DNA of 63,983 nt, the filler included, from Basidiobolus ranarum (Eukaryota), in the NCBI GenBank assembly GCA_040143965.1. It is 4 parts of 4 records of this genome, joined end to end, with 100 filler letters (N's around TTAATTAATTAA, not from the genome) between each part and the next. Parts side by side here need not be neighbours in the genome. Positions count along the whole stretch, not along the records: positions 32,823 to 49,111 come from JASJQH010000347.1; 3 more parts are not named here. One strand, given 5' to 3'. The notes beneath the pieces are model-generated. The model saw only the letters and a list, made by a program, of their open reading frames with translations. It was not told the DNA's origin and searched no databases. The position numbers and the translations under genes were made by a program. Within the stretch, counting starts at the first letter, position 1. Every line of letters begins with the position of its first letter. Below are positions 1-63,983 of the stretch, in pieces.

Positions 1-9
1 TCGTTTCAG

Positions 10-385
10 AGTTCGTGAAAAGCTCGCCGCTAAGCGTAAGGGACGTCACACCGGTACTGGTAAGCGTAGAGGTACTGCTGAAGCTCGTAAGCCTCCTCAA
101 GTCCTATTGATGCGTCGCCAACGAGTTTTGAGACGTATGTTGAGAACGTACCGTGAAGCTGGAAAGATTGATAAACATTTGTATCACTCTCTCTACATGA
201 AATCCAAAGGTAACGTCTTCAAGAACAAGCGTGTCCTCATGGAGTTCATTCACAAGGCTAAGGCTGAGAAGCTTAGAGCTAAGCTCATCGCTGACCAAGC
301 TGAGGCTCATCGTCTCAAGTCTAAGGCTGCTCGTGAGCGTCGTGCTGAACGTGTTCAAGCCAAGAAGGAAGCCCTTCTTGTTTAA
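10..385 (+). CDS. RPL19: 60S ribosomal protein L19 (eL19), last exon; gene starts upstream of the window
   Basis: After the acceptor tttcag (ends at 9) the frame reads [26 protein letters not shown]...[53 protein letters not shown], the eL19 signature; AATAAA at ~445. Confidence 0.97.
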
Positions 386-1007
386 TCCATCAGCTTTGGA
401 ACTCTCACTTACTCACTCTGTCAATTAATCGGAACAACTAAAGCAATAAATTTATTATTCATGTTTAGAGTAATTCTGTAGTTTTTTATCTTCAATTCGA
501 AGTTTGTGTATATAGATATATGATAATCTCTGTGCTGATGCAAGTTAATAATAGGCCTGGAGATGATTTCTTAATTGTAGATCAGACTTTTAATACAGCC
601 CCTCAGGACTGCTTTTGGGTAAAAATATAATGAAACTATGTTAAAGCTACTCGGATAAAGATTATCCGAATGTGAAGTGTTGGATAGATGAATAAGGTGT
701 TAGGACTTGGGGGACGAAATAACTGCCTCCATTTGTTACAATAGTACAATTAGGGTGCTCTTTCCTAAAGAGTTGAAAGTTTGAATATTCTGAATGATGA
801 GAGGCGATATGGTAGGGAACAACGTTGCCCTGTAACAATAAAATGCTGGCTATGTGGTGGGCTGGGATACGAAGAGATAATAGATTGCTGTGACTTGGAG
901 ATATGCTTTCGTTAGATATTTTGTGTTAATAGTTGTGGACTACATCATTAGTAGGAATAGGTATACAGATGCATGAATACAAGGTAGATTGCCGCGTTCG
1001 ACACTGT

Positions 1008-2426
1008 TCATTTGGGTGCCACATAATCCTGAGTAAGGTCGATTCCCTCCAAGTGAGTATTGGTGATCTTGACTTTCCGGTTTCTGGCTTTTGCTTTCTT
1101 GTTCTTGGAATCGTCTGTTTTGGCTTTCTTTTCGAACACTTCCATCGTCTTGAGACCGGCTAAAAGAGTGGCATTCAGTAAGTTCAAACGATGGGCTGAT
1201 GTCGTAAACGTAAATGTGGTCAACAACATACCTTTCTCAAGCTCAGCAGGTAGATCAGTCTCGTCGGGTGCACGTAATTCATGCCACATTTGCTTGAAAT
1301 CTAACAGCAAATAGGGTCAATTTGATTGAAGCATCGGATAAAGAGTGTAGAAAATTACCTGCGTCGAAGTTGACGTTTAGCCTAGCGTCGTTGTAAAACA
1401 AAATGCGTGGAGTGTTGTCTTTGTTGCGAATTACATAAACCTGTCCTGATTCTACCAATTCCTAATGCAATCAGTTATTAAACAAGAAGATATAAATGTT
1501 TTTGTGGGCGGGGATAAACCTCGACAACTCCTTTGACGTCGATATAGGAGTCTTTGAGCTCTCTGACTTCCATCCCTCCTTCATCTTTTTTCTCTTGTAA
1601 GAGAGCTACCAGATCTTCCTTGTTTTTAATGTTGTAGGCCGGCTATGAACATTTGGAAGGTAAAACCCGAAATAAATTTGGTATTGGCTTTAAACCAACA
1701 ATTATCTCTCAACTAAAAAATACCCTGTATGAGAATGTATGGTTTTCGGAATCATAGTCGATCTTGTTGTTCTGAGTTATAGTACGATATAATTCAGGGT
1801 TGGCATCAAAATCAGCATTTACATGTCGTTTTAAATCCTCCGCCGTTTGAGGCTCTTCTACTGACTAATTTCGTAGATAAGGTGAACAAGCTATTCGGAG
1901 TTTCATTTTCTTTGAGAATTTCGAAAACTTACTTTAAGAAAGTTGATGACCGTATACACCATACTAAGCGTATGACGCCCACCTAACGTTGAACTGGAAT
2001 CCAGAATAACTATTGGACCAATAAGTAAGTGCCAGTAAGTAAAATATAAAATGTCTACAAACTAATCAAATATACAATGCAAATTATTGACACAAAGTAT
2101 CTAAAATTTAAGTATACTAGACTTGGTACAAGTCGAAGTACATTTAAATCGTAGTCAAAGCGACTTGTTCAGTCCGTACCAAAATCAGTGAACCATTCCC
2201 GTTATTTCTAGTAACTAAAATATCAAAACAATGAAATTTCCTTGGTCTGCTTGCCTTTTTTCGTTTTCTGCTTTTTCTTTGCAGGTTCCAAAACATCTTT
2301 GAGTTCACTTGGTACAGGTGTGAAACGGTTAGGTGGTGGTGGTCCAGATACTTGTGCTCTCTGGATTACTGGCTGTGCTGCCAATCTTTTCTTGAAAGCC
2401 TTTTGTTGTTCCAGTAAAGAGCCCAT
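1008..2426 (-). CDS. TFA2: Transcription initiation factor TFIIE beta subunit, multi-exon
   Basis: Spliced product MGSLLEQQKAFKKRL...VYTVINFLK/...NNKIDYDSENHTFSYR/PAYNIKNKEDLVALL..GGMEVRELKDSY/..ILFYND/..DFKQMWH..LPAELEKAGLK..RKVKITNTHLEG matches fungal TFIIE-beta. Confidence 0.9.
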
Positions 2427-2938
2427 GATATCTACTTTGTTTAAGTACACAGCTGACTGATAGAAGCGAAAGCACCAAAAGTCTACAGTTCAGGATTTTT
2501 GAAACAATTTCCCTTGATGAAACCTATTATATTTTTACATAACGCTATCCCCTGGCTTATATGTCTCTAGGGTAGTACTGTCATGATTTCGAGCTGGATT
2601 ATCCAAGATATATCTTATGAAGTATTGTGGCTCTTCAGGTTAAGCACGTTAAGTTTCGCTAAAATATCTATTTCGAGAGCCTACGATCTTTAATGCAAAC
2701 TGAGTGAACTCTAGGTAACTTATTGTGAAGTTAGCCTTTCAAACAATGATTAAACAAAATATGACTTCATGATTGGTCAAAAGAATTCAATCATTAAGCA
2801 CTGCTTTATTCTGAGATTCAATTTTCTTATGCTGTATAGAAATACCATACTCGTGTATACTAGTATTCAAGCATTCTTTGTTGTCGTCTTCGAAACCAGC
2901 TATATTACCGATCTTTGATTTGAAGGGTGCAACTGAAA

Positions 2939-5900
2939 ATGAAGATTGACATTAAAGTACGAATTTTTTTATTGAACGATGAACTTACTTTGATATGTCC
3001 GTTTCCGGTCTATATGGACATCTTTTTGATTCTTGGTTATTTTATAGAGAAAACTTTTATCTAGGTCCGACAGAGTTAAATGCATTGACCTTCATCCTAC
3101 CGAACCGTGGGTGATGGCCAGTCTATACAATGGCAATGTTTACATCTGGAATTATGAGACACAGGTATATTTTTCTTTCGTGTTGCAAACGTATAAGAAT
3201 TTCATCTGTTACGAGATGGCTGTATATACAGCTTCTTTCTTACGAGCGAAACCTCTCTTTGGGAGCAATATTATAATTATTTTATGGGTTTTTAGAGTCT
3301 AGTTAAAACTTTCGAAGTGACCGATCTACCAGGTTTGTGAACTCTATTGTTTTGTCATCTTCACGAAATTTAGAGTTTAGAGTTAGATAATCGGAAAACT
3401 TGTGTTTATAAATAGATGCCGCTATTCAACTCTTGCTTTAATATGTAGTTCGTGCCACTAAATTCATTGCAAGAAAGAATTGGCTCATCGCTGGTTCTGA
3501 CGATATGCAACTTCGTGTGATCAATTACAATACTCACGAGAAGGTAACCAGCTTCGACGCTCACGCAGATTATATACGTAGTATTGCTGTTCATCCGACA
3601 CAACCCTATGTGCTCAGTAGTAGTGATGATATGACTATTAAGTTGTGGAATTGGGAGATGGGATGGAAATGCATGCAGGTGGGTTTATGAGACCAACGAA
3701 AATGTATTGCCACAATTTGAGCTAAGCACAAATATTCATTTCTCAGGTCTTTGAGGGTCACTCTCATTATGTTATGATGGTCAACTTCAACCCTAAAGAT
3801 ACCAATACTTTTGCCAGTGCTTCCCTTGATAAAACCATAAAGGTACTTTGATACAGTCGATAAGGGACAATGCTGGCCATTCATTCACATCTTTCTTCAA
3901 GGTTTGGAACATTGGATCCTCAGTGGCAAACTTCACACTTGAAGGCCATGAAAAAGGAGTCAACAGTGTTGATTATTACAGTGGCGGTGACAAGCCTTAC
4001 TTAGTATCTGGGGCTGATGACAAGTTAGTGTCTGTTTCTCCGCGATTGACATTTCATTTCATATTGACCATTGTTTACCAAAAGGCTTGTTAAGATCTGG
4101 GATTATCAAAATAAGAGTTGCGTTCAAACTTTAGAAGGGCATTCCCAGAATGTATCTGCGGCTTGCTTCCATCCTGAATTGCCTGTTATCTTAACTGCTA
4201 GTGAAGATGGTTACTAGATTCTATCTATTCCGCATTTGAAGCTCTTAGATACTAATCTTATCTCCTCCATAGGATCCGTTAAAATCTGGCATGCTAACAC
4301 TTACCGTATTGAGAACACCCTCAATTACGGCTTAGACCGTGGGTGGGTGTTGGCCTACCAAAGAGGTTCGAACAATATTGGTATTGGTTACGATGAAGGA
4401 GCTGTGGTCATCAAGGTAGACGCCTCGCATTATAATTATTTTTTGTGTGTCAGAACGAAATGCTGATGCTAACCTTTATCTCAGCTTGGTCGTGAAGAAC
4501 CCGCTATTAGTATGGATAATGGTGGTAAAATCATTTGGGCTAAACACAATGAAATCTTGACTACAAATGTCAAGGCGGGATTAGGTATTCATTTGGTTTC
4601 TTACTTTGTTGCTTGGTATGTTACTAAACAGACCGACATTGGGCTTTGTAGACAATTCCGTTAACGAAGGTGAGCGTATAACTCTCCCCGCTAAAGATCT
4701 TGGAAGTTGTGAGGTGTACCCTCAAACCCTCCAACATAGCCCCAATGGAAGGTACTATGACTCTTGTTAAATCAGTTGAATGGTCCATTCCCTAAAGGTT
4801 TCATATTATCGATATTAGATTCGTGGTTGTCTGTGGTGATGGTGAATATATTATATATACTGCTCTTGCTTGGAGAAATAAGAGTTTTGGACGTGCTTTA
4901 GAGTTTGTATGGGCTACAGAATCTAATGAGTAAGTAGGAGCTCGTGTAAGTCACACATCAAATCAATTCTAAAATGTATATACCTGGGTTCGATAGGTAT
5001 GCTATTCAGGAATCTTCTAGCTGTGTGAAGATCTATAACAAGAATTTCAAAGAAAAGACTGGCCTGTTATCACATATAAAATTCTCAATCGAGGGGATAT
5101 TTGGCGGTGTACTCCTTGGAGTGCGTAGCTCATCCTTCCTCAATTTCTACGATTGGGAAACTGGAGGTTTAGTCAGACGCATTGACGTGGTTGCCAAAAA
5201 TGTTTACTGGTCTGAAGCTGGAGATCTTATGACCATTGCATCCGAGGATTCTTTCTTCGTCTTGAGATTCAACCGTTCGGCATACAATCAATTCATCGAA
5301 AGTGGGGGAGATCCAGAAGATGAAGGTGTTGAGGAGGCTTTGGAGTTTGTCACCGAGGTCGCTGAGAATATCAAAACTGGGTATTGGATCGGGGATTGCT
5401 TTATATATACCAATTCATTGAATCGTTTGAACTATTTGGTTGGTGGACAAGTTAATACTATTGCTCATTTTGATGTCAATATGTACCTTCTTGGTTATAT
5501 TCCCCGCGACAGTCGTGTTTACCTCGCAGACAAAGATGCCAATGTATATAGCTATATCCTTTCGTTGACCGTAGTTGAGTACCAAACCGCCATTCTTCGT
5601 GGAGATATTGAAACTGCCGATAGTTTGTTGCCTGAAATTAGCAAAGATCAAAGAAACCGTGTTGCTAGATTTTTAGAAAGTCAAGACCTTAAAGAATTGG
5701 CTCTTGAAATCTCCACCGATAATGAGCATAAATTCGATCTTGCTCTGCAGTTAAATCGATTGGAATATGCCCTAGAGATTGCCAAAATAACTGAATCTGA
5801 GAGTAAATGGAGAACTCTAGGTGATGTTGCTTTAAGTAACTGGAAATTCAACCTTGCTGAAGAATGCCTTAAAAAAGCGAACGACTTCAGTGGTCTACTA

Positions 5901-6912
5901 CTTATGTACACTGCGTATGGTAATACCGAAGGGATGCAAGAACTTGCCCAAAAAGCTGTTGATGAGAGTAAAAACAATATTGCCTTTTCATGCTACTGGG
6001 CTTTAGGCGAACTTGAAAACTGCTTGAATATTCTAATTAACACCGATAGAATTCCTGAAGCTGCTTTCTTCGCTAGAACCTACCTTCCCAGGTAAAACCA
6101 ACTATTTTTTATATCCAAATTGAATTGGCTTGAGTGTATTAATTCAACTCATGATATATAGCCAAATTTCCAAAGTGGTTACTTTATGGAAAGAAAGCCT
6201 CGTTGATGCTAACAAACCAAAGATAGCCGACTCTCTTGCCGATCCACAAGAACATGAAGAGTTGTTTACCGAATATAAGGATGTAAGTCTTATCAGGCCT
6301 TTTTGTAGCGCATTATTGCTTCGTCTCTGACATGTTAGCTATAGGCTCTATTCGCCGAAGAAGCGGCCAGAAACAGCAACACTAAAGTCCCCTGTACAGC
6401 GTATTTTGCACACGAAAATAGTCATCCAACAGGTAAAGCGTCTACTCTTGTTTATTTTTACTATATAACACGTGTAGTTATTAAATTCCCGTAATATTTT
6501 CATAGGACCAATGGAAAGCAGTATGCTTGATGATCGCTCCTTCACTCATAACCGGGAGAACGAGAATGGAGCTATACATGAAGACGAGGTTTGTAGTTCA
6601 ACATTATTACAAATTGCAAGCAGCAATTGATTAACTTATTATCTTTAATACTCAACTACTTAGTTATTGTCTGTGCCTGATGATGAGCGTATTCTTGACG
6701 ACACCATGAGCCTTTTGAGTTTAGAAGGTAACCATTTCTAGTTCTAGTATATCCATGGAGGCCACAATGATTTATATTTCATCTGCTTGTTTATTGCAGT
6801 AAATACCACCGGTACAGGCTCAATTCGTGGCGATGTAGATTTTGACGATAATTCATCTCAAGCAACTCAAGAGCCCGACTCTGGTTTAGCTTTGAGATCC
6901 GACAAAGAATAA
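2939..6912 (+). CDS. SEC27: Coatomer subunit beta' (WD40 repeats plus coatomer alpha-solenoid), multi-exon
   Basis: [91 protein letters not shown]; many GT-AG introns; stop TAA at 6910-6912. A short upstream exon cannot be excluded. Confidence 0.96.
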
Positions 6913-9900
6913 GTTATGAAGATGGCATTCTGTATGGGCTTACCCTTGCTTAACTTTGTGATGTATATTTTTATCGTTACTATCTTGCGAGTGAGGCATA
7001 GGTGATAGAAATATAGGAATGCATGTGAATTATCTTCCAACGTAAACGTACCCAATTTGAAAATACATGAATATATCATCTCAACTTTCCCCTGAATATT
7101 ATCATCCATTTGTTACTGTTTGTATTTCCATTCATTTTTGTGGTCAATGACTTGCTAAAGTTTCTGATAAAAAAAGGCAAATCACAAATTGATTGACACT
7201 TGGCAAGGTCACGAGGGTTTGTAACACTTATTTCTATACTTTGTACCTCTGTTAAGGAACAGATATGAAGTTGATCCCTCAACCATCCCCAACATTTCGT
7301 GGTATGTGCGGATCTATGTCTTGTGCGACCTACTCACTTGTGATCAACCAAATACGAGTTTAACGGAATATCGAGGGGGTTAAACCAGAAAGAAATATAG
7401 AGATCACACCAGTTTCATCCTGAAGAAATGTGTATAGCGGGAGGCTGTCATGACATAGATGGTAATATGTCTCGTACATATCCACAAATTCAGACAGATC
7501 AGTAATTAAGTATCGACGTGTACTTCATTTATGCTTACTTGCTTCCAATGCAGTTAATCTAGCCTGGTGCAAAACGGAGATATTCGAACCGATATAGTCA
7601 CTAGCTATAGATACATTAGATGGGTTATGTGCATCAAACCCAATACTCTGACTCAATATTTGCTACTTGAGTGAAGGTGTAGTATAGAATGGTGTGGGCG
7701 GATGTAGATATTGTTTGATGCTCTTGTATTTACTATGAATAACGTTTTAATCAAATGTACATTTGAAGATGGATTACGAAACAAGTGATATCTAGGATGA
7801 CGCATATCGACTAGTGACATACCAACTGTACTTTGATACCACATCGTGGGCTTGCAGAGCTCCATTATACTTTGCCTTAAGGATCTACTGAGATTTGAAT
7901 GATGTAACGGGAGCAAGCACAGTGGCTACTCTCTAAATTGGATTGACTTTGCTCTACCTTGCAATTAAGGTACGGGATATCTTCAATCGTCAACTCGGCA
8001 CACAAACTCCGTATACTCATCGAATGGGAAATATGGAGTTTCCCATCCGATTTTATGAACTTCCAACCTCCGTAAACCGATTGGACAATCGGATTCACGG
8101 CACTTGAACTACACGGTTCTGTTATTGCGTAGATACTGGATTTATATTACCACACAATAACAACCGTAAGCACTTACTTGGGTAATAGAATGACTCTTGA
8201 AGGATCAGTGATTACAGGTCGAAAGTGCCTCAGTATCGACATCAATATTCTGCTTCATACCGGAGGCAAGATCGCATTCCCGCAAACCCTCATTAATTGC
8301 TAGTATACATAGTACTGGTCATGGATTGTTGAATGAAAACTACCCGGACCAATCAATAGCTGGCCGTTAATGGGAATGATGGGCGATATACATGGGGTTA
8401 GAGAGATCATTAACATTGGTATCAATGATTTCAGATGATTGTTGACGTTCCATGTATGCAACAACAAACATGTAGTGAGAGAGAGAGAGAGGTGTAATTG
8501 TTTGAATAGGCTATAGATCATCAACCAGCTATAAATATCGATATCCACTGACTCCAGAATACCCGTCAATGCGGTTTCTCTTTAAATACATAATACCTTA
8601 ACCAGCTTCTGTGAATATTTTACTCCCTCTTACCACTAAATAAACTTATATAATGAAGATTGCTATGGACAAGTCGCTTCTCTGCTCCACAAGATTCTCA
8701 GTTACCACATACTACACAAGTGACCAGCATTCATCTCGTATTCAATGTAGACACAGTCGTCGTCAGACACTGAATCAACGTACTAATTATCTGACCTGTC
8801 GTACCATTGATGGCTATGAATCCTGTCCACCCAGAGAGCCAAGAAACCCCGGTGAAGCCTGCCCTTTATACTAAACCCGTATATGAAAGGGTGAATGAGA
8901 GATCACGCCTAACTTCCTACTTTAATCTAAGTTAAACCTTGATTCCCCTTTAGTTAAGATTCCGATTAACCGATAGCATAGATTCGAAGAAACCATTCAC
9001 CCTGTGCTCTGTACATAACCACCTTTATATATAGTGATCTATTTATGCTTGTACATTACCCTCTGCTGCCTATATCCGATGGAATTATCCCTTTATTATA
9101 TCAAAGTCTCGAGCAATATGAACCCTACGCTTCTGACTACTAACCCACTACTACTATCTTAAATAAACCAAGCTATTGTAAGATCTAATCGCACTGGATG
9201 AACCAACAGTCTGGTACTCTATGATGGATCATAGCCTCCAGTAGCTACCACGATTGCGGAAGCATTTAGTGTTGCTCACGATGTAGATCAATATCATCGC
9301 CTCCAATCACTTCTTGACGCATGTGACAACATTCTCTAGTGCTTCAAGCGGTGACTTAATGAGGGTTGCAGTTTAGATGAAAGTCTTAGTTGATTCACGC
9401 AAACAGGTACTTAATACTGCGCAGTCAAACAGGTGTTAATGCATGAGTCTGTATTGTTTACCCATGCTCTAGAACAATACTACGACTATTAAGGTCAATC
9501 AGACTTACAAAAACGGATCTGTAACCAGTATCCAGCGGTTTCATCTTCGGAACGACACCCGATTTTGGAATGGAGCCTAGAATAAGAAGCCAGTACCTAT
9601 TATCTTATTTTAGCAGTTTATCGATGCTTCAAATGAACTAATTAGAGAATTTGAATTCAGTATTCAGCTGTTAACTCGTCTCCTTTGTCACAACCACTTG
9701 CATCCTGTGCTAGCCATGGAAATTGGACTTTTTTATACCCAACGATCCGAGAAGCCTTATCTTTCTCTGTGTAGGGGCTCACTCTCCCTCTTCACGCAAT
9801 TTCACCATCCCATAGATTCCGTGCCAATGGAGGGAGATGTATTCCGGCCCTTTTGGGGGTGTGGGCGTTTCCTCTTAATTCTTAGGTGAGATAAAGGTAA

Positions 9901-11000
9901 TTCTTTCCTGGTTGGCGTTTATGCTACCAAATCCAGTTAGTTAGTGATAAGCAAAAAGTATTTTGATCTGCCAATCTCTCCACAGTCACTGAATATTCGT
10001 ACAGCTAGCTCCAACACTTGTTTTCACTACCCAGTTGCTGTCATGGAACTACACTCTTTATCTAGATATATCGGACTTCTCTCCTGTTAGTCCAACGTAA
10101 AATATCTGAAGAGCTCCCAGTAGTGAGCCGAACACTAAACGCAACCCGATTCGACGAAAGGGCAACTCTACTAGATTTAAAAATCTTTTGGAAACAATAA
10201 AAGTGCTCCATTTCGTGTAACTAACTGTTCACAAATCTTTATTATTCTGACACTCTTGACATCCATGGCACGTCTAGTGTGCAGGCAGCCTTGTTCCTAA
10301 ATGGTTTGTTCTATTCGTTGCTATTTCCCTCATCTTATTCTGATCGATCATCAGTATCCGCAGCTTCCGCAATGTAAATGTGCATAACCTTAGATGGTGG
10401 TGCAGCTATTCCTCCCATATCATATCTAAGCTTCCCTTGCTATCGGGCCCGAGATCCGCAGCTCCATTTCTTTTATTAATCTCATTTAGTATGATGCTGC
10501 ACTCGGTCAAAATTCATATTAATCTTAATGTAAAATATACAGCAAAGGGCCGAGCTTGATATCCCTATTTTTGAGCCGCGTTACTATTGGTGCTGGATTT
10601 TCTTGGCAGAACTTTGAATGGAACCTATTGTAAAAACGGACCACAGGTATTAGCTGATTTGAGATGGCTACATTCTTGATGGTTGATATAAATTTATCCA
10701 GGACATGGAAATCCAAGTATTATATCCATGCCATTTCACAGTAAACGAAATCAGGATATTTATTGTTTTTCCGATATCCTTCACAGATCGTTGAACAGCA
10801 AGTTATAAACATTTAAAGGATTCAGTAGGATTCATCATCTTTCTCGAGTTCCTTTTTTTCAATCATTTCATTGTCACCAGCATTTTTTCAATTTTGATAT
10901 TGTATCCTTATATCTAATTGCTTCCATAACTCTTCAAATATTTGGAAATACTTTTGGTGATGTTAAGTATTTGTAGCAATTATTACTTTGAGAAATTACT

Positions 11001-13454
11001 ATGAACAAATCTACTGCTGAAAACCCTCCATCTTCCACACATGGTAGCACTCTCAAAAAACCAAGAGCAACTCGCGCTTGTGACATTTGTCGCAAAAAAA
11101 AGGTGAAATGTGACAGTCTCAAACCCTCATGTACCAACTGCACCATGTTTGGATACGCCTGCACCTATTTAGATAAACCAAAAAAGAGAGGCCCACAGGC
11201 TTCAAACCCCAAAACACTAGAAGTTCGTCTCAAACGTATTGAATCTGCTCTTACAATTCTGCTTGAAAACGACTCTCTGTCTGCCTCTAGTTCAGTTATT
11301 GAGGAATTGGCTTCGATCAGAAGTGCTGGTAGAGCTCTAAACGAAGGAAGTGAGGTATGAGTGAAAAAGAACACCTCAGAGATTCATTATACATTTGTAT
11401 TTATATAGCAAACTTACTTATCACAGGAACAATACTCAAAGGAAAGCTCTTCTAGTGATGAGTACCAGGAACTTGAAGAGGAATTTACCCAACTTGCTAT
11501 TCAAGAGCAGTCAAGATACAAATATTTTGGTAGTAGTTCAGGAATCTATTTATTAGAGGGTGGTAATTATCACGTTAATGGCGTTTTCCAAAAACTGAAT
11601 GAGCTGATCAAATGTCCCGAGTTGCTTAAGCTTCCTGGACCCGATTTCCCTACCAAAGAAATTGAAGAACAACTCCTCGATGTTTACTTTACAAGATCTC
11701 ATCCTTATTTTCCGGTATTCAACAAGGGAGGATTTCTTCAACGTTTGAAATCTGGCAAAGAAGTTTCACAAGTTTTACTCAACGCTATTTATGCTGTAAG
11801 TAGCATGCTGGAAGGACTCACCGTGTACAAAGATACCGAAATCTCACGATCAGCGGTCATTTTTTTCTTCACACGAGCCAAAACTGAATTGGATAAACAA
11901 TATCACTTCTCCTCTCTTTATACCATCCAAGGGCTTTTGCTTATGTCATTCAACCCTGCAGGTGGATGGCTTTATTTAGGTATGGCTGTGAGAATGGCAC
12001 AAGATTTGGGACTCCACAGAAATATCGAGTCAGACAGCTTGGACCCTATTGAGAAACAAAATCGCAAACTAGCTTGGTGGTCCTGCGTTGTATTCGATCG
12101 ATATCATAGTGCTATGGGCGGTAAACCTTTGGCCATCAATGAGAATGATTTCGACACCACTCTCCCCATGGACCTTGGTTTGAAAGATAGGGGAGATATC
12201 AGCCCTGGATCTGGCACATCATTTAGATATTTTACTCAATGTGTTCGCTTGACTATGATGATTAGTAAGATTATCCGAGTGATTTATGTGCCTCGTAGTG
12301 GAGCTAAACACAAATCGAACACCAACCTATGGTCCTTGAACAAATCTCTGAGTGATTGGGAGTCCTCAATAGGACCAGAATTCCAAATCCAGTTCGACAA
12401 CTGCGAAAACATTACTTCGTATTCGTGCTTACTTAACTTGTTTTACCAATACGCTGTCATCCTATTGAACCGACCCTTTATCCCTCGCTCTCAAGACAAG
12501 CATGATGGCAGAGCATCCAAGAATCCCGCTCAGCTCATTTGCGAGAAGGCTGCTAGTCGTATCACATGGATCTCTCATCATACTCCAGTTGAGTGGCAAC
12601 TATACGGTATCTCCGTGAAGCCCGGTCTCTTATTCTCTGCAAGCACCATTCATTTGATCAACGCAATGTCTAGCGACGAAGACCTTGCCCGAGTAGCAAA
12701 AATCAATTTCTCGGCTAATTTACGAATCATGAGGAAGGTTGCCGATATCTTCTTTGGTGGGCGCCATCTTCTAATGGTTTTAGAAGATTTGGCTAAAGAA
12801 CGCGGTCTTAATGACTTGGGCGACATTGTACAGGAGCCCATATTATATGACCCACCAAAAGCCTCTTTGTCTCCGGATATATCTCAAAAACTGCCTCGCA
12901 GAACTGATTCCGGATCTGTAATAGTTTTACCACAACACACTCCCTTAGACTCCTTGGATACATTCTGCAATGGTAACGTTCAACGAGTTAACTCTGAATC
13001 CAGCATCTCTTCACCCTCTAGTTGCCGTGATTCTGTAACTACGCCACAGGCATACACTGGGCCGAATAACTTGAATTGGGCACCCAACGGAGTCTCCACC
13101 TCATTGTCTACAGTCGATATATACGGAAATGAACAGTTTAACATCGCTGAACCGATATATCAGTATCATAGCGTTCCAAATATGGCGCCACTTAATCTTT
13201 TTGAGAACAATCTGAATCTATATCCTCCGCATGATCCTGCTTCTCTATCGAACAGCGCTCAACCAGCACCTGTGACCAGAGATGTAAATGAATTCCCGGC
13301 GTATCAAATGCCCACTTCCAACGAAAGGGATATTGATATTCAAAGTCCTAATGGCGATGCACCAGTACTGAATTTACTACAGATGGAGGTCGACTTTGAC
13401 GATTGGAATAATTACCTGAATCAATTTGGTCAATTCAACTCAAACACCATTTAG
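11001..13454 (+). CDS. Zn(II)2Cys6 fungal transcription factor with fungal-specific TF middle homology domain; exons 11001-11354 and 11427-13454
   Basis: ACDICRKKKVKCD..KPSCTNC....CTY..PKKRGP zinc cluster; YFGSSSG; GMAVRMAQDLGLHR; RKLAWWSCVVFDR; intron GT 11355..AG 11426 keeps the frame. Confidence 0.95.
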
Positions 13455-16326
13455 TCTCGCCATCTTCTCTGGGTGTCCTTGTATTTGTGATGGAATGCCG
13501 GGTAGGCACCCCCCCTAGTCAACGAAATCCTGGCAATCTTTACATAGCTTTCCTTTCTATTTTTCAGTGAATATTTCAGCCCAATATTGTATCACGTACA
13601 CATGATAATAGCACAGATATGTCTGCACTGTTCGTTTTGCTCATCAAGAAAAGAAACAAAAACTCTATATTTGTCCTTTTTATTGTATATTCTTACCCTT
13701 TCACGCTTTCACGGAGCCTCGGTTTCCATTCAATTCTACGGTCAACTCGACTCACCTCTACCTCCATTATGTGATTCCTTAGTGTTTAGTTACTTGTTGG
13801 GCTCATTAAACAAAATTCCCCCCGAAGCTAACTTTTCCCGAATTTGTGATGGAATGAAAATGCATGTTTGATGAATTCATACAAGTAAAAACTTAACAAA
13901 TATCCATAATTTCATGTTGAAACAAGTGTTGATTTCCTATTAGCCCCGTGTCATTCCATATTTCTTATCAGGGCCAGTAGTCAAACTTTCCCACAATCCA
14001 ACATTCTCAGACCTGATGACGACTTGCCATATGAATTGTTCGGTAATTATGAGCGATGTTCAGGTGAAAAGACCAGTAATAAAACAATGCCAATCTGTGA
14101 GCTATTACTTCTTGAAGGTAGATGTGGCTGCAGTTAACATTGAGGATCAATTCACTAGCAAATAAATAAAGTATTGATATTTCCACTATTTCCGTATTAT
14201 TCACGTGTTTCATGTCTAGACTCCTCTGCTTAAATATGTACCGTAGCTGACTCCGTGGAATTCGGTGAATTTTCGGTGGTTTTGGAGAGTTGAAGGGGGA
14301 CTCGAACTGACTCCAACTCCCACTTGAGAAATACAAACGGTTCCTATGTGACCTTCAACTAAAGGCCTCGACTTTGGAGAGAGAATGTCAGAAATGCCTT
14401 CAAGTGTCAGTGCATCGAAATCCAAAAAGAATTCAAATACGCATCTAGGTTCTGGGATTTCTTGATGCTAGACCAAGTATGATCCAGGGGTAATTTCTAC
14501 CATGATTAGGGATAGATTGCTAAGGAGGATCTCCCCTGAAACGTGTGGTGTAATGTGTATCATCATTGCTCGAAATTGAATTCGAATCAGTCGAAATAAC
14601 TGGATGGTGAGAATTAGAACTTGTGATTCGACATGGATGACAAATCCATTGAGTAACGTGATATTTCCATGTGGGGCTGAGTAACCTTAACAATGTAGCT
14701 ACTTCTAGGAAATGATGGACTTTTTTTCTTCTAGATTGCCCTTACGGCTAGTGGCCTATCTAAAATATCCGAACCAATGTTTCAGATTGTGAGGAGATTT
14801 GGTGTCTCTATCAAGAGAATAAAGTCTGTGAGACTTGATCAGATTAGATACAAGACACTCTAGATAGTGGCAGCCTCACTATGGTACCACCCTTTGCCCA
14901 CTTCCTATACATACATTGTACACTGAATAAGTTCACTTGGCAGTCTCTGGTATTCTTGGATGTAGTGAATATCTGCCAGCCATGGAGGCTATCGGAGATA
15001 TATTGATCGACGGATTGGAGGGGTGATAAGCTTATCTATAATGGACATCTCCAGATCTCAACAGAAATCCCCGAACATTGCTCAACAAGGCTCTCACAAG
15101 CGTAATGGGTTTTCTGTAAAAGAGGTGCTATTCGATACAACACAGGTGTCTAGTGATTCTCGAAGGCTCTTAAAGTAAGGGATTTCGAGGTATAGTTAGT
15201 CTAATGAAAGTGATCCATTTTCATTGGTCTATGTGAGTTGGGGCATCTTTGTAGCGCAAGGTCTTCTGAAGAAATGTATAGCTGCTCTTATTCACGTCAA
15301 TCCGATCAGTTTCTTTTATATTGGATGAGTGGACACCATGCATATTAGACCCGTCTGGGGATTCTTGCTCGGTAATTCCCATTCGAACCCGGATCTTACG
15401 GGTAATTGTCATAAAGTCATCATCAGCCCACAAATACTGTTATGGAATCACGATGAATGGGGGAACTTATCTACGGAAAGATATTTCCTCATAGAACAAT
15501 CCGCCAAGCGTTGAATAAGATAGCCATCGACGCTATCTGATATTCACCTACGATGATGCTGCATGAACTTGATTTCCCCAACTACGACAGATTGGAGATC
15601 CAGAGATGGCTATCTAGTGAGTTCTCCAGGCTTCGATCTGCTGTCTAACTAAATACTAAACGACGTGCCAACCGGCGCAAACATATCTATCTTGCCAATA
15701 TTACTTGCATATACACCGTGTGTGATGGAAATTGCATACAGCTTTGTTTACTCTTCACAAACCGCTGCCCTCTCCAGCATTCCTCTGAATAACCCCCTCA
15801 CTACCCGTGTCTAAAACAATCGTTCGTGAAACACTGACCCTTGAATGGTACCAAAAGAGGTGCCATTGAAGAAATCCGCATTCTAGATGAATCCAATGGA
15901 CGAGTAATCCATGTATTAGGCAGATGTGAGAGAAGCCTGATTCTGCCATATTTGGAGAGATTCAATACAAATCAATACAAACTCCAATATACAAAGAATC
16001 ATTGCATCCTCAAAAGTTCCATCTGTATATGTCGAGTGGGGGAAGAACGATGTGAAAAAAAGGATTTCTTGAAGTCAGAAATTCCCATTTTTAGGGAATT
16101 CTTTATTATGTAGGGGCTAAACATGCCTCAGAAAAGAAATCAATAGATTGATATATTATAAAGGACAATATGGTTTGGTGCACATCTAGTTAAATTAGTA
16201 TACACAATGACATGATTCCAAGCAATGAATACGAGCAGTGGTATAACCATATTCTCCTCCGTCTGGAGTGATCCTTCGACTGTCTCTACCTTGATCCTGG
16301 TGAGCCACCAGGTATGGATTTGATAT

Positions 16327-16426
16327 NNNNNNNNNNNNNNNNNNNNNNNNNNNNNNNNNNNNNNNNNNNNTTAATTAATTAANNNNNNNNNNNNNNNNNN
16401 NNNNNNNNNNNNNNNNNNNNNNNNNN
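16327..16426. other. Artificial contig spacer (N44-TTAATTAATTAA-N44)
   Basis: 100-nt linker with six-frame stop core, identical at three positions. Confidence 0.97.
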
Positions 16427-16961
16427 GGATATCACCATCACCCTCTCGTAATCTATATTTGTTACGATTATACTTCTGTAGCTTGCCTAGAGGTAGTTGG
16501 TGGCAAAGTCAAGGAGGACTCTAATTGTATTTTAGGGGTTGCTCTTCCTGTAGGCTTTGGTGACCACTCCAAATATTGGGATATTCCATTCGGCTCCGGT
16601 TGTTAAATGGAAACTGTTACTTCTCTTTCCGAGATTTATTGGCAAATATTTGCCTAAACATTTAATAAACTTATGATGTTTACTTTTCATCAACTGGTGT
16701 ATAAGAAATCCACCAGAATTGCTGTAGGTTTTCACATCGAAGAGAAATGGGCAGGATTTTCATGTCCTAAGCCAAAGTTATCATTGGTTACTAACTGACT
16801 TTTGTGCTAAACATGCATTATTACCTGTATGCCAAAGTTATTCCAACATTATGAAAACCAAGTATAGCTATGATTATAATGCCTGCTATTTATGCCTCAT
16901 CCCACAATATATAGAACAGAAGATTTGAATTAAAACTTGGTTACCACAATCAGTAACAAGT

Positions 16962-17123
16962 ATACTTACCTGGCAGGGGGAGCTTACGATCAGATAGGTG
17001 AGCCCTTCGTCTTGGAATTTGAGCATTGCACAACGTCTCAGAGTTCTTGACGCGAGCATCCTTAGGGGTGTCTCGACTGTTAAATTTTTGTTTGTGGGAG
17101 GTGAGCGCTATGCGCCGCCTCCT
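16962..17123 (+). ncRNA. U1: U1 spliceosomal snRNA
   Basis: 5' ATACTTACCTGGCAGGGG; loop I GATCA; loop II ATTGCAC (U1A site); Sm site AAATTTTTG; 3' stem-loop GGAGGTGAGCGC...GCGCCGCCTCC. Confidence 0.95.
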
Positions 17124-19244
17124 TCTTTTCCAGAGTGCGCTTTATTAAATTTAAGCTTCTGATTTTGGTTCTAAGGCGTCATATTTTAGCTGTTTAAGCG
17201 TAGTTCCCGGATCTTACATTAGAATGAATGATACATCGTGAACTACTACAGACGACATCTGGTTTTGACGTGATAAATATCTAACCGTTTTCTCCATTCT
17301 GATAAGGGGAGGTTAGTCGACTAGTAAGTGATGTAGCCTAACTATCTAAGGATTCATCCACAGAAGGGAACAGAGAAAAACTGTAAGTTTAAAAAATGGC
17401 TTAATAAATGGATATACTTCGTATAATTTTGTAGTCTCACAATTTCACCTATGTAAGCGATAGTACAAAATCAAGTTTGATGATTAGTGATTTTAAAACC
17501 GTTCTAATATTTTTCAATAGTATTTGAGAATCTAAGACAACAACATAGTCTTGTTGGGAGAATGATGTATTCTATTTGTATACGTCTAATTACGTGAATG
17601 TTAACAGAATAGTTATTAATTAAAATCCGCTAAAATGCACTCCAGATTAGGCAAACTATTCCTATGGTGTACTAGAACGAATAAAAATTACCTTGAATAT
17701 ATTTTGCACCAAGAAATTCAAGAGCGTGTAATTAACCTTTATCCCCTAATTACAAACTCATAAGAATATATATATGCATGTGTTATGATTGTAAGTGGCA
17801 AAGAAATCAATGCCTTTGTCTCAATATGCCATACAAGCCTAATGTTTGTCAATACGAAGTATGAGTTTTTTATCAAAATAATTTGAAGAGTGTTTTCCTT
17901 ATGATTGTGTTGAGTAACCAGGGATGTTTGGCAAATCGTCCAGTATTCTAAACTTTTATGCTTACCTATTGCATGCTCAAACTCTTGGAATACAGCCTAA
18001 GTAAGGGATTTCTAGATTTGCGTACCTTTGTGGCTTTTTACTAGTTGTAGACGCACATATCTAATTTGACGAGTTATTGGGTTTGATTACAATCTTGTAA
18101 CGTTGATTGGGTCATATTGCCGTTTACAAATATATTGACGTATTTGTAACTTTCACCATTGGCAAAATTCATGTAGGCACTAACCTTCTTCGTACTAAAC
18201 TTACCAAGCATACTTGTATAGGAGTAGGAAGTTTCTCTAACAAAGTAATAGCATAAATGGAAGCCTCGTAAACAACACTCAATAAAAGAATTTATCCTTT
18301 TAAAACAGAACTATTCTAGAATATGCTAAACTAGCTTGCTTAGGAGGTGCATGATGCAGTTTGAATGCCTTATTCAAGATTGAATTAATAAGGTATCTCA
18401 TTGCTAGCATTTGTAATTAAATATTTACTGATGGATAGATGATACAGGTTTGGCAGACACTATGTCATTCACTCTACCTGCACAACTAGTAAACACTCCT
18501 GGTCAGCCAGTGTTACTTGACCAAATCCAAGGGAACTCCACACCATGGTCATAACATCTTGCAACGTAACTTTAATAACGGATGAAAATGGAGGTGCCGG
18601 CAATGGTGGAAGTAATGGAGTTGGCGCATATGACTCTGGCAATAGTGATGCTGGTGTCACATTCCCAACTCTCTCAGCAGTTAGGGCTGGAAGTATTAGC
18701 TCAAATGGGTTAAGTTGGTATTCAACCAGTGAACATATTCTCAGTTGTCGCCGAGTTAGCTCATAATTGGAGATTGTATGAGGATGGTAGTCATAACTTG
18801 CTTTAGTCTAGATGCCCCTAAATGGTTTTAACTTCTGAATTGGACTGCTGTACGACTTTTAATCACCCTTTTAAGCCGTGACAAAGCCATTGATATGGAA
18901 CAAATCTGTGTACGGCGAGCTAATTCAGCCATTGGAGGAAGAAGAAAGAATCTGATGGACAAATAAGTTCCAGAAATTATGATCCATTCCAAATTAGTAA
19001 ACGATGACTCTAGTATTCAATGCTGCATACACTCGCGATGTTTACGCGATTGGCTGCATTGAAAGAATGAAAGATCATTATTATTAAAAGAATTGCCAAT
19101 TTACATTTGAGAGATACTTACGCCATTGGATATGACTTTAAATATCTCGGAAAAGATCTAGTATGGGAGGGGGCATAGAAATTATTATAAAATACTACGA
19201 CTCTACTACATTCAGTTAACATACCAATCGATTAACTCTAGACA

Positions 19245-19694
19245 ATGCCTTCTCAACAAACCGTAAAGATCTGCATCTGTGGTGAGAACTGCCAGTACGA
19301 ACAATGCAAGTGCCAAAAGGTCGAAGTGAAACAATCTTGCTCTTGCAAGGAGAACTGTACTTGTGACAAGTGTGAGTGTGCCAAGACCATTGAAGCTCCA
19401 GCTTGCCAATGCGGAAGTGACTGCAAGTGCTCCAACTGTCAAGGAAAGAAGAAATCCAACTGCACCTGTGGTGACAAGTGCCACTGTGGAACTGACTGTA
19501 AATGCGAACAAGCCAAGAAATCCAACTGCACCTGTAGTGACAAGTGTGAATGCAGAGATGAATGCAAATGTGAGCAAGCCAAAGAAAACAAATGCTGCTG
19601 TGGCGAAGATTGCCAGTGTGAATCATGCGATATTAAGAACTGTAAGTGCTGTTGTGGCATTGGCTGCAAGTGTTCCAGCTGTTCTGCCTTGTAG
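19245..19694 (+). CDS. Long modular metallothionein-like protein (149 aa, ~41 Cys)
   Basis: Repeated CxCxxxCxC(xxCxC) modules with Lys-rich linkers, almost no aromatic residues; TATA-like element at ~19186, good ACAATG start context, AATAAA at ~19757. Confidence 0.88.
   Translation: MPSQQTVKICICGENCQYEQCKCQKVEVKQSCSCKENCTCDKCECAKTIEAPACQCGSDCKCSNCQGKKKSNCTCGDKCHCGTDCKCEQAKKSNCTCSDKCECRDECKCEQAKENKCCCGEDCQCESCDIKNCKCCCGIGCKCSSCSAL
19449..19580 (+). repeat. 66-bp tandem duplication inside the metallothionein
   Basis: aagaaatccaactgcacctgt..gtgacaagtg...caagcc twice (19449-19514, 19515-19580), encoding KKSNCTCxDKCxCxxxCKCEQA. Confidence 0.9.
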
Positions 19695-20312
19695 GCTTTT
19701 CACTCATACATAACAATTAAATTCTTTTATCAATTGTATAATTTTGCATAAAATCAATAAAAAAGTAAATGTAACTATAATTTTGAATTCTTAGTTTTCC
19801 TCCTATAATGAAACAGTAGTTAAAGAGCACGGTCACCAGAACGGATAGAATAATTCGAAAAATTGGGGTATATTCGTTTAGTCACAACATTGGTTCCGAA
19901 ATTGGTACCATAATGCATGTCAATTCATGAGGTTTTTATTGCTTGCTATAGATTAGAATGCTCGATGACAAAATGATTATTCCTGAATAAATTATGTATT
20001 GGAAGACACACAAATAAAATTAACTTGGTTTCTGTGATCACATTGAGCACTTTGGTTAGCGTCCTATAACCTATTTATTCATTAAGTCAATCATTTGCTG
20101 TACAAAATACAAGCTGTTAAACGATATAGCCATACTACTTGGATACTCTGATGCGCATAGAGTTTTTTGGCATGTGATGCGAGTAAAACTCGCTATTCGT
20201 ATATCGAAGTTAGATGAATATACACAATAAATCCCACTAAACTTCACACTCTTTGAGAGAAACACCTGGCGAATCACCAATTAAATCAGCAATGGTCGCC
20301 TGATGAAAATGG

Positions 20313-20656
20313 TGTTAGAGTATTTGGGAGCCTGTTGGAAGTGGTTTGGAGAATTAGAGAAATTGGTGGTTTTCACTTATTGATTTATTGAGTAGAAAGT
20401 TGAGATTTATAGATTTGTCAGGATGTAAACAAACTAACGTGTAGAATGTGTTAAGGAAGGTCCCAGGAACATGTGTGCAAAGTTTGGGGATTCTAGCACA
20501 AGTTTGAAAAATCTATATATCTGAGAACTTCCAAGTTGGTAAAAATGTTCTAAGTTTCAATTGAGAATAATGGATGATATCTTAGTGAACTATAAGATAA
20601 CTAAGTACTAAGCTATATATGACTATATAGGTGTTTAGGCAATGCTAATTTTAACA
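20313..20656 (+). mobile_element. Solo-LTR-like (or non-autonomous Ginger-type) element, copy 1, 344 bp
   Basis: Ends TGTTA...TAACA; perfect 5-bp target-site duplication AATGG; homologous to 26346, 53846, 55137 and 50549 copies. Confidence 0.88.
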
Positions 20657-23308
20657 AATGGCACTTTTAATGGGACCAAGTCCAAGTACCAATGAATAGT
20701 CTATTATTGGCTTCAATCCTGAGAATTCAAATTTGCCCTAGGATGAAACTGACACTTAATAGAATTACTATTGTAGTTATTATTACCACTCTACCTTCAT
20801 TTTTGTCATTGTTCTCAAGTGTCTAAGTTCAGGCTTGACCATCATGTATTCCAGGATGGTAGCAATTGGCCATGATCCTATTGACTCATATTTACCAGTT
20901 TATTGGCTGATAGCTTGCAGCCTTTTCCACTCAATACTATCCTTACAGCTTTGTTTATTGATCATGCTACTAAGATCATTATCATTAGTTATAATTTGTT
21001 GAGAAACTATTGTCCTGAATGTCAATTTATTAAGATCACCATACTAACCAAATAAATCTCACACTTTGCTCTATTGGAGCTTGAATCAAAATTAATGAGT
21101 CAAATGTGACTTACATAGATTGATATATTTAGTAGAAATGCTCAGATGACTGGTACATTTTTGCTGGATAGTTTATCTCTATTCAAGATCTTTGTTAACT
21201 TTGGTTATGATACATATATCAGAAACAAAACATCCCCGTGTCTACAGTCTCTATATTGTAATTAGAAATATCTCTATATCTATATAACTAGTACATTTTA
21301 TTTACCTGACTTGGCCAATATATCCTACTACACAAACTCCTTATTATCTCAAACAATTGATTTACTTCTGGGCTAAATAATTCACCATATTTTGTTAAGA
21401 ATAAAGCAACTTTTGAAATATCACAAGTAATTGCTAAGTAACACAGTCTATCTTCACTATGGCCAGATCCTCCAATAATCTGTGCCACTTCACATTGTGC
21501 TTTCAAGTAGAAGTCAGTTAATGTTTTGATCATATGCTTAAGGAAATGTCCCCAAAATTCAGAATTAGCAATGTTATACTCAAATATTAGAGTCAGTTAA
21601 ATCAATGCCAGAATGATTTATTTCTCTCCAACAGATGGTTTGAATTAAAAATGGCTAGTGTCTGGTATTTCCATCAATAAGTGAAATTCTTTACTTCTAG
21701 CCATTTAATAAAAGGGATTGAGATAGATGCATAGTGATTTAGAGAGCAGTGTTGAAGCTTATTCTGTCAATGACAGCAGTTATTCCTCGTTTTGTATATC
21801 TAAGTTAACCCGCAGCATTCAGTCAAATATTACCTAGCTTCATACTGATGCATCAATTGAAGACCCATAAATAGAAAAGTCTAAGCTGGATATTCAAGCC
21901 AGTCCTAACTTATCTCAAGATGGTGCATTTGACTCTCACTGATAAACGTTTTACTATAATTAATTTTTACCAGGAAAAACACAGGTAGTAACTATCTCAT
22001 TGATACAATTATAAGAAATTTCAAGCAAAATGTGCCATGGTGATACTTGATAATTTATCAGTATTCACCTGCAAATAGGAATTCCTTGAAAAGCTCAATA
22101 AACACTCGAAAGATCGAACTTTAACCCTAACTCAATTCCATATGTGATCAAATTCTAGCCCTTATCACTCGAAGAATTTTACAGTAGTATCTAGTTTAAT
22201 GAATAACAACTATCATTCGAATACAGCAGGCTACTGAAGGGTTCTTGACATACTTGCTAATTGGGCAGTGAAATAGTCAATTAAACATTCTAAAATTCGC
22301 TATACATAGAGAATGGTCACAAAGGTGATGATTGGTTTAGACTGAACCGAGTTGATACTATCCATTGAGGTCGATGCTGGCTCGCGATATGGTCTCGATC
22401 ATATGACAATAGTGAACATGCTACTTGATGAATATCACATTACAATACAGGCCATCAATCTATATAGAATGATCCAAACTGAATGTTACCTGCTTCGCTT
22501 AAAAGTGGCTGTCTCCATTGTTACAAGAAAAATACCGTGGGGTTAGGGAAATAGAATTGGATTTGATCAGCATAGGGTACTTGTCAATCTCACCTCTCAA
22601 TTGCCTGCAGCCTACAGTAATTGATACCCACTAAGATTTTTTAGTATAGACGAGTAGCCATTTAGCCACAAATGATTGGTGTGTTTTTGGGACCAGAAGA
22701 TATCAGTTACTGACACAAGATGCATGGATTCACGAAGTGTGATTTGAATCAGGATCACGGATCCACTGGGGAAATATAAACTCTATTGAAGTGAAATCAA
22801 ATCTGCCAACGTTCACAAAATTGTGGTTGGTGTAGTGTGCAGATATAAACTTAATTCAAAAACACAAGTTATCCATTTATACACTCTGCATCCCTTTGAA
22901 CTGACATCATAGGCATTGGATGTCTTTAATACCAACAATGTAAGCCAATTCGCAATAAGCTTCGTAGAGCAGTTCATGCTAAGTTGAATGAACCTGATTC
23001 ATAAAACACAAGTTCTGCTTTCTGTTTACTTCTTTCATGGTTGGTATTAGGAAACATGCGTACCACTTAATACTATACCGTTACATTGTGGAACACAATG
23101 AGATGCGACAGAATTCTGAAGGAGGATATTCGGTTGACCAATAGCATTCGCTCCAGCCCAAGCTACTCTTCCCAGGAAAATATTAGATTAAAATTCTGAA
23201 CTTACCAGCGAAGACGTTGACATTAATCTAGCTAGGCTGAATGGAGTAAGTTCCAAACTAAATTTGCTAGTAGCACACATCACTATCATATTCCCAATTT
23301 GGTAAATG

Positions 23309-23367
23309 TTACTTCAGAGATGACCTCATTAGGATGACATCACTAGCAATTTAGTAGCACATATAAG
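23309..23367 (+). promoter_or_regulatory. CRE-like (ATF/CREB) sites and TATA upstream of the 23424 gene
   Basis: TTACTTCA 23309, TGACCTCA 23321, TGACATCA 23335, TATAAG ~23362. Confidence 0.45.
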
Positions 23368-23423
23368 GCGCTAGGAACAACTTTAGAATCAATCATTCAA
23401 TCAATTTCTTTAATAAACCAACA

Positions 23424-23687
23424 ATGGACTCACATCCTGGACATCACGATCAGCTCCCTCAGCAACCACACCACCAGCAGCCATTTTATCCCTATACACA
23501 GCAACCGATGACCACCGTGCACACCGAGCATCATACTCCAGCCACAGGGCATGCGGAACACAACTCCTCAACCACCAAGCATCCTCATTTGAGTGCTATT
23601 AAAGACACGGTGAAAACTCTTCTTGGCAAAAACCAGTCTTCAGACCCAGAAGCTGAACACCAAAATGGGAAGACTGGCCCAGAATGA
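23424..23687 (+). CDS. Small His/Gln-rich hydrophilin-like protein (87 aa)
   Basis: Intact ORF with TATA and good start context; hydrophilic; amphipathic Lys helix LSAIKDTVKTLLGK shared with the neighbouring gene. Confidence 0.7.
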   Translation: MDSHPGHHDQLPQQPHHQQPFYPYTQQPMTTVHTEHHTPATGHAEHNSSTTKHPHLSAIKDTVKTLLGKNQSSDPEAEHQNGKTGPE

Positions 23688-24376
23688 AGTTACTTTCGTG
23701 ATATCTATATGTAATATATACAAATGATATGAATTTAATAAAAACGCTTAAATCTATGTTCCGTTCTATCTTTAAACCCTGGGTACACTGGCCTAGGCCT
23801 TTATCTTCACAAATGCAATAACTATACGTTCCTCGCAAGTCTTTGTTGAATTTTGTGAATAAGCCATATGAATAGACTGTCAATAACTCTCATCTCATTC
23901 CCGTTGGCTATAGAAAAAACCATCATGTATCATTGATGGAATGCATTTTATTGAGCAGCTCGGGCAAGTACGTGCAAGCGTCAATAGTAAAATGTTGAAG
24001 TTAAGCCTGTAACCAAAGTAAGTAGTGCTGAGACGATGAAATCATGCTATTCATGTGCCAACACATTCACCCAAATGAGTGAATAAACTGGTATCATTGG
24101 ATAGTGAACGACATCGTATTAAATCCATTTGTAATTTCTTCATCCCAAATGAAGACACTAGGTCTAATACATTATGCTTGAAGAGGCATTCTTTGGGAAC
24201 ATTTTCAGTCTTAGTGACACCAATTCATATTCGTGACGTCGATAATTCGTGGTTCTGGATAGCGTCAGAGAATTACATGACTCTCAGGCCCTATAAATAT
24301 GAAATCATGTCCCAGCTACAGAAAAAGCATTTACTTACTCTCCCTTCAACTTTAAAACACAAACCACAAGCACAAT

Positions 24377-25552
24377 ATGGATCATACTAATATTCCTGGA
24401 TTTACCCCTGGCCAAGGCGTCCCTCATGATGAGCTAAATCCATCATTGATTGCCCGCGAAAGAAATGACCATAGCTTGATTCATGATAAACATAAGCCAC
24501 ATCATGACCAAAGCCATAACACTGCTCACCACGAAACAAATCACTCCCCCATTGCTGCTATAAAAGAAAAGGTTAAAGGAATTTTTAGCAAAGATAAAAA
24601 GGATACCCATGACCACGATCATCATACTCATACTGGTGCAAATGTCTCAGGGACTACTGCCGGAGCTGCTACTGGTGCAGTAGCCGCTGGTTCACACCCT
24701 ACTCATCAAGAGCATAGTATTTCTTCTAGCAGCGCATCTAGTTCTGAATTCTCAGATAGCGGTAATCACAAAAACCGTGGTAACGTAACTCCCTTCGCTG
24801 GCTCTGGTACTACTGCGGGTGGTCATGATATTTCCCGTGAATCTATCGCTGCGGAAAAAGCCCAAAGCCACCACCAACATGAAGCTGGACTGATGGCTGC
24901 TGCTGGCGCTTTTGGAACTCCTAGTGCTGCCAGTGTTGGTATTGAACATTATGAACGTGATCATGGCCACAGCGGTACCCATCAATATCCCGGGGATCAT
25001 TTCCCGGGAGAGGGAAATATTCACAAAGGAGTGGAAGGATTAAGCCTTGGTGATCGTAGCTCACAAACTAACCCCGGTGCTAATAACGGCATCCACAACC
25101 AACAAGAGCTTGGTGTTGGAAACATTCCGGTGGGGAATCCGGAGCAGAGACATCAGGCTGGACATGTATCCAACTATAGCGTAAATCCTGATAGCACTGG
25201 AGCATACCCAGCTGTTGATAACACTGTACAGTCATCTACAGCGCTGCCAGCACATTCACAGCAAAGTTATGGAACTGGACATGTTTCTAGCCAAAATCCC
25301 AGTGCATATCCCGCTGTCGGTAACCCAGGACAATCTACCTCGCCTAGCTCGATTCCCGTAGGAGGTCAGAAAGAATATTCTCAAAACGAGCTTGGATCGA
25401 ATTATAGTGGTCAACCCATTGGTTCATCATCCGCCACATATGATACACCCACCGGGAACGTCCAAGCAGGCAACAATCAGCCTCAATATGCTCCACATGA
25501 TTATAATGATCGTAAACCTATTGGAACAAATAACATACCAGGCCAATATTAA
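24377..25552 (+). CDS. His/Gly/Ser-rich disordered hydrophilin/dehydrin-like protein (391 aa)
   Basis: Long intronless ORF without Cys or Trp; helix IAAIKEKVKGIFSKDK; internal repeats AYPAV(D/G)N and (Q/N)ELG; TATAAATA at ~24292. Confidence 0.85.
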   Translation: MDHTNIPGFTPGQGVPHDELNPSLIARERNDHSLIHDKHKPHHDQSHNTAHHETNHSPIAAIKEKVKGIFSKDKKDTHDHDHHTHTGANVSGTTAGAATGAVAAGSHPTHQEHSISSSSASSSEFSDSGNHKNRGNVTPFAGSGTTAGGHDISRESIAAEKAQSHHQHEAGLMAAAGAFGTPSAASVGIEHYERDHGHSGTHQYPGDHFPGEGNIHKGVEGLSLGDRSSQTNPGANNGIHNQQELGVGNIPVGNPEQRHQAGHVSNYSVNPDSTGAYPAVDNTVQSSTALPAHSQQSYGTGHVSSQNPSAYPAVGNPGQSTSPSSIPVGGQKEYSQNELGSNYSGQPIGSSSATYDTPTGNVQAGNNQPQYAPHDYNDRKPIGTNNIPGQY

Positions 25553-26345
25553 GCGTGTATCTATTCTTGTTATCAACCTTAAAGGTTCATTCGGGTCAGC
25601 TATTAATTAAAGATATCCAATTAATAAAATCGAATTAATTTGTTACAAATGAACCCCCTAACTTCGTAACTAGCAGTAATATTAAATTGAATAGTGGCTT
25701 GCAATCTATATTCGTTTCAATTGGTTCGCAGGAGGTACTATGTATTGTCATCTATGATTTGCAAATCTATATAAATCAGTATATCATGATGGCATTATTG
25801 AAATTCTGATGTAATAAAGCTCAGATACTTGCTTGAATTTAATATACTGTGAAATCCAATGATCGCTGTTTAGGAAAGAGCAAAAAATATCAGAACGACT
25901 TGTAAATACATTCTTACACTGGCTAATGCTACATGAACATACCAATTTTTTATTACTGATAGTGGGCTCCAACCTTTATTAGCATGAGCTATGTCTACTA
26001 GTGAATATTTTTTCGGTGTTGATGACAAATGGACCAACACAACTTGGCATTAATTTCAGTAAAATTGAAGTCTGCATTAGCTGGGATCCACTGGTGGCAG
26101 GAATGTGTATAATATAGAGATTTATTTATGCCATTGAACTTGTACGCCAGTATTCACGTTGGTTTCGCATTATGAGAGCGTCTAAGACCCGACCAATTGG
26201 CCATGAAGCAAGCTGCATTAATATCACTTTGGTTTTTTGATTATGACCTGGCTATAATGCCAGGTATATTCTTGACTAATATGCCTATGATAACTAATGA
26301 TGCAAAGTATTTTCCTTTTGCAAGTAACCAAAATTTTCTTCATTA

Positions 26346-26628
26346 TGTTGAAGTATCTTGGGAGTTTGTTGGAAATGGTTTGGAGAACTAGAAGAATTGA
26401 TGGTTTTCACTTATGGATTTATTGAGTAAAAAGTTGTAAACGTGTAGAATGTGTTATAGAAGGTCCCAGAAACATGTGTGCAAAGTTTGGGGCCTCTAGA
26501 ACAAGTTCTCGAAATGTTTTAAGCAAATTGCTCTTGAGAATAGTTCGTGATATCTTAGTTCAATATGGAAAAACTAAATACTAGCTATACATGACTATAT
26601 AGATGTTTAGGCTATGTTAATTTCAACA
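26346..26628 (+). mobile_element. Solo-LTR-like element, copy 2, 283 bp
   Basis: TGTTGAA...TTCAACA ends; flanks CATTA/CATTG (4 of 5 match); colinear with copy 1. Confidence 0.85.
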
Positions 26629-29600
26629 CATTGTTCATGCCTATATTTTTGGATATACCAAAGAGAGAACTGAAATATCATTCCGATTCAACTGTAGAAT
26701 GAATGCATCTGGATTTAGCATTCTCAAATCCTTTGATTACCAACTTATCTAGATGGAAAGTGTTGGTAAAATACAAATGGGTTTAGACTGGAATATACTT
26801 TAATTGTGATCAAATCATTAGGACTAAGACCATCAAGTTTCTAGGAAATGGTGATGCTAAGATAACAGAAGCAGTTTCTTGCAACGTAGGTCAATTACAC
26901 AAGGAGTAGCGCACTCTGGACCTCAAAGAACATTTTACTAACTATATATGTGTAGAATAGCTCGCATGGACGAAACTGAATATAGGCCATTTGAGGTGGA
27001 TAAATAAATCAATGTCCTATAGATTGAAAGGATTTCATAACATCATTGGATCAAGAATATAGTACTTCACGTTGCTAAAATGAGCACCATATGTTAGGCA
27101 AAAAAAAGTATATGATCTGACAATACATTTGCTGGTAACTTATATTTCATAGTGAACCTAGGGAAGTGCTGATCTGACGCATAGTTGACTCCTTCAAAGT
27201 TTGATGAAGTTGCCAACTAAAAGCACAACTCAAAACCTAGAGAATGTATCAAGATAATATGAATTGTTAACCATGTATACTGCAGTAATGATATAAGAAG
27301 TACTAATTCCAAATGCAAATATTATTAATATATGCTTACAAATGACAAACTTAATAACAGACTGATTAGTTGTGGGTAGATGAGAGGTACCTTTGGTAAC
27401 ACCATTTAATTACATAGATACGCTAAGCTTCCATGTTCCCTGCTATGCTTTCTGACCCAGCTTTACATTAAAAGGAAGAAATTGGTCATACTATACGACG
27501 CCTTCAACTCCCATCACAAAAGAAGCCTCAATGTCCCTTATGTAACATTACTAAATGAATATATCACAAAATACGATATTGATCTGACTAAATAAGTATC
27601 CCAAAGTGAAGGTAACGATTCCATTAAGATTGGAATAGCATAGACAAGTTCACGATAGTAATTCAACTAAGTACTGGCGGGTTCGGAGAAAGCATCAAGG
27701 CTTGTGATTTTGATTGAATCCAGTTGGAGTAACCCTAAGTAAATGAATGATAAACACCCAACCAAGATACCAAAGAGAGCAGAACAGGAAATACGATAGC
27801 CAAAAGCAATGGAACGTATACCGACCTATTTTAATCCAGAATATGGTATATTGCTGACTCTAATGGTTACCTCTACCATTCTACAGCTGCCCACGTATTG
27901 TATCACCTGTCGTCGGAGTTCGCCTCTTTTGGTTAAAAAATTAATTACGTGTGATAGGCCAGACTCCAATCAACAACGGAAATGTATTGTTATTTTCCAG
28001 ATACCCCCAGAGCTATTACTTGTAATCGCTGGGATTCTTACCATGTCCAGGAAGAATTCTCTGAATATGTCCAAACCCTGATGTCACTGGAAATGAATTG
28101 ATTACCCTCGCCCAAAACTTGCTTTTTCTATTTTTATTGATCATCCAAACATGGAATTCCATTTTTAGTGTAGAGGTGGAAACCTGTACAATCCAGAACG
28201 ATCCAGGTTCCATATCTGTAACTGACCAATTAATTAACAAGGAGATTAACAAATCGTAAACAGGGGTAATAGGACAGTAATCCGCGAAGTTCGTTTGGAA
28301 TATCCGATGTTGAAGAGCCACTGAGTGAGGAAGCACTACACATTAAAGCTTAAAGTAGAGTTTAATAATGAATAGGAACGATTTAATCCTCTTCCATGTA
28401 TCCATATCTAGTGATTACAAGTATTGGGTTGACCTTCAAGGTCATAGGCTTGATGAATCTGGTGGGAATCATTCTTCTTGGAGAACACAAGAACCACTTG
28501 CCAGGTCTCTTTCCCATTCATGAGCGACCCACTCAGCAGCCAGATAGGAGGCACTCCCCTTCAGTGTCTGTCGGCGATTTATCTATTATCTGATGTGGCT
28601 GATCCACACAAATGAAGTAACCGGAAATCCTGACACTTGCGTATCATTCTACGTAGTATAAGTGGAGGTGCAGATGGAGAGTGCGACAGGTGGCCATGTC
28701 CTGGGTGAATTGTCTATATGGGCTGGAGGGTGGGGAGTTGAATTTCAATTAGACAACTGCCAGTGAATCTAGGTGATAATCTCTACCATAGCTCTGCAGC
28801 TTGGTACACATGCACACACGCATGTACGAGGTAGAATACGAGCAACTCCTAAGGATGGATGTGGAAAATGGTGATATGACCTTATGACTTGTATTGCCCG
28901 ATTTCCTATCAAGTAGCCAGTGAATGGAGTTCAGCAGTAATATTAATACAAGAAATATGCTGCTCACTCACTCTGAATCATCAAGGCACGATTTCTTGAG
29001 TAGATATAATGCAAGTACTCTGTGGAGCAGTTATTACCCGTTGGTTTTCTCAGGAATATCCGATATAGCTTTCAGTCATCACATTTAAAGAAATGCGCCG
29101 ATATTGAATGTCATGTGTCGCAAAACTTGTCCAATTCATGATGGTGTTGAAGACGAAGCGAAGCGTTATACGAATTACCCATGGGAATGTTGGGTCAAAA
29201 AGGGCTTTGGTTTATCTCCATTCCACGATAATCCCCACTTCCATCATAGGGTATTGCGTAGGGGAATGTACAAAAAAGGTGGTCGAAAGCGGAGTAAGCC
29301 CCTTTATCCAAGCCAAAAAGGTAAGGCTTTCTATCGGTAGTTACCCATCAGAATCTGAAATGAGTAATTTTTCCTGATTCTCTCTCCAAAACTAGAGTTG
29401 GAATAATGACTCTTAAAGTAATGTCGCCACTGAAATATATCCATGCCACTGTGACCAAATACTGGTGGCACCTCTGATGTATCACCCATTAACCATGACG
29501 GCGATGCATCATTGGTGAATAGATCGCGCTGGATGATTCCGTACGAGAGCCATGGGTAAATATGAAATGAGTGTCAAAATATCTAGACTTGGCTTCAGGG

Positions 29601-31995
29601 ATTCTCATCCTTCTCTCCACGCAGCCGATGGTTCGTTGATGAATGATTTGTCCCACCTCGGATTGCAAAATATCAGTCGCCCTCACTAATATTGGATAGA
29701 ATGATTTACGAAGCGCATTAATACCCAAGTGAGCTAACGCTTTTGGATCAATAACTCATTGAGAATCTCTTGGAGTGTTTAGGGGACACAATGAATAAGA
29801 TGATTTCTGTTGGAACCGGTTTCTTATTCACTGATTTAAAATCACACCAAGTTAACGAATTACAACACTACTTGGGCAGAATGACCAAACGGAAGATTGA
29901 CTCGGGTTTCATTGCTCTGGTGATTAGGTTGGGAATCTTAAGACTCTAACAAATCAGCCAGAAGAGTAAGTAGTGTCCTGTGTTCTAGACATTTACTTCA
30001 TATGCCAAGTCTGCGCGATTGATCCACGCTTGGAATGGGTTGCTCAAGCCGGGGTAAGAACTGCAGTAAACAAACACACAGTAACAACAATAAGGTTTCC
30101 CCAACAATATTTTCCATGGTTGCTCCTCTCGGATGATTCGGATGGCATTCTGTAACAGAGTTGAGCCAAATACAGGATGGTTGCAGTTTACATTCTAGGA
30201 TAGTCCTGCGAGATTTAGAATATACAGTGGCCATTGGATCAGAGGACAAGTCCATATAGAATATTTCATTATATTTGGAAATCACAACAACCACAAGGAG
30301 GTTACATCTCTACACAATTACTTGTGTGAATGGATTACATTGCATATCGAAGCCCACCTGCAAGCCGTTAGACATAATTCTGAAATGATGCTCATAACGT
30401 TCCTTACTCAGCTCTGACTTGGTATGTACAATGCATCAACTCTGTCTATGCTGCAACTCCAATTTCTTGGACTGCAGACATGGTATTAAAGTGGGGTTAG
30501 ACGCATGGAGTTCCAGTTGACCTATCGGCGCAAGCCATGGGTATCATATGATATGACACCATCACTTAAATTGAAAGTCAAACTAGAGCTAAGCCATTTC
30601 TTATTGGTGGCTAACTTTATTTGATTTAAGGAAGTTGTGTGGTTTGAAAGTAGGAATAATATTGCGGAGATAAGAATATAGGTACAAATTGGGATGAGGA
30701 TATGGATGCGAATACGGGTATGGGTGTGGACGAGGGTAAGCATGCAGTAAGATGAGCTGACCTTAATGCTGATTGTCCTTATGACCTCAGCTTCGTATAA
30801 ATGAAAAGCTCTCACTCCGCTGCCAAACTTGTACAATCACCTTGGTCTGATATTCAAGTATGCAAGCTTGTTTCTTATTCAATGGGAGGTTTCCGGTTCC
30901 TCCTCTCTAATATGAAAAGGTTCTTGACGAGTTTGTCTGGATACATTATCCGTGAGAGAGAACTATGGAGTCATTGGAGATGGTACGTAAGTGAGCTCTT
31001 GGAATCGAGAAATTAATATTCAATGTGGTACTGATGTAATTAATACTTCCGGGTAATGGACTAAAGGGCACTTCGCAAGCGCGTATTATTTCCCGATGAG
31101 AGTAAATGTCATTTGAGTAAGATATCGCAAACTCCGTTCTTTTCTTTTTATGAATGAGAAAAGGATCCAGACGGGAAACCCGTTCAATGTCCAAATTGGC
31201 CCATGTAATCTGGAGAAGCAAAAACCAGCTTCAAGAGCAGTGTTCTATTTTGAATTCGACCCATTTCGTATACTCCTCTCTTATTCTATATTTCCAAGTT
31301 TCCCATATCACTGGTAACACTCTTATCTATTAGCCAGTGCACAAAATCATAAAACTTTTATGTTGGTAAGTAAAATTTTTCAAACCCCGATTTCCCTGGT
31401 TCATGGGGATACTATTCTCTATCCACAGTTCCTGTAGCTTCTCTAGGGTTCCTTCGGGGCTAGACCTCGATTAAAATGCACTATACTATTAGTTCCCCTT
31501 CGTAGTCATCCATTTGGGGCCTTATGTGACGGTCACTGGGGTGGTATAATATTGAATGAGGCATTTGTTTGTCCATGGAGATATTTAATACTATTAAGAA
31601 GATAGTTGATTTCACATAAGTAAAGTACTTCTAGTGTCAAACGTACACACCTAGGGTGCTTATGGAGGGTTGAAAGAAGGCAAAGGAATATAGTAATAAA
31701 AAAATATTCAACTACATTATTGTACATTATATAATACTAAGGAATAACCAATAAGAAACGCATGAGGAGATCGGGTCAAAACTTGCATGGGCAAGATGGA
31801 ATAACATGAAAAATGGGCGAGGTGCGCGAGCAAGAAGTATACAGAGGAAAATCTTAATTATGTACATATGGCATTGAGGACTGTAGAGAGAGCTATGCAA
31901 GAAACCAAAATCATCAGAGTGCACAAGCTTGGTCATGAAGTACACAGTACATCATTCATATGTCGTAGATATGAGGGCAAACTAGAGAAGGCGAA

Positions 31996-32721
31996 CTATA
32001 AAAAGTTTTCGCCCGATGCATATATCGAGTAATTCATGTCGTCCATATAAGGAATTGGAGTACTGCTTACTGAGGACATGGACCCATCCAGGGGGATCCC
32101 GGCTTGGGAAACTTGAATTGAATTCATCGAGAATGAGGCAGAAAAGTTCATATGATTAGATGTGTGCTGGGATTTCCCTACATAATTGCCATAATTATTG
32201 GAAATCTTGGCTGAGAGATCCCAATTAGTCGAGTCCATGCTGTGACCTCTCAGCAGAGTACCAGGCCCAATAGAGCTGTATTGTTGAATAGAATGGGTGT
32301 CTAGTAGAAGGGGATTATGATGGATATCCTGATGGCTGAGCAGTATATCCTCATTGGTAAGTGACACAGAATTGCAGCTTTTGCTAATTCGAGGCTCGGA
32401 TAATCGTCGCATTTTATGTTTACCATAATCACCCATATGAGATGAGAGGTTACTATACGAAGGCGAATGAGATAGCTGTTGCGAATAGATTGACTTCGCA
32501 AATGGAACTTCCAGCGAATCATCCAATGTAAAGCAAGACGATTGTTGCGTATCAAAGAAGGATTGATGTTGCGGCTGATTGGTGAGATGTGAGTGTTCAT
32601 GGAAAAATTGATCGTCTTCGGCAATGGTAGCCAGATGCTGCTTTTCGGCAGGAACAAAGCCCCTGCCAACATATGAAGCAACAAACTCTGGAGGGCATGA
32701 GTTTCTTCTTGGGTTATTAGA
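31996..32721 (-). CDS. 3' part of a Ser/His-rich low-complexity protein, 5'-truncated by the contig end; possibly a transcription-factor tail
   Basis: Frame open from the spacer (SNNPRRNSCPPEF...) to the stop at 31996, ~240 codons; RRxS motifs. Confidence 0.7.
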   Translation of the reverse strand, partial: SNNPRRNSCPPEFVASYVGRGFVPAEKQHLATIAEDDQFFHEHSHLTNQPQHQSFFDTQQSSCFTLDDSLEVPFAKSIYSQQLSHSPSYSNLSSHMGDYGKHKMRRLSEPRISKSCNSVSLTNEDILLSHQDIHHNPLLLDTHSIQQYSSIGPGTLLRGHSMDSTNWDLSAKISNNYGNYVGKSQHTSNHMNFSASFSMNSIQVSQAGIPLDGSMSSVSSTPIPYMDDMNYSIYASGENFL

Positions 32722-32722
32722 G

Positions 32723-32822
32723 NNNNNNNNNNNNNNNNNNNNNNNNNNNNNNNNNNNNNNNNNNNNTTAATTAATTAANNNNNNNNNNNNNNNNNNNNNN
32801 NNNNNNNNNNNNNNNNNNNNNN
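32723..32822. other. Artificial contig spacer
   Basis: N44-TTAATTAATTAA-N44. Confidence 0.97.
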
Positions 32823-33324
32823 CTCATCTTCAAAAATGATGGCACAGCAATTGACTGCTTCTGCAATATCGAGTTAGCAACATCTTGGATCCTGCCCCAC
32901 GTAACCATGTGAGTACACACTGGTCACGCCCAATTGGTCGATCACCCTTGGCTTTCATCACCTTTGGAGAAGATACAGAATCTGCATAGATTTCGAAAAT
33001 ATCTTTAAATCTGAGAAGGCCAGCATATTTTGCAAAACAGGAAAAGATTGGTCCTAATCCGGATGCGAATTTACCCAGGATAAGGTTCCAAAAACAATTT
33101 TTTATTTCGGATATTATATAACTCGTTCGATCATTCCCCCTCTATCTCGAAGTACCTCACTCTCCTACTTGACCAAAGCTTCCTCAGCAATAGTATATCC
33201 CCCATTTGCTTAGGCTTGATCAGATTCAATAATCGTTATCAAAGCAGATAACGAAGTCTATCTTCTTCTTCCAGAATTGTTTTCTTCTCAAGTGGTCACA
33301 ACCTCGCACAAGTTACCCATCATA

Positions 33325-33735
33325 ATGAAAATAACAACACCTCGAGAAGACATTGTGAATCTGCTTCGAAATCTTCGTCCCGATATACAGGAAGACACCT
33401 TAGAAATTCATCGAATGGGCTATCCCACCGACCCTTTGATTCCCTGGTCTGTGTTTACTTTTTGTACTCTAGAAGGAATTCAATTGACCATTGAAGTCAG
33501 TAACCGTGGGTTTACCGTTAGCGACGTTGCATTACCTGGGAAAATTTCGAATCTAATTCTATACCATTACTTAGTAGTTGTGAAGGAGATGTCTGGTAAG
33601 TCATATCCTACTGTTCAAGCAGTACTCATGTTGGCTAGCCCCTTCTATCATACACGCCATTCCACTAAGTCAGGCCAAGCTTGCCCCGAGTTTGCTCATA
33701 CAACCAGCAAGCCACGATCGCAACTGGTGCGCTGA
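33325..33735 (+). CDS. GSKIP/DUF727-like domain protein
   Basis: TLEG..LTIEVSNRGF and YPTVQAVLMLASPFY resemble the GSKIP-domain pattern; ATG at 33325, TATA at ~33116. Confidence 0.65.
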   Translation: MKITTPREDIVNLLRNLRPDIQEDTLEIHRMGYPTDPLIPWSVFTFCTLEGIQLTIEVSNRGFTVSDVALPGKISNLILYHYLVVVKEMSGKSYPTVQAVLMLASPFYHTRHSTKSGQACPEFAHTTSKPRSQLVR

Positions 33736-35562
33736 GTGGCTCTAGGAATCATTTCTAAGCCTTCTTACGATAGTCCTTCATTCATACAGCCCTTTGTTAG
33801 ACAGCTGAAGGAGCTATCGTCCACTTTACTTATAGATCCATCTTAACGTTATTCTTAGTTGTTACACAGCACCCCATTATTATTCTCTGTGATGAATCCT
33901 AACTCTATACTGGAAGCATAGCCTAACCCCATGTACATAAACTGAAGGCAGAAGCCTTTGATATGTCACCGATAGTTTGAATATCTCTCCTTGTCAAACT
34001 AATGCTACTATCATTGTGCAATAAACGCACTACCATATTAATTTACAGTACTTTGCACCAAAGAATCACCATCAATCTCAAGATTTTCTCAGGTACGAAG
34101 GGGTTCTCTTGCGAGATTCTCATTCGCTACGTGAATAGAATACAATGCAAACACCGTATGATATCAGTAACATCTGGACTAAATAAGGGATTTCCATAGT
34201 GAAACCTCGACACCCTACTTACCCTACAAAACCAACCATTACTCTGAGATGTGAACTATTTTCAAGACCTACCGTAACAAATCCAATAAATTAAACCACT
34301 GCTGATTTCCATTTATGGCCAAGTGCCAAATAGTGTTTACAAGGTGGAAATTATTGTGTCATCGATTTTAGTGCCCGAAAACCATATTCCTAATGGAGCC
34401 CCAGACCGCACCCAAAGTCACATAATCGTGACCAAAGTATATAGATATTTACCAGTTCTGCGAGCTATCATTTGCTGTTAGAGATGCACTCTTATCTGGT
34501 ACATATCATGTGAATATCGATTACTCAACCTACATCATCAAACCAGACTTAAGATACAACTCTTCAGGGCACATGATCAATGAATATTAGGGCTACAGCT
34601 TTGCGCCACATAGAACTGAGGGTGGAGGGAGGTGTAGTGTAGTGAAATTCAGTATGTTGCGAGACATCAGAAAAAGGAGTGGTTGGCATGAGCGCGTAGT
34701 GGTAACGGAAAGCGGGTATTTTGATGATTGATAAAAATACCAAGAGCAACAAAAATAAGCGAAAAATCATTTAACCCAAATTTTATCATTCCTAGCTGAT
34801 AGCCCATAATGCGTGTAGGGTGTGTTAGTATTGTCAAGTTGACGCTTCACTATCGGAGAATCTTTCATCGGAAACGCTCGCCGCTGTCGTTTTATTACAC
34901 TTTTCACCATGATAAATCAACAACCAGTTTCTAGTATTGGAGAGTACAAGGGGATTTGATGGTGATTGTCCGAATCCTATTTGTGGTAATTCTCCTGATT
35001 ATTGAAAAACAATGGCTCTATATTTGGGTAAACCACTGGAGAAGGGTGCATGATGCTTTGTGATTTCAATCATAAGCAATCGGGTATACACATAGTGTAT
35101 CCACAATTCCTCAGTTGGTCAAGTTGCCGCCAATGTACGATTAATTTCGCTACTGCATGGTGGTCAGTGTAACCAACATATATTGATTGAGGCTCAGAGT
35201 CCAGGTCTCTATCTATTCAAATGGTAGATGATTAATTTCATGCTTGTCATAAAGGAGGGTAAAAGTGCATGTCATTTTATAGTCATTGTAGTATTTATTA
35301 TTTGGAGTGGTTCGACCCCTCAGAAACCTGAATAATTAATCCTGAAAGGAGTAGATCAATATTCCCTGCGTATTATACAAGTTCCATTAATTAATTCATT
35401 TGAACTTCGGTGGTACACATTCTCCATCCGTGAGGTTCTGGCCAAATTTCTCTAATATAAACTCCGCGGGTTGTCAGAGCTAATATATAGCGTTCTCTTT
35501 AGACTCTTCAAGTCTCAATTATTTCTTAACTCACCAACCCTAAACATAAACTATCGCTTGCA

Positions 35563-35886
35563 ATGCATAGATCACAATCAACTAGATGGCGAAGTGCGAC
35601 TGCCAAATTGGCCAAATACCATTGTAGAAGTTTGAGCGGTGCTGATATTTCGGATGAATCTGTCTATTTGCGTGCGAATGAGGAGGATGAGACGGCCATA
35701 TACCACCAACATGACTACATCTATACTATTGAATTCGCTAGGCAAACTCTAAAGAAGGCTACGAGTTTTGAGGATATCTTAGATAACGGATTCTTGCTAG
35801 ATAATACCGGCGCTAGAGAATCAACAATAAAGTTCACCCTAACCCCCGACTTGGCCAAGCTCCCTTCAGAAGGATGCACCGATTGA
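35563..35886 (+). CDS. Small hypothetical protein (107 aa), paralogue of 36586-36933
   Basis: C-terminal LKKATSFEDILDNGFLLDNTGARESTIKFTLTPDLA; TATAAA at ~35456. Confidence 0.75.
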   Translation: MHRSQSTRWRSATAKLAKYHCRSLSGADISDESVYLRANEEDETAIYHQHDYIYTIEFARQTLKKATSFEDILDNGFLLDNTGARESTIKFTLTPDLAKLPSEGCTD

Positions 35887-36585
35887 GTCACTGTTAACTC
35901 TTCTAACTAAATTATATGATCGAATCATTCTTCAAGGCTGGATTCTTGGAATAAAATAAAAGCGAGAGTTGAACTAATAAGTTGTTTCTTGCGGTGCCGT
36001 GTGACCTAATATTACCATAAGATGAGTTGGCTTTACGTTGGTAACTCAATCGTTAACTTCCAAACAGTGCATATTGAAGGAGTGATTAAACTGCTACATA
36101 CATTCCTCCATTGAGAAAACAGTCATGTCGATATACAATTAAGAATAGTAAACATTCGCAATCTATTATGTAGCAGGTTTCTCATACTCTTCCAGCTAGG
36201 ATATTCCAGTTGAATCTCAGTACATCAATAATATGTGTCTTTAATTGTTTATTTATTGTATTGTATTGTAATACGGTCGATATTTATCAGGAAATATTAT
36301 TGCAGTACAGCCCTATCATTGCGAGCTATCTTACAGCATTAGCATGCAATAAACTCTGGTGCAGAATGATGGTTCTCAATCTAAATCCAACAATGAAGCA
36401 TGCTTTCTAGAGTGTTAGTTGGTGCGTGCGTCACCGAGTGATTAGAGATATTGATAGAATTGCTCGGCTCTAAACTAAGCCCTTTAGTGGTAATAAATAT
36501 GAATCCAAGGGAGATGGTAATTGTGGACAAGAGTCAGTGCTCTTTTCCAATTCTCAATAGCTCTTTATACCGTCAAGATAGTGAG

Positions 36586-36933
36586 TCAATAAGTATCTCG
36601 AGCTAATGGTGGGGTTAGCGAGAATCGTATTGTAGCTTGACGAACACCAGTTGCATCATCCAAAAACCCATTATTCAATATGTCATCGAAATCCACAGCT
36701 CTTCGAAGTTTTGTTATGGCTTCTCGGAACTCAGAATCATCTCTGCTAAATCTATGGATATCATTTCCTGTTCCTCCCGTTTTACGTTGTAATCGTAAAT
36801 CAGCAAAAGAGGAGCGTTTGCTCAAGCATCCCAATCTTTTCCTGATACCACCCCTAGAAAACACGCTACGCCTAGAATGATGAGGAACTCCACATTTGGT
36901 TGACCATTCGTTAGAGGGACTTGGTATTGTCAT
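36586..36933 (-). CDS. Small hypothetical protein (115 aa), paralogue of 35563-35886
   Basis: C-terminal LRRAVDFDDILNNGFLDDATGVRQATIRFSLTPPLA; TATATA ~100 nt upstream. Confidence 0.75.
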   Translation of the reverse strand: MTIPSPSNEWSTKCGVPHHSRRSVFSRGGIRKRLGCLSKRSSFADLRLQRKTGGTGNDIHRFSRDDSEFREAITKLRRAVDFDDILNNGFLDDATGVRQATIRFSLTPPLARDTY

Positions 36934-38774
36934 AATTCTTGACGAAGGATGCTTATAATACGGAACAGACCCCTTCGGTTGATACCTCTATACACCAGAG
37001 CCAAGGCAACCTCGAAATGGACGGCGAACCTTCTATATATAAATGAGCAGATGTATTTTCCGCCTACCTATAATAGCATACCTAATAAACTTTCCTTTGC
37101 AATCCCTATGGCTCAAATAAGTACATTGAAAAGGAGAAATAGAAGGGACTTTTCCTGATGTTTCTTGTTTACGCCTTTGATAAATTAGGAATACAGATAT
37201 ATTGTATAAATAAAAAATCCTCCCCCCAAATCTACTCTTACCATTCCTGTTACTACATATTGTATTTCAATAATAATAATTCTCCGTTAAATTTGGTCTC
37301 AGTCGTATTAGAGCCAGATTGGGCTGTAGCTACTGTACTGAGCATGTATAAATATACATAGACAATCTCCACGTTGCTACTAAAGAACTAAAAAGGATCG
37401 AAGTATTTATGAGCACAAGGGCCGGACCTAAATTATATAATAGGTCTTACTTAGCATTGTAGCCATATAAGCCTTTGAAATTTATCTGGCTCTCTGGTAG
37501 CAAAGTAAAATCCGAGGGTCAATGACCAGAGTTGCTCACCAGTGAGTAAATCGGACATCAAAACTCTCACCAGTGAGTGTCATTAGTTAGTGTCGGTAGA
37601 ATGGTGAAATATCCAGTATTCATGGCCATGCTTGTACAATAGATGCTGAGCATCCACCACTGCAACGACGGAAGAATCATTTGATCAGTTAGATGAGTAA
37701 TCGAAGAATAATGCAGCTGTACACAGGTCGATATTTTATTGGTCATCTATCGTTGTTTAGGAGATGATGGTCACATTTGCTCACTCATAAGAGCGCTAGA
37801 TGACATGGTGCAACATAGATGTGGATTGACTGGCATTAGAAATTTTAGGAATAATTAAGTAACTGAAGAGTAGCAAACCAAACTAGAACTATCGATCGAA
37901 ATCTGTTTGACTCTATGAAACCAGGATGCTTATCTTGACGCTTACATCTTGAAACTTTGGTATATCCTCGTGTCTGTTAAAAGTGTATCATATAAGTTAC
38001 AGGATCCAATTACGAGTGTGTCGTATATTGAAGCGTGTATCACGGAGGATAGCTCGTTGTAAATCCAGTATTTGCAAAGGAGAACCTTAAGCACGCAAAG
38101 AAATTAGGAACTAACTAACTATTGTTATGACGTGACTTATCTTCATTACAGCCCTAAGCGGGCAGATTCTTTCTGGGATGCAGGTGGTAAGACAGATCAG
38201 GAGATTCGCACTAAGGGGGAGATGAAAAGACCCTAAAATAGGATATGCTCAGTCATTACTGCCTGCTGGGGTTGTTCATGGGCGTTTATTTCACTGTCAC
38301 GAATAATATCTACTACTATGGACTAAGCCTAGCCCTCGATTTCTGATGACTACTTAATTCCCAAAGGACCTTGCTCTCTTTACATTTCATACATTGGACA
38401 TACACTCTAGATTGATTTGGTAAAATACATCTCATTCACCAAGTGGGTCAGATCGAATCCTCCGAATCGGTTGATTTCAAATTTAACATGGTCTAAGACT
38501 TGCTCATTTGCCCATTTCACTTCTCTTTTTATACAGTGATCACCATGGCACGGATGAAGAATCGAGATCTTTGTCCAACATCAGTGATTTTATTGGCATT
38601 CAATATTGAGGAAAAAAATCATGATTTCTCCAATGGTAGTAATGGATGAGACAGAAACCAATTGATCGGCTGTGCTGAGATTCTAGACTTGGTTTTTTTG
38701 CGCAAGTGCTGCTATCCACATCAGTGTATCTATATATGTTTAGGAGTTAGTTAACTCTGGTTGAAAGTTTTACA

Positions 38775-40594
38775 ATGTCCCCTAACGAGGTGGTTTCTTT
38801 GAACCTCCATTCTGGAGAATATATCAAAACTTTGAACAAGATCGGCGAATATAGGTACGAGAGGAAAATTCGGAAACTCAAGGTTAAAGCACGTTCAGGT
38901 AACCATTTTCCTTTATCTCTGGAGTTTTACGTTTGAGGTTATGGAGCCTATCCCTCCATATACTTTTATAAAATAAGGAATTAACGTCAGTCTCATTCAT
39001 GTTAACTCGTTCCTTTTTCCCTTGTAGAACTGGATTATCACGAATGGACTAAGTATAACTATGCTAAAAACGATTATTGGATCCCACTAGCTAAAGATAC
39101 ACTATCACGAATCGATATAAAACAATATTCTTTACAAGAATTCATAACGAAATTCGAGAAGCCTAACCTCCCTGTAGTCATCACCGGTGTAACCAAGAAA
39201 TGGCCTGCAAACAAAGAGTGGACCAAAGAGGTAAACATATAAAGAATCGTTTCTTTAGTAACTTCAATAGAAGTAGTAAACTTACTTTCCTTGGTTGAGA
39301 TATAGGCACTTTTGAAAAATTACGGTAGTGAGAAGTTCAAGATCGGAGAAGATGACGAGGGGGACCCAGTTTATATGAAGATGAAATATTTCCTCCGTTA
39401 TTCTGAAAATGAAGGGATATCTGATGATAGTCCATTGTATATTTTTGATAGTAAATTCAATGGTCCACGTAAGAAATCCAAGAAATCCAAGCCATCATCA
39501 CTCGATAACGAGCCAGTGGCCAAAAAAGCGAAGCTCAGTGAAAACAAACACCCAAAGATGAACCTTTTGGATGACTATTCTATACCTCATTTTTTTGAAG
39601 ATGACTTGTTCAGTCTTACAGGACAAGGACGCAGACCACCTTATAGATGGATTGTAATCGGTGGTGCTCGTAGTGGCACTGGGTAGGTTGAACTCTACAG
39701 TTGATTATCTAGAAACGGTATATCAGATGCTTACATCCAACGGATTAAATTTTAGAATTCACACTGATCCACTGGGTACAAGTGCTTGGAATTCCTTAGT
39801 ATTTGGACACAAGAGGTATGCCCTTACGAGCCACAGAATAGAAATTTCATTCTCTAACATGTTCAACCTAGATGGATTCTCTTTCCCCCAAATGTCCCAA
39901 AAGCCCTTGTAGACCCACCTATGAAACCATTCGATAGAGAAGCAGTCAGTTGGTTTACACATGTCTACCCCAAATTCCAGCAACAATCGACTAATATTCC
40001 CGGGAAAACATTGGGTGATGAGCATGGAATGATTGAAGTAATACAAAGACCAGGAGAAACGATGTTCGTTCCTGGTGGCTGGCACCATGTGGTTATGAAC
40101 TTGGGTAAAACATACATGGATTTCATGAGATAAACGTAACACTCACATATATCTTTATCTCATCTACTCGGTTAGATTTTACGGTAGCAATAACACAAAA
40201 CTTTTGTTCACCCACCAATCTGGAAGCTGTATGGCTAAACACTCGTAATTCGAGGCACAAGTTGGCGCGTAAATTACTGAAGGAGTTGGAGCAATTAGGC
40301 TCCACTGGAAAGACATGTCAAGTTAAAAATCTAAGCGCATATCCACCCAAATACTTTAGAGAGTTGGCACTGCTTATTCATTCACTTGAATTTGTCCCGT
40401 CTCTATGTCCTAGTAGTGACAGTAGCTCGTCTAGCTCAACCTCCAGCTCTGAAAGCGAGGATATCCCTGTTAGTGACACCTCGTCGGAAACCGATGGTAG
40501 TGACGGTGAATGTAGGTGTTGCAAATGTAAAAGAAAAAGAAAAAGAGCGGCCATTAGAAAATCGAATCTATTGCAGGCCCATTACCTTTCGTAA
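38775..40594 (+). CDS. JMJD6: JmjC-domain dioxygenase, JMJD6 (PSR) family, multi-exon
   Basis: KIRKLKVKARSEL..W; KFKIGEDDEG..MKMKYF; DDSPLYIFDS; RRPPYRWIVIGGARSGTG/IHTDPLGTSAWN; QRPGETMFVPGGWHHVVMNL; AITQNF; poly-Ser tail. Confidence 0.93.
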
Positions 40595-41340
40595 TAATGC
40601 ATGTGTCGATCAAACCACTTCCATATCCTGTAAGCTACCATTGCTACTTGATTATGCGGACTAGATTTAGTAACAGCGAAGGCAAATAATGAATAAAAGC
40701 GTTTGTTTATGTGAAGACCAAAAATGGATTTCCTTTTGGTGCAGTCTTTCCGTCACTGTACCACCGCTTGAAATCTCCTATTCGTCAGCCTCAGACCAAA
40801 TTTAGGAACCAAGCCGATGAGTAAAACAATTCCATTGGTAAATGATGACCTATTTAAACGGGACTTTGGGTACCGTATTTACTTCAGCAACATGGCTATT
40901 GGCTGACTTGATGAGCAGCTTAAAAATATGATTTTCCCATTGAGACTCGTTTGCATAACGCAAGTAAAATTCGTGACAGGCACTCCATATCGGATGATGC
41001 CTATTCCGCTATCGAAGATATTAGACCATCTGGATAGGCGTTTTAGGCGTCTATGATTAATAATGATCGAATAGGTGATGGGTAAAGTTTAAAGTGATTA
41101 TAGGTAATGTAATATAGGAAATGGGGATAATACGACTTTTTACTCGATAAGTAAGCTTTTATTTCATTGAGGTGTGACAACTACTAGGAAGGTTGACTCT
41201 GGTCCAGACGTTATATTATAATATTGCATGGAATAATAGGATGTTTTTTCGAAATTTATTAATCTTTGTGCAAAACTAGTTCCGTTCCTCTCATTTTCCC
41301 CTTGTTCGCTCTCGCATGTCCTAAAGTTACTACCACACTG

Positions 41341-42929
41341 ATGTTATTTTCCTCTTCCTTCCTTCCCGCATTTGTGTTCCTTCTAAGCACTTCTACTCTG
41401 ATAAGCAGCTCTCGGTTACAGCAGGATTGTACCTACCTTAGTCAAGTTTTTTACCCAGCGTTAAACGGACATTCGTGGTTCAATGACTCCCGTTGGGAGG
41501 ATTCGGATTCTGATAAATGCTGTTCTTGGTTCGGGGTAGAATGTAAAGTAATCTTCGAACTTCGGGTGTATGGACTGTATGTATTTGCGATTTCTGTAGT
41601 ATATGAATTTGGGATGACCATAACTGAACTATTTCTCTACAGTAATCTACCGAGCAACAATCTCTTCGGTGAATTCCCTAGTGATATAGATAAACTTGAT
41701 GGACTCAATTATTTGTAGGTTTTCTTCTTGTGTATTTCCCCCAACTTCAAACTATAAGGTTGAACCTTTTTTTTCCACAGAAAATTAGACGACAATCATA
41801 TTTTTGGAAGAATACCACCCAACATCAATCGTATGACTCAACTTCAATATATGTAAGTCACTGAAGAGAGTATTTCTTATTCCCCATATCTTATTGACCG
41901 ACCTGTTAGTTCCTTGGAAGGCTCTAAACTTAATGGCAGCATACCTGACGAGTTTTTCACCCTAGAGTTGCGACATGTGTAAGTTAATCCAGTTTGGTTG
42001 AATGTATCATGCGTGCCAGGGTATTTATTATTTGTGCCAATTTATCACATTAGCAATTTCAATTACAACGACTTGTGGGGTGAAATCCCTGGTACTCTCC
42101 GAATCTTCAAAAGTTATGATTACTTGTAAGTAGTGATTAGTCCAAGAATCGAGCATTTCACCCTTTTCTTTTAACTAATAACGTCTTAGTGGATTCAAAG
42201 ATAATCAGCTACTCGGCAAAGTTCCCCCGTTCAATATGTCTGATGATTCAGATGGTTGCGATTTACGAGGAAATCAATTTACGTGCATTTGGCCTGGTGT
42301 ACCTTCTTCGTGGCGTGGAACATCAGATCTCGTCTCATGTGGTACGCATAGTAATTTTATTGATTGGCCCTTAGGATCACATGCTAACCTCGGGTATTGA
42401 TAGAATCACTGTTGTCTGATGGACCATCCCTCAGCGATCTTCTTAAAGTCGGTGTAAGCATTGGAGTGGTGCTAATCATAGTGGTGATTGTGGCCTGCCT
42501 ATTGTGTAGAAGAAGATACAGAAGACGACAAAAAACTTCACCAAGTGGGTGATTTCATAGTAGTGGATGGTTTCTTCCGAAAGATTTAAACTAACTCATC
42601 TGATTGATTTTTTCACTCGAATTTTAGATGTACTGGCTTCTACAAATGAATTAATCGAATATCCAGCAAAGCCTGGGGACGCCTACTCTATCGATTCGAC
42701 GAACCCAGCCGCTGGTAGAGTATATCCCGTGTTGGTTACTGGTGTGGCTTATCGTCAAGGTAAAGTTCAACGAGACTTTTTCCCTGAGAACGAGGAGCAA
42801 ATTGAAATCCGGGTGGGTGAACAAGTGCTAGTGAAGCAGATACGTCCCGATCACTGGGTGTACGGTAGAAATTTGAATCGTAACGAGGAAAAGGATGGAT
42901 TATTTCCGTTGAAGTGTGTTTCTTTATGA
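41341..42929 (+). CDS. Single-pass receptor: signal peptide, LRR N-cap, ~5 plant-type LRRs, TM helix, cytoplasmic SH3 (8 exons)
   Basis: Exons 41341-41576, 41643-41714, 41781-41852, 41910-41978, 42054-42125, 42190-42341, 42404-42544, 42628-42929 splice in frame; CCSWFGVEC cap; LxxNxLxGxIP repeats; TM VSIGVVLIIVVIVACLLC-RRRYRRR; SH3-like DFFPENEEQIEIRVGE..DHWVYG..GLFPLKCV. Confidence 0.88.
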
Positions 42930-44301
42930 TACTTCAATTCTTATTTAATCGTTAGGAACTCACCTTGAAACGAAGGAAAGCTAACTAAACTTTTGAGTAT
43001 ATTTGTATGCATGTATGTGAATATTTCCCCCCTTTCTTTTGTACAACTTTATTTCACCTATTTAAGCGTTTTTGTTGAAATCATCATTAATTAAAGGACA
43101 AAATGTGCTAGTTCTAATGATGCAGTGATCTCTCAACTTGACCGAAAGGCTCTAAGATCTGAGGAGATGGAAGAGGCCAAATGACTTTGAAGCTACCATC
43201 CACTTGAGAAATATTGATGGAGGGTAACAACAAAGTATCCATGGAGTAACATTTGAAACAGGATTTCAAAGTCAAGTTGGTGTGAATACGAATAAACACT
43301 AGAGGTGACAGGGTATTGAACATACGATGGTGTAGCTTACTGGAAGATACATGGCCGCTACTAAAGAAATTAATTTACTGCCATTTAATACCTGTCACAC
43401 TTGCTTTTAGACACATTTCAAAATGGTTTCATTTTAAGTTACCTCTTATATGGTCACGTTGACTCAAGTTTTACTATTAACTGGTTTAAGCACCTTAAGT
43501 TTAACGTGGTAATCTATTTATAATTCGATACTATGAAAACTGTAAAGTTATAATTAGCACAATCCGTTTCCTCTTAATTTTACCTTCAAACAAGGTCTTA
43601 GATATATTTCAGTCTATATTTGATACTAATCCGATTGTTATTGTTACAAACCTTAGAATGCTAAAAGAGCTATCCGGATCTACACAAGGCAGAACAATGA
43701 GTAGGGGGATTTTAAAGGTAAAGCAAGAGAATTTTTTGAGAGTTCTTGGAGATGGTTACTTTTGTAATTTTTTTGTACTTTTAGTCGATTTGATTGAAGT
43801 TTCTTTGAGTGGCTCAATGCTGAAGAATAGCAACAAATGTCATTTTAGAAGCATCAATTTTATTTCAGTCTTGCTGAGGTGTATTTTCATTGACTCACTT
43901 GTCTGATTACCTAAGCAATATCATGACCCACTGTTTAATAACATGTTTATGTCATGTCAGTGTTTGAGTCATCTATGGGGTAGATTGCCAACTCTGAAGA
44001 ATCGAATCAAGTGCCAGTATAAGTTGGCGAAGAGAAACTTGAAGTCTTGCTAGCGATCACATAGAGAGAGTAGAGTAGCTGAGGGATATTGCGAAATTTT
44101 AATATTACTAACAAGGGTAAGCCTTGTTTTGCTATGAAGAAATTTGATTATTTATTGATTAATGACAGAGTTCTTTATGTAATGATAATCTAAAAGAACA
44201 AATAATATATTTGTAAAGATTGGCTATTGTTTTGTCAAGTAACGAAACGAGACCTACTGTCTGGGTATAAAATCTTCTATCATATTGCTTGATGGCCTCT
44301 T

Positions 44302-45273
44302 CTATATCAACTTCAGTACCTCTGGTTCTTTGTTGACCAATGGTTCAGAGCTACTAGATATTTTGGCACATTCTTCGGTATGTGGCACCAGGTACTTGTG
44401 AACAAACCAGCGGTGAACTGACGGCTTCTGATCTTTCTCAAATATACGGTGCTCCGAGTAGAAATAGTCGCTGACAAAATCATTTTTTATCATTGTGACA
44501 ACTATTCTTAGGGCGGGATCGAATGCGAACGCCACCGAATTTAGGATGCCCTGTAAAGACATGGTGTAGATCGACATTTCCACCAAAGTAACTGGGGTGT
44601 TACCAATATTGATGTCGATACAGGACTCTCCGCAAGTTAGTAATAATACAAATGCGATCGCAAAAGGCAGCTGAGACACAATAAGAACGCTAGGGTAAAG
44701 TAGTATGCGAACCACTGCTCTGCGTACATTGACATCGTTTAGAGTGTTACCCTGTCTTCCTTGGTCTCTTCCGCCGTGCTCACTACCGTTCAATCTATAA
44801 ACTATTACAAGTACTACAGATATGCAATACGTGACTGCTACGAAGACCACGATGGGTAGTACTAGAGAGGTGGTACGTGCACGATAGATTCCGGAGAGAA
44901 CTGCGACAATCAGTCCCAGACCTAATGAGCCAAACACGTAGAAATATTCGTAGTACATTGATACCCGCTTGTTGTTTAAAAAGATCAGTTGCAGGTTCAA
45001 TGCTATATTCATAGTCAAAAAAATGGAGCTCAAATCCACGCCTAAAGCTATCACTCGTAAACACCTGGTCACGAATACAGAATCGGTGAAGGAGAAGCCT
45101 ATCAAAAGACCACTCAATATAGCATCAAGGGTTGCAATGTAAGCGGTCAAACGGAAAGACATTCGATCCACCAGAGTCTTACGGTAACATCTTATCCCTA
45201 TGATGATGGATATCACCAAAATCGATGCAGCGATGGAAAGCGCGTTCAATACTACGATTCCTACGGCTACCAT
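44302..45273 (-). CDS. Intronless 7TM GPCR-like receptor (cAMP-receptor/Git3-like superfamily)
   Basis: About seven hydrophobic segments; DRMSFRL, NIALNLQLIF, RILLYP and SLQGILN..F..DP motifs. Confidence 0.85.
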   Translation of the reverse strand: MVAVGIVVLNALSIAASILVISIIIGIRCYRKTLVDRMSFRLTAYIATLDAILSGLLIGFSFTDSVFVTRCLRVIALGVDLSSIFLTMNIALNLQLIFLNNKRVSMYYEYFYVFGSLGLGLIVAVLSGIYRARTTSLVLPIVVFVAVTYCISVVLVIVYRLNGSEHGGRDQGRQGNTLNDVNVRRAVVRILLYPSVLIVSQLPFAIAFVLLLTCGESCIDINIGNTPVTLVEMSIYTMSLQGILNSVAFAFDPALRIVVTMIKNDFVSDYFYSEHRIFEKDQKPSVHRWFVHKYLVPHTEECAKISSSSEPLVNKEPEVLKLI

Positions 45274-48200
45274 TTGGTCGTGTGCTTCTATTCTCTAAGG
45301 ATGTAGAAAGTAGTAGATATTTTGTGGTTCAAACAGACTGATTCATGGATACCGGAAATTCAGCCGAACCTCCGGATTATAAAGTAATTCTCTGTCATGT
45401 CCGCTGTAGTCAACAAGCGAGCGTGATTGAGTTCCGCATCAATTGCTAAACGTACTGTTGTATAACCAGTGGATGGGATCGATACAATTGGCCTACCATC
45501 GAGAGTGGATTGGTCCGTAAAGTAAAATGAATCGTATCAAGAACCTAACTAACAAGCTCTGCTGTATTCAAGTGGACAAGTATTACAATCATCAAGCTAT
45601 CCCTCGCACATTGGCATCTGCGTTAATTCCGAGTTGCTACACTGTTGCTCCGACATGTTCATGCATACACCAAGTAATAAATAAGTGAAATAGGGGTACA
45701 TCGACTCTTACGTTGCTATTCTCGGTTTCTACTTTGATTGGCAGGTTAATTTCTGAAGCAAGAAACATTTAATCATCCTCGAATTGTTATGTACATACGG
45801 CTCCTTTCAAGACGATGCAAGCAAACCTATCGGCACTGGCTCTTATTGTGAAACAGTCCCAGATTTTTTTATCCGAATTCCTATAGCTTGGAATTCTACA
45901 TCAGCGATAGGGCTTGATATGTGATACCAGAGCTAAGACTGATCGAAGTGAGAGTATTTTGATTGGAGAAGATACTAATGATCGATAGCATGAAAACGAT
46001 GTATATGTTTAATAGACGCTTGAGGTAGGGATAGGAATATGAGGGAGAAGGTTTACCATGAATTCCACAGGCCAAGCAAAAATCTAAACAACGGATAGAG
46101 CCACCAGATATTGAATTGGTAACCAGACTCCATCTTGAAAAGTGACTAAGTTTGAGTTACTAACAGAAGGAATTCACTCCCGGCCCAGTTTATGGTCTCT
46201 GCATGGTATGAGCGGGATTTTCATACTCATCTAGTTGAGGTGCACCGAAACCGAGGATAAACCGGATGCCATTCATTAAGTGACAACCCAAGACTATCCG
46301 AGAGATGATGCATGACATCGGAGTTTGCACATCCGCATCGATCCTTAATTACATAATACGGTTGCTGGTTTTGAAGGCTACAGCAAAGAGTGGCGAGCTT
46401 CTGATACGGGAGCAAAAGGAAAGTGTACATTGCTAGTTTTCTTTAAAAAATGTTCTTGGCCGTTCCTGCATTGCATACGGAGGCATTCGATTCATAGTTT
46501 AAGCAAAAATCATATATCAGCAGATTGTTCGTATTTTCCGGTCTATTTAGTCTAGAACAGACAATTTCAGATGTCTTACCGTCTGTGAACATATGTGCAT
46601 CGACCTTGTTCCAAGTGTATTTATTGGATTTGATTTAGTTTTCTTGTTTGGTGTCAGCAACTCTATAGCACTAAACTCAGTTGTTAGCATTGCATAGATC
46701 GCGCTTCTACTTTACGAGCCTTCCTAGTAAGCCTATTGATGCACACCAAGTTTTAATATCCAAGACTGCAGTATGGCATGAGCTCGTACGGAGTAATCTA
46801 TAGTTCATCAGTCGATCCGATAAAGTTAGCGTTCGTACAGTGGCTGAATAAAGTATCCACTTGCCACCAAACTCTATCTGTTTCGGTAAATCAATATCCA
46901 CATTATCCATATGCTTCTTATCTAACCACAATCTTTGCGCTCTTTATTGTTCCTTTGTTTTGGATTCTCCACCATTTAATACTACTGGACTCTTTCATGT
47001 AATTAATGGTCACGAGCACAAGAATCCCAGTGTTTAATCCAAGGAATCATTACTGGGTTCTGAAGCACGCTTTAAGTTATTCTGGCCACACTGGTTACTA
47101 TTTGAATACTCTGAGACTGCTGGTGGTTGGGTTATTCGAAGTATGTGGCTTAACACAATAACACATTAAGATGGGAATGGTATCTAAGCTATCTACCTAC
47201 TTGCTGACTCATCCCCCTGATCCTTAGTGCATGCTCACTATAGTGTCTGCCCATACTGATGTATCAATATAACAAAAACATACAAATGCAGTAGCAAACT
47301 TTACTTTGGAGCAATATATCTGACTGCCCAGGATTTAATAATTTAAGAGTACTTCATTATATTATTGCGCTTTGTGGCTTTGCCATCCTCCAATTTCTAG
47401 TAACAACAGATTCAGAATACCAATAAGATCAGCTAGTATAACGTAATTTTATTACTATTATATAGTGTGTATCAGATAAAGAGATCCATTCTTAAATTTT
47501 CAAATAGTTAGGAACTGCCTTTTGCAATATTAGTTTGATGCCTGCATAATTTACGCATCTAAAATATTGAAATGTTAGGGTCAAGTATTCAGGTATTATG
47601 TTCAAGACAATTAGTGCTTATTTACTCAATAGCTCAAGTTCAACATGGATTTTCATTGTATCTCAGAGAAGTCAAAAGAAGACAAATTGCTCAAAACGTG
47701 TATGACTACTCTAGCTTTTCTCTTAACTTCCTTGGTGCTCTAATGGCATATATTTGACCATACATTCTACAGATAAGTCTCAATTCAATTAGGCAATAGA
47801 TGTTAATCCTATATATATTGAGATCATCCCCAATTCTTAAAGGAATTACTGCAAAGATATATTAGAAGTTCAGATGACATTGTAATGAGAAAAATCACTT
47901 CATTTTGTATTAAGTAGCTTGGCCTGTTCATTACACTCTACATTAAAAGTTTAGTGTTGTGATAACTACACAGGATTGTTTTTTGTTACTTAGCTGCTGC
48001 TAGCCAACAAGATACCCTTTCTTTTATAGCCTATCTATTACAAAAGTACTTGCTATATCATGATCATTCAAGCCTAATTGGAGCTGATTATATTTAATTG
48101 ACTGAGTGTTACACACTCTTATTATCATCCAAATATACCAAGTGGTAATCTAGAACTGTTTGTAGTCATAAATAAGAGATTGCAAATTACTAATAATGCA

Positions 48201-49111
48201 CAATTTTTATAAAGCATTAGTCACTTGTCAATAATGGTGGAACATAACCAAACCAACAAGCATTCTTTTTGTGAAAGATTCCAAGAGTAAATGGAAGCAC
48301 TGCTCCATCTATGCTTGCCCTCCATATGCTGCAGCTACTGTATCTATTGGAGTAATCATCAGATATATTGAGTACTACACCCTAAGCAACAAGATTCAGT
48401 GTGGCAACATATATGTTGCTATTTTCTTTGGTAACAACTAGTCAAATCTCCTGTAATTGTATTATAGATTTGCCATATCACAAATATTGCATGTCAATTC
48501 AAAGTAAAAATCCTCACATATAAAAATCCTCTTAACTTCCACCCATTTTCCTAATTTAAATATCTCAGATAATGATGCTTCTTTTAAGTAGAATCAATTA
48601 GTATTTTATTTGATTGCAAGAGCTGAATATCTAGAGCCATAGTAGGATTAGACAACTTGAAACTACTGGACTAATATAGCCTTGAATTGTAGATCACTAT
48701 CTTGGTCATACAATTTCAGATACTGTTCTGGAAGTATGGTCTTGTACCCTAGCAAAAATAGAATCAATTTGATCCGGATCAGATCCACCTTTCTGGATTG
48801 CAAAACCTTCAGACAACCATCACAAGATTGATGGCTTGCATTCTGCCAGGGATTTTGATGGTGTGACAGTGGCTTCTTGACAGTGTTTCCATGGTATTCA
48901 TACATAGTAAAATATTGATCCTCATATTTGGCATGCATTATTTAATTTCCAACAATTTTTGCAAAAAACCATTTTTCTAATGGCAAATTATTGGGTTTAC
49001 TGCTGTAGGAATATGAATTAATATACATGCCTTTATTTAGATATTTTAGGCTTTGTATTCCAGCCATAATGAGAATCAAAAAATACAAGAATCTTGTTGT
49101 GTTTAGTCTCT

Positions 49112-49211
49112 NNNNNNNNNNNNNNNNNNNNNNNNNNNNNNNNNNNNNNNNNNNNTTAATTAATTAANNNNNNNNNNNNNNNNNNNNNNNNNNNNNNNNN
49201 NNNNNNNNNNN
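49112..49211. other. Artificial contig spacer
   Basis: N44-TTAATTAATTAA-N44. Confidence 0.97.
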
Positions 49212-50548
49212 ACAAAATTAAGGGAAATCAAAACTCCATTCCATATTTCTGGGCGGGTTTGATTATCAGTATGCTTGGTGCTTGCAAATTTGGTTTAGAT
49301 GTCTTTTGTGAAAGAATGAGTAGTAGTACTATCTTCGCAATGGACATAAATACATGTCACCAGAGTCATTTCAAACTTACTCTTTGTGGGTTAATTTTGT
49401 CTTGTGCAGGCTTGATTATTTCCGTATGTACTGTACTGTTCTAAACATTCAGTGGTTATTTTTCTAATTAGACTTATATATATAGCTCTATTCTATCGTT
49501 GCTCTCCCATTATACCATTACCAGGTCTCTCATCCATCTAGTAACTCTTGTACCACCTGAAGAGAGCTGAGCAAGTGTGCTGAAGAGAGCCTAACTGATT
49601 AAAGTGTGGGAGCATTTCTCGATGTAGCTCAACAATCCGTAGATACATATATATTACATATTCAGTATAATTACATACACTTAATCTCGATTAAATAAGC
49701 ATTTATACATTCATCCGAACGTAAACAGTAGTGATATATCTCAGTAGGAGAGGATTCATGAATGAACATATTATGCAAAAAGGAATGGATTACATATATT
49801 TTTCTGTATCGGTGGAATTTGATGCGAAATACACAAATCCTATGTACACCCATGGGTAATCTTTCTATATAGATTATCAACTATGGTATTATCATCTATT
49901 GCATTGTTGAAGTTACAATAGTAAGAGGCCGAAAGATGTTCCAATTATACACCAGAAAATATTCCTTCAATTCGATAATAACGATTAAATCATGTGGACT
50001 CAACAGGACCCAATCTAATAGTGACCTAAAGTGGCTAATCAGTCCACTTTGGCTTCATAAAAATATCGTCGGAACCCTTGAAATACAGCCTCCTGTCAAT
50101 GCTTAAATTCCTCATATATTGCATACCATAACATAAACATCTCTTGTCGTATAATGTAGAGCTTCTGAAAACTTACTACTTAAACCTTCCTTCATTACGA
50201 GCATGATGATGTTTACTTTGGCATGAGCTTATTCTATCTATATGTCCTCCTGAATGAGGATTCCGTTTATAAGATACAATTTAGGTATATTTCCACGTCA
50301 TAGTTTGTATTATCGACCTCTTGAGTAATTTTTCATTCCATACGCTCTTACTATATATATTAGCATAAAAGATCTGCTACCTCCAGAACTGAAGCAAATG
50401 ACAAATATCGAAACATGTGGGTTGAACCATGACCTAAACTAATTGATTATCCTATCTTAGCTTGGCTCGACATATATGGTTTGGAATCAGCATGGAGCTA
50501 TCGGAATCCTTATATAACGTCATTTTCTTAACAGGAGTATTGTCAGTC

Positions 50549-50602
50549 AAGTACTAAGCTATATACGACTATATAGGTGTTTAGGCAATGCTAATTTCCA
50601 CA
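50549..50602 (+). mobile_element. Truncated 3' end of the solo-LTR-like element
   Basis: aagtactaagctatatacgactatataggtgtttaggcaatgctaattt almost identical to 20603-20651. Confidence 0.75.
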
Positions 50603-51148
50603 GGGACAACACTAACCTTGGTGAATACTGGCATTTATGGAATCAACCAGTGCATAAGTCTTTCAACCGCCATACTTACGTACCATTTCGACGTGCTGGC
50701 ATATCTCCCTTTAGTGCTATGCGTGTGATCTTCTTTATTTCGGCTATACTTCACTAATTACTTATTGGTACTCCCAGACACATTGTATCAGGACTAGTTT
50801 TCTAGGGAATGTTGGGACAGATTCCAATGGTAATGCTAACGGGAATGATCACTTAAAAATCTCCCACCTCTAGTGCCGGGAACATTGTATTTTGGGTTTC
50901 CTTCTGTATCGTGGGTCAACCTTTCATGTTTGTCAGTTACTACTATCAATGGAATAAGAAATACTATTTAAATAATTAAATTAATCGCTTCATGTGTAAA
51001 CATCCTATCCAGACCTCTGCTGCTCTCTTCCAATACCCCATTCTGACCATGCATAATCGTACAAACAATAAATCGGATAAATCTTGTTCATTAAGTCAAC
51101 ATGATAATGGGGAGAAGTTTCCCTAGAGTTTATTTTCAGCCAAAGTTA

Positions 51149-52189
51149 TCAAATAGATTGTTTTTCAATGCGTCTCTTCGCCTTAACTTCCTTCTCTGTA
51201 GTGCTGTTGATAGGATCAAAGTAAGGTCTTTCGGCGCCAACCACCGTGACTCGTTCACCATAGCGCGAACCAGCTTCCTCATGTTCATAATCATTAACTG
51301 CTACATGAAGAGTACTACGATTGTCCCATATGGCTACAGTATTTGCTGTCCAGCTCCAACGAACTTGGGCTTTCGTGGTGGTCTTGATGTGGTTGAAAAG
51401 GAAATCCAAGAGAGTATCCGATTCAACTGCAGTTAAATTCTTGATGGATTTAGTAAATCCAGGATTAACGTATAATGCTTTTTGATTGGTGATTGGATTA
51501 GTACGGATAACTGGATGCTCGGTAGCTACTGGAATTTCATACACTGGTGGAACCCCAGTAAGTTTACTAAGGTTAACAAATCCTTCTCCAGAATGAATTC
51601 CCGTAAGTGTCTCTAAGAAATGCTGAAGCACTGGTGATAATTCGTCATAGAGGCTGTAGCCATTAGCCCAGATAGTATCCCCTCCAGTAGGAGGTACCTT
51701 TCGTAGCTGGAGAATGGAGAATGAAGGAGATACCACGTCAAATGATACGTCAGTATGCCAGGTATCAGCACGAGTTTTATTGAGCTCCGTGGGCAATCCT
51801 TTGACACCACCGGAGGGACAAACAATTTCTGGATAGCCTTCGGGACCAGGAGCAACTGGGTGAATATGTAATGATCCAAATTTGCGACCGAAGTCCAAAT
51901 GTTGATCGCGACTTAGCTCTTGATCTCGAAAGAATACAACTCCACGCTCCGCCACCAAAAGAGCAATTTCATTCAATTGCGCATCGTTTAAATCCGCGAT
52001 TTGTACTCCTTTGAGTTCAGTTCCAATTGAAGGAGTTAAATCAACGCGCTTTGTATCTCCGTGTAGAAGGGTTTTAAACTCTGGATCGGCATTGGTACCG
52101 TTCAAATATTGACCTCTGGAAACTTTGGCAATGCTTTTGGTTTCAGCAATAGGCTCTTGAGCAGAGGTAAATCCTGAGGCAATAGTCAT
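51149..52189 (-). CDS. TauD/TfdA-family Fe(II)/2-oxoglutarate dioxygenase (Jlp1-like sulfonate dioxygenase)
   Basis: LTPSIGTE, AERGVVFFRDQ, WHTDVSF (HxD), GGDTIWA, EHPVIRTNP, WDNRSTLH; intronless, 346 aa. Confidence 0.95.
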   Translation of the reverse strand: MTIASGFTSAQEPIAETKSIAKVSRGQYLNGTNADPEFKTLLHGDTKRVDLTPSIGTELKGVQIADLNDAQLNEIALLVAERGVVFFRDQELSRDQHLDFGRKFGSLHIHPVAPGPEGYPEIVCPSGGVKGLPTELNKTRADTWHTDVSFDVVSPSFSILQLRKVPPTGGDTIWANGYSLYDELSPVLQHFLETLTGIHSGEGFVNLSKLTGVPPVYEIPVATEHPVIRTNPITNQKALYVNPGFTKSIKNLTAVESDTLLDFLFNHIKTTTKAQVRWSWTANTVAIWDNRSTLHVAVNDYEHEEAGSRYGERVTVVGAERPYFDPINSTTEKEVKAKRRIEKQSI

Positions 52190-52884
52190 ATCAGAATAGG
52201 TGTAGAATGTCTTGTTTTAGTTAGCCTCTCTACCACCGTACGCATATATATACTAGTGATCTACCCCGGAGAAAAGCCATTTGACAATCCGAGAAAGAAA
52301 TGGTATCATACATAAAGGTCGCATCCGCATCAAGGTGCTAGTACCACTAGCCACAATCTCTGGTATTTCGCGTGTTGAAACAAATGTATCTGTAAATCTG
52401 GAATAATTGAACGACATGTACTACTTGTTGAGAGTTGCCATCTACCTAACACTTTAGTATAGCACATGCTCACAATTCTCTCATTAAGATGGCACTTTCC
52501 AATGATTGGACTTAACTTTACTACGATCCTGGAGATCCTAATTCTTTCCTGCTACCAAATGTTGTGCCTCGGAGTTACTCATCTCCGAAGCTAATCAGAG
52601 TAATATGTCATATAGATCTCGTCATTTTGGCTAATGATTGCAATCATTCTACGATCCATTGATTTTTATTCTTCAATATTTTGAACTGAATTGGGCTTAA
52701 GCTCCGCTCAATAATAAATGTCAGTAAAGATTGAGGTTGCACATGAGATTCACAAGCTACTCATGAGCCTATTGTTTATTGTTATGTAAAATACATGAAT
52801 GAAAGAGGCTTGATTAGATTAAAATTCACCACAAAAGCCATCATATATCGAAGGCACATGGAAGTGAGTTTGAGTTGGTTTAAA

Positions 52885-53778
52885 TTAATCATTGGGATCA
52901 CTAATACCATCAGCGTTGATAGCAAACACTGCTTCTGATTCAGGTAAACAAAATGAGTCATATATTTTACAGATATCAGTCTCACCACGCCCTTTTCTCA
53001 AGGATAAACGAGCTGTTGAGGCATGAGCCATGTTGTCTCCACCGATGGGCTTTTTAGGGTCAGTGTTGAACATAGCGGCACCCAGGTCAACCTGAGCTAC
53101 GACCGGCTTGGTGATTATAACAACACGCCAAACTAAGCAAAATGGTATGTTAGAAAATGGACTCTCATTGGTTACTTTCATATCGCAGCTGTATGACAAA
53201 GTTGAGATTTTCCTGTACGAAATTCTCCAAAAATTTCGGTAATAGAACCAGTTTCGAAACCACCTATAGTTGTAGATAATTTAGTCAAGTTCTGATGAAA
53301 AGGGATACAATGGTACCGACCTCCTAGTAATTTATCCAACTCTTTGTAACCGGTAGTTATGATATAAGTTCACTTCGCCGTTGATGGAATTCTGTAGCAG
53401 TGGTGAATCCCATAGGAACAAGCTTAGAAGCTATGAGGTGTTAATTTTGAAAGATCCCTTTTATCAGTATTATCGTGATCATATACCTCCAGCAATGTTT
53501 TTATCCGCTTTTGCCTCAGAGATACCTCTAACAGTAATCAGTTGTTTTTAGGAGTATAAGCGATCGCTTCCACAGTATAATAACCTACTTCAACGAGCTT
53601 CTTGACATCTGAAGCACTAATACCACATTCCTAATGGATAACAATCGTTTGTTTAGTTTGATGAAATAATAAAAATGAAAGAAATGTACACCAACTTCAA
53701 GTTTTTGTACAGAAAGAGGGCCGAAAACTCCCTCTTCTTCAACTGCTTCTAACTCTTCCTCTCGTTCATTTGTGCCAT
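52885..53778 (-). pseudogene. RAD51: RAD51 recombinase pseudogene
   Basis: Recognisable exons ([99 protein letters not shown]) with frameshifts near 53548, 53480 and 53362, stops, and deletion of the central core after LCHT. Confidence 0.92.
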
Positions 53779-53845
53779 TTTAGAGATTAGGAGGGAAAAG
53801 TTGGGACTGACCGAAGGAATATAGTAAAATAGTAAGTGATAATAC

Positions 53846-54150
53846 TGTAAAAATTAACGTATCCTAGACATCTGTATAGTCATATAAAGCTTAGTATTTA
53901 GTTATTCCATATATACCAAGAGATCACCTCCTATTCTCAAGAGAAATTTACCTGGAAGATTTTGATAACTTATCCTAGAGGCCTCAAACTTTGAACACAT
54001 GTTCTTGGGACCTTCCTTAACATATTCTACACGTTTATTTGTTTACCCAACTATAAATGTCAACTTTCCACTGAATACATCAATAAGTGAAAACCACCAA
54101 TTCTACTAGCTGTCCAAACCACTTCCAACAACTTCCACAATATTTTAACA
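53846..54150 (-). mobile_element. Solo-LTR-like element, copy 3, 305 bp
   Basis: TGT...ACA ends, perfect target-site duplication AATAC; reverse complement of copies 1 and 2. Confidence 0.88.
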
Positions 54151-55136
54151 AATACCATTTTAGTAATGGATATACATACTTGATTGTGACATTGTCATCT
54201 CTTCTCACTCTCAGAAAACATCTCTGCAATCTCACTTGCTGAGAGTTGAATAATGATGTAACTAATTATTGTGGTATGAGAATCACTCTTTCTTGAAAAT
54301 AGACTCTACATACCTTGAGTTTAAGTCTAATTGACTGCACTAAAATGAACATGTATATTTATGGGCTATTTATAAGCGTGTTTTTTCTTACTGCTCTAAA
54401 TTACTTGTCTCCTTTGCTAATCTAGTCCCTTGGAGTTTGTTTTAACACATAAGCACTGTGCTGTTATAAAATTCTCTATTTTTCCAAGTAGATGGCTGAA
54501 ATTGTATAAGTACAAGACAGCGGAGTCAAAACTATTCAAGTGTGCAATCGACTTGCGCATATTTTGATCTTCCACAATGAGGATATTGTTGGGGTCGATT
54601 TCAAAAGTAATACTGACATAGAAAATATACCAAATATCAATTGCGGAAATTGGTTGGATGTGCAAGTGTCTTCTTGATGTATGTACTTCTCATCTAATTT
54701 ACTGGCTTCGTTTTTAATTAGATTATGTTTGCTTTGCAAAGATATATTCGCAACCGACTTTTTGCTGAACACCGCGTCTTGGATTACACGACGTATGTGT
54801 GTCCGATTGTGTAGGGTATCTCGGATGTGAGTTCAATTTTGCGGAAGAGTAAAGATAAATGTTGTGAAAATGTTGCACCATCTCTGCAATAGGCATACTT
54901 ACCTGCCTGCAACCGATATTATTTTGATGTTGTTCTTGGTAGTGTCCTTGTGAACTGTGTATTATATAAAAACGGTAATTGTGATAGATATATTGGTATT
55001 ACTGTAAAAATTCTATTTTCCCTCAAAAAACACCTTTTTATTTGTATTCTATCAATTTCTTTGAGTTTCGGAAATTCGAGGAATAGTACTCTTCAACTTT
55101 GCGTTAACTTGGGCATTACATCATTGCTGTTGGTCT

Positions 55137-55371
55137 TGTTGAAATAAGCATAGCCTAAACATCTATATAGCCATATATAGCTTTGTATTTAGTTATTCCA
55201 TATTGAATAAAGATATCACCTCAAGAGGAATTTCCTTTCCTAAACACATTCTACACGTTTATTTACCCAACTATAAATGTCAACTTTTCACTTAATACAT
55301 AGATAAGTGAAAACCATCAATTCTTGTAGTTCACCAAACCACTTCCAACAAACTCCCAAAATACTTCAACA
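55137..55371 (-). mobile_element. Solo-LTR-like element, copy 4, 235 bp, internally deleted
   Basis: TGTTGAA...TTCAACA ends; flanks GGTCT/AAACA do not match. Confidence 0.8.
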
Positions 55372-55435
55372 AAACATGCCTCGAGTTGATTCGAGCAAAT
55401 CTTTAACCTTCCAACTTCTCTCCTCAGCCAAGTTC

Positions 55436-58295
55436 AAACGCGGTTATTGTGATGTTGGACTTCAGCGTTTACATTTGAATTACTGGATTGAATATCGTCA
55501 CAGAGGGTAACATTTACTGATATATCTCTAATTTTCGAAGTATTTTATATATATATCAATGTTGTAACCTGCTGCTAAGCCTGCTACTTCTATACACATT
55601 GTTTATAGTTTTATTAAATTGAAAGTACTGTGAACACGTAAGTTATCATCATACCTGGAGTGACTGCCTGGAGTGACTGGATGATTATTTTCTCTAATGA
55701 TGCCCCATATGAGCCTCTATCTATCTAATACGAATGATCGCCTGCCTCAGGATCAATAAAATATAGTGGATGAGCATATTCCCGTTGTCACACAGAATCT
55801 AAGCTTGGTGACTGTCAAATCGCTACCATCGTGTTGATTTTTTAAGTGTTCTATCCTGAAATTAAGAGAGGGTTTCCCGATATAACTCAATGGACTAATT
55901 TTGCACCATCGTACTCCATGCGCATGTAATGGTATTCCATATAAGGCTTATCTATCAATGAGAATACAGTGGATGAGCATATTCCCACACAAGATCTAGG
56001 CTTGATGTCTGTCACATATGCAATCTTCTAAACAGAAGTAGAATATAAGTTCTGTTTTGTAATTAAGAGAGTTCTAAACACAATACATAAGAAAGAGAAA
56101 AAGGTGCTACCTTCATCTTTGTATGAACGAAGATATTGCCATATATAAAATCCAGTCTCCCCTTGAAAAGGAACATTCCTACATCCTCCGAGCTTATAAT
56201 GGGACGTATATCAAATTCCATTTCGTATCGCTTGAGTACTTGACCTCTCAAAACCATACCTACGATTGCGTCTATTTGAGCATTAATTTCAATGTTATAA
56301 TATTAAGTTTCACATTATAGCTTTGGGATAGTCTTCAAATACTCGCGTATTGCAACAAACGTCCTCAACTATTCTCCTATATTAACGTTACCTTTTTACC
56401 AATTTTCATCTACTGTATTCTGTTTTACAGATATAGAGATGCCAAACCAAAGGGTGTTCAAATATGTATACGATCGGCTTGGTGCTACCTCATTATCACC
56501 ATTCTTTGCACTCTGAAAAGTCTTTATATCTTACCAAATGAAGCTTTGGTTTGTGAAGGCTTGAGGAACAACACAGAAATGGAAGAGATGGTCAAAAACC
56601 AATACAAGTATTTGATTTCATGGGTAAGTACTGTACTGTTCTATGAATTTCACTGAGCTATGAATTCTTCATTCATTTTGTTAACTTAATGTACCGATAG
56701 ATTATATTTGGTATTGCACTAGGGTCGAGTTACAACAAATTTTGCCGTGCCAATAACTTTACCGTCACCCGAATGGATTTAAGCGACGCTAGTAGAAGAA
56801 TAAAGAATTTGGAAGCCCGATTAAAAGACATCAAACTTTTACATTCAACCATGGGTTAAATTATGTGCTTATCTTAACTGGGCTGCAATAAATGATACAT
56901 AGATACTACATATGCTTGATCTCTAATAAAGAAATGTTTCTCAGAATTCAAAAAATAAAAGTAACGGCTTGAATGAGCATATAGTGCAAAAAGGAATGGA
57001 TTGCGTATATTTCTCCGCATCGCTTGAATTTGATTGAAAATAATAAAATCTTATTTTGTTGTTGGTATATCCGTGCACACTCACATATATTGGCAACCCC
57101 AATACTATCAGGTGCATCATCCATGGGCCCACTTCAATCATGACCTAAAGTGGCTAATCAATCCTACCGGTTTCTCGGTACGATCAGTAAACTGAGATTA
57201 AACCTGGTTCACCAACAAACCCTATATATAGCAACACACACTTGGTAACACACACTTCCAGAATTGAACTAACTGTGGTTGTTGTTGGAATCAAATAACA
57301 AATAAGTCCACTCGTTATTCATACCAATATGACTGGATTGCTATCTTAATTCGTACTTTGTGAAGGTATTGCGCTATTGATTAGGCAAGAGCGACTGAAT
57401 GAGCTTCTATAACTATTCTATCGGTGTGTTGTTTTCGTGAGAATCTCGCTTTTGAACGTAGTGACTTGAGAATAATTCAAATAGAGCAAATTCATAATAC
57501 TACCACATCTTCCTGATACACTTCAAATCACCCGTATTCAGCCAGAACGCTAAATTTACTGGAATCATAATGACATCGTGGTAATGAATATATATACCTG
57601 TTCTCATCACTACCTCAAGCTTGCAATTGTTGAGCCACGAAAATTCCATGTGCCTTCCTGAATGAGAATGGCGTCCATAAGACTAGTTGACTGTATCGAA
57701 ATAGAAGTATATTTCTATATGCTACACGTGAGTAATAGAGGTATGTATTTGTATATCTCATATGTGTTTACCCATCACTACCAACATGACTCCAGCGGAT
57801 TTGGGTTAAGTTTCACCCTTTCAATTTTTCTCTTCCGCCAGGTACAAATCAACCGCGGTCATTGTGGTGTTCGATCTCAGAATCCGTTGCCTGCTACATT
57901 AAGATTTGAATTACTGGGTTGAATATCATCACTCAGAGTAGCACTTACTGATATATCCCTAATTCTCGAAATATATTATGTATGTATTAATGTTGTAACT
58001 TGCTACTTCTAAACACATTGTTTATAGTTTTCATTAAATTGAAAGTACTGCGAATACGTCAGTAAGTTATCATCATACCTGGAGTGACTGCCTGGAGTGA
58101 CTGGATGATTATTTTCTCTAATGATGCCCCATATAAGCCTCTATATATCGAATACGAATGATCGCCTGCCTCAGGATCAATGAAATATAGTGGATGAGCA
58201 TATTCCCATTGCCGCACAGGACCTAGGCTTGATAGCCGTCAGATCTCTCGCATAGTGGCAATCTTCTAAACAGAAGTAGAGTATATGTTCTGTCC
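55436..58295 (+). repeat. Segmental direct duplication (~55436-56056 vs ~57851-58293); partial third copy at ~61915-62030
   Basis: Long near-identical tracts such as gttatcatcatacctggagtgactgcctggagtgactggatgattattttctctaatgatgccccatat and cttctaaacagaagtaga. Confidence 0.9.
56199..56859 (+). pseudogene. Copy A of the tandem membrane-protein family; exons 2-4 open, exon 1 apparently defective
   Basis: Exons 56321-56346, 56431-56623, 56701-56859 read LWDSLQILAYRDAKPKGVQICIRSAWCYLIITILCTL..CEGL..W/IIFGIALG..; no in-phase donor found for the ATG at 56199. Confidence 0.6.
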
Positions 58296-59339
58296 TGTTG
58301 TTAAGGAAATGTTCCTCAAGGTAACTCAACAGATCAATTTACACCATCATATCTCATGCGCATATAAATTCGAAGTTATTTTCCTGATCAGGCATTTCTC
58401 TGAACACGCAAGAAAAAGCAGGAGAAATTAGTGTTCATCTTAGTATGAATGAAGATATTGCCATATTTACATAAAGTATACTCTTCTCCTTATATCCTCG
58501 AGTTTATAATATCCAAGGTCGTTCAACCTACTTCCTCCTTCAGGTGTATTTCCACATCGTAGTTTGTATTATTGATCTCTTTATTAAATTGTAATACCGT
58601 ACGCTCTTACTATATATCAGCGTAATGGATCTCCCACTTCCAGTACTGAAGCGAGTAACAAATATATAGATATGTGAGTTCAACCACGGCCCCAACTGAT
58701 TGATTACCCTATCTTGGCTTGGCTCGACATAATGGTTTGCAATCAGCGCGGAGCGATCTGAATCCTTGTATGACGTCAATTTTCTTAACTGAAGAATTAT
58801 CAGTCATGTAGCTTAAGCATTGTCTCAAGTAAGCTAGCTATTCACTATATAATAAACATTTAATGTGTAATACTGTCTATATTTCTGATAAATTAATTAT
58901 GTTCCTACCTGAATTTCTGTTTAGATTGACGTATAGCTTTGTGACAGTCCTCAACTACTTACAACCAATCAATGTAGCAGTTAATTCCCGAAGAAAAATA
59001 GTTATTGTGCTTGCCATATTCTCAAGAAGCCAACCGACAATTCATGATTTCTCATTTCTCAGATGGATCCACTAAATTATTAGTGTAGCGCATTCGAGTA
59101 GTGTATTACTACTTGAATTTGCTGCATAAATTTTATCCCTCCATTTCTTTCGCTAACGTAGCAACTCTAGCTCTGCTCGAGTAGATCGGAGTATATTCTT
59201 AACCTTGTGACTTTTCATCAGGTATATTCTGGTGGTGTTCATTGCATTGTAAATTAGTAACAGCATCACTATATACAGCAAGAACTCCAAAGATTCATCA
59301 CCTGTAGTTGAGCGCCACCAGCACTTATGGGTGTATAAT

Positions 59340-59820
59340 ATGAATATACTTTCCCTTTTATATAAAACCTTCGCTTAGAGAAAAGTCGGTAATACCCTCT
59401 TACCATGAGTAATGACCAACGTACATGTAGTAGATTTTGCCTCGCCCTTGCTCTTGGACTGGAGAATTGCTTATTCTCAGTATTAAGACGGTATGTAAAA
59501 CGGATTATGCGCATTGGACATGTTCCACAGAAATATATTTACTGCTACCTCGAAACATAAATTTGTGTTAATATTGCATTTCTCCAGCTTACTGATATTA
59601 CTTTCAGATATAGTTTGGTGATAATCTTGTAATCTTCACACATTTTGTTCACCATTTCTCGTTCAGATGGACTATACTGCTGTACTTATTGCTATGATTC
59701 CCATTTTTCCGAATACTAACCTTCTTAAATGAAGGCACTGTTTGTAAAACACCAAGTGATAGCTCCGAAATCGATACTCATATACAATACTCGAGCTTGT
59801 TTCAACATGTAAGTACTATG
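59340..59820 (+). pseudogene. Diverged, degenerate copy of the tandem membrane-protein family
   Basis: ATGAATA start and ggtatgtaaaac donor like 60490/60618; aatgaaggcactgtttgtaaa and gtaagtact resemble the end of exon 3. Confidence 0.45.
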
Positions 59821-60489
59821 CTGTTCTAGACTCGTCTATTCTTCCTATATAAATCTTTATACAGTGTATAGCTGGCTGAAGTTGTATGTAAATTCTATAT
59901 GGTTTGTCAATATGGCTAGTAATCTGCAAGTGCAGTTGGGTAAATGCATAGCCTTACAACACATCTCTTTCTCCAGATATGCCTCAACTGACCCTAATCC
60001 TATATATAGTATGAACATAGATGTTCTATCGATGACGTCGCTTAAAAATAACGACCTGCTAGAGCATTTTCATTCATACTAATTCCAGGTGAAGGAAAGA
60101 TATGAATTGAACTGTTAAAGCATAAGCTTCCAACTAAACCATTTAAAATATGATATTTGATTTGTTCAGGATTTAGCATCAACAATGCTGGTCAAGCTGA
60201 GTATATCCGCATAACTTACTCTGTTGATTATTCAGGTACAGTCGGGTGCATGCACTCACAAGCCTTGACAAATATGGATTTATTTCTCAACACGTGATCC
60301 TTTCTCTCCATCTAACTTGGATCTAGGCATGTAGGAAGGTGAAGGAAAGCAAGAACTACTTTACCAGTAATAGTCCACCTAAAAAAAAGGATATACGGAT
60401 GCTTATATATACGGATGCTCATATTGCCATTATTTATAAAACCTATTCTTCCTCGTAAAAAGAGTATTTCTATGTCCTCTGAGTTTATA

Positions 60490-61354
60490 ATGAATCGTTT
60501 ATTTAAATTCTTTTTCGATACCCATAAGTACTTAATCTCCCCAAACAATTGTGGTGTCACTGGTTGGTGGAACGTTAATTGTATTTCTTGGCTGTTGGCT
60601 ACATGTACTCTCAGACTGGTATGTAAAACTGTTTACATACATTAGACAACTCATCTGCGGTTGTAGTATTAATTTTCGCAACATAGCTTTGGGGGAGTCT
60701 TCAAATCCTCGCGTATTGCAATAAATGCCCTCAATTATTCCCCTTCATTTACATTGGCTTCTTGCCACTACCTATCTATGGTATTCTGTTTTACAGGTAT
60801 AGAAATGACAATATACGAGGTGTTCAAATATGTATACGATCGGCTTGGTGCTACCTCCTTATCACCATTCTTTGCACTCTGACAATTATTTATATCTTCC
60901 CAAATGAAGATTCGATTTGCGAAGGCTTGAGTGACAACACTGAAATGCAAGAGCTTACCAAAAACCAATACTTGCTTTTGCTGTCATGGGTAAATACTAT
61001 GCTGATCTAAATTTTTCATTTTTTTTTGCGAACTTAACGTTCCGACAGATTTCATTTAGTATTTCACTATGGTTGAGTTACTGCCTCTTTTGCCGTATTA
61101 TTAAATCCAAGATCACCGGACTAGTATTGGAAACCCAACTGGCCATCACTCAAATGGAAGCGAGTGACATCAAGAGAAGAGCTGAGATCGTCCTCAGAAG
61201 ATTAGAGTTTTGGAAAGACCTATCCAGAATAATGGAGATTTCAAAAGCTCAAAACCATTACGAGAACAAGATTTTGGAGGCCGAAGTAAAAGATTTCCTC
61301 AGTAAGTATAATGTTGCCACAAATCAACATTTAATCAATCATGAGGGGAATTAA
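60490..61354 (+). CDS. Unrecognised 4-exon membrane protein (~217 aa), intact copy B of a tandem family
   Basis: Exons 60490-60618, 60687-60712, 60797-60989, 61049-61354 splice in frame with GT-AG; about three hydrophobic segments, then a helical charged C-terminus. Confidence 0.7.
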
Positions 61355-62371
61355 AGCAGCATTAATGCATGCATTAGTCATTCATTAGTGTTTGATTTTG
61401 GTCTATATGCTTAGCGTATCCTAGCTACGTAATATACCTACATTAAAAATACTAGCTTATAAACCAGTGCATCAACCCAATTTTAATATTTAACGTATCC
61501 TACTATGTAATTTACCTATCTACTAATTCTAAAACAAACTAACTAGGTGTATATTACGCGTAGCCTCAATTCTACAGTTGATGCCTCTCTCTTTTTTGTC
61601 TTACCACTTGAGTGTTGATCAATTTCACTCTATCATCACCTTAGTGGATTTGGGTCAATTCAAGATCATTCAACCTACTTCCTCCTTCAGGTGTATTTTC
61701 ACCCCATAGTTTGTATTATTGATCTCTTTGTTATATCATACGCTCTCATTAAGTATCAATACAAAGGGTATTCCACTTTAACACCCGCCTGTCTGATCAT
61801 TTCAAGCAATACTAATTCAAGATCAAGAACTGATACGAAATATTTAATTCAAAATGAAGAGATATGAAAGTTGTTCATTCCCTGTAATGCTCCATACAAG
61901 TCTATCTCATTCAGACGAATGATCGTCTGCCTCAGGATTGACAAAAATACAGTGGATGAACATTGTCACACAGGATCTAGGCTTAATAACAGCGGTAATC
62001 TTCTAAACAGAAGTAGAATATATGTTCTGTCTTAAAAATCGGGGAGCGTTTCTCGATGTAGCTCAACAGATCAATTTACACCACCATGTCACATGCGCAT
62101 GTACGTTCTAAGCTTATTTCGCGTAACTTACTCCGTTACAGTCGGGTACATGTGCTCACAAACCTTGGCAAATATGCATTTATTTCTCAACACGTGCTCT
62201 TTTCTCCCCATCCAACTTGGATCCAGGCACGTAGGAAGGTGATAGAAAGCAAGAACTACTTCACCAGTAATAATTCACCTAAAAAAAGGATATACGGATG
62301 CTCATATTGCCATTGTATATGAAATCTATTCTTCCCTGTAAAAACATTATTTCTATATCCTCTGAGTTTAC

Positions 62372-62900
62372 AATGAATACTTCCTTATTGGCATTATGTC
62401 TCGCTACCTTTACTCATAATTTTCCAACAACTTTAGATGTTTTTCCACGGGTATGTAAAACTACCTATGCACATTAGACCACTTATCTACCAATATAATA
62501 TTAATTCTCGTAACTCAGTTTTGGGATACTCTTCAAATCCTCTCGTATTGTAACAAACGGCACCAACTACCCTCTTACAATATAGATAATGTAGTTTCAT
62601 ACGTTCTACTATCCATCCATTGTGCTCTGTTTTGCAGGTATAGCAATGACGAAATAAGAGCTGCATCATTTCCTCTATTCTTTGCACCATGACAAACATT
62701 CATATTTTCCGGAATGAAGAGGCGGTTTGCAAAGACTTGAGTAGCAACACTGAAATGGGAAAGTATACAATAAGCCAATATATGACGTTGTTTAAAAACG
62801 TAAGTACTGTGCTGCTCCATTAATTTTCCTTTTAATTTGCTGACTAAATGTCTCAATAGATTGCAATGGTGATGCAGTTTACTCTATGCTACTACTAAAT
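62372..62900 (+). pseudogene. Degenerate copy C of the tandem membrane-protein family
   Basis: Same exon landmarks (ggtatgtaaaact; tttgggatactcttcaaatcctc; caggtatag; attctttgcac; caacactgaaatgg; gtaagtactgt) with deletions and stops. Confidence 0.7.
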
Positions 62901-63244
62901 AGTTAGTGACAATATCCAAGCGGAATTAGGTGAATCCAAGTGCATTCAACCTACTTCTTCTTCCAGGTATATTTCAATGCTATATTTGTTTTGTTAACCT
63001 CTTGACTAATATTTACTACCGTACGCTCTTACTATATATCAGTACAAAGGATCTCCCACTTCCAGAACTAAAGTAAGTATCAAATATCCAAGCCCGTAAG
63101 TTCAGTGAAGGCCTAGGATGCTTGATTGCCATATCGCATATTGACTTGGTATTAAGAAGAGTTGTTTAATCTTTGCCCTGATGCGCAGGTGCTTGATTTC
63201 TTACAACATAACTTCACGTAAAGCTTGCAATCCTTATGTATTGA

Positions 63245-63573
63245 ATATTACTCTACTGTTATTTCTCGCACGGCTCCCAGAATAAAGATTCGTTCGCGAA
63301 GGCTTGAGAAAGAAAACTGAATTGGAAGAGTATATCAAAAGCTAACACTTACTTTTAGTTGTGTGATAATTACTGTACTGTTCTATAAACTTTCCATTTA
63401 TTTATGTGACTCAATGTTTAAATAGATAGCTGGTATTGCACTAGGCCTGAATTGTTAGGGTTAGGGTTAGTAACGGGAAGAATAGAGATCTTGGAAAGCA
63501 AAGAAAAAGATTTCGTCCGTAGGTATAATATCAAGTCACCAAATTAGCATTTAATGAATAATGTGGGAAATTA
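63245..63573 (+). pseudogene. Degenerate copy D (exon 3-4 remnants)
   Basis: aagattcgttcgcgaaggcttgag, tggtattgcactagg and aaagatttc..gtataat..catttaat match copies A and B; shared 3' flank gcagtattaat..catgcattagtcatt. Confidence 0.7.
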
Positions 63574-63983
63574 AAAGCAGTATTAATTCATGCATTAGTC
63601 ATTTATTAGTGGTTGACCTTAGTTTATATATTTAACATGTCTTATTTATCTAATTTACTTATATTAAACATACCTACTTATAAACCAGGTGTATGCAGCG
63701 CATAAGCTCCATATTACACTTGGTACTTCTCCCTTAGTCTTACTACTTGAGTATTGCTCACTTTCACTCTTAGAGTAGTAAAAATGCCTTATTATTAATA
63801 TTATTCGCATCGTTCCGATTACTTTTGTCATCAAGAATGCGGATTCGACTTGTAAGGGCTTGAATAACATCGCTGAAATGGAAACCTGTACCAACATGCA
63901 ATACTGGGACTTAGCTGTGTGTGTAAGTACTGCTTATCTAAACACTTTCCTTTCATTTTGCTGAGTGAATTTCCGTATAGGCT

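Follow-up and report, generated by a model that had tools for sequence, protein, structure and literature searches.

A conserved Basidiobolus gene for a predicted membrane protein with extracellular leucine-rich repeats and a cytoplasmic SH3 domain

Extracellular leucine-rich repeat (LRR) receptors are the chief surface sensors of plants and animals. Fungi are thought to be nearly devoid of them, and the part of the survey of 101 eukaryotic genomes by Soanes and Talbot (2010) that is drawn on here describes five fungal proteins with LRRs and a transmembrane (TM) segment, none of which has another domain, and no fungal LRR-TM-kinase (PMC2939053). A locus in a 63,983-nt stretch of Basidiobolus ranarum DNA (four genomic parts joined with filler, hereafter the window) raises the question of whether a fungus can nevertheless join an LRR ectodomain to a signalling domain inside the cell, since a preliminary description of it proposed a receptor with plant-type extracellular LRRs and a cytoplasmic SH3 domain.

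The gene at this locus is intact and conserved, and its product is predicted to be a type I single-pass membrane protein. Spliced from the DNA, positions 41341-42929 on the plus strand run precisely from the ATG to the TGA of an 8-exon CDS (Table 1) of 1116 nt, which encodes 371 amino acids with the frame closed across all eight exons. The product was letter-identical to P0003, the NCBI "hypothetical protein K7432_007209 [Basidiobolus ranarum]", the eight-exon reading of the preliminary description holds, its outer coordinates are exact, and the parts that it listed (hydrophobic N-terminus, N-cap, five LRRs, C-cap, one TM helix with an Arg-rich stop-transfer, SH3) were all present. The protein is thus already annotated in NCBI, yet uncharacterised. 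The seven introns all follow the GT..AG rule and measure 57-83 nt. Another exon-1 donor, GTAATC at 41548, was rejected because the frame fails with it and closes only with GTATGT at 41577. Retention of intron 7 brings a frame stop at 42550-42552 and yields an LRR-TM protein without SH3; an in-frame ATG lies at 42567 in the same intron. A tblastn search of the window with the protein found no second copy of the gene (all other matches had E >= 0.89), and ten neighbouring ORFs (at least 90 aa, within 34-50 kb) had no Pfam match at E<=0.01, which gave no contextual clue.

Table 1 Features of the LRR-SH3 gene (positions in the window; res, residues of the protein)
Feature	Position	Strand	Description
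Exon 1	41341-41576	+	ATG, signal-like N-terminus, N-cap, LRR1 start
Signal-like hydrophobic N-terminus	res 1-24, 41341-41412	+	within exon 1
N-cap with C30 and W52..C60C61SWFGVEC68	res 25-69, 41413-41547	+	within exon 1
Exon 2	41643-41714	+	72 nt, phase 2 in/out; remainder of LRR1 (NLPSNNLFGEFP...)
Exon 3	41781-41852	+	72 nt, phase 2-2; LRR2
Exon 4	41910-41978	+	69 nt, phase 2-2; LRR3 with N135-G-S sequon
Exon 5	42054-42125	+	72 nt, phase 2-2; LRR4
Exon 6	42190-42341	+	LRR5, partial sixth repeat, C-cap (C197, C206, C224)
Exon 7	42404-42544	+	extracellular juxtamembrane stretch, TM helix, basic stop-transfer
TM helix (predicted)	res ~238-259, 42442-42507	+	within exon 7
Stop-transfer RRRYRRRQK	42508-42534	+	within exon 7
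Intron 7	42545-42627	+	83 nt; donor GTGGGT, weakest of seven
Exon 8	42628-42929	+	cytoplasmic linker, SH3 domain, TGA at 42927-42929
SH3 domain	res ~312-371, 42747-42926	+	within exon 8

The orthologue in Basidiobolus meristosporus (P0004) is collinear over the full length with 62% identity, and its SH3_2 domain passed the Pfam cut-off (25.5 vs 21.8). Identity was 71% in the N-cap, 70% in the LRRs, 79% in the C-cap (31 of 39 residues, more than in any other segment) and 65% in the SH3 domain, but 15% in the TM segment and 38% in the signal. High identity in the domains and low identity in the TM and signal segments is the pattern expected under selection on folded domains. Two motifs of the cytoplasmic linker, STNEL[IL]EYP and YPVLVTGV, are kept in both species.

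From N- to C-terminus the protein consists of a hydrophobic leader, an ectodomain rich in Cys, the TM segment, a basic stretch and a terminal SH3 domain. The 9-residue Kyte-Doolittle maximum of the leader was 2.69 (residues 7-15), and the TM segment was the sole internal one with KD > 1.6 over 19-residue windows; both AF2 models placed a helix there. Seven cysteines are common to both species, and every one of them precedes the TM segment; one N-glycosylation sequon of the ectodomain is likewise kept in the orthologue. The cytoplasmic tail has about 110 residues and ends in the SH3 domain. Pfam found no kinase in the protein at E<=1, as the preliminary description had held, and no other domain beyond LRR and SH3.

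From its sequence and predicted structure, the ectodomain is a small disulfide-capped solenoid whose five LRRs belong to the 24-residue "plant-specific" class. In the N-cap motif (W52...C60-C61-S-W-F-G-V-E-C68), the part C61-SWFGVE-C68 aligned with the GSO1 cap and with those of bacterial-type modules. A regular expression of the LxxLxLxxNxLxGxIP type matched five times (residues 76, 100, 124, 147 and 171), and shuffles of residues 70-190 gave any match in 1 of 2000. The five repeats of 23/24 residues (LxxNxLxGxIP) are followed by a partial sixth and then by the Cys-containing C-cap. Pfam scored LRR_1 at 32.7 (cut-off 20.6), with the best stretch at residues 123-145, and LRR_8 was placed at residues 99-157. 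The whole protein matched the GSO1 ectodomain in the PDB by phmmer at E=3.9e-70 and 117 distinct chains at E<=0.01, so the LRR architecture is far beyond chance. AF2 with a 6-sequence alignment gave pLDDT 80-94 over residues ~25-225 (without alignment the pLDDT was 36.9 and the model useless), and the top Foldseek matches of the model in the PDB were BIR3, SERK1/2, SOBIR1, BAK1 and BIR2, with TM-scores by target of 0.58-0.76. In size and predicted fold the ectodomain therefore matches those of plant SERK, BIR and SOBIR1.

The likeness to these plant proteins goes beyond the fold. SERK1/2, BAK1, BIR2/3, SOBIR1 and the receptor-like proteins (RLPs) likewise have the CxWxGVxC N-cap, about five 24-residue LxxLxLxxNxLxGxIP repeats, a C-cap with cysteines and one TM segment, and the RLPs are likewise kinase-less. 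However, SERK, BIR and SOBIR1 have a cytoplasmic kinase and RLPs a short tail where the Basidiobolus protein has SH3. It lacks the kinase after the TM segment that marks a plant LRR receptor-like kinase, and with SH3 in its tail and a Basidiobolus ranarum record it differs from the short domain-free tail and plant lineage that mark an RLP. Its cap also has the "ynGxxWxnxxxW" form of bacterial-type modules and stayed under the LRRNT_2 cut-off (14.1-15.8 vs 20.7), and its host is a fungus. LRR-TM receptors outside plants are described for oomycetes, algae and choanoflagellates, with several independent origins, but they carry kinases and none is described with SH3, a term that occurs 0 times in the source (PMC3268121).

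The identity of the tail was examined with exon 8 alone, where SH3_1 (23.5 vs cut-off 22.9) and SH3_2 (23.0 vs 21.8) both passed; with the whole protein they fell just under the cut-offs (20.4 vs 22.9 and 20.0 vs 21.8). Of the Pfam families named in the preliminary description, SH3 reached its cut-off with exon 8 alone, and LRRNT_2 scored below its own. In searches of the PDB, 33 of 34 matches of the tail sequence at E<=10 were SH3 domains, including those of the endocytic/actin adaptors SLA1, CD2AP and sorbin/vinexin, and so were 16 of 19 chains matched by the two-sequence tail profile at E<=1. All ten rows of an Atlas structure search with the Atlas's own model of the tail were SH3 families (TM-score by query 0.40-0.51); the tail had pLDDT < 50 in both AF2 models. 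An Atlas feature search of the tail returned three Basidiomycota "hypothetical protein" clusters (0.76-0.82), which were set aside because such scores are below the meaningful level.

We take the canonical PxxP-contact positions to be both aromatics of ALYDY, the leading Trp of WW, and the Pro and Tyr of PxxY. Alignments to the CD2AP and vinexin SH3 domains showed that three of these five are kept (F, W, P), and that in both species the last PxxY aromatic is C and the first ALYDY aromatic is a basic residue (R, or K in the orthologue). Because two contact positions are substituted in both species, classical PxxP binding is uncertain and the ligand preference may be atypical. The tails of the two species have no PxxP motif in common.

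Literature on Basidiobolus and on fungal LRR-SH3 combinations yielded no characterised protein with an LRR ectodomain and an SH3 tail. Protein searches with the tail only (exon 8; residues 228-371) returned only the query itself, a weak negative, as they also missed the known orthologue P0004. The tail profile matched P0004 as the sole one of 156 proteins compiled here (0 of the 155 others), and a prokaryote genome scan with the whole protein gave no match. The single locus hit in a metagenome scan with the tail alignment, 19 acidic-type residues on a contig with 25% GC, was judged spurious. A search of representative sequences gave 60,833 matches at E<=0.001, of which the best 150 were ranked by summed score, a ranking that favours giant multi-module proteins; all 150 were giant multi-LRR proteins and the query, so they are uninformative on LRR+SH3 architectures. 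By these searches, weak as they are, the combination of LRRs outside and SH3 inside appears only in two Basidiobolus species, and, as for the preliminary description, no characterised protein with this LRR-TM-SH3 architecture is known to us.

Two fungal membrane proteins with SH3 domains offer a comparison. Sho1 crosses the membrane with four TM helices, lacks a folded ectodomain and, through its C-terminal SH3, engages a proline motif in the MAPKK Pbs2. It resembles the Basidiobolus protein in being membrane-anchored with a C-terminal cytoplasmic SH3, but the latter has one TM segment and an LRR ectodomain, which bears out the distinction from Sho1 made at the outset; with one hydrophobic internal segment above KD 1.6 and not four TM, a Sho1-type topology is ruled out. 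In Fus1p the C-terminal cytoplasmic SH3 scaffolds polarity and fusion factors, and the ectodomain is short, O-glycosylated and without LRRs, unlike the LRR solenoid of the Basidiobolus protein. Fus1p of Saccharomyces cerevisiae is described as a type I single-pass plasma-membrane protein (PMC2132759). The type I layout and the C-terminal SH3 are common to both proteins, which is a likeness of layout only.

We give about an even chance to the reading that the protein is a kinase-less receptor or adhesion scaffold and not an enzyme-linked receptor. The concave LRR face would bind an extracellular protein or peptide partner, which could be a secreted ligand, a protein of the wall or surface, or a second membrane protein, and the SH3 domain would tether a proline-rich or similar partner at the cortex. 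When the protein is engaged or clustered from outside, an adaptor complex would be positioned or released in the cytoplasm. Candidate SH3 partners would be of the class that Fus1 and Sho1 recruit, that is, actin regulators of the formin/WASP type, proteins of the Cdc42 pathway or the scaffold of a MAPK module. As in the preliminary description, a signal through SH3-polyproline docking and the sensing of microbes or a host are inferences. If the reading as receptor or scaffold is true, an LRR ectodomain can couple to SH3-based scaffolding without a kinase or TIR. A folded cytoplasmic adaptor domain joined to LRRs and a TM segment, kept in two Basidiobolus species, would be a concrete and testable exception among fungi.

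Basidiobolus lives in association with the gut, amid dense bacterial communities. The specific proposal of a fungal LRR receptor that senses peptides or proteins of bacteria, of the host or of the fungus itself with a SERK/BIR-sized ectodomain, and signals through an SH3 domain that directly recruits scaffolds of polarity, actin or MAPK pathways, is doubtful in our estimate. If true, it would be an independent third wiring of an LRR ectodomain to the cell interior, beside kinase and TIR, and a class absent from fungi in the 101-genome survey, as far as the part cited goes (PMC2939053).

A possible but rather unlikely alternative to the receptor or scaffold is a surface protein with a structural or adhesive role, or else a negative regulator or co-receptor of the BIR kind, in which the LRRs hold a wall or surface partner and the SH3 domain serves only for cortical anchoring, polarised localisation or endocytic turnover, e.g., via Sla1/Las17-type machinery. 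Plant five-LRR ectodomains of such size belong to co-receptors and regulators, not to primary ligand receptors, and the top fold matches of the predicted model (BIR3, SERK, SOBIR1, BAK1) are of this kind; the top Atlas feature match was a BIR2-named cluster (score 0.84, a lead only). The SLA1, CD2AP and sorbin/vinexin matches of the tail would suit it too, as would the lack of a catalytic domain. But the same data fit a receptor equally well and nothing discriminates between the two. A partner LRR receptor kinase is not known from fungi, and no fungal LRR-TM-kinase is described in the part of the survey cited (PMC2939053). A mere adhesion or anchoring protein would be a lineage-specific domain shuffle of modest significance.

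Whatever its function, the module has its closest counterparts, among the matches listed, in the giant proteins. Among the best 150 of the 60,833 matches, single modules of the giants scored 65-86 bits over residues ~30-187. For comparison, the best single stretches in plant GSO1 and FLS2 scored 48-50 bits, and Salix P0005 scored 46 bits. The cap form "YnatnGxxWxnxxgW...CsWyGVxC" is common to the giants' modules and the Basidiobolus protein. A bacterial name or marker domain was found in five of the ten giants (among the best 150) that were source-named or Pfam-scanned. The source records of 20 giants named three (one as "T9SS ... [Saprospiraceae bacterium]", one as "RHS repeat-associated protein" and one, generically, as "LRR protein"), and the Pfam scan of five showed bacterial markers in four (Por_Secre_tail in 2, Big_2 in 2, FecR in 1); three of these five passed LRRNT_2 with 58.0-64.7 bits against the cut-off of 20.7. 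Giants such as the T9SS-sorted Saprospiraceae P0034 and the RHS-associated P0055 have the cap motif in common with the Basidiobolus protein, and their LRRs likewise come in units of five to six, but they string together tens of modules in tandem, carry bacterial sorting or Ig-like domains and lack a TM-SH3 tail. Cap and GxIP repeats, taken as characteristic of plants in the preliminary description, are thus not peculiar to plants, and judged by these comparisons "plant-type" is too narrow a label for the ectodomain. The result also bears on the origin of "plant-specific" LRR modules, since some of the giants carry bacterial markers.

These matches suggest that the cap and five-LRR module may have passed from bacteria into a Basidiobolus ancestor and been fused to a pre-existing fungal TM-SH3 (Fus1-like) gene, an origin that we consider unlikely. 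The scores and the shared cap point that way, as do rows 1-4 and 8 of a further Atlas structure search, separate from that of the tail, which are Bacteroidota LRR clusters, but other rows are Streptophyta, Chlorophyta and Bacillariophyta clusters, and the ranking that favours giants means that single-module proteins of plants, algae and stramenopiles were not comparably sampled. Horizontal transfer from bacteria is described for secondary-metabolite genes of Basidiobolus in the parts of two sources used here (PMC7466969, PMC11291939), but "LRR" occurs 0 times in PMC11291939. Against a bacterial origin, five introns interrupt the module at the same repeat position each, and their sequences resemble one another no more than shuffled controls do (mean identity 0.56 vs 0.52), so recent exon duplication, considered as the source of one LRR per exon, does not account for the layout. 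The GC content of the CDS (42% in a 38% window) is also unremarkable. A bacterial origin would be compatible with either function, and the module would then be neither "plant-type" nor anciently fungal; in a sensing receptor, too, the LRR module itself may have come from bacteria.

It is very improbable that an annotation artefact or isoform mixture has joined two separate products, an RLP-like LRR-TM protein (stop 42550-42552) and a small cytosolic SH3 protein (ATG 42567), for although intron 7 has the least consensus-like donor of the seven, and its retention means an immediate stop with an in-frame ATG inside the intron, the two separately deposited models (B. ranarum and B. meristosporus) both join the parts, STNEL[IL]EYP right after the junction is kept between the species, the frame closes across the exon 7-exon 8 junction, and the would-be stop and ATG are only 14 nt apart, which leaves no room for a promoter.

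The gene model was obtained by reading 40800-43500 and then joining the exons by coordinates, which gave one plus-strand gene of eight exons with a CDS of 1116 nt (371 aa). All seven introns were GT..AG with lengths of 57-83 nt, the GTATGT donor at 41577 was the only exon-1 donor that closed the frame, and the GC content of the CDS was 42% vs 38% for the window. When exon 8 alone was used as the query of a protein database search, we found the 371-aa "hypothetical protein K7432_007209 [Basidiobolus ranarum]" (UniRef name "SH3 domain-containing protein"), which was letter-identical to the spliced model. The gene is annotated but uncharacterised. The span 41341..42929 in the preliminary description ran exactly from ATG to stop on this model, and the architecture it described was found on the 371-aa protein as well, that is, five LRRs with caps, one TM followed by RRRYRRRQK, and SH3.

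Features of the LRR-SH3 gene and its protein
Feature	Position or scope	Strand	Value	Basis
Exon 1	41341-41576	+		spliced model
Exon 2	41643-41714	+	72 nt	spliced model
Exon 3	41781-41852	+	72 nt	spliced model
Exon 4	41910-41978	+	69 nt	spliced model
Exon 5	42054-42125	+	72 nt	spliced model
Exon 6	42190-42341	+		spliced model
Exon 7	42404-42544	+		spliced model
Exon 8	42628-42929	+		spliced model
LRR_1	whole protein		score 32.7 (cut-off 20.6)	Pfam
LRR_8	whole protein		score 18.6 (cut-off 27)	Pfam
LRRNT_2	whole protein		score 14.1 (cut-off 20.7)	Pfam
SH3_1	whole protein		score 20.4 (cut-off 22.9)	Pfam
SH3_2	whole protein		score 20.0 (cut-off 21.8)	Pfam
Signal			38%	identity between species
N-cap			71%	identity between species
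LRRs			70%	identity between species
C-cap			79%	identity between species
TM			15%	identity between species
Linker			54%	identity between species
SH3			65%	identity between species

For the LRR part, the Pfam check was positive for LRR_1 but fell short of the cut-offs for LRR_8 and LRRNT_2, and no kinase or further domain was found by Pfam in the whole protein. The LxxLxLxxNxLxGxIP-type pattern matched five times (residues 76, 100, 124, 147, and 171), and 1 of 2000 shuffled sequences gave a match; the five LRRs were followed by a partial sixth repeat and the C-cap. The cysteines common to both Basidiobolus species (C30, C60, C61, C68, C197, C206, and C224) were all N-terminal of the TM, and one sequon, N135-G-S, was kept in both. 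There was a single hydrophobic segment (~238-259) followed by RRRYRRRQK, and the N-terminal 9-residue hydropathy maximum was 2.69. The cysteines, the sequon, the single TM, and the basic stretch support a predicted type I topology.

The SH3 domain was just below the Pfam cut-offs in the whole protein, but exon 8 alone was above them (SH3_1 23.5 vs 22.9, SH3_2 23.0 vs 21.8). Against PDB sequences, 33 of the 34 matches of exon 8 at E<=10 were SH3 domains (the remaining one was SafD), with vinexin (7e-4) and CD2AP (7.5e-4) at the top. The two-species profile of the cytoplasmic tail had 19 PDB matches at E<=1, namely 16 SH3 chains and 3 Shank1 chains, and the Atlas structure search with residues 228-371 on Atlas's own model returned SH3 families in 10/10 rows; in AF2 models of the LRR-SH3 protein the tail had pLDDT <50 and was not resolved. 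In alignments to PDB SH3 domains, B. ranarum had R and the orthologue had K at the first ALYDY aromatic, C stood at the final aromatic of PxxY in both species, and the F, W, and P ligand positions were retained. Because of the R/K and C substitutions, the ligand may be something other than a classical PxxP peptide.

The orthologue, "L domain-like protein" ORX98861.1 of B. meristosporus CBS 931.73 (376 aa), was 62% identical and collinear from end to end, with Pfam scores of 37.2 for LRR_1 and 25.5 for SH3_2 (cut-off 21.8). The folded domains were kept between the species and the membrane anchor was freely variable, a pattern that fits a functional protein with SH3 as part of the same product, as judged by sequence. 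Apart from the orthologue, no protein with the same tail was found, but these searches were weak: they ran without a fungal genome collection, and two of them failed to pick up even the known orthologue. The preliminary description knew of no characterised protein of this architecture, and our literature search for LRR-TM-SH3 likewise found none. In the available part of a survey of 101 eukaryotic genomes, fungal LRR proteins with a single TM numbered only five (a chytrid, two zygomycetes, and Postia), none with an additional domain (Soanes & Talbot 2010, PMC2939053), and the available part of Diévart et al. (2011, PMC3268121) described LRR receptor kinases from outside plants, none of them with SH3. 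The LRR-SH3 protein is a real, conserved combination of two well-known domains, lineage-restricted as far as seen.

The architecture and likely topology of the protein are established by these data. In the working we propose, the concave LRR face would bind a protein or peptide outside the cell, while a cortical partner would be tethered by the SH3 domain. Fus1p carries an SH3 domain, and Sho1 has four TM helices and an SH3 domain docking Pbs2; in both, the membrane-tethered SH3 assembles polarity or MAPK components. With this membrane-tethered SH3, Fus1p and Sho1 are the fungal proteins that come closest to the proposed working. Fus1p is described in part of one report as a type I membrane protein located at the fusion zone (PMC2132759). 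The data agree equally well with the receptor reading and with a role in adhesion, anchoring, or BIR-like regulation instead of signalling.

In the PDB, where bacterial modules of this LRR class are absent, the best sequence matches were plant LRR receptor ectodomains (GSO1 at 3.9e-70, followed by FLS2, MIK2, and others), and 117 chains in all reached E<=0.01. The AF2 model from a 6-sequence alignment had pLDDT 80-94 across residues ~25-225, and its top Foldseek matches were the small co-receptor ectodomains BIR3, SERK1/2, SOBIR1, BAK1, and BIR2 (TM-score by target 0.58-0.76). At E<=0.001, an exhaustive search matched 60,833 representatives. Apart from the query itself, the best 150 were proteins 1140-7821 aa long, each of which had 8-25 matching stretches. 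A source name was carried by 3 of 20 giants looked up ([quoted passage not shown], "RHS repeat-associated protein", and "Leucine-rich repeat (LRR) protein"). Among five giants scanned against Pfam, four had bacterial marker domains (Por_Secre_tail n=2, Big_2 n=2, FecR n=1) and three passed LRRNT_2. The cap form YnatnGxxWxnxxgW..CsWyGVxC was common to the giants and the Basidiobolus protein (FYPALNGHSWFNDSRW...CCSWFGVEC). Single giant modules reached 65-86 bits over residues ~30-187 vs 48-50 bits for the best single stretch of GSO1 and FLS2 and 46 bits for the Salix comparison protein P0005, but this comparison is biased because the summed-score ranking favours giant proteins, so a bacterial origin of the module, which would be compatible with any function, is not claimed. 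Up to 25 tandem "cap + ~5 LRR" modules were seen in the giants, for example P0044 (residues 1599-1751) and the Saprospiraceae protein P0034 (residues 1053-1182), and in some of them T9SS sorting tails or Big_2 domains were present. Outside plants, the "plant-type" cap and repeat are plentiful. The preliminary description had called the cap and the GxIP repeat type characteristic of plant LRR receptor kinases and receptor-like proteins; these repeats do belong to the class named "plant specific", one of eight LRR classes in the available part of the source (PMC5976695), but with such giant modules that view was too narrow. Its observation was confirmed, and its interpretation was supported in part.

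Introns 1-5 (41577-42189) were all phase 2 and lay at the identical repeat position, in the codon of the hydrophobic residue directly preceding xLxxNxLxGxIP, and the lengths of exons 2-5 meant one repeat per exon. The mean identity between introns was 0.56 vs 0.52 in shuffled controls (SD 0.04), so the introns were no more similar than shuffles and the layout is old; recent exon duplication as its source was ruled out by this result. One LRR per exon is also the layout of plant SERK and ERECTA and of animal glycoprotein-hormone-receptor genes.

Mis-joining of the LRR-TM and SH3 parts, or a mixture of isoforms, could be read from intron 7 (42545-42627): its donor, GTGGGT, is the weakest of the seven, on retention a stop at 42550-42552 would give an LRR-TM protein without the tail, and an in-frame ATG lies at 42567. 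Against this reading, the models of both species join the two parts and the sequence right after the junction is conserved between them. A regulated isoform without SH3 through intron 7 retention is conceivable. In the linker (42628-42746, residues 272-311), STNEL[IL]EYP after the junction and YPVLVTGV right before the SH3 core were invariant across the two species, beyond what a spacer needs; they could serve as a docking motif or extend the SH3 fold on its N-terminal side. About 1.4 kb downstream of the gene, a 330-aa open frame on the opposite strand (44302-45294, minus) had no Pfam match at E<=0.01 and roughly six to seven hydrophobic segments, and it may encode a multi-pass membrane protein, perhaps GPCR-like.
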